DNA of 43,030 bases, taken from contig BTVV01000047.1 of NCBI GenBank assembly GCA_045863855.1, forward strand, positions 1-43,030, written 5' to 3'. The stretch comes from Planctomycetota bacterium (lineage in GTDB: Bacteria; Planctomycetota; SZUA-567; H5-PLA8). Position 1 is the first letter of the stretch; each line of letters begins with the position of its first letter. The position numbers were made by a program, and so were the translations under genes. Of this stretch, positions 1 through 43,030 are shown piece after piece. Under the pieces are notes generated by a model. It saw nothing but the letters and a program-made list of their open reading frames with translations, did not search any database and had not been told where the DNA came from.

Positions 1-957
1 GAAATCGGTGAGGGCGGGAAGCAGGCTAGAGTGAGCTACCTGCGTATCGGCCAGCGCCTTTAACTCCTCCATTCTCTTTGATATAAATTCCTCCGGCCCT
101 CCTGCTATGCATCCCTTATCACCGATTACAAAATGGGGCTTGGGAGTTACTCGAACACTCGTTTCATATTCGTACTCACTTTTCGTAATCCCATAATACC
201 CTCCCAAATGTGCTTCATATCCCATTGCATTAATAGAAACCAATTCAGGGGATATTTCCCTCATTCCGTTTGGTATGGAAAAGAGGCAGCCACCAATAGA
301 CGCCTTCGCGCTAATGCTCTTATATGCCCCTAATAGCGGATAAAAATGCTGAACATACTCGGCCAACCTTGATCCAGGAAGAAACGACACCAACTTTAAT
401 CCATCTAAATCGGTTAATCCGCAATCCGCAATCCGAAATCCGCAATCTAATATCGGATGCCCCATCCACTCCGTCCTCATCGCCCGCTGCGGCGACTTGA
501 ATTTATCGAAAAACGGCGGCTCGAATTCGAAGACGCAGTACGCGCGGTCGATGAACTCCGCCATCTTCGCCGCGCGCTTGGGCTTCCAGGCCCAGACTTG
601 CGGGACGATGTAGTAGAGGCACGGTATGCCGAGCTTCTTCACTTCCTTCGCGAAGCGCAAGTTGAAGCCGGGGTAGTCGATGCAGATCAGAGCAGCGGGC
701 TTTTCCTGCTTCACGCGGTCGAGCAGTTGGTAAAAGACCTGCTTGAAGAAGCCGTAGCGTTTGGCGACTTCCCAGAAGCCGACGACCTGCATGCCGTCGA
801 GGTCTTTGAAGACTTCCAGCCCCGCCGCCGCCATCTGCGGGCCGCCCATCCCCACGCAACGCACGGACGGATCGAGCGCCTTGAGCGCCGCGACGAGCTT
901 GCCGCCGTGAAGATCGCCCGAGGCTTCGCCGGCGAGAAAAAAAAGCGTGCGGGACAT
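1..957 (-). CDS. lpxB: Lipid-A-disaccharide synthase, 3' end outside the window
   Basis: Absent from the ORF track because it runs off the edge. Manual translation from ATG at 957: MSRTLFFLAGEASGDLHGG...ICIDYPGFNLRFAK...YYIVPQVWAWKPKR...WMGHP...FLPGSR. These are hallmark LpxB motifs. No stop before base 1. Confidence 0.93.
   Translation of the reverse strand, partial: MSRTLFFLAGEASGDLHGGKLVAALKALDPSVRCVGMGGPQMAAAGLEVFKDLDGMQVVGFWEVAKRYGFFKQVFYQLLDRVKQEKPAALICIDYPGFNLRFAKEVKKLGIPCLYYIVPQVWAWKPKRAAKMAEFIDRAYCVFEFEPPFFDKFKSPQRAMRTEWMGHPILDCGFRIADCGLTDLDGLKLVSFLPGSRLAEYVQHFYPLLGAYKSISAKASIGGCLFSIPNGMREISPELVSINAMGYEAHLGGYYGITKSEYEYETSVRVTPKPHFVIGDKGCIAGGPEEFISKRMEELKALADTQVAHSSLLPALTDF
416..450. 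repeat. 7-mer tandem array (AATCCGC)x~5 inside lpxB
   Basis: AATCCGC AATCCGC AATCCGA AATCCGC AATCTAA; reads LDCGFRIADCGL in the lpxB frame. Confidence 0.9.
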
Positions 958-996
958 GGGGGGAGGTTACGGGACGGAGAAAAAACGTAAAGACTG

Positions 997-1101
997 GTTT
1001 CCAGTTTCCAGTGAACGACAAAACCGGCCCGCGGCATCCAAACGCCCGCTGCTTTGATTTTTTCGCCTTTAGCTGGAAACCCGAAACCAGAGACGGGAAA
1101 C
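997..1101. repeat. Two oppositely oriented 7-mer arrays in the divergent lpxB/oxidoreductase intergenic region
   Basis: GTTTCCA GTTTCCA at 997-1010, and TGGAAAC CCGAAAC CAGAGAC GGGAAAC at 1074-1101. Confidence 0.65.
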
Positions 1102-1120
1102 TCATGCCAAAGGAGATCCC

Positions 1121-2164
1121 ATGTCCCCCACTCTGCGCATCGGCATCGTCGGCGCCGGCGGCATCTGCCGCAGCAAGCACATCCCGAACTTCAAGCAACT
1201 CCCCGGCTGCGAATTCGTGGCCGTCTGCAACCGCACGCACGCATCGGGCGCCAAGGTCGCGGCCGAGTTCGGCATTCCGGAGGTGGAAACCGACTGGAAG
1301 AAGCTCGTCGCGCGCGCCGACTTGAACGTGATCGTGATCGGCACATGGCCGGACATGCACCGCGACGTGACGGTCGCGGCGTTGAAGGCCGGCAAGCACG
1401 TGCTCTGCGAGAGCCGCATGGCTTGGGACGAGAAGCACGCGCACGCGATGCTCGCCGCGGCCAAGGCCGCCAAGCGCAAGAAGCTCGTCACGATGCTCTG
1501 CCCGCCGCCCACGGGCTTCCGCGGCGATTTCGTGATGCAGCGCCTGATCCGGGAAGGCGTGCTCGGCAAGCCGACTCAGCTTTACGTGCGGCACATGAAC
1601 GGCGGGCTGCTGGACGGTTCCAAGCCGATCTACTGGCGGCAGATCCGCAAATTCCAAGGCATCAACGCACTGACGCTGGGGATGCTCAACGAGCCCGTCG
1701 AGCGCTGGTTCGGTTCGACCGTCCGCGTCATGGCGCAGACGAAGATCCTCACGCCCAAGCGCCCGGTGGAGGCCGGTAGCTCGAAACTTCAGAAGGTCGA
1801 ACGCCCGGACCTGATCAGTATCCTGGCCGAAATGAAAAACGGGATGCAGGCGACCTACATGTTCAGCGGTTTGGCGCAGCACAGCGGCATGAACGTCGTC
1901 GAAGCGTTCGGAACCGCGGGCATGATCCGCTACGACTTGGACAGCAATCGGATCTACGTGGGGCGCACCGGCCAAGCGCCGCAGGAAGTTGCCTACGGCG
2001 ATACCGAAGCCCGGCACTGGACCGTGGAAGCCGACTTCGTGAGCGCGATCCGCACGGGCGCCCCGGTGACGCCTTCGTTCGAAGAAGGTGTGAAGTACAT
2101 GGACTTTAGCGCGGCGGTGGAGCGTTCGGCGCAGACCGGTAAAGCGGTGCGCGTGGGCGCGTAG
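1121..2164 (+). CDS. Gfo/Idh/MocA family NAD(P)-dependent oxidoreductase
   Basis: N-terminal Rossmann motif IGIVGAGGI; AGKHVLCESRMA is a variant of the KHVLCEKP motif; AAGGAG RBS upstream. Confidence 0.9.
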   Translation: MSPTLRIGIVGAGGICRSKHIPNFKQLPGCEFVAVCNRTHASGAKVAAEFGIPEVETDWKKLVARADLNVIVIGTWPDMHRDVTVAALKAGKHVLCESRMAWDEKHAHAMLAAAKAAKRKKLVTMLCPPPTGFRGDFVMQRLIREGVLGKPTQLYVRHMNGGLLDGSKPIYWRQIRKFQGINALTLGMLNEPVERWFGSTVRVMAQTKILTPKRPVEAGSSKLQKVERPDLISILAEMKNGMQATYMFSGLAQHSGMNVVEAFGTAGMIRYDLDSNRIYVGRTGQAPQEVAYGDTEARHWTVEADFVSAIRTGAPVTPSFEEGVKYMDFSAAVERSAQTGKAVRVGA

Positions 2165-2423
2165 CGGCACTACCAACCAAACGTGTTAATCCTCAATGGG
2201 TTAGCACTTACAGGGGTTTTCTCAGACCGGGATCTAACGGATTTATTCGTGCTTTCCTGGCGCTTGTCGGGTACCTGCTGCGTCTATAGATTAGCCAGCC
2301 GGAACACAGCGTGCAGATGTTGCAGTCCACGAGGTGCGTCGTCCGTCTAACGGACACCTTCCATGCCTGTCCGCAGGGCGTGGAAGCAGGGTGCGTAACC
2401 CGCAAGGAGCCAACCTCTTCGCC

Positions 2424-5400
2424 ATGGCGTCCACGGTTAGCCCCGAGCCCTACAAGACCTTGTGCGTGCAACTGGGTCTGCTTTCCAAGGCGAAAGCGGA
2501 ACAGATGGCCCGGTTGCAGGAGCACGTGGCGGCCACCACGGGCTTGGAGAAGGATTACCTGGAGATCTGCGTTCAGAAGGGCTCGCTGACCGCAGAACAG
2601 GTGAAGCTGGTGCGCGAAGAAGCCAAAAAGCGCAGCAACACCGAGGCTCCGGCGGCCGAAGGCGCGAAACCGAAGCTCAAGGAACTGGCCGGATTCGAGA
2701 TCATCGAGAAGGTCGGCCAGGGCGCGATGGGCGCGGTCTTCAAGGTGCGCCAGAAGTCGCTCGACCGCATCGTGGCCTTGAAGATCCTCCCGCCCAAGCT
2801 GGCCAAGAACAAGCAGTTCGTCGAGCGTTTCGTGCGCGAGGCGCGGGCCAGCGCGGCACTGAACCATCCCAACATCGTCCAGGGTATCGACGTCGGCGAA
2901 GATCAGGGCATCAACTACTTCGCCATGGAGTTCATCGACGGCGAGACGGTCCAGGACCGGCTCAAGCGCGAAGGCAAGCTGCCGCTGCAGGACGTCCTGG
3001 AAATCGGCCGGCAGACTTCGCTGGCCTTGGCGCATGCGCATCACCGCAACGTAATCCACCGCGACATCAAGCCGGCGAACCTGATGCTGGTCAAGCCCGC
3101 GAGCGCCCGCCAGGGGCTCACCGTCAAGGTGATGGACCTGGGCTTGGCGCGGGCGCTGGAAGACGAAGAAGGGCACCGCACCGAGGTCGGTTCCGCGCTG
3201 GGCACGCCGTACTACCTTTCGCCCGAACAGGCGCGTGGCGAACAGAACCTCACCGGCGCGTGCGACCTCTACTGTCTGGGCGGCACGCTTTATCACCTGC
3301 TGACCGGCAAACCGCCGTACGAGGGCGAGAGCTCGGCGGTGATCATGAGCAAGCATCTGACGCAGCCGGTGCCCGATCCGCAGGCGCTGGAGCCGGATCT
3401 GCCTTACGAAGTGAGCGAGATCGTCAAGAAGCTGATGGCCAAGAAGCCCGAGGAACGCTACCCGAACGGGGAAGCGCTGGCCGACGACTTGAGCGCCGTG
3501 TTGGCGGGGAACAATCCCAAGCTGATCAAGCTGAAAGGCGCGCGCGGCAAGAGCACCGGGCCGGTGGGGCCGATCACGTCCAAGCTGGGTACGACCGGCC
3601 CACGCGGAAAAGTCACGACCAAACCGGCCGGAGCGATCGGAGCGCGGCGCGAGTCCGATGAAGGCAAGGCTGCGCCCAAGCGCCTGCCCATGATCCCGAT
3701 GGCGATTGCCGGGGTGGTGCTGCTGGGCGGCCTGGCCGCATTGTTCTCGGGCGGGTCGGGGGCTCCGGCGAATACGACAACCGCGAAGCAGGCGAATCCC
3801 GAGGCGAACAAGACTCAGACTGTGCCGGAGCAACCGTCCCAGAAGGGTCCGTCGACGGAAGAGATCGCCCGGTTAAAGGCGCAGGAAGAGACCAAACAGG
3901 CTGAAGTGGAGCGGCTGGCGCGGCTGGACGCGCAGAAGGAAGCCGCGCTGAAGCTCGACCAAGGCGCGGCTCAGGATTTCACCGCGCGCGAACGGGCTTG
4001 GCTGGATCTGAAGATCGCCGCCGGCGGCGATCACACGCTGGGACAGATGGCCGAACAAAAGCTCAAGTCCCTGGGCGAACAGCGCGCGGCCTTCGCAGTG
4101 CAAGCGGCCGAAGGCATCGCCACCGAAGCGCGCGCACGCGCGGCGGGATCCGATTTCGACGCCGCGCTGGCTCACTTGGGCACGCTCGACTCCAAACTGC
4201 AGCTCGAACCCGCGCAAGCGATCCTGGAGCGCGCACGGCAGGAGATCGTCGCACAGGCCGTACAGGCCGGACAGAAGGAACTGGCGGCGGCGGGCGAACT
4301 GGCGGCGGCGGGCAAGTGGGACGAAGCGGTCGTAGCTTACGAACGCGCGGCGGCCTTCAAGTACCAGCCGACGGTACAAGAAGCGCGGGCCAAGCAGGGC
4401 GAAGCCAAGGCGAAGGTGGCCGAGCGCTTGGCCGCCGCGGAAAAGCTGGCTCAGGAAAAATTCGGGGAATTGCTAGCCAAGCTGAACGAAGCGATGGAGA
4501 AACGCGAATTCGACGCCGCGCAGACGGAAATGCGGCGCGCCCTGGCGGATTCGAGCCTCGCGGCCCGGCGGGACGCGGTGGAAGCGCTGCCCGCGGCGTT
4601 GGAAGGCGTGGAGGTGGTGGTGGGGTTGGCGGGCAAGCGCTTGGACGCTGCAGGCGAAAAGGGCATGACGCCGCCCGGCGGTAAATCGGTCTACTACAAG
4701 CTCGATAACGGACGCCTGCACTACCGCCCGTATCCCGAATTCCCCCAGGTCTCCAACATGGCCGTCGAGCGCGCGCCGTGGCCGGATCTCTTCTATTTGG
4801 CCGGCTTGCAGGGCGAGGCCGCGGTCGCGGGCCTGCGCGCGGTGCCGCTCGAGAAGGCCGAAGCGCTGGCGGGATTACTGGCCCTGCTGGGCGAGCCCGA
4901 TCACGCGCTGCTCCTGCTGCAGCGCATGCAAGAACAGGGCAACGAACATCTCAAGCGCCGCGCGGCGCTCTGGACGCCCGTGCTGGTGCAGTTGAGCCGC
5001 GATCCGCAGGCCCAGCTTGCCTCCGAAGCGATCAAGAAGCTTCAGGAATCGGTCGCCAACGAACGCTGGGACGAAGCGGCCAAGTCGCTCGCGGCGCTCG
5101 AAGACCCGGGCCTGAAGAACCATCCCGTGGTGGCCAAGCAAGCCGCACAGATCGCCGCCTTGAAGGACAAGATACCCGCCGCAGCCGCTCCGGCGCTCAC
5201 GGAATTGGCCAAACTCTTTAAGGGCAAGTTCACCGATCTGGGCGATGGCCGCGTGCAACTGGAATACGACTGGACCGACGCCGCGCAGCTCGAAGACTTT
5301 CCTTACCGCTTTGGCGGCGTGCGCGTGTTAGCCAACGAGCTGCAATTCTTCACCGGCCGCGAGGATAACCTGGGCGCGGTGTACCACATGGCCTGCTGGC

Positions 5401-6278
5401 AGCCGTCCATCAAGCTCGCCTTCACGGGCCGGTCGATTCAGCGCGTCGGCGCGATGCTGAATCACCAGGTCCAGACCGTGGACGCGAAGGAATGCTGGAA
5501 GCAGGGGCTGTACATCGACGTCGGTTCCAAGGAACTGGCCCGGATTTTCCGCCTCGGCACGGAAGTGTACCGCAAGCCGTTCGTGCTGCCGCCCAACCGC
5601 GAACCGGTTCAGGTGGAGATCGGCTTCGACGGCAAAGACACGCTGCTGGCCTGCCAAGGGCAGGAATTGATCCGCTACCCCGACCAGCAGCCTCCCGGCG
5701 CGGCTACGCACAACCGCTGGGGGCTGATGTGCACGCTGGACGCGTCGTACGGCAAGGTCACGATTTCGGGCAAGCTGCAGGCCGAATGGGTGGCGCAGGC
5801 GCTGAAGGATCCGGCCAGCGTCCGCACGGTTCCGGCGCACGTGGCCGTTGCAGCGCCGCCGCCCGGGCCCAATCCCCCGCCCGCTCCGGATACGCCGGTG
5901 GCCGCGCCGGCTCCACCGCCGGCCGAACGGAAGATCAAGCAGCGCGTGCAGCTTTACGCCCACGGCAATCTGCGCTGGCAGGACACCAAGGTGGTCGTAA
6001 ACGCCGGCCAACAGGTCGAGATCGTGGCCGAAGGCCAGTGGAGCCAAGGGCCGCGCAACCCGCCCGTCGGCCCCGACGGCGCCAAGGAACCGCTGGGCGA
6101 ATGGCCGGCCATGTCGCTGCTGGTCAAGCGCGGGGGCGGCGAAGGCGGCATCACCCTGGTGGGCAAGAAGTGGAACGGCACCTTCGAGGAAGGCGGAAAG
6201 CTCTTCATTCAAGCCAACGACACGGCTCACAAAGACAACTTGGGCTTCGTGACGGTGACCATCACCGTATTCGAGTAA
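2424..6278 (+). CDS. Membrane-anchored Hanks-type Ser/Thr protein kinase with a long C-terminal helical and beta-sandwich region
   Basis: Kinase motifs GQGAMGAV, VALK, HRDIKPAN, DLG, GTPYYLSPEQ; transmembrane segment MAIAGVVLLGGLAALF. Start set at ATG 2424 after AAGGAG. Confidence 0.93.
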   Translation: MASTVSPEPYKTLCVQLGLLSKAKAEQMARLQEHVAATTGLEKDYLEICVQKGSLTAEQVKLVREEAKKRSNTEAPAAEGAKPKLKELAGFEIIEKVGQGAMGAVFKVRQKSLDRIVALKILPPKLAKNKQFVERFVREARASAALNHPNIVQGIDVGEDQGINYFAMEFIDGETVQDRLKREGKLPLQDVLEIGRQTSLALAHAHHRNVIHRDIKPANLMLVKPASARQGLTVKVMDLGLARALEDEEGHRTEVGSALGTPYYLSPEQARGEQNLTGACDLYCLGGTLYHLLTGKPPYEGESSAVIMSKHLTQPVPDPQALEPDLPYEVSEIVKKLMAKKPEERYPNGEALADDLSAVLAGNNPKLIKLKGARGKSTGPVGPITSKLGTTGPRGKVTTKPAGAIGARRESDEGKAAPKRLPMIPMAIAGVVLLGGLAALFSGGSGAPANTTTAKQANPEANKTQTVPEQPSQKGPSTEEIARLKAQEETKQAEVERLARLDAQKEAALKLDQGAAQDFTARERAWLDLKIAAGGDHTLGQMAEQKLKSLGEQRAAFAVQAAEGIATEARARAAGSDFDAALAHLGTLDSKLQLEPAQAILERARQEIVAQAVQAGQKELAAAGELAAAGKWDEAVVAYERAAAFKYQPTVQEARAKQGEAKAKVAERLAAAEKLAQEKFGELLAKLNEAMEKREFDAAQTEMRRALADSSLAARRDAVEALPAALEGVEVVVGLAGKRLDAAGEKGMTPPGGKSVYYKLDNGRLHYRPYPEFPQVSNMAVERAPWPDLFYLAGLQGEAAVAGLRAVPLEKAEALAGLLALLGEPDHALLLLQRMQEQGNEHLKRRAALWTPVLVQLSRDPQAQLASEAIKKLQESVANERWDEAAKSLAALEDPGLKNHPVVAKQAAQIAALKDKIPAAAAPALTELAKLFKGKFTDLGDGRVQLEYDWTDAAQLEDFPYRFGGVRVLANELQFFTGREDNLGAVYHMACWQPSIKLAFTGRSIQRVGAMLNHQVQTVDAKECWKQGLYIDVGSKELARIFRLGTEVYRKPFVLPPNREPVQVEIGFDGKDTLLACQGQELIRYPDQQPPGAATHNRWGLMCTLDASYGKVTISGKLQAEWVAQALKDPASVRTVPAHVAVAAPPPGPNPPPAPDTPVAAPAPPPAERKIKQRVQLYAHGNLRWQDTKVVVNAGQQVEIVAEGQWSQGPRNPPVGPDGAKEPLGEWPAMSLLVKRGGGEGGITLVGKKWNGTFEEGGKLFIQANDTAHKDNLGFVTVTITVFE

Positions 6279-6418
6279 CGTCCATTATCGCCGTACACAG
6301 CGCTCCGAACACGATGTACATAATCCTATGATGGCGGGCCGTGCACGCCGCACGGGCCAGGCGATTGTATCTTGATGGTGCGTACAGGCTGGCCGCCGGT
6401 ACCCGCGAGGAGAACCCG

Positions 6419-7255
6419 ATGAACGCCGTGCTCGAGGTCAAACCCACCGTGACGGTCACTCAAGCGCAGATCGACTTCTTCCACACCAACGGATTCCTGG
6501 CGCTGGATGCGATCACGACGCGGGCGGACGTCGAACGGCTTCAATCGACCTACGACCGCATCTTCGCGCAAAAGGCCGGACGCGAGGAAGGCAATCAGTT
6601 CGATCTGGGCGGAAGCGACGAGGACGGCAAGCAGGAAGGCCTCCCGCAGATTCTGAACCCCATGAAGTACGCGCCGGAACTGGCCGACATGCTGGCGCGC
6701 GTGAACGCGCGCGCGGTGGCGCAACAGCTTCTGGGCGAAGGCTGCATGGATCGCGGCAGCCACGCCATCCTGAAGCCCGCCGGACACGGGGTTCCCACGC
6801 CCTGGCACCAGGACGAAGCGTACTGGGGCCCGGACTTGGTGTACCGCTCGCTGAGCGTCTGGATTCCGTTGCAGGACGCGACCGTGGAGAACGGGTGCCT
6901 CTGGTTCGTGCCGGGCAGCCACAAACTGGAGATCCTGCCCCACCGCTGCATCGGCGGAGACACGCGCATCCACGGGCTGGAACTGATCGACGCGGAGCAG
7001 CATACGCGCAACGCGGTGGCCTGCCCGATTCCCGCCGGCGGCGCCACGTTCCATCTCAACGGCACGCTGCACTACGCCGGTCCCAACCGCACGAACCAGC
7101 CGCGCCGCGCACTGATTCTGGGCTTCGGCCTGGATGCGAAGAAGCGCGAGACGCCGCGGCGTTTTCCCTGGAACGAAGTCAAAGCCGCGCCGCGCCAGGA
7201 GCGCGCCAAGCAGTTCCAGGAAAAGGCTAAGCAGGTCCCGGCCCCGGCCAAGTAA
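6419..7255 (+). CDS. Phytanoyl-CoA dioxygenase (PhyH) family 2OG-Fe(II) oxygenase
   Basis: TPWHQD, WIPLQDATVENGCLWFVPGSH, LHYAGPN..PRRA; GAGGAG RBS before ATG 6419. Confidence 0.92.
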   Translation: MNAVLEVKPTVTVTQAQIDFFHTNGFLALDAITTRADVERLQSTYDRIFAQKAGREEGNQFDLGGSDEDGKQEGLPQILNPMKYAPELADMLARVNARAVAQQLLGEGCMDRGSHAILKPAGHGVPTPWHQDEAYWGPDLVYRSLSVWIPLQDATVENGCLWFVPGSHKLEILPHRCIGGDTRIHGLELIDAEQHTRNAVACPIPAGGATFHLNGTLHYAGPNRTNQPRRALILGFGLDAKKRETPRRFPWNEVKAAPRQERAKQFQEKAKQVPAPAK

Positions 7256-7284
7256 GCGCCGACACCGAGTATTCTATTCCTCGA

Positions 7285-7319
7285 AACGAGTTCGCGCCCT
7301 GAATGGGCGCGAACTCGTT
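7285..7319 (+). terminator. 15-bp-stem hairpin after the PhyH gene
   Basis: AACGAGTTCGCGCCC-TGAAT-GGGCGCGAACTCGTT; no strong U-tract. Confidence 0.55.
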
Positions 7320-7404
7320 CCCTTGCGCTTGACATCGTCGGCTCATGTCCTAAATAGGACGCTTCACGCCATGAGCGGCGGCCGTCCTGGCCGTCCGTGC
7401 CGGT

Positions 7405-7479
7405 TCCCCGGTAGCTCAATGGTAGAGCATGCGGCTGTTAACCGCAGGGTTGAAGGTTCGAATCCTTCCCGGGGAGCCA
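7405..7479 (+). tRNA. tRNA-Asn (GTT)
   Basis: Acceptor TCCCCGG/CCGGGGA, D-arm AGCTCAATGGTAGAGC, anticodon arm GCGG-CT-GTT-AA-CCGC, T-loop GGTTCGAATCC, encoded CCA. TTGACA at 7329 upstream. Confidence 0.97.
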
Positions 7480-7514
7480 TGACCGTTTCGTTGTTCGAAA
7501 ACCAAGACTTGAAC

Positions 7515-7922
7515 TTATTTCCCCTTCGCTTCGCGCTTCAGGTGCTTGCGCATATAATTTGTCAATGCTTCCTTCGATATGCTGCCGTCCGCAACCCGGA
7601 GCGTTAGATTTTCCAGTTCGTCATCGGTGCCCCGAAGCTTGTAGCCATTCAAGCGCAAGAATACGTCCACTACCGTCAAGGCGACCCTTTTGTACCCATC
7701 CACGAAGGGGTGATTCTTGCAAAGATGGAACAGATAGGCCGCCGCCATGGCGGCCATATCCGCATGCAATAACGCTCCGCCAAATCGCTGCTTGGGCATG
7801 CATACGGCAGACTCGAGCAAGCCTTGGTCGCGAAGTTCCGGCGAACCGCCAAATTCCTTAATGACCCTGGCATGGACAGCACGGACTTGGGCGATGCTTA
7901 AAAAGCAGGGCTCGGAGTTCAC
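7515..7922 (-). CDS. Doc/Fic family (death-on-curing) toxin
   Basis: LRDQGLLESAV, AAAYLFHLCKNHPFVDGYKRVA; GTG start overlaps the antitoxin stop codon. Confidence 0.92.
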   Translation of the reverse strand: MNSEPCFLSIAQVRAVHARVIKEFGGSPELRDQGLLESAVCMPKQRFGGALLHADMAAMAAAYLFHLCKNHPFVDGYKRVALTVVDVFLRLNGYKLRGTDDELENLTLRVADGSISKEALTNYMRKHLKREAKGK

Positions 7923-8149
7923 TGGGCCAGCCGGCGCAACACTTCACGCCGCTCGCTTACGACCCGCTCTAGGCAGGCCTCAAAGCGTGCTTGATCCACG
8001 AGCTGCGGTTCGACGGGAGTGAGGATGATGGAGCCGTCGCGGACGGTAATCTGAACGCGTCCGCCTTCTTTCAATCCCACTAATTCCATTAAAGCCTTAT
8101 CCAACGTCAGCGAACTGCTGTTGCCGACCTTCTTGAGTTGCTTAACCAT
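7919..8149 (-). CDS. AbrB/MazE/SpoVT-type antitoxin
   Basis: MVKQLKKVGNSSSLTLDKALMELVGL is an AbrB-fold signature; C-terminal VLRRLA; lies directly upstream of Doc. Confidence 0.9.
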   Translation of the reverse strand: MVKQLKKVGNSSSLTLDKALMELVGLKEGGRVQITVRDGSIILTPVEPQLVDQARFEACLERVVSERREVLRRLAQ

Positions 8150-8167
8150 AAAGCACCCCTTCTTGCC

Positions 8168-8186
8168 GTTATTACATTGCTATAAC
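8168..8186. promoter_or_regulatory. Putative toxin-antitoxin autoregulatory operator
   Basis: Imperfect inverted repeat GTTATTACA-T-TGCTATAAC, 19-37 bp upstream of the antitoxin ATG. Confidence 0.55.
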
Positions 8187-8258
8187 AGTCCTGCGTGGGT
8201 GTTAAGGCAGCCACGACCATCTGCCGGAGGTGGAAACGATCAATACGCCGGTTGCCGC

Positions 8259-10250
8259 CTACTTCACCGCCGGGAACCGTACGGCGAAGCAAGCGCCGCC
8301 GCCGGGCGCTTCGCGGTAGGAAATGCCGGCGCCTTGCGCGTGCACCAGCGCTTGGGTCAGCGCCAGTCCCAGCCCCAGACCGGCCGGCGCGTCGGACCCG
8401 CAGCCGCGAGAGAAGGGCTGGAAGAGCCGTTTGCGCAGCGCCTTATCGATGCCCGGACCGCGATCGGCCACCGCCAACTCCAAGCCGCCGTGCGCGTCCG
8501 GCGTGATCTTGATGCCGATCGAACGGTCGCTCGACGCGCGGCTGTACTTCTCGGCGTTGTCGATCAGATTTTGAAGAATCTGGTGCAGCGCCTCCGGATC
8601 GAAGCGCGCGGTTCGCGTGGTGGCGTTGGTCTGCACCTCCACCTTAGCGCCCAAGTGTTCGAGCGCCGGGCGCATCCGCTCGACGCTGGCCTGCACCGCG
8701 GCCACCAGGTCGCCGGGTTCGGCCGCGACCTCCAGCACTCCGCGCTCGAGGCGCGAAAAGTTCAGCACGTTGCCGACCACGCGCCCGAGGCGCTCGGCTT
8801 CGTCCGCGACGCGGCGCGCGTAGTCGCGCGTCTTGTCCGGATCGCCCAAGCCTTCGGCCAGCATCTCGCCGTACATGCGCATGCCGGCCAGCGGCGTTCG
8901 CAATTCGTGCGCGGCGCTGGCCGCGAATTGCGCGCGCTGCCGCGCCAAGTGCTCGGACTGGCTGACCAGCAGCACCACGCAGCAGCCCGCAAGCACCGCG
9001 ATCAGCGCGCCCGACCAGAAGGTCCACAGGAACTCGGATTCCAGTTCCGACGCGTACTGTTCGCCGGCAGCCAGCGCGGGCGCCGGATCGACCGCGACGT
9101 GCCAGTGCGCGCCGTCGATCGGCAACGGCGCGTGATGCGGCAGCCGGCTGAGTCCCGCTTGCAGCGATGCCGCCATAACGGCCGAACCCCGCGAAGCCAG
9201 ATCGGGCAGCTTCAGCAGCCGGTCCACCTCGGCCTCGGAGAGCAGGATGCCCTGCGTCAGCGCGCCCAGCGGCGTGGTGACTTGGCGCAACGCGACCAGC
9301 CGCGCGCGGGCTTCGATCGGGACCGTCCGCCACACGAAATCGCTTTCGTAAATCACCACCTCTTCCCCGCCCTGCATTGCGGTTTGAGGCTCCGCGTGCG
9401 CCTCCGCCGGATCGCCTTTGCCGCCGGTGCGCTTGTTCTTGCGCGACTGAATATCGATGTAGGTCGAGTTGGAATTCAGAATCTGGACCCAGGCCTCGTT
9501 GTCGAGCTTCTGCTCGTAGCGGTTGCCGTTCCAGGGGTTCGGCTGCTGCATCGCTTGTTGCTGCTCTTGGGACGGCTGCGGCGCAGACGAAGTCGAACTC
9601 GCCGACTGTTGCGGAGCCGCGCTTTCGACTTGAACCTGCTTGACCTGCTCCAATCCTTGCATGTCCTGCTGGCTCTCAGTCTGCTGCGGCGCGACGCTGG
9701 TTTGTCCGGCGGATGGGTAAGGCGCACTCGTCCAAGGCGACCCCGTCGGGTTGCCGTTCAGCGCGACCACGCACGAAACCGCGGCGGGCTCCAGCACGCT
9801 CAGCAATGCGCGCTGGCGCGGCAGATCGACGGCGACGTTGCCTTCGGGCACGACCGGATTCAAAGTGGGCAGCGAGACGCGGTTCTGCGGATCGATCTGG
9901 AAATACGCTTCGATCAGCGGTTCGCTGGGGCCCTGCGCCAGCGGCGAAAGCTGCACCGAAGGCCCTTCGCTCGCCCCCTTGGGATCGTGGTACAGATTGT
10001 TGTAGTAGTAAAAGGGGCGCTTGACTTCGTTCTCGACCAGGGCCTGCAAGCGCGTGGCGATTCGTTCGGCCAGCACCACCGCCTTCTGGCGCGCGAGCCG
10101 GCGCGGCTGTTCCTGCGTCAGGCGCTGGGTCCGTTCGATCAGGTCGTGCCGGCCGGTGATGTACCACGCCGCGATCGGCAGCCCTAAGGCCGCGGCGGTC
10201 AGCAAAGAAGCGACCAGCGTTCGGCTGGGCTGCCAGGTCATGATCGTCAT
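8259..10250 (-). CDS. Sensor histidine kinase (HisKA + HATPase)
   Basis: H-box AAHELRTPL, N-box QNLIDNAEKY, DRGPGI, GLGLGL; two transmembrane segments. ATG 10250 overlaps the response regulator stop (ATGA). Confidence 0.93.
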   Translation of the reverse strand: MTIMTWQPSRTLVASLLTAAALGLPIAAWYITGRHDLIERTQRLTQEQPRRLARQKAVVLAERIATRLQALVENEVKRPFYYYNNLYHDPKGASEGPSVQLSPLAQGPSEPLIEAYFQIDPQNRVSLPTLNPVVPEGNVAVDLPRQRALLSVLEPAAVSCVVALNGNPTGSPWTSAPYPSAGQTSVAPQQTESQQDMQGLEQVKQVQVESAAPQQSASSTSSAPQPSQEQQQAMQQPNPWNGNRYEQKLDNEAWVQILNSNSTYIDIQSRKNKRTGGKGDPAEAHAEPQTAMQGGEEVVIYESDFVWRTVPIEARARLVALRQVTTPLGALTQGILLSEAEVDRLLKLPDLASRGSAVMAASLQAGLSRLPHHAPLPIDGAHWHVAVDPAPALAAGEQYASELESEFLWTFWSGALIAVLAGCCVVLLVSQSEHLARQRAQFAASAAHELRTPLAGMRMYGEMLAEGLGDPDKTRDYARRVADEAERLGRVVGNVLNFSRLERGVLEVAAEPGDLVAAVQASVERMRPALEHLGAKVEVQTNATTRTARFDPEALHQILQNLIDNAEKYSRASSDRSIGIKITPDAHGGLELAVADRGPGIDKALRKRLFQPFSRGCGSDAPAGLGLGLALTQALVHAQGAGISYREAPGGGACFAVRFPAVK

Positions 10251-10933
10251 GCGTCCTTCACGCCCCAGGCGTAGCCGATGCCCTTCACGCTCACGACGAT
10301 GCGCGGCTGCGCCAGATCGCGCTCGATCTTCTGGCGCAGATTCGCGACGGCCATATCCACCGTGCGCGTCTCGAGCGTGCCCGGCACGCACCAGACGTGT
10401 TCCAGCAGTTCGGCGCGGCTGACGGCGCGCGCGCGGTGCCGGTGCAGCCAGCGCAGGATGCCCACTTCCCGAGCCGTCAAAACCGTCGCCTTCCCGTCGC
10501 GCAGCACTTCGCAGCGGCCCAAGTCCAGCATGCAGCCATCCACCTCCAGGCGTTCGGGCTCGGCCTGACCGATCTGGCATCGCCGCGCCAGCGCCTGCAC
10601 CCGCGCAAGCAGTTCCTTCACGCCAAAAGGCTTGGTGACGTAGTCGTCCGCGCCCGAACGGAGCCCGCGGACTTTATCTTCTTCCGCGCCACGCGCCGTC
10701 AGCATGATCACCGGCAGCGCCGGGCGCGCGGTCTTGAGCCGCCGGCAAACTTCCAGCCCGTCGAGCTTCGGAAGCATCAGGTCCAGCAAAACCATATCGA
10801 ACGGTTCGTCCACGCCCAGCTTCGCCGCGGCCGCGCCATCTCCGACGGCCTCGACTTCGTATCCCGACGCGCGGAGCAAATCGACGATGCCGTCGCGCAA
10901 AACCGGTTCGTCCTCCACTACCAAAATGCGCAT
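10247..10933 (-). CDS. OmpR/PhoB family response regulator
   Basis: MRILVVEDE, LLDLMLP, MLTARG, GADDYVTKPF, winged helix TRTVD...VKGIGY; GGGAG RBS. Confidence 0.95.
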   Translation of the reverse strand: MRILVVEDEPVLRDGIVDLLRASGYEVEAVGDGAAAAKLGVDEPFDMVLLDLMLPKLDGLEVCRRLKTARPALPVIMLTARGAEEDKVRGLRSGADDYVTKPFGVKELLARVQALARRCQIGQAEPERLEVDGCMLDLGRCEVLRDGKATVLTAREVGILRWLHRHRARAVSRAELLEHVWCVPGTLETRTVDMAVANLRQKIERDLAQPRIVVSVKGIGYAWGVKDA

Positions 10934-11147
10934 CGTCGCACTCCCGATCGTAGCTGGCATTATAACGCCTCCTCGAAGCTCCCCAAGCAATCCCGTGGCG
11001 CCTATATAAGGGAACGTCCTCCCGTAACGGTGTAACGGCTTCGTAAATAGATTTAACCTGCTTCAAATCAATGGGTTACAAATACGGCTCACGCATTGAG
11101 AACTAAGGCTAGAATAGCGGCATCCAGGACTCGTTGGAGCCTAAGCC

Positions 11148-11387
11148 ATGCCCATGCGCCTGTCGCCCGAACGCCGCGCCGGACTGATCGTGAACCTGAA
11201 GCGCGAATTTCAGAGCAACTTCGAAGAAGAATTGAGCACCTACCGCGCGGAACGGCTGCTGGAGTTTTTTCTGAAGCACCTCGGACCGCCGGTTTACAAC
11301 CAAGGCGTCCAGGACGCACGCAAATTCATGTTCGACAAGCTTGACGACCTCGCCGGGGAGATCCAAGAGCCCGAGGGTTGGACTTAG
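11148..11387 (+). CDS. DUF2164-like small protein
   Basis: 79 aa with AERLLEFFLKHLGPPVYNQGVQDA, the pattern I recognise for DUF2164; GGAG RBS. Confidence 0.8.
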   Translation: MPMRLSPERRAGLIVNLKREFQSNFEEELSTYRAERLLEFFLKHLGPPVYNQGVQDARKFMFDKLDDLAGEIQEPEGWT

Positions 11388-11394
11388 GCCATCG

Positions 11395-12576
11395 CTACAA
11401 GCGGCCTTTAAAGGCCCCTGCGTAGCCGACCAGTTCGACGTAGCCGCGGCCGGTGGCGGGTTGGTCCAGAACGCGGCCCTCGAAACTGCATAGCCCTTCC
11501 CAATAGTTCACGTTGGTAGAACCTTCGGTGCGCAGTTCCTGATCGTCGAGCAGCGGCGTCACGGAGAGTACCAGGCGCTCCTGGGGAATCGTTAAGGTCC
11601 AACCGGCGGGATACTTCGCGCCGGTGTGGGGACTGGTCCAGTGCTTACGGACCTCGAGCGTTGCGGCTTCGCGGGATAGATGCACGCGCCGGCCATCGGC
11701 GAAGCGCAGTGTCCCGCTGCTAGCCGGGTCCGCCGAGCCGTCCGAGCGGCGCAGCCGGTAGAGCATCAGATCGGTGCCTTCGTCAAGCGGCACGCTGAAC
11801 CAGTCCCAGCCGATCTGATCGGCGGAGAGCTGGTTGCTGCCGAACTCCTGGTCGTACCAAACCGTGCCGCGCACGGCGCGCGGCGTTTCGCCGGGCGTGG
11901 CTTGCAGCGTGCCGCTCGCTTCCATGCGTGTGAGCGACACGTAGTAGGACGCTTGACCGGGCTCGGAACCTTTGATGCTCAAGCCCGGTGTCGAACCGTG
12001 CAGCAGCGGCGGGCGACGCGGCCGCAGCTTCAACTCCACACGCCGGCCTTGCACGGTGATGTTCAGCGACCACGTTCCGTCCGCTTCGCTGCGCAAAACG
12101 TGTTCGAAAAGCCAGACGTTCAGGCTATCGGTATTGGACCCGGCCCAGGTGCTGGCGGCGCGGGAGGTCGCGTGCTCATGGGCAAAGCGCTTGCCGTTTA
12201 CGTCGGTCAACGCGCCGTGGAAGAGAATCGCGTCGCGTGCCGCCAGCGTGCTCGCGCGCATTCTCGCGGTCCGGCTCAGGCCGCGGCGGAACCACGTCGC
12301 TTGAAATCCGAAGACCGCTCCGCGCTCGTCCTCCAAGGAACCGGTCAGATACCACCATTCGGTCTGGTACTCGGGGTGGCTGCCGTAGTCGCGAGGAAAC
12401 TCGAACGCACGGGGCTCGACGGCGCGAAGGAATTCCGTGACTTCCGCCGCGCCAAGCTCCAATGACAGCACGCAAGCGAAATGCGCACAGATCCACCAAG
12501 GAAGCGCGCAAAATAATGACGCGCATCCGACGCGCCTGAGCCCATTCTGGACTTTTGCATTCATGCCCTTGCCCAT
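11395..12576 (-). CDS. AttH/CrtC-like lipocalin-fold secreted hydrolase/hydratase
   Basis: FPRDYGSHPEYQTEWWYLTG, GWDWFS, YWEG, GYVELVGY; exact start uncertain. Confidence 0.88.
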   Translation of the reverse strand: MGKGMNAKVQNGLRRVGCASLFCALPWWICAHFACVLSLELGAAEVTEFLRAVEPRAFEFPRDYGSHPEYQTEWWYLTGSLEDERGAVFGFQATWFRRGLSRTARMRASTLAARDAILFHGALTDVNGKRFAHEHATSRAASTWAGSNTDSLNVWLFEHVLRSEADGTWSLNITVQGRRVELKLRPRRPPLLHGSTPGLSIKGSEPGQASYYVSLTRMEASGTLQATPGETPRAVRGTVWYDQEFGSNQLSADQIGWDWFSVPLDEGTDLMLYRLRRSDGSADPASSGTLRFADGRRVHLSREAATLEVRKHWTSPHTGAKYPAGWTLTIPQERLVLSVTPLLDDQELRTEGSTNVNYWEGLCSFEGRVLDQPATGRGYVELVGYAGAFKGRL

Positions 12577-12620
12577 CCATTACCGTTCACCGTTTACTCC
12601 TTACTGTTCACCCGCCTCAC

Positions 12621-15188
12621 CTACTCTTCTCTCAACGCCGCGGCGATCGACTGTCGCTTCGAAAGCGCCAGAGGGACCACCGTCGCAAGCAATCCGGCCA
12701 ACAGCGCGCAGCCCATGGTCGTCAGTACGGGAGACCATGGCCACCGGTAGCCGATGGTCCAGCCGAAGCTGCGCAGGTTCACCACATCGATCAGAATCCA
12801 GGCGAGCAGCGCCCCGAGCGGCAAGGCCAGCAGCACCGGAAAGAGCGCCATCAGGAGCGACTCGGCCGCGAACAAGCGCCCTATTTGCGTAAGCGGCGCG
12901 CCTACCGCACGCAACGTCGCGAGTTCGCGTGCGCGTTCCAAGAACAAGCCGACGAGCGTCACCGCGATGCCGGCCAGCGCCATCACGGTGGCGATGGCTT
13001 GCAGCAGATACGTCACCGCGAAGGTCCGGTCGAATACATCGAGGATCCGGTCGCGCAAATCGGCGTTGCTGCGCACTTGGACTAAATGGCGGCCGGCGAA
13101 GCTCGCGCGCAGCGCATCGGCGACCGCGGCTGGGTCGGCTCCGCGATCCAGATACAGCGCGGCGTTGCGCACACCCGACTCGCCCAGCGCATCCAGAAAG
13201 CGCGCGGCGCCGGTCAGCGCGTACCCGCGATCCCAGGAGTAATCGCGCACGATCGCCGCGATCCGAAACGATTCCTCGCCGTTCCGCCCGTTCACGCGCA
13301 GCGCGTCGCCAACCTTCAGGCTATGGTGATGGGCCAGCGGCTCGCTGATCAGCACTCCGCCCGCCAGCGCGAGATCGGCCGCCGTATCCAAGTCGGGCCC
13401 GTCCAGAATCTCGAAGCGCAACCTGCTTTCGGGAATCGGCAGGTCGGCGCCCAAGAACAGGAAAGACGTATCCGCGTAAGGCACCTCTTTGACCCGCAGC
13501 GTATCCACCGCTCGCACGCCGGGCGTCGTGCGCGCAAGCTCGATCGCTTCGTTCGGCACTCGCGCATGTTCGGGATCGATCTTCTCGTGCGGATCGCCGA
13601 GGTACAGGTCGGCGCGGATGGCGGCGCCGATCCACTGCCGGACTTCCTGCTCGAAACTCCCCACCATCACGATTACGCCGACGGTCATCGCCAGCGCCAC
13701 GCCCAAGGCCGCCGCCGCGCCGCCGGTGCGCGAAAGCGAGCGCAAGACCGCACCCGAAGCCAGAGGCAAAGTGAGCGCGCCCATACGCTCGGCGGATTTT
13801 TGTACCAGCGGCAGGCCCACCGCCATGGCTAGCGGGAGCAGCGATGCGCCGGCGCCCACGAACGCAAAGGCCGCGAGCAACGCCGGCCACCATGCTTTTG
13901 TCGGAAACGCCAGCGCCGCAGTGCCCACCGCAGCTTCGGCGAACGAGAGCATCAGGAGCCGCGGCGCCTGCGCTCTAAAGGTGAGTTCGCCGTGGCTGCG
14001 CAGGCCCACCATCCGCGGCGGCGTGCGCGCGGCATCCAGCGCCGGGAGGTAGCCTGCCGCCGCGGCGAGCACGCCCGCGCCCAGCACCGCGCCGACGGCC
14101 GTCCACGCGTCCAGCGGTGCAACCTCCACGCGCACGAATCCGTACAGGTTCGTGATCGTCTCGGCCACCGAACCGACCAGACTTTGCGCGAGCACCGTGC
14201 CCAGCGCCACGCCGAGCGTGCCTCCCACAAGCCCCAGCAGGACGGTCTCGAGCAATACCGCCGCCAAGAGTTGGCGGCGCGCCGCACCCAAGCAGCGCAA
14301 TTGGCCGAGGAGCCCCAAGCGCCGGACCACATTGAACTGCGCGGCGTTGTAGACCAAGAGGGCGCCGACCACGAGCGCCAGAGCGCCCAGCGCGAGGAGG
14401 TTCAGTTGGAAGGCTTCGACCATTTTTCCCACGCGCGCGCCGCGTTCGGCGGGCAGGACCAGCCGTTCGCCCGGCGCCAGCGCGGCTTCGACCTCCGCTT
14501 CCGCGCCGGAGTCGATGCGGAGATCGAGCCGCGAAAGCACGCCGATGCGCGCGAAGATTTCCTGCGCCGACGCCACATCGACGAGCGCCGTATCGCGGGC
14601 GGCTTCGCCCAAGGCATCCAGTTCGAAGGTCGCCAGCACGCTTAGTTCCACCGCACGCCCGCTCACTTCGGCGACCAGCGTGTCGCCGGGCTTCGCTCCG
14701 GCGGCCTCGGCCCAAGGACCGGGCAGCACCGTTGCCCCGGGCTCGGTAAGAAACGAAATAAAGTCCGCGCCCTTCACCAGCGGTTCATCAGGGCGCTCGT
14801 TCAAGAACGGTGCGGCAAAGAGCGGATCGAGGCCCAGGATGCGCAGGGGCGGCAGGTTTGCGCGAACTTCGGCGCCGTCCCGACGCAGCGACCGGATCGA
14901 GACGCGCCCCTCGACGACCGGCTGCACGCATTCCACGCCGGGGAGCGCCCGGAACGCCGGCAGCCGCGCTTCGTCCACCCCGCCCTCGCGCACCACCTGA
15001 TGCGTAGCCCGGCCCGCCACGGCTTCCACGGCGCTGACGAAACTGCCGCGCGCCGCGCTGCCGGCGAGGTGAATCGCGACGAAGACGCCTACTCCCGCGG
15101 CCATCGCCGCCACGGTGGTCGCCACCGACCCTGGCCGCCGGCGCAAGTCGCCGAGCAGCACCCCCAGCAGCGTGCGTGTCGCGTTCAC
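12621..15188 (-). CDS. FtsX/MacB-like ABC transporter permease (two-repeat, AttF/G-like)
   Basis: 855 aa with two sets of transmembrane segments and LRCLGA / LRAVGA motifs; overlaps the ATPase stop codon. Confidence 0.9.
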   Translation of the reverse strand: MNATRTLLGVLLGDLRRRPGSVATTVAAMAAGVGVFVAIHLAGSAARGSFVSAVEAVAGRATHQVVREGGVDEARLPAFRALPGVECVQPVVEGRVSIRSLRRDGAEVRANLPPLRILGLDPLFAAPFLNERPDEPLVKGADFISFLTEPGATVLPGPWAEAAGAKPGDTLVAEVSGRAVELSVLATFELDALGEAARDTALVDVASAQEIFARIGVLSRLDLRIDSGAEAEVEAALAPGERLVLPAERGARVGKMVEAFQLNLLALGALALVVGALLVYNAAQFNVVRRLGLLGQLRCLGAARRQLLAAVLLETVLLGLVGGTLGVALGTVLAQSLVGSVAETITNLYGFVRVEVAPLDAWTAVGAVLGAGVLAAAAGYLPALDAARTPPRMVGLRSHGELTFRAQAPRLLMLSFAEAAVGTAALAFPTKAWWPALLAAFAFVGAGASLLPLAMAVGLPLVQKSAERMGALTLPLASGAVLRSLSRTGGAAAALGVALAMTVGVIVMVGSFEQEVRQWIGAAIRADLYLGDPHEKIDPEHARVPNEAIELARTTPGVRAVDTLRVKEVPYADTSFLFLGADLPIPESRLRFEILDGPDLDTAADLALAGGVLISEPLAHHHSLKVGDALRVNGRNGEESFRIAAIVRDYSWDRGYALTGAARFLDALGESGVRNAALYLDRGADPAAVADALRASFAGRHLVQVRSNADLRDRILDVFDRTFAVTYLLQAIATVMALAGIAVTLVGLFLERARELATLRAVGAPLTQIGRLFAAESLLMALFPVLLALPLGALLAWILIDVVNLRSFGWTIGYRWPWSPVLTTMGCALLAGLLATVVPLALSKRQSIAAALREE

Positions 15189-15913
15189 GCGCCTCCTTGG
15201 GGCGCCGCCGGCACGAGTTCGTCCGCCGCCAGCTTGCCGTCCACAATGCGAATCATGCGGTCGCAGACCGCGACGACGTTCTCCCCGTGCGTGGCCATCA
15301 ACAAGGTGACGCCGGCTTCGCGGACGACTTCGCGCAACAGGCGCAAAACTTCCTCGCCGGTGGCTTGATCGAGCGCCCCCGTGGGCTCGTCGGCGAGGAC
15401 GATGCGCGGGCGGTTCACCAGCGCGCGGGCGATGGCGACGCGCTGCTGCTGCCCGCCGCTGAGCGCATCGGGGTAAGCCGCGAGTTTGGAGGCCAAGCCG
15501 ACCCGTGCGAGCAGTTCGGCCGCACGCGCCTGCGCATCGCCCGCCGCAAGGCCCGCTAACCGCGCGGGCAACGCGACGTTCTCGAGGACCGGGAGCGTGG
15601 GAATCAGATTGAAGAACTGGAAGACGAATCCCAGCGTCTCGCGGCGATAGCGCGCGGCGGCGGCATCGTCGAGACCCGCCAGATCGCGCCCGGCCACCTC
15701 GACCCGTCCGGCGGTAGGCGTGTCCATCGCTCCGACCAGATGCAGCAGCGTGCTTTTCCCGCTCCCGCTGGGCCCCACCACCGCCAGCACCTGGCCGGCC
15801 GGAATTTCCAGGTCCAGTCCCGCGAGGGCCACGGTTCGTGCGCCGCCCGAACCGAAGACGCGTTCGGTGCCGCGCAAGCGGATCAAGACCGGCGCATCGG
15901 ACCCCATGCGCAT
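15185..15913 (-). CDS. ABC transporter ATP-binding protein (LolD/MacB-type)
   Basis: Walker [17 protein letters not shown] signature, LADEPTG. Confidence 0.95.
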
Positions 15914-15958
15914 CTCCTTTATGGGCCGGCGGGCGGCCGCCGATCCGCCCTTTCTTCG

Positions 15959-16003
15959 TTGACTTCAGTCATACCATGCATTAATTTCTGTTCAAACAGA
16001 AAT
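15959..16003 (+). promoter_or_regulatory. Sigma70-like promoter overlapped by an operator palindrome, probably autoregulatory
   Basis: TTGACT (15959), 17 bp spacer, TAATTT (15982). Perfect inverted repeat ATTTCTGTT-CA-AACAGAAAT at 15984-16003, immediately before the AGGAG RBS. Confidence 0.75.
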
Positions 16004-16016
16004 AGGAGAAGAAACC

Positions 16017-16547
16017 ATGAAGCTTTCGCCCATCCAGGAAAAGTTCATCCTCCACTGGGGCGAGATGGGCACGCGCTGGGGGATCAACCGGACCGTCGCG
16101 CAGATCCACGCCCTGCTCTACGTCAGCCCCCAGGCGCTGCACGCCGAAGAGATCGCCAAGACGCTTTCCGTCGCGCGCAGCAACGTGAGCACCAGCCTGC
16201 GCGAACTGCAAGGCTGGGGCATCGCCAAAATCGTCCATGTCCTCGGCGACCGCCGCGACCATTTCGAATCGATGACCGACGTCTGGGAAATGTTCCGCGT
16301 GGTCTTCGAAGAACGCAAGCGCCGCGAGATCGATCCGACACTCCAAGTGCTGCGCGAATGCCTCGTCCAGTCCGAGAAGTCCGGCAAGGAGGAGGCGCTC
16401 ACCCGGCAGCGCATAAGCAACATGCTCGAATTTCTCGAAACGATGGACGCCGGATTCGAACAGGTGCGCCGAATGCCGACCGAGTCGCTGGCCAAGTTCA
16501 TGAAGACGCTGGGCAAAATCCTGAAGACGCTGGGGCTGATGAGCTGA
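16017..16547 (+). CDS. GbsR/MarR family transcriptional regulator
   Basis: FILHWGEMGTRWGINRTVAQIHALLY...ARSNVSTSLRELQGWG...GDRRDHF. Confidence 0.9.
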   Translation: MKLSPIQEKFILHWGEMGTRWGINRTVAQIHALLYVSPQALHAEEIAKTLSVARSNVSTSLRELQGWGIAKIVHVLGDRRDHFESMTDVWEMFRVVFEERKRREIDPTLQVLRECLVQSEKSGKEEALTRQRISNMLEFLETMDAGFEQVRRMPTESLAKFMKTLGKILKTLGLMS

Positions 16548-16580
16548 GTCGAAGGAGCGGCAATTCGCGAAGGAGCACCC

Positions 16581-17447
16581 ATGAGCTTCCAACCGCCCCC
16601 CGACGTCTTGAGCCAGGCCGCACACGCGCGGTTGCTGGAAACCGAAGGCGCGCCGCTCCTGCTTGCCAACTGGTCGCGCACGCTGATGCTCCATTTCGAG
16701 GCCGATGCCGATGCGCTCCAACGTGCGGTGCCCTTCGAACTCGACCGCCACCACGGCGTCGCCTACGTCTCCCTGGTCGCGTTCACGCAGGAACGCCTCC
16801 GCCCACGGCGCGGCGGGCGCTTCACCGAGTGGCTCAGCCGGCCCGTCGCCACGCACGGCTTCCTGAATCTGCGTACGTACGTGAAGCACGGCAGCGAGCG
16901 CGGCATCTTTTTCCTCGGCGAATGGATTCCCAACCGCCTCGCGCAATGGCTGGGGCTGCGGCTGTTCGGACTGCCCTATCGCCTGGGTTCGGTGGTTTAC
17001 CGGCACGCGCACGAATCCGGCACGCTGGCGGGAGAAGTCCGGCCCGCCGACGTGCCCGGCAAACTGCGCTACGCCGCGCGCATCGATCCGACTTGGGAGT
17101 TCGATCCGCCGCCGCCGGGGTCGCGCTCGCACTTCCTGATGGAACGCTATTCCGCGTTCTGCGCGCGGAAAAACTGGCGCGGGCGCTTTCGGATCTGGCA
17201 TACGCCATGGCCCCAGGCGCACGTGGCCGTGAAGTTCGATTCGCTCGACTTCCTGCAAGGGCTGGGCCCGTGGGCGTGCGAGCTGCGCTACGCCGGTGCG
17301 AATTACTCGCCGGGCGTACGAGATGTCTGGATCGGCCGGCCGGCGCGGTTGGAAGCGCCCGTGCCGCGCGCGGCGCCGGCCGCCGCTCGTCCTTCCGCGG
17401 CTCGCTTGCGTCCGGCGGTCGAACTGCCGCAATCGAAACCGGGATAG
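16581..17447 (+). CDS. DUF2071/YqjF family protein
   Basis: W..TLMLHF, AYVSLVAF, LNLRTYV, RGIFF, FLMERY, HTPWP. Confidence 0.82.
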   Translation: MSFQPPPDVLSQAAHARLLETEGAPLLLANWSRTLMLHFEADADALQRAVPFELDRHHGVAYVSLVAFTQERLRPRRGGRFTEWLSRPVATHGFLNLRTYVKHGSERGIFFLGEWIPNRLAQWLGLRLFGLPYRLGSVVYRHAHESGTLAGEVRPADVPGKLRYAARIDPTWEFDPPPPGSRSHFLMERYSAFCARKNWRGRFRIWHTPWPQAHVAVKFDSLDFLQGLGPWACELRYAGANYSPGVRDVWIGRPARLEAPVPRAAPAAARPSAARLRPAVELPQSKPG

Positions 17448-17452
17448 TCCGG

Positions 17453-18469
17453 CTACTCGCGCACGCCCCACGTTCGCAGCGCCTGCTGCAACGGCGGCGC
17501 CGCGCCGGAGCCCGAGTTTTCGAAACCGGCGCCCGCCGCACCGCCGTCGAGCACCACCCCCGCCTTGAGGCCCGGACCCAGGGCCAGCCCGCGCAGCTTG
17601 AGTTCCTCGGCCTTGTCTTCGACGCGCACGGCCATGTCCGAATCGTACAGCGCGCAGCCCAGCACGCTCACTTTTGCGCCGCCGTTTTTCCCCGGTCCGC
17701 GCAGGCGCAGGCCGATTTCGTTGTCGTACAACACGCAGCCTTCCACGCGCGCATCCAGGTGCTCTTTCAAATTAAAGGCGGCCATGTTCGAGATCGAACC
17801 GCCGCGCCACCCGAAGGCCACGCAATTGCGTATGACCAACTCGGCGCGCGGACCCTTCTTCGGGTGCTTCGTATCGATGGCGTTCTCGCCGGGACGCTCG
17901 CCGCGTTTGAAGCCGCCGAGGTCGGCCTCCAGCGGACCGGTCCAGATCCGGCACTGTTCGACGCGCACCGGTCCCCAGTGTTCGCGCGACGGATCGAACT
18001 GGATGCCGTCGCCGGAGACGTGGTGAATGTCGCAATCGCGGATCGTCAGGGTGCCGGGGCAGCCGGAAATGCCGTGCGCATCCTTCTGATCCTTGAAGCT
18101 TCCGGCCAGCATATGGTGAATCAGGCAGCGTTCGATCACCACGTTCTTGGCGTATACCGAAATGCCGTTCACCGTCCCGTTGCGAATCGTGCAATGCCGT
18201 AGCGTCACGCCGTCGCATTTGATGCGGACCAGATGCCCGGTCTTAAAGCCGCCGTCGATCAAATAGTTTTCGTAAATGCCGGGCTTATCGATGACCAGTT
18301 CGCTCACCGTCTTTGGTTGAGCGCCGGCGCCCACGAATCCGCGCGGACCCGGGGGCGGCGCCAGCGGACGCGGTTCGGGCACGCCGGGTTGTTCCGCGAA
18401 GAGGCTGGCGCAAGCCATCGCCAGCAGCAGGCCTATCCGGCATCGAACGATCCATCCACACGTGAGCAT
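17453..18469 (-). CDS. Secreted right-handed parallel beta-helix (pectate-lyase-like) protein
   Basis: Signal-peptide-like N-terminus; repeated units VTLRHCTIRN, VVIERCLIHH, TIRDCDIHHVSGDGIQ, GENAIDTK. Confidence 0.75.
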   Translation of the reverse strand: MLTCGWIVRCRIGLLLAMACASLFAEQPGVPEPRPLAPPPGPRGFVGAGAQPKTVSELVIDKPGIYENYLIDGGFKTGHLVRIKCDGVTLRHCTIRNGTVNGISVYAKNVVIERCLIHHMLAGSFKDQKDAHGISGCPGTLTIRDCDIHHVSGDGIQFDPSREHWGPVRVEQCRIWTGPLEADLGGFKRGERPGENAIDTKHPKKGPRAELVIRNCVAFGWRGGSISNMAAFNLKEHLDARVEGCVLYDNEIGLRLRGPGKNGGAKVSVLGCALYDSDMAVRVEDKAEELKLRGLALGPGLKAGVVLDGGAAGAGFENSGSGAAPPLQQALRTWGVRE

Positions 18470-18576
18470 GCTTTCTTTATATAACGAGCCTCCCCAAACT
18501 GCATCTATCTGCCGCGACCGCGGCGTCGCTCTATGGTACTATGCGGGCGTCCTCTCAACGCAACAGGAGTACCTCC

Positions 18577-20682
18577 ATGCCCGCATCGGCTCCGCTTCGC
18601 CCCGCCACCGGACCGCAGGAAACGCCCCGTGGGATCGTGGTCCGGCATCCGCTCATGGTTACCGACGCGTATATCGCCGATCTGCGCGCGATGCGCCGCG
18701 AACGCCGCGCGCGACTGTCCGAACTCAAGACACCCCGTGACGTGCGGCGCTATCAGGAGCGCGCGCTCGAAGCCATCGATCGCGCCTTCGCGCCTCGCCC
18801 GCCCAAGACGCCGCTCAAGCCGCGTGTCTACGGTTCGCTGGAGCTTCCCGGCGTGCGCGTGGAGAAGCTGACCTACGAAAGCCGGCCCGGTGTCCTCGTC
18901 ACCGCCAACCTCTGGCTGCCCGCGCATGCCGGCGCCGCGCGCCGCGTGCCCGGCGTGGTGGTCCCTTGCGGGCACAGCGGCGACGGCAAACTGGGTTATT
19001 TTCGAATCGGGCAGCGGCTCGCGCGCGCCGGCTTCGCGGCCATCATCTACGATCCGTACAATCAGGGCGAACGCGACCAGTACTACGGCCTCAGCGGGAC
19101 GCTGGCCGAACAGGTCAGCGCCAATTGCTGCTTCGCGCATAACATGATGGGCAAGCAGCTCGAACTCTGCGGCGAATTCTTCGGCGCTTGGCGCGCCTGG
19201 GACGGCATCCGCGCGCTGGATTATCTGCTCACGCGGCCCGAGATCGATCCGGCCTGCCTGGGCGTCACGGGCAACAGCGGCGGCGGAACGCTCACCACCT
19301 GGCTCTGGGCCACCGAACCGCGATTCACGATGGGTGCGCCGAGCTGCTTCATCACCGGTTTTCTGCGCAACATCGAGAACGAGCTGCCCGCGGACAACGA
19401 GCAGTATCCGCCGGGCGTGCTGGGCGCGGGTCTGGAACACATCGATTTCCTGATCGCGCGCGCGCCCAAGCCGCTGTTGCTCTTGGGCCAGCATTACGAT
19501 TACTTCGACCGCCGCGGCCTGCGCGAGTCGCACCTCGAACTCAAGCGCATCCAAACGATCCTGGGCGCATCGTCCGCGAGCCACGATCTCTTCATCGGGC
19601 CACAAGGCCACGGTTATTCGTGGCATAACCAGCAGCGCATGATCGAGTTCTTCCACCGGCACGCCGGTTTCAAGGGCAAACCGGTGCAGCTCAGCGACGA
19701 AGAACTGCCCGATTCGATCAAGCCGTCGCTGACCGTGTTGCCCAAGGGCAATACCGTCGCGCACGGCGCCACACCGATATACGCGCTGATTGCCGCGCGC
19801 GGGCTCGAGCAGAACGCGGCTCGCAAGCGCAAGGGCGCGCCCTCGCGCGAAGGACTCATGAGCGCCGTACGCAAAGTGCTCGCCATAGAACCGGAAGCCG
19901 GAACCCGGCACGGCCGCAAGGATCCGCCGCATTACCGCAATCATCAGCCCGCGCAGTACGGCGCCTACCGCGGGACGTGCTTTGCCGTCGAAACCGAATG
20001 CACCGACAGTCCCGACGCGCCGGGCGCGCGCATCCGCGCGTTCTTGCATCAGCCGTGCGAGAAGTTCGGCTACTCGCTTGACCTGCCCGAACGCGTCACG
20101 CTCTGGCTGCCGCACGTCAGCGCCGAAGCCGAGCTGAACGCGCCGGATCTGGCCGGCGCTCTGATCGGCAAGTCGGCGCTGCTGGCGCTCGACGTGCGCG
20201 GGGCCGGGTATTCTATGCCCCCCGACAGCAATTTCTTTCATCCGTACGGCTACGACTACATGCACCACGGGTACGGCCTGCTTTTCGGCCGAAGCTACCT
20301 CGGCCGGCGCGTCTTCGACGTGCTGCGTACGCTGGATCTCCTCAGCGCTCAGGGCGTCCGGGAAGTCGAATTGATCGGGCGCGGCCATGGCGCGCTGATC
20401 GCGGCGTACGCGGCGCTGCTCTGTCCGGATCTGGTTCGAAAGATCACCCTCTACGGCGCACCGACGTCATACTTAAACTGGGCGACGGCGCCGGTGGTGG
20501 GTTGGCCGGCATCGTGCATGCCGCGGGGGGTGCTCAAGCAGTTCGACCTTCCCGACGTGTATCGTGCGCTTGGCGCGCGGTTGCGCATCGCCAGCCATTG
20601 GGACGAACAGATGAAGCCGGCCCGGCCGCAGCGCCTCAAGGCCGCCAAAGCTCCGAACGGGCGCAAGCGCCAGAGCGCCTAA
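18577..20682 (+). CDS. Two-domain alpha/beta hydrolase (acetylxylan esterase/BAAT-like)
   Basis: EKLTYESRPG, VPCGH, WDGIRALDYL, nucleophile elbow GNSGGG; second domain with GRRVFDVLRTLD; AGGAG RBS before ATG 18577. Confidence 0.85.
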   Translation: MPASAPLRPATGPQETPRGIVVRHPLMVTDAYIADLRAMRRERRARLSELKTPRDVRRYQERALEAIDRAFAPRPPKTPLKPRVYGSLELPGVRVEKLTYESRPGVLVTANLWLPAHAGAARRVPGVVVPCGHSGDGKLGYFRIGQRLARAGFAAIIYDPYNQGERDQYYGLSGTLAEQVSANCCFAHNMMGKQLELCGEFFGAWRAWDGIRALDYLLTRPEIDPACLGVTGNSGGGTLTTWLWATEPRFTMGAPSCFITGFLRNIENELPADNEQYPPGVLGAGLEHIDFLIARAPKPLLLLGQHYDYFDRRGLRESHLELKRIQTILGASSASHDLFIGPQGHGYSWHNQQRMIEFFHRHAGFKGKPVQLSDEELPDSIKPSLTVLPKGNTVAHGATPIYALIAARGLEQNAARKRKGAPSREGLMSAVRKVLAIEPEAGTRHGRKDPPHYRNHQPAQYGAYRGTCFAVETECTDSPDAPGARIRAFLHQPCEKFGYSLDLPERVTLWLPHVSAEAELNAPDLAGALIGKSALLALDVRGAGYSMPPDSNFFHPYGYDYMHHGYGLLFGRSYLGRRVFDVLRTLDLLSAQGVREVELIGRGHGALIAAYAALLCPDLVRKITLYGAPTSYLNWATAPVVGWPASCMPRGVLKQFDLPDVYRALGARLRIASHWDEQMKPARPQRLKAAKAPNGRKRQSA

Positions 20683-20748
20683 TCGCTGCATCCGGACCGG
20701 AAACGGGACGATACGCCTAATAGGGTGTGTCCCGTTTCGGAGTCCGTC

Positions 20749-21615
20749 ATGGCCCAGCACGAATCGTTCGCCGACACCAGCGTGGACCTGCGCACGCTGG
20801 CCACCGAAGCCTCCAATCCGCGCACGCGCGACCTGGACCGCCTCGGCACGCTCGACCTGCTCGAACGGATTAACGCCGAAGACCGCAGCGTGCCCGATGC
20901 GGTGCGAGCGGTGCTTCCCGCGCTCGTGCGAGTAGTCGAGACCACCGCGGCGCGCATGGCGCGCGGCGGGCGCTTGATCTACATCGGCGCGGGAACCAGC
21001 GGCCGGCTGGGTTGCGTCGACGCCAGCGAGATGCCGCCAACCTACGGCGTCCCGCCGGATTGGGTGCAAGGCATCATCGCCGGCGGGCCCGAAGCGCTCC
21101 TGCGCAGCATCGAAGGCGCGGAAGACGACGCGGCCGCGGGCGTGGCCGATCTGGCGGCTCGGCACATCGGCGCCACCGATACGGTCGTGGGGCTCTCCGC
21201 CAGCGGACGCGCGCGCTACGTCCGCGCGGCGCTGATCTACGCCCGCGAACGCGCCGCGTTTACCGCCTGCATCACCTGCAACCGCAATTCGCCGCTGATC
21301 GCCTGCGCCGCCGAAGCGCTTGTCGCCGAAACCGGGCCCGAAGTCGTGACCGGCAGCACGCGCATGAAAGCCGGCACGGCGCAGAAGCTGATCCTCAACA
21401 TGCTCTCGACGGCCGTGATGGTGAGGCTGGGGCGCGTACGCGGCAACGCCATGCTGGACGTACAACTCAAATGCGAGAAGCTCCACGAGCGCGCACGGAA
21501 CATCCTGGTCGACGCCACTGGCTGTTCGCCCGAAACCGCCGCACGCACGCTGCACGAAACCGGCGGCTCGGTGCGCGCCGCGTACGAATTATTAGCAGCC
21601 CAGCCCCCGCGCTAA
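20749..21615 (+). CDS. murQ: N-acetylmuramic acid 6-phosphate etherase
   Basis: TEASNP, GRLIYIGAGTSGRLG, DASEMPPTYG, EGAED, GPEVVTGSTRMKAGTAQKLILNMLST. Confidence 0.96.
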   Translation: MAQHESFADTSVDLRTLATEASNPRTRDLDRLGTLDLLERINAEDRSVPDAVRAVLPALVRVVETTAARMARGGRLIYIGAGTSGRLGCVDASEMPPTYGVPPDWVQGIIAGGPEALLRSIEGAEDDAAAGVADLAARHIGATDTVVGLSASGRARYVRAALIYARERAAFTACITCNRNSPLIACAAEALVAETGPEVVTGSTRMKAGTAQKLILNMLSTAVMVRLGRVRGNAMLDVQLKCEKLHERARNILVDATGCSPETAARTLHETGGSVRAAYELLAAQPPR

Positions 21616-21738
21616 ACCACGCCGAACCTGCACATTGCACGCAGTGCCCGCTCACATTCTTCGTTCCGGCAAGGTAGAATACCGCGAAGGTTCGCCGCGC
21701 CTCGATGGCTCCTACTCAGCGGCCCGGAGGTCCCCCGC

Positions 21739-22680
21739 ATGTCCCGCCCTGTAACGCTTGGCATGGTCAATGTGCTTTTGAAGAACCAGCCGCTTGAAGA
21801 GCGGCGTGCGCGGCTCCTGCAAGATGTGGACGCGGCCGGCAAACTCGGCTGCCAGATCGTATTGCTCCCCGAGTTCGCGGATCACCACGTCACGCACGAG
21901 GCAGGGCTGGCACGGCAGAAATCGATCGAAGAACTCCGGCGTGTGGTGGGTTTGAATTGGGACAGCCCGTTCATCGAAGCCCTGCGCAAGCGCGCGCAGC
22001 AGTACGGCATGGCCGTCATCCCCAACGTACTCTGGACCGGGGAGAGCAAACCGTACAACCGGGCGGTGGTCATCGGGCCGGAAGGCACCCTGCTGGGGCA
22101 CTACGACAAGACTCACCTCGCGCCCGAAGAGGAACATTGCGTCGCACGCGGAGGCCGTTTGAAGCCTATCACCACGCCCTTCGGCAAGCTGGGGCTCTTC
22201 ATCTGCTACGACGTGAACTTCCCAGAGATCCCGCGCTGCTACGAACTCCAGGGCGCCGACCTGCTGCTCTGGACCACCATGCGCCAATGCGAGACCGAAG
22301 ACATCCTGTACGGCGCGGTGCTGCCGGCCGTCGCCTACACGCATAAGCTGCCGTTGGCGGTGGCGACGTACGTCACGCCCAATCAGCGCGAGACGCGCCG
22401 TCCCATGACAAGCGCCGTGTACAACGCCTGGGGGTTGCAGGTGGCCGGCGGGACGTTCGCCGAAGGCGTGGTCGCCGGCTCGCTGGATCTCGACGACGTG
22501 CCCCTGCAACGCCGCGCTTGGGGCACGCCGGAATGGGTCCGCGGATGCACCTACCAGCAGCGCCAGCGCCGCCCGGATCTGTACGGCTCGCTCACCCAGG
22601 AACTTACCGGCGACGCCGCCAACCCGGCCGCGGAACCCACCGTGGCCGTGCACCCCGAGTTGCTCAATCCCAAGCTGTAA
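21739..22680 (+). CDS. Carbon-nitrogen hydrolase (nitrilase superfamily)
   Basis: E-K-C triad in LLPEF, YDKTHL, ICYDVNFPE; GGAGG RBS. Confidence 0.92.
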   Translation: MSRPVTLGMVNVLLKNQPLEERRARLLQDVDAAGKLGCQIVLLPEFADHHVTHEAGLARQKSIEELRRVVGLNWDSPFIEALRKRAQQYGMAVIPNVLWTGESKPYNRAVVIGPEGTLLGHYDKTHLAPEEEHCVARGGRLKPITTPFGKLGLFICYDVNFPEIPRCYELQGADLLLWTTMRQCETEDILYGAVLPAVAYTHKLPLAVATYVTPNQRETRRPMTSAVYNAWGLQVAGGTFAEGVVAGSLDLDDVPLQRRAWGTPEWVRGCTYQQRQRRPDLYGSLTQELTGDAANPAAEPTVAVHPELLNPKL

Positions 22681-22724
22681 GCGCCGCGCAAGGCCGGAGA
22701 AGGTCCGGTACGCGGCCGGTGAGT

Positions 22725-24527
22725 TTACAGTTTCTGATAGCGCGGGCCATCGCCGCCGGGCGGCGTGACCCACGTGATGTTGCCGTAGGGGTCCTTGATG
22801 TCGCAGGTCTTGCAGTGCACGCAGTTCCCGAAGTTGAGCTGCAAATGCCCCTGCTTCGGATCGGCGGCCTTCACGCTCTCCTTCGTTACGTCCACGTACT
22901 CGACGTTGTTGCCCATGCGCGGACCGGCCCATTCGCCGCGCCGCGGGAAGCGGAAGCTGGGCGCTTCTTTCGATTCGGGCACCACCCATTCGTATACGGA
23001 AGCCGGGCAGAAGTGCTGGCACGGGTTCCCGAACTCGTGCGTGCAGCGGTTCACGCACAGATCCTGGTCGGGCACGACCAGATGGCAAGGCTGCTGCTCG
23101 CCGTGCTTGGTGCCCGAGTGATACACGCTGGTCACTTTGTCGAAGGTGAGCTTGTTGTCGGGCGTGAATTCCGGGAGCGGTTTGACGCCGTCGCTGTGAT
23201 GCTGGCGCAGGTAGCCGGTATTTTCGTGGTCGGCCTTCACCGTCATCGGATCGGAGAGTCCGCGCCCGCCGGTGGCGCGCTGGAGCATCTCCAGCATGCC
23301 GCCCTTGAGCAGCCCCTCGGCGTAGGCCTGGCGCCAGTTGCGCATCGCATGCAGCTCTTCGAATGCCCAAGACTGCTGGAACAGATCGTCGAAGCGTCCC
23401 AGGCTCTTTTCGCTGAAATCCTGTTTATGCAGGGCCTCCAGAATCGCGTCGGCGGCCAGCGCGCCGGTCTTCATGGCCAGATGAGCGCCCTTCAGCCGCG
23501 CGGCGTTCAGGAAGCTCGCTGCATCGCCGATGATCAGGAAGCCGTCGCCGTACGTGCGCGGGATGCTGTAGTAACCGCCCTCGGGAATCGCCTTCGCGCC
23601 GTAACTCACCAGCTTGCCCGAAGCGAAGATGGGCTTCAGCGCCGGATGCAGCTTCAGCCGCTGCGACTCGTAGTGCGGATCGAGCGCCGGATCGGAGTAG
23701 TCGAGCCCCACCACCAGCCCGTAGGCGACGTGCGTCTCGTCCAGCCCGTAGACGAAGCTGCCGCCGAACGCTTCGCGCCCGGACGTCTGCAGAGGGTAGC
23801 CCAGCGTATGCAACACCTTGCCCGCCGGGAACGTACCGGCCGGCACTTCCCACAATTCCTTCACCCCGATGGCGTACGTCTGCGGATTGCGATTGCCTTG
23901 CAGATTCGCTTGGCGCGTCAGCACCTTGGTCAGATTCCCACGCGGGCCTTCCGCCAGGACCGTGACCTTGGCGCGAATCTCGGCCCCAGGTGCGTAGTTC
24001 GGGCCGGGCTTGCCGTCCTTGCCGACACCTTCGTCGCCGCAGCGCACACCGGTCACGTGGTCGCCGTGCATCAGCAACTCCGCGCCGGCCACGCCTTCCA
24101 GAATCTCGACGCCACGCTCGCGCGCTTCGCTGGCCATCCACGCCGCCACTTCACCCAAGCTGACGACGTAATAACCTTCGTTGTGCAGATACGGAGGAAT
24201 TATCGCCTCGGGCAGGGGGAGTTTCTTCGTCTCGGTCAGGAACGCGATCTCTTCCTCAACCACCGCCTGCTTGATCGGCGAGGTGTAGCGCCACTCGGGC
24301 AGAATCTCGTTCAGGCCCTTAGGATCCAGCACGCAGCCCGACAACACGTGAGCGCCGACGCTGGGGCCTTTCTCCAGCACCAGAATCTGCAGATTCGCAA
24401 GCGGCGAGCCGGGATGTTCGCGGTTGTGGCGTTTAACCCGGTCGGCCAGGCGAATGGCGCAGGCCAGTCCGCCCACCCCGCCTCCCACGATCAGCACGTC
24501 CACTTCAAGCACTTCGCGCTCGGCCAT
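22725..24527 (-). CDS. Electron transfer flavoprotein-ubiquinone oxidoreductase
   Basis: DVLIVGGGVGGL, GAHVLSG, IGVKELW, YGAKAIPEGGY, KGAHLAMKTG, CPASVYE, NCVHCKTCDIKDP; AGGAG before ATG 24527. Confidence 0.95.
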   Translation of the reverse strand: MAEREVLEVDVLIVGGGVGGLACAIRLADRVKRHNREHPGSPLANLQILVLEKGPSVGAHVLSGCVLDPKGLNEILPEWRYTSPIKQAVVEEEIAFLTETKKLPLPEAIIPPYLHNEGYYVVSLGEVAAWMASEARERGVEILEGVAGAELLMHGDHVTGVRCGDEGVGKDGKPGPNYAPGAEIRAKVTVLAEGPRGNLTKVLTRQANLQGNRNPQTYAIGVKELWEVPAGTFPAGKVLHTLGYPLQTSGREAFGGSFVYGLDETHVAYGLVVGLDYSDPALDPHYESQRLKLHPALKPIFASGKLVSYGAKAIPEGGYYSIPRTYGDGFLIIGDAASFLNAARLKGAHLAMKTGALAADAILEALHKQDFSEKSLGRFDDLFQQSWAFEELHAMRNWRQAYAEGLLKGGMLEMLQRATGGRGLSDPMTVKADHENTGYLRQHHSDGVKPLPEFTPDNKLTFDKVTSVYHSGTKHGEQQPCHLVVPDQDLCVNRCTHEFGNPCQHFCPASVYEWVVPESKEAPSFRFPRRGEWAGPRMGNNVEYVDVTKESVKAADPKQGHLQLNFGNCVHCKTCDIKDPYGNITWVTPPGGDGPRYQKL

Positions 24528-24688
24528 GTATGGGCTCCTGAAAGCTAGACACGAAGGATAGTTATGTTTACGGATCAGGACAAGTGCAGGGCTGCGCCAT
24601 TCGCGCGTCTTACTTCTGCCGGAAGCACGGGTTAAACCATTTTTGACCCGTATGCAAAGACCCAACCTCTTTTGGGTATAATCCTTAT

Positions 24689-25330
24689 ATGAGTTCCCCC
24701 GCCCCGCCCGCCACGCCGCTCAGTGGAAATGTCCGCCCGCGCGATCGCGCCGGCCGGCGCTGGGCGAAGGCCCTGGGGCTGGTCGCGCTCATTCTGTTCG
24801 CCTGCTGGTGGACAGGCCAGCACTTAGCCGAACAAGTCCGCGACCTGAACGGCGCCGAATTGCGACAGCGCATGGCTGACGAAGAAATTTTCGAAGTCGA
24901 AGAGGCCATCCGCCAAGTCAATCGCCTGGATGTCCGCGCGCGCCGGGAGGTGATGCAGAGCCGCGAAGCGCAGCGCTATTTCGAGCGCCTTAAACCCGAG
25001 GCGCGCGTGCGCTTCGTCAAGGAGACCCTCGACCGCGGCCTGCAGGAACAGATCGAGCAGTACCGCAAGATGCAACCCGAAGAGCGCAAGGCCTTCATCG
25101 AGGAAGCCAAGAAGCGCCAAGAGCAGGCCCGCGAAGACTTGGAAAACCTCCCGCCCGAGGAGCGCGCGCGCGTCCGCGAGATGATCCGCAACGGCAACAT
25201 GGAGGAGATGGTCGAGCGCGCCACGCAGCAGTTTCTGCGCGTGACGACCAGCGAAGAGCGCGCGGAACTGGCCCCGCTGTACGAAGGCGCGCTCCAGAAC
25301 CTCCAGCGCGCGCGGAGCTTACCCCGATGA
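24689..25330 (+). CDS. Hypothetical membrane-anchored helical, E/R/Q-rich protein
   Basis: One N-terminal transmembrane segment followed by charged helical repeats (QPEERKAFIEE, PPEERARVRE); ATGA overlap with the next gene. Confidence 0.75.
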   Translation: MSSPAPPATPLSGNVRPRDRAGRRWAKALGLVALILFACWWTGQHLAEQVRDLNGAELRQRMADEEIFEVEEAIRQVNRLDVRARREVMQSREAQRYFERLKPEARVRFVKETLDRGLQEQIEQYRKMQPEERKAFIEEAKKRQEQAREDLENLPPEERARVREMIRNGNMEEMVERATQQFLRVTTSEERAELAPLYEGALQNLQRARSLPR

Positions 25331-25821
25331 AGCGCGGCTTCACGCTCACCGAACTCCTGGTCGTCCTGGCCATCGTCGCGTTGCTGGCGGGGCTCTTGCT
25401 GCCCGTCCTCGCCCGCGCCAAAGCCGAAGCGCGGCGCACTCAGTGCAAAAGCCAGCTCAGCCAGCTCGCCAAAGCCGCCAACCTGTACGCCGACGAGCAC
25501 GGGCAGCGCTACCCCACCCTGGCCCTACGCCCAACGCTGAACGACGGCGCGCGCCTTTGCGACGCGTTGCAACCGTACATCCCCGATCCGCGCCTCTTCC
25601 GCTGCCCCGCCGACGACCGCGGACTTTTCGAATCGGAAGGGGCAAGCTACGAATGGAACGTTATACTGAATGGACAGCCGCCCGCCGGGTTCCTGGAGCA
25701 GGTTGTGGGTTCGTCCAAGGCCCCGATGCTCTACGATTACGAAAGTTTCCATCCCGATCCGGGAACCGGAAGCTGGGGCGGCAAGAACGTGGTTTTCTGC
25801 GACGGTTCCGTGGCGCATTGA
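25327..25821 (+). CDS. Prepilin-type N-terminal cleavage/methylation protein with an H-X9-DG-like C-terminus
   Basis: MKRG^FTLTELLVVLAIVALLAGLLLPVLARAK..ARRTQC; FRCPAD; GKNVVFCDGSV. Confidence 0.92.
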   Translation: MKRGFTLTELLVVLAIVALLAGLLLPVLARAKAEARRTQCKSQLSQLAKAANLYADEHGQRYPTLALRPTLNDGARLCDALQPYIPDPRLFRCPADDRGLFESEGASYEWNVILNGQPPAGFLEQVVGSSKAPMLYDYESFHPDPGTGSWGGKNVVFCDGSVAH

Positions 25822-25833
25822 AAGAGTGATCCC

Positions 25834-26628
25834 ATGTCCAAGAAGAAGGCTCCCGAAGAAACCGCTTCCGCCGCACCGGCGGCTCCCGAGCCTCACCTTC
25901 CCGGCAGCGGTTCCTGGACCGTGCCCAAGTGGGCGCTGATCGCCGGCGCGATCATGCTGGCCGCGGGCTCGTTCGCTTTCGCGCGAAAAGATCGATCCGA
26001 ACGCGACGGCCTCATCAAGGCCATGAACGAGTCGCGCGTCAAAGTGCACGACGAAGCCAACGGGTTGGAACGCAGCTTTGGCGAAACCAACCTCGAGACC
26101 AACCAAAAGGAATTCCTTAAGGTGCTCGGCGCCATCTCGAAACGCCCGGCGCTGGCGCAGGACATCTTCCGCACCGTGATCGGCAACGGGACCACGCAGG
26201 GCCGCATCCTCGCCTGCCGCATGGCGCCGCACCTGGCTCATGCGAACCTGCTCGAAGAAGCGGACGTCAAAGCCATCGCCCGGCAACTCGACCCCAAGGA
26301 AGAAGCCTCGCTGCGCCGCGCCGCGCAGGACGCGCTTTCCTGGGTGCTCGCCATCGCCGATCCCGTGAAGGGCAAGCAGTTGGAAACGCTCAAAGCCAAG
26401 CCCGCGAATCCGAAGGAAAAGTGGCAGGCCAAGACGTTCGATTCCGAATTCTTCGGCCAGAAGTTTCTGATCGTGCGCTGGTCAGCCCCCGACGCGTGCG
26501 CGGCCTGGTTCGAAGAGCATGCGGGCCAAATGAAGTGGGACAACCATCTCAAGCGCTACGCGATCGGCGAAGCCCCGAAGCCCGAGACCGCCGTCGCGCC
26601 CACGGCTCCCGCGCAGCCCGGCACCTGA
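25834..26628 (+). CDS. Hypothetical single-pass membrane protein
   Basis: 264 aa with host-like codon usage, one transmembrane segment (WALIAGAIMLAAGSFAFA), 12 bp after the pilin-like gene. Confidence 0.75.
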   Translation: MSKKKAPEETASAAPAAPEPHLPGSGSWTVPKWALIAGAIMLAAGSFAFARKDRSERDGLIKAMNESRVKVHDEANGLERSFGETNLETNQKEFLKVLGAISKRPALAQDIFRTVIGNGTTQGRILACRMAPHLAHANLLEEADVKAIARQLDPKEEASLRRAAQDALSWVLAIADPVKGKQLETLKAKPANPKEKWQAKTFDSEFFGQKFLIVRWSAPDACAAWFEEHAGQMKWDNHLKRYAIGEAPKPETAVAPTAPAQPGT

Positions 26629-26645
26629 ACGCGCTCGCGCGACGC

Positions 26646-27623
26646 ATGCCCGCCTCCTCGCGCGAACCGCTCCTCGTTCTCGAAGGCTTGAACAAAGTCT
26701 TCTCGCGCCGCTGGCTCGGACGCGGGCGCGAACTCACCGCCGTCCGCGATCTTTCGCTGACCGTCTACCGCGGCGATCTCTTCGGCTTCCTCGGCCCCAA
26801 CGGCGCGGGAAAATCTACCACCCTGCGCATGGCCTTGGGGCTTATTCACCCCACCGCAGGGCGCGTGCTCATCGCGGGACACGACCTCGCCCACGAGCGC
26901 CTTGCCGCGCTGCGGCAGGTGGGCGCCTTCGTCGAAGCGCCCTCCTTTTACGGTTACCTCAGCGGCCGGAAGAACCTCGAGATTTTCGCCGGCCTGTCCG
27001 GAGGCGTCGAGGACTCCGCGATCGACGCCGTCCTCGAACGTGTCGGCCTGCGCGGGCGCGAACGCGATCCCGTTTCGGTCTACAGCCACGGCATGCGCCA
27101 GCGCCTGGGCATCGCCGCGTGCTTGCTCCCGAAGCCGAGGCTCCTGATTCTCGACGAACCCACCGACGGGCTCGATCCGCACGGCATCCGCGACGTCCGC
27201 GAACTTCTCGTCAGCCTCGTCCGCGACGACGGGCTCACCGTTTTTCTCTCCAGCCATCTGCTCACCGAAGTCGAACACCTCTGCAACCGCATCGCCATCC
27301 TCGAGCAGGGCGAACTGATCTTGCAGGGCGAACTCGCCGAACTGGAACGCGAACACCGCGGGCTGTCCTTGAGCGTCGACCGGCCGGCCGAAGCCGCCAA
27401 GCTCTTGCGCGAACGCTGCGGCGTGCAGGCCGAAGCGCATCCGCCGCCGCGCGAGGGCGTGCGCATCCGCCCCGGAGCCGCCGATACGGCGGCGCTCAAC
27501 CGTGCGCTGCTCGAAGCCGGTTTCCGGGTCGCCGCGCTGGAACCCGAGCCGCATTGGCTCGACCGCCTGTTTCTCGAACGCACCACCACGCGCGAAGCCG
27601 CGCCCATGGAGGCGCGGCCGTGA
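26646..27623 (+). CDS. ABC transporter ATP-binding protein (BcrA/ABC-2 exporter type)
   Basis: GPNGAGKST, YSHGMRQRLG, ILDEPTDGLD, LSSHLL; start set at ATG 26646. Confidence 0.93.
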   Translation: MPASSREPLLVLEGLNKVFSRRWLGRGRELTAVRDLSLTVYRGDLFGFLGPNGAGKSTTLRMALGLIHPTAGRVLIAGHDLAHERLAALRQVGAFVEAPSFYGYLSGRKNLEIFAGLSGGVEDSAIDAVLERVGLRGRERDPVSVYSHGMRQRLGIAACLLPKPRLLILDEPTDGLDPHGIRDVRELLVSLVRDDGLTVFLSSHLLTEVEHLCNRIAILEQGELILQGELAELEREHRGLSLSVDRPAEAAKLLRERCGVQAEAHPPPREGVRIRPGAADTAALNRALLEAGFRVAALEPEPHWLDRLFLERTTTREAAPMEARP

Positions 27624-28480
27624 GCGGACTCTTCGCGCTGCTGCGCTTCGAATGGACCAAGCTGCGCGGGCGGCGCATCACCTGGGTGCCCTTCGCCGTC
27701 CTCGGCGCCGTCGTCGCCATCATCGTCGCCGTCTTTCACCGCCTCGAATTTCAGCACATGCTCCACCTGCTTCGCGCCAGCTTCCAGCTCACCGGCAAGC
27801 AGGATTTCATGAATGGCTACTACATGACCGCGCACGCGATGAACCCGATCTTCAACGCGCTGCTCCCGATCTTCATCGCCGTCGCCTCGGGCTTGATGGT
27901 GGCCGGCGAGACCGAACAAGGCACGCTCCGCGCCTGCCTGATCCGGCCCGTCACGCGCCGCGCGCTGATCCTCGGCAAATTCGCGCTCCTGAGCGTCTAC
28001 GCCTTGGCGCTCTGCTTCTTTGTCCTCGCTCTGCTCGTCGGCGGCGGCATCCTCAGCTTCGGACACGGACCCTTGTACACGCTCAACATCCTGTTCCAGA
28101 ACGGGCAGGAAGGCGCGAGCATGATTCCGGCCGCGGAAGTCCCGGGACGCATGTTCATGGCGGGCCTCATCGCCACCTTCGGGATGACCGTCCTCGCCGC
28201 CTTGGCGCTTTTGATCTCCGCGCTGGTCGATACCGCCGCCATGGCCTACGTCCTCACCCTCAGCCTGTACTTCGCCGTGCTCACGCTCCGGTCGCTGCCG
28301 CTCCTCGATTGGCTTTATCCGTATCTCTTCGTCACCCACATGCTGCGTTGGCAACAGTGCTTCTACAGCCATCTGCCCATGGGCCAGATTCTCGTCTCGT
28401 TGGTCCATCTGGCGTGCTACCTCGTCGCCTTTCTCTCGGCCGCCGTGCTCCTGTTCGAAGAGCGCGACATCAAAACCTGA
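27620..28480 (+). CDS. ABC-2 type exporter permease
   Basis: GTG 27620 overlaps the ATPase stop; LRFEWTKL, VAGETEQGTLR..LIRPVTR..LILGK, about six transmembrane segments, FEERDI. Confidence 0.9.
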   Translation: MSGLFALLRFEWTKLRGRRITWVPFAVLGAVVAIIVAVFHRLEFQHMLHLLRASFQLTGKQDFMNGYYMTAHAMNPIFNALLPIFIAVASGLMVAGETEQGTLRACLIRPVTRRALILGKFALLSVYALALCFFVLALLVGGGILSFGHGPLYTLNILFQNGQEGASMIPAAEVPGRMFMAGLIATFGMTVLAALALLISALVDTAAMAYVLTLSLYFAVLTLRSLPLLDWLYPYLFVTHMLRWQQCFYSHLPMGQILVSLVHLACYLVAFLSAAVLLFEERDIKT

Positions 28481-28554
28481 GCACCGTTCTTCCCCGTGCG
28501 CCCGCGCTCCTCTGTGGTAAGAAAGACCCCCGCGTCCACCGGAGTTCCCACGCC

Positions 28555-29244
28555 ATGAGCACCTTGCTGAGAGCCGTACTCTTCGACATGGATGGGCTCT
28601 TGATCGACAGCGAAGACCTTCACATGCGCGCCTTCGCCGCGACCGGCGCCGAACTGGGCTACGTGCGCGAGCCGCGCGAATACTCGTGCTGGATCGGGCA
28701 CAGCGCCATGGAATTGGCCGAATGGATGGTCGAACGCATCGAAATCAAAGTCGAGCCTGCCGAACTGCTGCGCCGCGAACAAGAAGCCTTCTTGAAGATC
28801 CTGCGCCAGGAACGCCCCGCCCCGCTCCCCGGTGTGCGCGAAATGTTCGACGGCTGCGACTCGCTAGGACTGGCGCGCGGACTGGTCAGCAGCACCGTCT
28901 ACCATCAAGTCGTGAAGACCATGGCCGTCGTGCTGCAGCACCTCGAACGCGAGCCCGTCCTCGAATCGCACTTCCGCACCGTCGTCACAGGGGACCGAGT
29001 GAGAAATTTAAAGCCCGACCCAGAGCCGTACGCGAAAGCCGCCGCCGGGCTGGGCCTAAAGCCCGAGCAATGCATGGTCTTCGAAGATTCCCCGGCCGGC
29101 GTAACCAGCGCCCGTGCCGCGGGCTGCAAGGTCGTCGCCATCCCAAACCTCTATCTCAAGCACGAAGAGATCGCGCCGCTTGCGCATGCGCATTTTCCCA
29201 CGCTCCGCGATGCCTACGCCGCGCGCGTCTGGGAACGCTGGTAG
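28555..29244 (+). CDS. HAD superfamily phosphatase (beta-PGM/CbbY-like)
   Basis: FDMDGLLIDSE, KPDPEPY, VFEDSPAG. Confidence 0.93.
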   Translation: MSTLLRAVLFDMDGLLIDSEDLHMRAFAATGAELGYVREPREYSCWIGHSAMELAEWMVERIEIKVEPAELLRREQEAFLKILRQERPAPLPGVREMFDGCDSLGLARGLVSSTVYHQVVKTMAVVLQHLEREPVLESHFRTVVTGDRVRNLKPDPEPYAKAAAGLGLKPEQCMVFEDSPAGVTSARAAGCKVVAIPNLYLKHEEIAPLAHAHFPTLRDAYAARVWERW

Positions 29245-29309
29245 TGCCGAAAGAATGGCCGCCAAGTGTGGATTAATTCAAGCGTGGGACGTCTCCGGAG
29301 GCGCGATCC

Positions 29310-30383
29310 GTGAGCTGCTCCAAACGGCCGATACTCGATACGCGATACGCAAAACGAAACACAGCCTTCCGCAAAGGAGTTCGCCTTTGCACATGGGCCT
29401 TGCTTGCCGGACTGGCTTGGGCGCCAAGCTTTGGCTTTGCGCAGGAATCGCCTGAAGCCGCCGTCGAAGTCGAAGCCACCGAAGATGCGGCCCCTGCCGC
29501 CATCCCTGCTCAGGCCACCTCCCTCACGCAGATTTTCCTATCGCTCAGCGGAGATGCGCTCTCCGGCGTCGGCGGAATGGCCTACGACCTGACCTCCGCA
29601 TCGGTCTTCTGGGGCATCGGGTTGGGCTTGCTGGCGGCGCTGGCCGGATTCCTGCTTTGGCGCGAACTGCGTCGGCGCGAAGCGCTGAACTGGAAAGGCA
29701 AGCGCATCGGATGGCTCGTGGCCGTCTGGTGCGTGGCGCTTACGGCGCTATCCGGTGCGGGGGGCGCTTACGGCGGCATGTGGTACGGCGGCGGGCGCTG
29801 CCTCAAGCATTACGTCGAAGAGCGCCGCGTCCTCGATCAGGCCGTCGCGCGGCTTTACTGCGCCATCGTCCTCGACCAGGCGGGCTATACGCCAAGCGGG
29901 CAGGAATCGCTGGAGCAGTTCGACCGGGCGCTCGCCGAATCCAAGGAACTCCAGCACATTGCCCGCGAAGACTTCGACGAAGGCGTCGCGACACTGGCGG
30001 GCGTCGAACCCGATGGGCTCCTGATGAGCTGGGCGCTGCGCGCGCTCTCGGCTTTGGTGGGCGATCAACTCGGACAAGCTGTGGCCGGAGCCGACCCCCG
30101 TGCGGCCTTCAGCTTCTTGATGAAAACCCCGAACGTGGAGGCTTACCTGAAGGAACATCCCGAAGCGAGCCCATGGATGGCCACCTTCGCCGAAGCGCTG
30201 CAATCGTTGCGCAAGCAGGCCGTCCGCACCATTGACGGCTGGGTCTACCCGAACGTCTTCGTGGGCCTGGCGCTGGGCTTTGGCTTTCCGCTGCTGGCCT
30301 TGGTCTTGTATCGCTGGGCAGCGAAGGCCCAAGCGGTGCCGGCCCCGCCGAGCAAGCCGGCGGCAGCGGCCACCGGAAGCTGA
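29310..30383 (+). CDS. Hypothetical membrane protein, start uncertain
   Basis: Long ORF with a signal-like segment (ALLAGLAWAPSFGFAQ) and three further hydrophobic segments. Confidence 0.7.
   Translation: MSCSKRPILDTRYAKRNTAFRKGVRLCTWALLAGLAWAPSFGFAQESPEAAVEVEATEDAAPAAIPAQATSLTQIFLSLSGDALSGVGGMAYDLTSASVFWGIGLGLLAALAGFLLWRELRRREALNWKGKRIGWLVAVWCVALTALSGAGGAYGGMWYGGGRCLKHYVEERRVLDQAVARLYCAIVLDQAGYTPSGQESLEQFDRALAESKELQHIAREDFDEGVATLAGVEPDGLLMSWALRALSALVGDQLGQAVAGADPRAAFSFLMKTPNVEAYLKEHPEASPWMATFAEALQSLRKQAVRTIDGWVYPNVFVGLALGFGFPLLALVLYRWAAKAQAVPAPPSKPAAAATGS
29329..29356. repeat. 7-mer tandem array
   Basis: CGATACT CGATACG CGATACG CAAAACG. Confidence 0.7.
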
Positions 30384-30508
30384 CGAGTTCACCGGGAAGC
30401 GTTCAAGCCGGAGCACCCTTCGGTTGGACGACCGTGCATATAGATCGTGTCGTGTGAAGCATAAGAGACACGCCGTGTTCCGTGTCTCCGTGCCGCTGTG
30501 GTAAAATC

Positions 30509-31390
30509 TTAAGCGATTCGCGCCATGATCTCGCGCATGTGGCGAGCTTTATTCAGTACGTAAAAGTGGACGCCCGGCGCGCCCTTCGCAAGCAGATCCT
30601 TCACCTGCATCGCGCACCATTCGATCCCAATCTGGGTGCAGCGTTCGTCGTCTTCGCCGGCCGCCTGAAGCTCTTTCAAAAGCGGCGCCGGCAGCTTCGA
30701 CCCGCACAGCGACGCGATGCGCTGGATCTGCTTCCCCGATTGAATCGGGAGCAGCCCCGGCACGATCGGCTGCGTGATGCCCAGCTTCCGCGCGTCGGCC
30801 ACGAAGCGGAAGAAGTCCGCGTTGTCGAAAAAAAGCTGCGTGACCACCACGTCGGCGCCGGTATCCACCTTGCGCTTCAAGTTGCGCAGATCGGCCGCGA
30901 AGTCCGGCGCCTGCACGTGCTTCTCGGGATACCCGGCCACCGCGATCCCGAAGCGCGGGCGCCCGGTCCGCTCGCACCAGCCGCGGATATGCGCCACCAG
31001 TTCGTTCGCGTGCGCCAGCCCGTCCGGCGGCGGCTTGAACTCGTCCTGCCCCGCCGGCGGATCGCCGCGCAGCGCCACGATGTTGTGGATCTCGTGCCGG
31101 GCCAGATTCGCGAGGATCTCGTCGAGCTGCGCGCGCGACGCGCCTACGCAGGTCAAATGGCTGGCCGTCTCCAGTTTGTACTCGCGCTTGATCAGCGCCG
31201 CGATCTCCAGCGTCCGCGCCTGCGTCGTGCCCATCGCGCCGTACGTGACGGTCATGAACGACGGCTGCAGCGCGAGCAGCTCCGGCAGGATCGCCTTCAG
31301 GCTCTCGAACGCCTTATCCGTCTTGGGCGGAAAGACCTCGAAGCTGATTACCGGTTTGGCGGCGTTGCGAAAGTAGTCGGGAAAGCGCAT
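30509..31390 (-). CDS. metF: 5,10-methylenetetrahydrofolate reductase
   Basis: SFEVFPPK, VTYGAMG, HLTCVG, ALRGDPP, AGYPEKH, TQLFFDN, HFYVLN. Confidence 0.96.
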   Translation of the reverse strand: MRFPDYFRNAAKPVISFEVFPPKTDKAFESLKAILPELLALQPSFMTVTYGAMGTTQARTLEIAALIKREYKLETASHLTCVGASRAQLDEILANLARHEIHNIVALRGDPPAGQDEFKPPPDGLAHANELVAHIRGWCERTGRPRFGIAVAGYPEKHVQAPDFAADLRNLKRKVDTGADVVVTQLFFDNADFFRFVADARKLGITQPIVPGLLPIQSGKQIQRIASLCGSKLPAPLLKELQAAGEDDERCTQIGIEWCAMQVKDLLAKGAPGVHFYVLNKARHMREIMARIA

Positions 31391-31603
31391 GAGACCGTTC
31401 ACCTAAGCCCATTCACCGCGTTAGTATTGCAAGTTCAAGTGCGTGGCGGCATGGCGCACTCGTTGACTTCCGACAAGCCGCACGTCACATCGCGGCACGT
31501 CCACCGCCTCGGCGGGCAGGCTCGTCGGCTTGCAACATGAACAACCGTCCCTATTCTTTTGCCTGAGCAGTCGACAATTGGCGCGGCCTTGGCGTCCTAG
31601 CGG

Positions 31604-33142
31604 TTAACTCCGTAACCGCGCCTCCGCCGCATCCAGGCTCCGCAGCAACGCCCGCGCCTTGTTCTGCGTCTCTTCGAACTCGCGCTCCGGCACGCTGTCG
31701 GCCACGATCCCCGCGCCGGCCTGGACGTGCGCATCCCACTTCCCGTCCGCGCGCGCCTGCATCACGAACGTGCGGATCGCGATGCAGGTGTTCAGATTGC
31801 CGAGCAGGTCGATCACCCCCACCGCACCGGCATACGGTCCGCGGCTGTCGGGCTCCAGTTCGTCGATGATCTCCATCGCGCGGATCTTCGGCGCGCCGGA
31901 GACCGTCCCCGCCGGATGGCTCGCGCGCAGTACGTCGAACGCGCCGCGATCCGGCTGCAAGCGCCCGTGCACGTTGCTGACGATGTGCATAACGTGGCTG
32001 TACTGCTCGATCACCATTTTCTCGGTCACTTCCACCGAACCGTAGTTCGAGACGCGCCCGACGTCGTTGCGGCCCAAGTCCAGCAGCATCACGTGCTCGG
32101 CGCGTTCTTTCTCGTCGGCGAGCAGTTCCGCGCCCAGCGCCGCGTCTTCTTCGGGTGTCGCGCCCCGCTTGCGCGTCCCGGCGATGGGCCGGACCGTCAG
32201 CAAGCCGTCCTGCAGCCGCGCCATCACCTCAGGCGAACTCCCGACCAGATGCACGTCCGGCGCTCGCAAATAGAACATGTACGGCGACGGATTGATCGCG
32301 CGCAGCGACCGGTACACCTCGAACGGCGGCGCCGTAGTCGTACGGCTGAAGCGCTGCGAGAGCACCACCTGGATGATGTCGCCCGCGCCGATGTAATCCT
32401 TGCAGCGCTCCACCCCGCGCTCGAACTCCGCGCGCGTCTGGTTGCTCTGCACCGCCCCCGGCGCTTCTCCGGCCGTGACGATCTCGCTGAACGGTTCGGC
32501 CCGCGGCGCGGTGAGCTTCTTCACCAGCGCATCCAGCGCTTCCTGCGCGCGCGCATACGCCGCATCCGCGCCGCCCGCGCGCGGATCGGCATGGTGAATC
32601 AAGTACACCACATTCTTGGCGTGGTCGAAGGCCAGCAGCGTGCGGTACACCGGCACCAGCACGTCAGGCACGCCCGGAAAGCCGCGCTTCGCCGGCGGCT
32701 TCTTGGCCAACCGCGCTTCGCACAGCCGCACGATGTCGTACCCCAAGTAGCCCACCGCTCCGCCGGCAAACGGCGGCACGCCCCACGCCGGATCGGGCGC
32801 CAGGCCGCGGTGCGCGGCCAGGTACGTTTCCAGCTCGGCCAGCGGATCGCCGGCGCACGGACGTTCCTTTTTACCGTCGCGTTCGACCGCCACTTGTGGC
32901 CTGGGCACCACCTCGCCGCGAAAGACCACCTCAGGCGCCGCGCCCACGAAGCTGTAGCGCCCGATCCGTTCGCCGCGTTCCACCGATTCCAGCAGGAAGC
33001 CGTACTCCGCGTCGGCCAGGCGCGTGAATGCCGCGACCGGCGTCAGCGTATCGGCCAGAAAGCGCCGGTGGACCGGGATCAACCGGTCGGGATGCCGCGC
33101 CGCCAGCGCACGGAATGCATTCAAATCGGGCGTCACGCTCAT
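31604..33142 (-). CDS. trpE: Anthranilate synthase component I
   Basis: ADTLTPV, LLESVE..GRYS, INPSPYM, GSSPE, PIAGTR, KERAEH.ML.DLGRND, HVMH, GTVSGAPK, QAGAGIVADS. Confidence 0.93.
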   Translation of the reverse strand: MSVTPDLNAFRALAARHPDRLIPVHRRFLADTLTPVAAFTRLADAEYGFLLESVERGERIGRYSFVGAAPEVVFRGEVVPRPQVAVERDGKKERPCAGDPLAELETYLAAHRGLAPDPAWGVPPFAGGAVGYLGYDIVRLCEARLAKKPPAKRGFPGVPDVLVPVYRTLLAFDHAKNVVYLIHHADPRAGGADAAYARAQEALDALVKKLTAPRAEPFSEIVTAGEAPGAVQSNQTRAEFERGVERCKDYIGAGDIIQVVLSQRFSRTTTAPPFEVYRSLRAINPSPYMFYLRAPDVHLVGSSPEVMARLQDGLLTVRPIAGTRKRGATPEEDAALGAELLADEKERAEHVMLLDLGRNDVGRVSNYGSVEVTEKMVIEQYSHVMHIVSNVHGRLQPDRGAFDVLRASHPAGTVSGAPKIRAMEIIDELEPDSRGPYAGAVGVIDLLGNLNTCIAIRTFVMQARADGKWDAHVQAGAGIVADSVPEREFEETQNKARALLRSLDAAEARLRS

Positions 33143-33171
33143 GAATCGAACTCGCACGGAGCCCCGCGCCT

Positions 33172-33256
33172 CCGCCCCGGCCCCCCCCGGCCCGGGGCGG
33201 GGGGGCGCCCCGGCCCCCCGCCCCCCCCCCGCGCCGCGGCGGGGGGGGGGCGCGGG
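33172..33256. repeat. 85-nt G/C-only tract forming two C-run/G-run hairpins
   Basis: No A or T between 33172 and 33256; includes a C10 run and a G10 run. Confidence 0.8.
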
Positions 33257-33382
33257 ACGCAAGCTCACCAAGGTAGTCGCCGCGCGTGAGGGCGCAAGTC
33301 GTGCTCCGAATGGAATCGCATGGGGTTGGCGTGGCGGTCCGGCGTGTTAGACTGCGTCGATCCATACAGGGAGTTTCAGGCG

Positions 33383-33772
33383 ATGAACGCCTCCGAAGCC
33401 GTGACTGAAGGCATCCGCATCCGCGTGCAGAGCCGCTACCTGGAGTCGGAGTCGGATCCCAAGCGCGAGCATTACTTCTTCGCGTATACGGTCCGCATCA
33501 GCAACGAAGGCACGCTCCCCGCGCAGCTCATCTCGCGGCACTGGGTCATCCGCGACAGCCACGGGGCCCGGGACGACGTCCGCGGGCCCGGCGTCGTCGG
33601 CAAACAGCCGCATCTGGAGCCCGGCGAGCAGTTCGAATACACGAGCGCCTGTCCGCTGCGCACGCCGCTGGGCCAGATGCAAGGCACGTACCTTATGCAG
33701 CGCGACGACGGAGCCGAGTTCGAAGCGCGCATCGCGCCGTTCAGCCTTGCGGCGCCCGAAGTCTCGGGCTGA
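33383..33772 (+). CDS. apaG: ApaG protein
   Basis: YFFAYTVRISN, QLISRHW.I.D, V.GPGVVGKQP.L.PGE.FEYTS.CPL.TP.G.M.G.Y. Confidence 0.96.
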   Translation: MNASEAVTEGIRIRVQSRYLESESDPKREHYFFAYTVRISNEGTLPAQLISRHWVIRDSHGARDDVRGPGVVGKQPHLEPGEQFEYTSACPLRTPLGQMQGTYLMQRDDGAEFEARIAPFSLAAPEVSG

Positions 33773-33893
33773 AATGGACAAGTTCGGCCTCACGAGCGCC
33801 CGTCCGCGGCCGTCAAAATGCTTGTATTCGGGCATCTTCCCCGTAGAAGGGGAAAGCTGTTGATTCAACTGATTCAGCCGGCGGAACGATGCT

Positions 33894-34505
33894 ATGAGCA
33901 GTCCTTCGGGATCTTCCACGCGCCGCTATCTTAAAGGCGAACAGACCCGCGACCAGATCCTGCAGACCGCCAAAAGGCTCTTCACGCAGAAGGGTTACCA
34001 CAACACCAGCATCTACGACCTCTTCGAAGACGCGCGCATCACCAAAGGCGCGTTTTACCACCACTGGCGCACCAAAGAAGACCTGGCGTTGACGATCCTG
34101 GATGAAATTCGAAACAGCTACACGCAGCACTATTACCCCGTGCTGGAACAGGAGATGAAGGCGCGCGAAAAGATCGAAACGACGCTGCGCAAGATCGAGG
34201 AACTCCACCGCAACAAAGACTGGTCCTACTGCAAGCTCCTCGCGACCTGGAGCAGCGAACTCTCCCCCGACCAGGACGAACTGGGCCGCACGGTCCACGA
34301 AATTCGAACCCGCTGGCTGGCGTTCTGGGAGTTGCTCCTGCACCAAGCCCAAGAGCAAGGCGACCTGCGTAAAGATATCGCCCCGCGCGACCTGAGCTTC
34401 GTGGTGACCAGCGCGATCTGCGGCGTTTACCTAATGGATAAGTCCGAAGACGAGTCGACGATCCACGGGGCGATGGAAACACTTCGGAAGCTATTGCTCA
34501 CCTAG
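33894..34505 (+). CDS. TetR/AcrR family transcriptional regulator
   Basis: TRDQILQTAKRLFTQKGYHNTSI...ITKGAFYHHWRTKEDL. Confidence 0.93.
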   Translation: MSSPSGSSTRRYLKGEQTRDQILQTAKRLFTQKGYHNTSIYDLFEDARITKGAFYHHWRTKEDLALTILDEIRNSYTQHYYPVLEQEMKAREKIETTLRKIEELHRNKDWSYCKLLATWSSELSPDQDELGRTVHEIRTRWLAFWELLLHQAQEQGDLRKDIAPRDLSFVVTSAICGVYLMDKSEDESTIHGAMETLRKLLLT

Positions 34506-34592
34506 TGCAAGTCAGCCGGGCCAATCAGAAACCGCCAGAATTTCAGGTTTATGCACACGCGCAATCCTGTCTCGAAATGGAACATGCAATAA

Positions 34593-34648
34593 AACCAACC
34601 GGTTGGTTGTTAATCATATTGACACAGTCTTCACCATGTGATTTAGTT
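34593..34648 (+). promoter_or_regulatory. Perfect 16-bp palindrome (TetR-type operator) followed by a -35 hexamer
   Basis: AACCAACCGGTTGGTT at 34593-34608; TTGACA at 34619-34624; non-consensus AT-rich -10 region near 34642. Confidence 0.7.
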
Positions 34649-34649
34649 A

Positions 34650-35302
34650 GGGTGCATCTACCGAGAATAGACCTAGATCGGACGCAAAGCACCTGTTTGT
34701 AAGGGATTAAAGATTAGGAAATAATTAGTAAGACCTTCGGAGCAAAATAGTTCAGGAAAGAGAGAGGATCATCTCAAAAGCTTGAAGAAACCGACTGGTA
34801 CGGCTGTCTAAGAAGTAGAAGCACTGAAAAGAAGAGATAGACGCGCTGAATAAGGTGAGAACCGAAGACTGGCGCAGAGGTTGCTAAGGCACTTGAAAGA
34901 AAGCACCTTAAGTCCGGAAAGCAGGACCCGAAAAGTAAGGAAGGTTGAACGAGCAGATTGAGTTCTCCCGGATGGCGCTCTGAGGGACGGAGTCCTTGGA
35001 AACCCCTCCTCCACGTCCGTCCCGAAGGGCGGCATCCGGGAGGCTGACAACAAGAGAAACGGTTCGGCGCGCGGGCGCTGGACGCACAAGAGCTGGCCTT
35101 AGCAGAAGGAGGTTCCGAAGTAGCGACACGCGGGCGGGGAAGAGACCAAGGTTGACCCTCCGTAGTACTTAACGAAGGTCTCCTTTCCCACGATTAATGG
35201 CTCACCCCACATCCGCAGTTCAATCGACTTTGGTCTGACCCCGCCCCGTGCCGCACGGACCTTCTTAAAAAAGCCCGACCGCAACCCGGTCGGGCTTTTT
35301 TT
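34650..35302 (+). ncRNA. Candidate large structured non-coding RNA, family not recognised
   Basis: No credible ORF; purine-rich 5' half; long hairpins at 34965-35042 and 35104-35265; promoter-like elements upstream and a terminator at the 3' end. Confidence 0.55.
35267..35302 (+). terminator. Rho-independent terminator, potentially bidirectional
   Basis: AAAAAAGCCCGACCG-CAACC-CGGTCGGGCTTTTTTT. Confidence 0.92.
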
Positions 35303-35477
35303 ATGCCCTCGATTTTCCAAAAGCACTCCGAACGCACCTTGTTAAGATGGCTGCACCCGGAGGTCCGGGTGGCGAACGGCCGGGCGATGGGCTGCGGCCG
35401 AGTGGGCACCGAAAAGTGGCTGAGCCGGCGGAAAATCGGCCGGGGCGGCGATCGGCGGACCTTGGAGGATAGCGGCT

Positions 35478-36083
35478 ATGAACTTCGTTTCGATGCTGAC
35501 CTTGGGAATCGAACCGGTCTGGATTGTCCTGGGCGTCCTGGCCGTGGTGACGCTCGTCGTCATCGCTTGGTTCGTCGGCTCGTACAACGGGCTGGTACGG
35601 ATCCGGAACGAAGTGCGCAACCAATGGAGCCAGATCGACGTGCAGCTCAAGCGCCGCCACGATCTGATCCCGAACCTCGTGAATGTGGTGAAGGACTACA
35701 TGGGGTTCGAACAGGAAACGCTGGAGAACGTGACGAAGGCGCGCAACCTGGCCATGGCCGCCTCGGGCCAGGGGCAAGCTCAACAGGCCGCCGCCGAGAC
35801 GCAGCTCACTCGTGCGCTGGGGGGGCTGTACGTGGTGATGGAGAACTACCCGGAACTGAAGGCGAACAAGAACGTTTCGGAGCTTCAGGAAGAACTGACC
35901 AGCACCGAGAACCGGATCGCGTACGCGCGGCAGTTCTACAACGATACGGTGATGCGCTTCGACACGATGCGGGAGCAGATCCCGACGAACATCGTGGCGG
36001 GGATGTGCGGGTTCCGGCAGGAGTTCCAGATGTGGAAGACGGAAGACGCGGAGAAGGCGGTGCCGAAGGTGAGCCTGCGGTGA
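35478..36083 (+). CDS. lemA: LemA family protein
   Basis: YNGLV..RN, WSQIDVQLKRRHDLIPNLV, ENYPELKAN, LQEELTSTENRIAYARQFYND; GGAGG RBS. Confidence 0.95.
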   Translation: MNFVSMLTLGIEPVWIVLGVLAVVTLVVIAWFVGSYNGLVRIRNEVRNQWSQIDVQLKRRHDLIPNLVNVVKDYMGFEQETLENVTKARNLAMAASGQGQAQQAAAETQLTRALGGLYVVMENYPELKANKNVSELQEELTSTENRIAYARQFYNDTVMRFDTMREQIPTNIVAGMCGFRQEFQMWKTEDAEKAVPKVSLR

Positions 36084-36088
36084 GGCAG

Positions 36089-36110
36089 GTGAGCGGTGAG
36101 CGGCGAGCGG
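36089..36110. repeat. 7-mer tandem array
   Basis: GTGAGCG GTGAGCG GCGAGCG directly after the lemA stop codon. Confidence 0.65.
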
Positions 36111-36121
36111 TTTGCCCGCAG

Positions 36122-36451
36122 ATGCATTCGATGCTTAATCGCCTTCGCTTCAGCTTAGCGACCGCCATCCTGATGATGCTGACTGGCGCCGTCATGATAG
36201 GGCTTAATGTAATTGGAACGGAGCACAGCAATCGCCAAGGCATTCCATTCCGGTCTAAGGGTTGGCCAGCCCCTTATTATATTGAATATGAAGGTAAGTT
36301 TGACCAGCCCGTATGGACGCCCGCATTCGTGATCATCGATTTAGTCGCCTTAGTCGGCGTTCTTTTGTTGGTCGGTTTTATTTCCGAAAAGCTATTCGGG
36401 AAATTGTCCGGTGCAATAAGCGATGCTGGGACTCGACCCGACCACCGATAA
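36122..36451 (+). CDS. Small AT-rich two-transmembrane protein
   Basis: 3' part of ORF 35303..36451 from ATG 36122: RLRFSLATAILMMLTGAVMIGLN...GWP...W...IIDLVALVGVLLLVGFISE. About 48% GC by my count over 36181-36420. Confidence 0.7.
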   Translation: MHSMLNRLRFSLATAILMMLTGAVMIGLNVIGTEHSNRQGIPFRSKGWPAPYYIEYEGKFDQPVWTPAFVIIDLVALVGVLLLVGFISEKLFGKLSGAISDAGTRPDHR

Positions 36452-36664
36452 AATTGCCCACTGCGGTCGGATGTATCAGAGGTACGACTTCAGCGTTTAA
36501 GAAGATGGCTAACGCCGGCCGGGCTCGTAACTCGCGCGAACAATGCCTTGCTTCGGAGCCGATCCTTTAAGCGCATATTGCGCGACCCCTAAAGCGTTTA
36601 CTTATGTCTACCCATGCTTTGAGGCACAAGTTTTTCAGGGTTCAACGGCATACTATGGATGCAT

Positions 36665-37816
36665 TCACAAGGCAGGCGCGGCGGGCGGGCGGATCGATTC
36701 GCCGGGGATAAAAAGGATGGGGGCGCAGACTTTGCGCGGTGGCCTCAGGACGGGGCGGCAACCTTCGGAATGGAGTTCTTCGGCCAGATCGAAGCAGCGC
36801 TTCACGAGGTTCTCGAACCGCAGATTCACGCTGGCCACGGGGATACCGTTCACGACCAGTTTTTCGTTTCCCCACCACGCCGTCACGATGGACAAGTCCC
36901 TGGGCACGCGCCATCCGTGCCGCGCCAGTTGCTCGATGAGCGGAGCGATGACGGCTTCATAGGTGGCAAAGAAGGCGGTGGGTCTTTGCTCATAGGGCGA
37001 GGCGGCCCATTGGGCGACGGCCGGCACCAGGAAATCCGCGAAAAGGCGCCGCGTCAAGCCCTGCATGCGCGGATACGGGAGCCGCCATGGCGTCCGTATC
37101 GTCCCGCCCAGTTGTCCCACCGTTCGTTCAAATCCAAACCGCCTGTCGGCCCAATTGGGGTCGCAGGCATTACCCGGTAGGTTAAACTCTTCCAGCACCG
37201 CAAATCGGCGATGCCCCCATTCGTACAGGTGCCGCGCGGCGATCGCGCCGACTTCGAAGTCGTCGAAGACCACGCTGTCGAGTCCCGCCGGAGTCGCATC
37301 CTGGTCAACGACCAGCAGGCGATGTGCGCGTAGCCTCTCGGCATCGGCGGCGATGGTCTCCGGGGCTTCCACGAGAAAGCCGAGATCGAAAGCATTCCAT
37401 GGAATTTCCGAGAGCCGAATGCGGTGCCGGCCGGGGGTGGACAAGCGACCGTGCGAATTGGGGCACTCCACCATGGTCATGCCCCGGCGCCTCCCTTCCT
37501 GGAGCAGTTCTTGAATGAGCGCGGTGTGGTCCCAGTCGGGCCGCGGCCATTTGCTCAGGATTCCGATCCGCAGCTTTTTCGGATTCTCGGAAACCGGCCC
37601 TTTCCCTTCCCGAAACCACCCCACGCCGGAAACGGCACGCACCATCCCTTGCCTGCTGAGTTCGCGCAGCGCGTTCTGGATGGTCATGCGGGCGACCCCG
37701 TGGGCGGCCGCCAGTTCGCGAGTGGAGGGCAATCGTTCGCCGGGCGCAAAGGCCTCCTGCACCTGTCTGTGCAGTTGGCGCAACAGCTCCTTGAATACTT
37801 GATCCTTTGTCGCCAC
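36665..37816 (-). CDS. GntR-HTH / LacI-type sugar-binding-domain hybrid regulator
   Basis: PGERLPSTRELAAAHGVARMTIQNALREL; C-terminal DSVVFDD..AARHL...GHRR, PTAFF, VPRDLSIV. Confidence 0.88.
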   Translation of the reverse strand: MATKDQVFKELLRQLHRQVQEAFAPGERLPSTRELAAAHGVARMTIQNALRELSRQGMVRAVSGVGWFREGKGPVSENPKKLRIGILSKWPRPDWDHTALIQELLQEGRRRGMTMVECPNSHGRLSTPGRHRIRLSEIPWNAFDLGFLVEAPETIAADAERLRAHRLLVVDQDATPAGLDSVVFDDFEVGAIAARHLYEWGHRRFAVLEEFNLPGNACDPNWADRRFGFERTVGQLGGTIRTPWRLPYPRMQGLTRRLFADFLVPAVAQWAASPYEQRPTAFFATYEAVIAPLIEQLARHGWRVPRDLSIVTAWWGNEKLVVNGIPVASVNLRFENLVKRCFDLAEELHSEGCRPVLRPPRKVCAPILFIPGESIRPPAAPAL

Positions 37817-38095
37817 GGACTCGATTGTTTAATGGGCAGGCTTCTTTGAAAGTGAAATTTTCCGGTCCCCTTTTCGCGCCTCCTCGAAGCGGGTACAGCG
37901 CGGGCACGCGCTTCACGCTACCCGGGGAACGAACCGCGCCGGACGCCACGCCCAGCGCTTACCGTCCAACTTGTGTCCATTCGAAGCCGCGGCCATTTTT
38001 CCGCCGCGCTTGCGGTGTAAGATGTTCAGCGCCTCGCACCGAAAAGCGATGAGGCCATTTGGGCTTCCGGCATTCGTTTCAGTGAGGATCCAAGC

Positions 38096-40018
38096 ATGAT
38101 TCCCAAGACCCTGTCGCTCCTGATCTTCGTGCTGCTCGGCGCGCCGTGCGGCGTTTGGGCCGCGGGCAGCGTGGGCGATCCGCAACTGATGAGCGACCAT
38201 CCCTACTGGCAAGGCGAGCTTTCGTGCTCGACCTTCGACCGACTTTTCAAGAGCCAGGCGGAACTCTACACGCGAGTCACCGGCCGCAAGACGGACCAGG
38301 AAGAAGATAAAGCGCTCGCGAGCTGGTACTGGCGGAACACCCACTATTTTCACTGCACGTCGCTGCCCTTGCCGGACGTGTTTAAGAAGGGCGGGCCCGA
38401 ATTCGAACGTGAGTATTGGAACAGCTTGTTTTCTTTCGGGCACGGGATGTGCCAGGAAAATCACGCTCAATATACCGCCGAAATGGAATACCTCCTGGGC
38501 CATGCCCGCTCTCGCAGCATGATGGTCCAAGGCCATACGTCCTTCGAGGCTTTCATTACGGGCGGCGCCTACGGCACCGGAAAGTGGGTCTTGCTGGACA
38601 GCGACATCACCACCGTCTGCTTCGATAAAGAACAGAAGATGCTGATGAATATCGAGGAGCTGGCCACCAGCGATCGCGCCGCGTACCTGACCCACCGGCA
38701 AGCCAAGGATAATCGCGGCTGGCTTCCCGAGCTGTATCCTGGCGACGGTGAAGGGTACCGGACGACTCTGGCCTATGCGCCCCTGTCCGGATACGCCGGG
38801 GCCCCTCCGATGGTCCACTTGCGCCCGGGCGAGACGTTGCGCCGGTTTCCCCGCCCAGGCTTGGGCAAGGGGGAGCAAGGTACGCTGGTTTTCTGGGGCA
38901 TCTGCGTGGACGGTCTGGACGGCCCGAATCGCCACATTACCTACCTGACCGACCCAGACCGCTGTTTCAATGCCCCGGCGCGCCCCATATTGGAACGAGA
39001 CCCCAATCGCCGCGCTCGCTTCGGGAATGCCGTATTCACCTACAAACCCTCCTTTCAAGATGGCTCCTACAAGGCCGCCGTGGCCGCGGAAGACGGCCAA
39101 TCGGTGACCTTCCAGCACCAGTCGCCGTTCGTCATCGCAGTCAAACCATCCACGAAAAACTGCACCGATCCCGGCGCCACGCTGGGGTTGGTGCTGCAAG
39201 GCCAAGCCACCTGCCAAGTCCGCGTTTCCACCGACGGCATGAAGACGTTTTCCGACCCCGTGGATTTCAAAGACGGTCTGGATCTGTCCGACCTGGTGAA
39301 GGGGCACTACCGTTATTGGTTGCAGTTCATGACCGCGCCTAAGAATCTGGCCAACAGCGGGATCTCGATCACGACCCGGTGCATGGCCAGCGGTTACGTC
39401 ATGCCGCACCTGAAGTCCAATGGCACGCAGATCACGTTTAATACCTCGGGCTTGGCGGTGGAAACCGTCGGTCCGCAGGCCGAAGCGCTGGCCCGGCATA
39501 TCGTCGAAGGTTCGCTGGGCGGGCCTTCGTTTACGGTCAAGCTTAAGACGCCGCGCGGAGAAAAAATCAAGGCCGTCTGCTGGGCTACTCGTTCTCCCAC
39601 GGGGTGCCCGCCCAAGCCCGATTTGGCCTTCAAAGCCGAATACTCGAAAGATGGAAAGAATTGGAGCCTTTTGAAGGACGATTGGCGCATCAATCCGCCG
39701 GAGCCTTACAACCCTCCGGATACCTGGTCGCAGACTTTCTTCTTCGGCACCAAGGATATCTCCGTCGACCAACTGAGCGAGGTGCTGATTCGCATCAGCA
39801 ACAATATGGGGAAGTACTACCAAATGGGCCAATTCTCCGCGATTTACGCAGCCCCCAACGCCGCTCGAACTAAAGTCACCTATTGCTGGACGGAAGGCGG
39901 CGAGGATAAGACCGAATCGCATGTGTATCCGGCCGGCGCGCAGATGGACCGTTCCTGGAAGATCGCCACCGGAAAAGAACCGGCCTTGAAGTGGATCGAA
40001 ACAGAACCCGTAGAATAG
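38096..40018 (+). CDS. Secreted hypothetical protein with a transglutaminase-like C-H-D pattern
   Basis: Signal peptide MIPKTLSLLIFVLLGAPCGVWA; motifs FGHGMCQENH, GHTSFE, KWVLLD; GAGG RBS. Confidence 0.75.
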   Translation: MIPKTLSLLIFVLLGAPCGVWAAGSVGDPQLMSDHPYWQGELSCSTFDRLFKSQAELYTRVTGRKTDQEEDKALASWYWRNTHYFHCTSLPLPDVFKKGGPEFEREYWNSLFSFGHGMCQENHAQYTAEMEYLLGHARSRSMMVQGHTSFEAFITGGAYGTGKWVLLDSDITTVCFDKEQKMLMNIEELATSDRAAYLTHRQAKDNRGWLPELYPGDGEGYRTTLAYAPLSGYAGAPPMVHLRPGETLRRFPRPGLGKGEQGTLVFWGICVDGLDGPNRHITYLTDPDRCFNAPARPILERDPNRRARFGNAVFTYKPSFQDGSYKAAVAAEDGQSVTFQHQSPFVIAVKPSTKNCTDPGATLGLVLQGQATCQVRVSTDGMKTFSDPVDFKDGLDLSDLVKGHYRYWLQFMTAPKNLANSGISITTRCMASGYVMPHLKSNGTQITFNTSGLAVETVGPQAEALARHIVEGSLGGPSFTVKLKTPRGEKIKAVCWATRSPTGCPPKPDLAFKAEYSKDGKNWSLLKDDWRINPPEPYNPPDTWSQTFFFGTKDISVDQLSEVLIRISNNMGKYYQMGQFSAIYAAPNAARTKVTYCWTEGGEDKTESHVYPAGAQMDRSWKIATGKEPALKWIETEPVE

Positions 40019-40467
40019 TCGCCGGAGACGTGCGCAGGCTTTAGGCTCTGTGCCGAAACGCGGCTTCGGGATCCGTTTGCTACGGTGCTGCGCGGGATTT
40101 CGTCTGGCTCAAGCGCCGGACGGCCGTTCGGCTTCCGCACCTGCTTGGTCTCCCTTGACCGGTTCATCGCAGCCGCCTCGCGAGCTCCCTTCAGATCAAG
40201 CATGGCCTCCTCCGGCTTTTTTGTATGCGTATCATGAGCGCCTGCCCTGCTTTGCAGTCTCCACAAGTTCAGGCGCGCGCATGGACTTCCGAAGACTCCT
40301 CACCCTTGTAAACTTCGGCTACACGGTTTCCCTCAAGTACAACGGCAGGGCTTGCGCCCTCGTGCGCTGTTTGCACATGGGCATGCAAGTCGTTGATGCG
40401 GCGGGGTTTTATCGAAACCTTCGGGCGCGGGTTTGTTATTCTAGGGCGCGGGTGATGGGCATGACCG

Positions 40468-40545
40468 CCCTCCTCCCTACCCTTCTCCCAAGAGAAGGGA
40501 ACGGCGAGGGCACCCCCTCTGGCTCCCCCTTGGTTAGGGGGAGAA
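40468..40545. repeat. REP-like pyrimidine/purine palindromes upstream of htpX
   Basis: CCCTTCTC-CCAA-GAGAAGGG and CTCCCCCT-TGGTT-AGGGGGAG hairpins in tandem. Confidence 0.65.
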
Positions 40546-40573
40546 TGAGAACCGGGGACGGGCTCGGCCTATT

Positions 40574-42546
40574 ATGTGGGATCTGATCCGCTCGAACGAA
40601 CGCAAGTCGCTCCTCTTGATGATGGGGCTCGGCGCGTTCACGGTGCTGGTCGGCGCGATATTGGGCGCGTCCGTCGATCCCGAGCAGGGCTTGGTGACGG
40701 GCGCGTTCCTCGCGCTGGGCACTTGGCTGATCCTCACGATCGTCACGTACTTCGCGGCGGACTCGGCGGTGCTGAGCATGTCCGGCGCGCGGGAGGTGTC
40801 GCACAAGGAGTTCCCGCAGCTCTGGAACGTCGTCGAGGAACTCTGCATCGCTTCGGGCTTGCCGCGCCCGCGGATCTACGTGATCGAGGACACGGCGCCC
40901 AACGCGTTCGCGGTGGGGCGCACGCCGCAGACGGCGGCGGTGGCGATCACGTCGGGCTTGCTGCAAAGCTGACGCGCGACGAACTGGCCGGCGTGATGGC
41001 GCACGAACTGGCGCACATCCGCAACCGCGACACGAACTATCTGATCCGCGCGGCGGTGATGGTGGGGACGATCGCGCTGTTGTGCGATTTCTTCCTGCGC
41101 TACGCGCGGCTTTTCAAATTCGGCGGCGGTAAGCGTTCGGGCGGGAGCAAAGGCGGCGGAGGCGGCGGCGCGCAGCTCGTACTGCTGGTCCTGGCGCTGC
41201 TTCTGGCGATCCTCGCGCCGATCATCGCCCGGATGCTGTATCTGTGCATCAGCCGGCGGCGGGAATACCTGGCCGATGCGAGCGCGGTGGAGTTCACGCG
41301 CAACCCCGAGGGGCTGGCGAGCGCGCTGGAGAAGATTTCGGCCGACCAGGAGGTGCTGGAGGTCGCCAACCGCGCGACGGCGCCGCTCTTCATCGTCAAT
41401 CCGATCAAAGCTCACGAGGAGCGCGCGAAGGAATTGTTCAGCACGCATCCGCCGCTGAAGGAGCGCGTGGGGATTCTGCGGAGCCTGGGGACGGGCGCGA
41501 CGCTGAACGATTACGAGCGGCAGTTCCGCTTGATGGCGAAGGACGGGAAGCGCGGGCTGTATTCGCCGCGGGATTTGCAACAGGCGTCGTCGGAGCGCGG
41601 GACGCGCCCGGTTCCGAAGGCTCCGGCCGAGGCGGCGTTGGGGCCGGGCCAAGCTCCGTTCGGGCTGGAGAACTTGAAGGGCGGCGCGGCGCGGACGCCG
41701 GAGGCGATGCAGCAGCGTCTGGAGCCGCTGGCTCGCGTGCTGACGGCGGGCGCGGTGGCGCAGGGGCAACTCCCGCCCGAGGCGGTGCTGGCGGCGCTGT
41801 TCGCTCCGGGCGGACTGGGGATGGCCGGAGCGCTGATGATGTCGTGCGCGTGCGGGGAGCGGTTGGCGCTACCGGACCGGCCGAAGCTGGTGGTCTGCGC
41901 GAAATGCGGCGCTCAGACCCCGGTGGCGGCGGAGACGCTGGAGCAGATCGCGCGCGCGAAACGGCAGGCGCAGGCGGCACCGCAAGCGGCGGGCACGGTT
42001 CCACCTCCCCCACCCTTCCCTCTCGCTGGGGGAGAGGGTAAACAGCGGCCGGTTCCGGCAGCTTTGGGCTCAGGCGGGGTTCCGGTTCCTCCGCCGCCGA
42101 AGCCCGTGGCGGCCGGGGCGAGCTACGGCGTGCGCGATGCGGATGGGGATGGGAAGCTGGACAGCGTGAAATTCGAGGAGCGCCAAAGCGGCGCGGCGCG
42201 CTGGGAGATGTTCAAGGAACTGGAGGAAGACAATTCGCGGGGCGGAAAGGAGCTGCGCGGATCGGACCTGAATCCGCGCGCGCGTCCGCCGGCGCCTCCC
42301 CCGCCCGCTCCCGGCGCGCGGCTCGGATCGGAGGGCGTGCCGGCGCCGCCGCTTCCGGCCGAGGCGAAAGGCGGGCAACCACCGGACGATCCGGGTAACG
42401 ACGAGGCGCGGCGAGCGCTGATTCCGGATGCGTTCGCGTGCGCGTGCGGCTACACGCGCGAGGTGCCGGCAAACTTCAAGGGGAGCCGGTTGAAGTGTCC
42501 GAAGTGCGGGGCGCAGCAGGTTTACTATTTGGTGAATGGGAAGTAG
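40574..42546 (+). pseudogene. htpX: HtpX-like M48 zinc metalloprotease with a single-base frameshift near 40965 (real or assembly error) and a C-terminal Pro-rich/Zn-ribbon extension
   Basis: Frame 1 from 40574: PQLWNVVEEL...PNAFAVG...AITSGLLQ-stop. Frame 2 continues KLTRDELAGVMAHELAH...SRRREYLAD...FSTHPP. CTGCAAAGCTG lacks one A relative to CTG CAA AAG CTG. Confidence 0.88.
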
Positions 42547-42563
42547 GGAGTGGTTGGGACGCG

Positions 42564-42617
42564 GCAAACGGCAAACATCAAACGGCAAGAACCAAACAAA
42601 CGGCAGACGGCGAACGG
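42564..42617. repeat. Degenerate 7-mer tandem array (GCAAACG)
   Basis: GCAAACG GCAAACA TCAAACG GCAAGAA ... AAACG GCAGACG GCGAACG. Confidence 0.7.
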
Positions 42618-42763
42618 GTCCTTGGGCGGGATCTGGGAAAATCGGCAGGATCGGAATAAGCGCCCCCCTCTCCGGCATCGATAGCCCATACGGTTCTCGC
42701 TTGGTTTCGCGCGGCGCGCGATGGGCGGGGGCGTGCACGCCCTAATGAGGAGCGACGTTCGCG

Positions 42764-43030
42764 ATGATTCGAGTTCGATACGCGATGATGGCGGGATTGC
42801 TGGGGATAAGCGCGGCGCTGGCGGCGGCGGAAGGCGTCGCGGAGAAACCCGAAGACGCGAAGGGCTTGGCGGTGGGCGATGCCGTTCCGGCGGCGACGCT
42901 GAAGAATACGCAGGGCGAGGCGGTGGAACTGGCGGCGCTGCTGAAGGAGAAGCCGGCGGTGGTGATCTTCTACCGCGGAGGCTGGTGCCCGTTCTGCACG
43001 CGGCATTTGGCGGCGCTGCAGAAGATCGAG
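42764..43030 (+). CDS. AhpC/TSA peroxiredoxin-like redoxin with signal peptide, 3' end outside the window
   Basis: Manual translation: MIRVRYAMMAGLLG...LAVGDAVPAATLKN..G..VEL..LLKEKPAVVIFYRGGWCPFC; GAGGAG RBS upstream. Confidence 0.9.
   Translation, partial: MIRVRYAMMAGLLGISAALAAAEGVAEKPEDAKGLAVGDAVPAATLKNTQGEAVELAALLKEKPAVVIFYRGGWCPFCTRHLAALQKIE

What the first reader, a model, noticed from the sequence alone, without database searches (positions are those of the whole stretch)
34593..35302. Candidate ~650-nt structured ncRNA with its own operator, promoter and terminator, directly downstream of a TetR gene
Seen: after the tetR stop come a perfect palindrome AACCAACCGGTTGGTT, TTGACA, about 650 nt with frequent stops in the + frames (ATG-started ORFs of 13 codons or fewer), and a textbook terminator. 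The 5' half is strongly A/G-rich, unlike the genome. The 3' half forms two long helical domains. The first pairs CTCCCGGATG(34965) with CATCCGGGAG(35033) and encloses GGGACGGA/TCCGTCCC. The second pairs AGAAGG/CCTTCT, GCGACACG/CGTGCCGC, GGGCGGGG/CCCCGCCC and AGACCAAGGTTGA(35143)/TCGACTTTGGTCT(35224). The last helix needs two G.U pairs that work only on the + strand. I could not find tmRNA, RNase P or SRP hallmarks. Inference: a stand-alone large RNA regulated by the adjacent TetR. A second operator-like sequence, AAACCGACTGGTACGG, lies near 34788. This is the best candidate for an undescribed system here.
Basis: partly seen in the sequence, partly recalled or inferred. Interest (0 to 1): 0.82.

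Follow-up and report, generated by a model that had tools for sequence, protein, structure and literature searches.

The report
TetR-controlled RNA with shared C-rich hairpin
This is an expressed, structured non-coding RNA of one uncultured Planctomycetota family, not found in Rfam, which sits under its own repressor gene and carries a hairpin with a nearly unchanging C-rich tip that also turns up on its own in some phages and tiny symbiotic bacteria.

Summary
Homologues occur in 14 of 16 same-family genomes and 0 of 3 from sister families. All share a promoter, hairpin H1 (34964-35043) with a nearly invariant cap UCCCUGGAAACCCCUCCUCCA, domain D2 (35129-35250; a stem closing a 62-75 nt C-rich loop) and usually a terminator. 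Lengths run 323-649 nt because the purine-rich 5' part varies. Both stems covary. Operator and tetR occur together: both in 21 loci, neither in 13, of 35. RNA contigs from 4 studies lie within 34640-35260. Rfam, literature and earlier-finding searches found nothing. H1 alone occurs in 18 phage-like or CPR-like loci, including beside 16S genes that lack the anti-Shine-Dalgarno tail. Best mechanism (inferred, 0.45): a TetR-repressed, Hfq-independent RNA that pairs its C-rich strands with ribosome-binding sites, as cuckoo/ar14 and 6C RNAs do. The main rival (0.3) is a decoy for a conserved RNA-binding protein. It is not a lemA leader, a small gene, CsrB or a canonical 6S.

The parts
33894..34505 (+). 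tetR-family regulator gene dedicated to this locus (203 aa)
   Evidence: Pfam TetR_N, E 9e-15; orthologue at E<=1e-25 in 10 of 20 genomes of the order, each beside the RNA
34593..34608 (.). Operator palindrome, 10 bp upstream of the -35 box; reads as two ACC-N4-GGT sites offset by 4 bp (inference)
   Evidence: Present with tetR in 21 of 35 loci, absent with tetR in 13, present alone in 1 truncated locus
34619..34647 (+). Sigma-70-type promoter: TTGACA, 17-nt spacer ending in TGn, -10 TTTAGT; predicted start near 34654
   Evidence: Same layout with variable spacer sequence in 26 of 28 homologues
34654..34963 (+). Variable purine-rich 5' segment; not conserved
   Evidence: 28-311 nt in homologues; fold z -0.95; covered by RNA contigs in 2 of 4 runs
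34790..34799 (.). Single ACC-N4-GGT site inside the transcript; doubtful second operator
   Evidence: Found in own genome and, with one change, in L026; not at this place in 5 other long forms
34964..35043 (+). Hairpin H1, about 27-bp interrupted stem with variable sequence
   Evidence: 19 of 21 stem pairs change on both sides in 47 sequences; 0 of 500 shuffles reach the covariation score; z -7.3
34993..35013 (+). Nearly invariant C-rich cap of H1, holding the anti-Shine-Dalgarno-like CCUCCUCC
   Evidence: 17-nt core exact in all 13 family loci found by BLAST; one substitution in 3 loci found through D2
35104..35265 (+). Domain D2: conserved core 35129-35250 (stem closing a C-rich, G-poor loop, about 35156-35223), with a genus-specific outer stem extension
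   Evidence: 122-135 nt in 28 homologues, loop 62-75 nt; 11 of 21 pairs change on both sides, 0 of 500 shuffles
35267..35302 (+). Intrinsic terminator
   Evidence: z -7.0; terminator-like hairpin plus T-run after D2 in 23 of 26 untruncated homologues

Best explanation
A stand-alone regulatory RNA. Shown by computation: one transcription unit (promoter, variable 5' part, H1, linker, D2, terminator) is conserved across the family, its stems covary, it is present in RNA libraries, and its operator comes and goes with the upstream tetR. Inferred: the TetR binds the palindrome beside the -35 box and represses the promoter until an unknown ligand or stress releases it. The RNA then uses rigid stems to display C-rich single strands (the H1 cap and the D2 loop), which pair with G-rich Shine-Dalgarno regions of many mRNAs and damp their translation without Hfq, as cuckoo/ar14 (NfeR1) and 6C RNAs do. 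The RNA's existence I put at about 0.93, TetR control at about 0.85, and this mode of action at about one half.
For: Invariant C-rich tip on freely varying stems is the pattern described for cuckoo RNAs (PMC4615179; PMC10746234). No Hfq in 4 of 4 family genomes tested; NfeR1 and 6C are described as Hfq- or chaperone-independent. The family keeps a normal 16S anti-SD tail (8 of 8 matches read CACCTCC) and uses SD motifs (GGAG before 29% of 816 rough starts, 10% in shuffles). The 14-nt loop pairs at <= -15 kcal/mol with 50 of 1465 start regions against 18 of 1465 mid-gene controls, like the 16S tail (32 against 10). The cap is mostly unpaired in the full RNA in 5 of 5 folds. D2 loops hold about twice as many C as G.
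Against: No specific target stands out, and the whole 23-nt cap pairs no better on average than its shuffles. About 21 invariant letters are more than an anti-SD seed needs. The predicted 3-bp GGA/UCC helix hides part of CCUCC. There is one cap, not two to four repeats. The same cap is kept in CPR-like contigs whose 16S lacks the anti-SD tail and where only 7.6% of 158 starts carry GGAG. In 8 of 18 H1-only loci the hairpin sits directly 5' of an SD and start codon, which looks like a leader element. One RNA contig begins at 34640, 14 nt before the predicted start.
Confidence: 0.45

Rival explanations
1. H1 is a binding site for a conserved RNA-binding protein or ribosomal component, and the Planctomycetota RNA is an inducible decoy for it. 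Phages use H1 in leaders or as a mimic; D2, with conserved short motifs spaced along a 70-nt C-rich loop, is a second protein platform (a Rho-binding-like loop is one candidate, from recall).
For: Cap nearly invariant across a Planctomycetota family, CPR-like contigs and phages; relaxed viral patterns found no variant hairpin among 26 loci. H1 lies directly before SD and start in 8 of 18 H1-only loci, with a promoter just 5' in 4; the short linker makes pairing of the apical loop with that SD in cis unlikely (inference). H1 lies in tRNA clusters (L045, L049, L089) and between 16S and tRNA-Ala (L030, L083). D2-like elements occur without H1 in 3 genomes.
Against: No partner protein is identified; the only conserved neighbour is tetR. 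Cuckoo RNAs also show ultraconserved loops and act by pairing (PMC10746234). No phage-host link was found for 3 phage records against the own genome.
Confidence: 0.3
2. The RNA replaces 6S RNA in this family and binds RNA polymerase.
For: RF00013 finds 6S in 15 of 15 genomes of family f4 but in 0 of 17 of this family. RNase P, tmRNA and SRP RNA are present elsewhere in the own genome. The base of H1 loosely resembles the closing stem of the f4 6S RNAs by eye.
Against: Nine genomes of five other families also lack a 6S match; three of them were tested for D2 and lack it too. No central bubble flanked by two long helices. No 6S match to E=10. ygfA is preceded directly by coding sequence. A dedicated TetR is not a known 6S feature (recalled).
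Confidence: 0.08
3. A cis leader or attenuator of lemA, a small protein gene, or a decayed gene or mobile element.
For: It lies 175 nt before lemA on the same strand; TTG-started frames of 58 (+) and 93 (-) codons exist; D2 has long terminal inverted arms and scattered paralogues.
Against: Downstream genes differ among homologues and several converge on the terminator (ExbB in L028, L051, L080; KARI in L027). No reading frame through the cap has a start in all homologues on either strand, and third positions do not vary. Single copy in the own genome. In run X2 the RNA contig and the lemA contig are separate. G.U pairs are common in the stems.
Confidence: 0.04
4. A CsrB-type or CrcZ-type sponge that acts through the A/G-rich 5' half.
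For: 18 GGA trinucleotides in the own RNA; csrA present in the own genome.
Against: csrA found in only 6 of 17 family genomes while the RNA is in 15 of 17; no Hfq in 4 of 4; the 5' part shrinks to 28 nt and GGA counts fall to 4.
Confidence: 0.03

Closest known systems
Cuckoo / ar14 / RSs0680 RNAs, including NfeR1 (PMC4615179: abstract, background section, first part of Results; PMC10746234: passages)
   Same: Ultraconserved C-rich anti-SD-like loop on stems of variable sequence; own promoter under a transcription factor; NfeR1 is Hfq-independent.
   Different: Cuckoo RNAs have 2-4 short adjacent hairpins, each with CCUCCUCCC, and were found only in alphaproteobacteria. Here one 80-nt hairpin has a 21-nt cap ending CCUCCUCCA, followed by an unrelated stem with a 70-nt loop; 323-649 nt; Planctomycetota, CPR-like contigs and phages.
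6C RNA of Actinobacteria (PMC6486639: abstract and section list only)
   Same: C-rich loops in a high-GC bacterium, acting without RNA chaperones.
   Different: No Rfam match; different size, loops and phylum.
6S RNA (RF00013)
   Same: Single copy, family-wide, present in RNA libraries; no canonical 6S is found in this family.
   Different: No central bubble between two long helices; variable length; dedicated TetR.
Large ornate RNAs ROOL, GOLLD, OLE (PMC12286853: search listing only)
   Same: Size of the longest forms; H1 occurs near tRNA genes in phage-like contigs.
   Different: Only two simple conserved domains, minimum 323 nt, no Rfam match.
TetR repressors such as NemR (PDB 4yze) and the 3knw regulator
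   Same: Fold family; operator-like sites also upstream of tetR in 10 of 17 homologues.
   Different: The apparent only strong target is a non-coding RNA; the cysteine aligned with 3knw is not invariant, so redox sensing is only a lead.

Membership tests
Any Rfam 15 family | Covariance-model score at or above the gathering score | tested here: not met
   Window: best 31.9 bits against 55, on the terminator. 20 further loci at gathering score and 13 at E<=0.01: only rRNA and tRNA.
Cuckoo / ar14 | 2-4 adjacent hairpins of similar size | tested here: not met
   One capped hairpin per RNA.
Cuckoo / ar14 | Loop motif CCUCCUCCC | tested here: not met
   Cap reads CCCCUCCUCCA: 8 of 9 letters match.
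Cuckoo / ar14 | Represses translation by pairing at ribosome-binding sites | not testable with these tools
   Only a hybridisation screen was possible.
6S RNA | Closing stem, central bubble, terminal stem; about 170-200 nt | tested here: not met
   Consensus folds; no RF00013 match.
6S RNA | Binds sigma-70 RNA polymerase and templates short RNAs | not testable with these tools
   Needs immunoprecipitation or in vitro transcription.
CsrB / RsmZ | Conserved repeated GGA loops and co-occurrence with csrA | tested here: not met
   csrA in 6 of 17 genomes; GGA count 4-18.
tmRNA, RNase P RNA, SRP RNA | Model match; being the genome's copy | tested here: not met
   Each has its own copy on another contig.
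Bacterial Y RNA | Encoded next to a Ro60 (TROVE) gene (recalled) | tested here: not met
   Only a 49-residue partial TROVE match on another contig; no Rfam match.
Conserved structured non-coding RNA (general) | Compensatory base changes, own promoter and terminator, no conserved ORF, presence as RNA | tested here: met

The most novel reading that the evidence does not exclude
H1 is a free-standing anti-Shine-Dalgarno module that acts on the translation machinery or on SD-bearing mRNAs independently of the 16S tail, and is exchanged among unrelated RNAs. This Planctomycetota family uses it as an inducible global brake on translation; phages carry it as a leader or mimic; and CPR bacteria whose 16S has lost the anti-SD tail keep it in a 430-560 nt RNA beside the 16S gene, to silence or to serve their minority of SD-bearing genes.
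Probability: 0.17. Interest if true: 0.92.

Novelty: new variant of a known kind. Interest (0 to 1): 0.72.

Why it matters
It adds an RNA family with covariation, expression evidence and a dedicated regulator in a phylum whose regulatory RNAs were barely covered in the library searched. A TetR whose only strong site drives a non-coding RNA gives a direct handle: its ligand names the signal. The H1 cap is the larger question. A 21-nt sequence kept almost unchanged in Planctomycetota, CPR-like bacteria and phages points to a conserved partner, and an 80-nt hairpin can be tested in vitro without culturing the host. Its presence beside 16S genes that lack the anti-SD tail bears on how such bacteria handle SD-bearing messages.

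Tried and rejected
Chance matches: 13 loci from the exact-pattern scans had no hairpin and were dropped before all counts; 5 of the 6 translated encode the same protein motif on the other strand, which I recall as aldose 1-epimerase. L019 was a weak match without the cap. Peptide through the cap: no frame with a start in all homologues. Cap replacing a lost 16S anti-SD tail in this family: rejected, the tail is intact. CsrA tied to long 5' parts: rejected. Wider TetR regulon: 16 sites at one mismatch; of 5 inspected most lie in coding sequence and none was convincing. Long complement of the cap in the own genome: one other site at 2 mismatches, not followed up. Phage hosts: no spacer-like or close match of 3 phage records to the own genome. 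Strand test by folding energy: favours + for H1 (43 of 48) but only 8 of 27 for D2; I ascribe this to the C/A-rich loop giving spurious G.U pairs on the other strand. One search used a mis-spaced pattern and gives no information. H1 in the class of G205: only G205 itself strongly, one weak match not examined, of 151. A likeness of the cap's 5' letters to the anticodon loop of tRNA-Ser(GGA) or to a T-box bulge is recalled only; no anticodon stem can form. Three look-ups of earlier findings returned nothing.

Full report
Observation. The stretch 34650-35302 folds at -249.9 kcal/mol, z -5.5. H1 (34964-35043) and the terminator (35267-35302) each reach z about -7; the D2 core region reaches -2.3. 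The 5' 311 nt are 66% purine but fold no better than shuffles (z -0.95). ATG frames are 3 and 13 codons. Rfam gives no match near a gathering score; the best, Thr_leader at 31.9 of 55 bits, aligns on the terminator. The flanking genes are tetR and lemA. The stretch is single-copy in the own genome.

Distribution. BLAST found it in 11 of 16 same-family genomes, centred on H1. A model of D2 raised this to 14 of 16, plus the own genome, and 0 of 3 genomes of sister families. A model of H1 matched 3 of 151 genomes sampled from the phylum, all of this family. Record titles of the relatives read Planctomycetota. Exact-pattern scans for the cap gave 18 loci in species genomes, 52 in metagenomes and 3 in viral contigs. 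Thirteen had no hairpin and were dropped. Merging duplicates left 50 distinct loci: 32 with D2 and 18 with H1 alone. Three more family loci with one change in the cap came from the D2 model.

Anatomy. Of 28 homologues examined in full, 26 show TTGACN, a 17-nt spacer of variable sequence ending in TGn, and a -10 box of the TTWAGT type. The 5' segment is 28-311 nt, the linker 20-205 nt, D2 122-135 nt with a 62-75 nt loop, and the whole RNA 323-649 nt in the 24 with both ends. A terminator-like hairpin with a T-run follows D2 in 23 of 26 untruncated loci. In H1, 19 of 21 stem pairs change on both sides among 47 sequences, 83% of cells pair against 72% in shuffles, and 0 of 500 shuffles reach the covariation score; slid controls pair 39-49%. 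In D2, 11 of 21 pairs change on both sides among 27 sequences, 0 of 500. These shuffles ignore relatedness, so I added an alignment-free test: own arms of H1 pair at -44.1 kcal/mol on average against -28.1 for swapped arms, with the own arm among the best three in 34 of 48; for D2 the gap is smaller, -39.3 against -33.2, best three in 10 of 27. The cap's 17-nt core was exact in all 13 family loci found by BLAST, where it was not selected for. Relaxed patterns in viral contigs returned 26 loci, and only the 5 rows (3 contigs) with the exact cap scored as H1.

Regulation. Among 35 loci, 21 have both the operator and tetR, 13 have neither and 1 has the operator with only 315 nt of upstream sequence; 5 of the 13 also have under 1.1 kb upstream. 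The loci are related, so this is not a statistical test. The tetR orthologue was found in 10 of 20 genomes of the order, every time beside the RNA; one further copy is degenerate (L027). A looser operator-like site lies just upstream of tetR in 10 of 17 homologues, though not in the window's clade, which fits autoregulation. These sites share ACC-N4-GGT, and the main palindrome holds two such sites 4 bp apart (inference). Repression is inferred from the family and from the position next to the -35 box.

Expression. Twenty of 24 listed RNA runs, from 8 studies, hold part of the stretch. I laid 4 of them, from 4 studies. Single contigs cover 34640-35260 (X1), 34896-35239 (X2), 34922-35233 (X3) and 34672-35260 (X4). 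None runs into tetR or lemA, and in X2 lemA lies on separate contigs from 35373. All are assembled contigs: they give no strand, no level and no exact ends, DNA may be present, and the runs were chosen by this stretch. The X1 contig starts 14 nt before the predicted start, which may be read-through or a misplaced start.

Not a leader or a gene. Downstream genes differ and several converge on the terminator. No frame through the cap has a start codon in all homologues on either strand.

H1 outside the family. Eighteen loci carry H1 without D2 (one search found D2 in none of them). Their neighbours include a portal protein, HNH nucleases, a DNA ligase and tRNA clusters, and 3 records are in the viral collection. 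In 8 of 18 an SD and start codon follow 30-38 nt after the cap, and 4 have a promoter directly 5'. In CPR-like contigs H1 lies inside a larger folded RNA with its own terminator, upstream of tRNA-Ala, and in L030 and L083 downstream of 16S. Those 16S genes end GGATCA followed by a T-run, without CCTCC. In 20 stretches of G205, GGAG precedes 7.6% of 158 rough starts against 2.6% in shuffles; the own genome gives 29% against 10%. D2-like elements without H1 occur in 3 genomes, several just after a stop codon.

Mechanism. The conserved information is two C-rich single strands held on sturdy stems. In cuckoo/ar14 RNAs an identical anti-SD loop sits on variable stems (PMC4615179: abstract, background, first part of Results), and NfeR1 silences ntrB by pairing at the ribosome-binding site without Hfq (PMC10746234: passages). 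6C RNA binds mRNAs through C-rich loops without chaperones (PMC6486639: abstract). This family lacks Hfq in 4 of 4 genomes tested, keeps the 16S tail, and the loop pairs with start regions as the 16S tail does. I therefore favour trans-acting repression at SD regions, at 0.45. Against it: no target stands out, the whole cap is no better than its shuffles, more letters are fixed than a seed needs, and the cap persists where the 16S tail is lost. A protein-binding or decoy role gets 0.3. A 6S substitute gets 0.08: 6S is found in 15 of 15 genomes of family f4 and 0 of 17 here, but also 0 of 9 in other families, and the shape does not fit.

Novelty. No Rfam family matched in the window or 33 further loci. 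A full-text search for three spellings of the cap found no paper; searches on Planctomycetes with non-coding, structured or 6S RNA and on large RNAs listed nothing that describes it, judged from listings only. In PMC10690425, 6 supplementary files lack the cap, but files 1, 2 and 4 could not be searched, so H1 may be among its unnamed viral candidates. Subscription papers and bioRxiv supplements were not searchable. Earlier findings of this scan returned nothing. Verdict: a new RNA family that fails membership of cuckoo, 6C, 6S and CsrB but probably works like an anti-SD RNA; new variant of a known kind; interest 0.72.

Noticed in passing
L030 3000-3510, L083 1220-2250, also L037, L077, L087: CPR-like contigs hold a 430-560 nt strongly folded RNA containing H1, upstream of tRNA-Ala and in L030 and L083 downstream of a 16S gene without the anti-SD tail; no Rfam match.
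   Followed up: partly
L045 about 2130-2480: After H1 and a tRNA-like gene comes another multi-stem RNA of roughly 330-370 nt closed by a long helix, with no Rfam match at gathering score; a tRNA with a CTA anticodon lies upstream.
   Followed up: no
L154, L155, L157, L158, L160: D2-like paralogues without H1 in G003, G011 and G015; in L155 the element lies between genes for small membrane proteins.
   Followed up: partly
L046, L082 with L066, L074; L077, L083, L087 with L065: Five H1-only loci carry the same assembly prefix as loci with the full RNA, so phage-like and CPR-like carriers co-occur with the family; no host link was found.
   Followed up: partly
G000 whole genome and G001-G016: No RF00013 6S match in 17 of 17 genomes of this family, while family f4 of the same class has one in 15 of 15.
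   Followed up: partly
L030 against L037: The same H1 context is filed under a Dehalococcoidia bin and a Staskawiczbacteria bin; one contig is probably mis-binned.
   Followed up: no
L023, L034, L038, L153 (G013): This genome holds at least three diverged copies of the RNA, none with tetR or operator upstream where checked.
   Followed up: no
L143: tetR and operator are present but the -35 and -10 boxes appear lost.
   Followed up: no
window 38096-40018: 640-aa protein with a signal-peptide-like start and no Pfam match, divergent from a GntR/LacI-type regulator at 36665-37816.
   Followed up: no
window 40576-42546: M48 peptidase (HtpX-like) with a long Pro/Ala-rich tail holding CxxC motifs, 4.5 kb from lemA.
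   Followed up: no
G000 contig C2 9734-10085: The same 16-bp palindrome recurs at least three times within 350 bp, possibly a repeat array.
   Followed up: no
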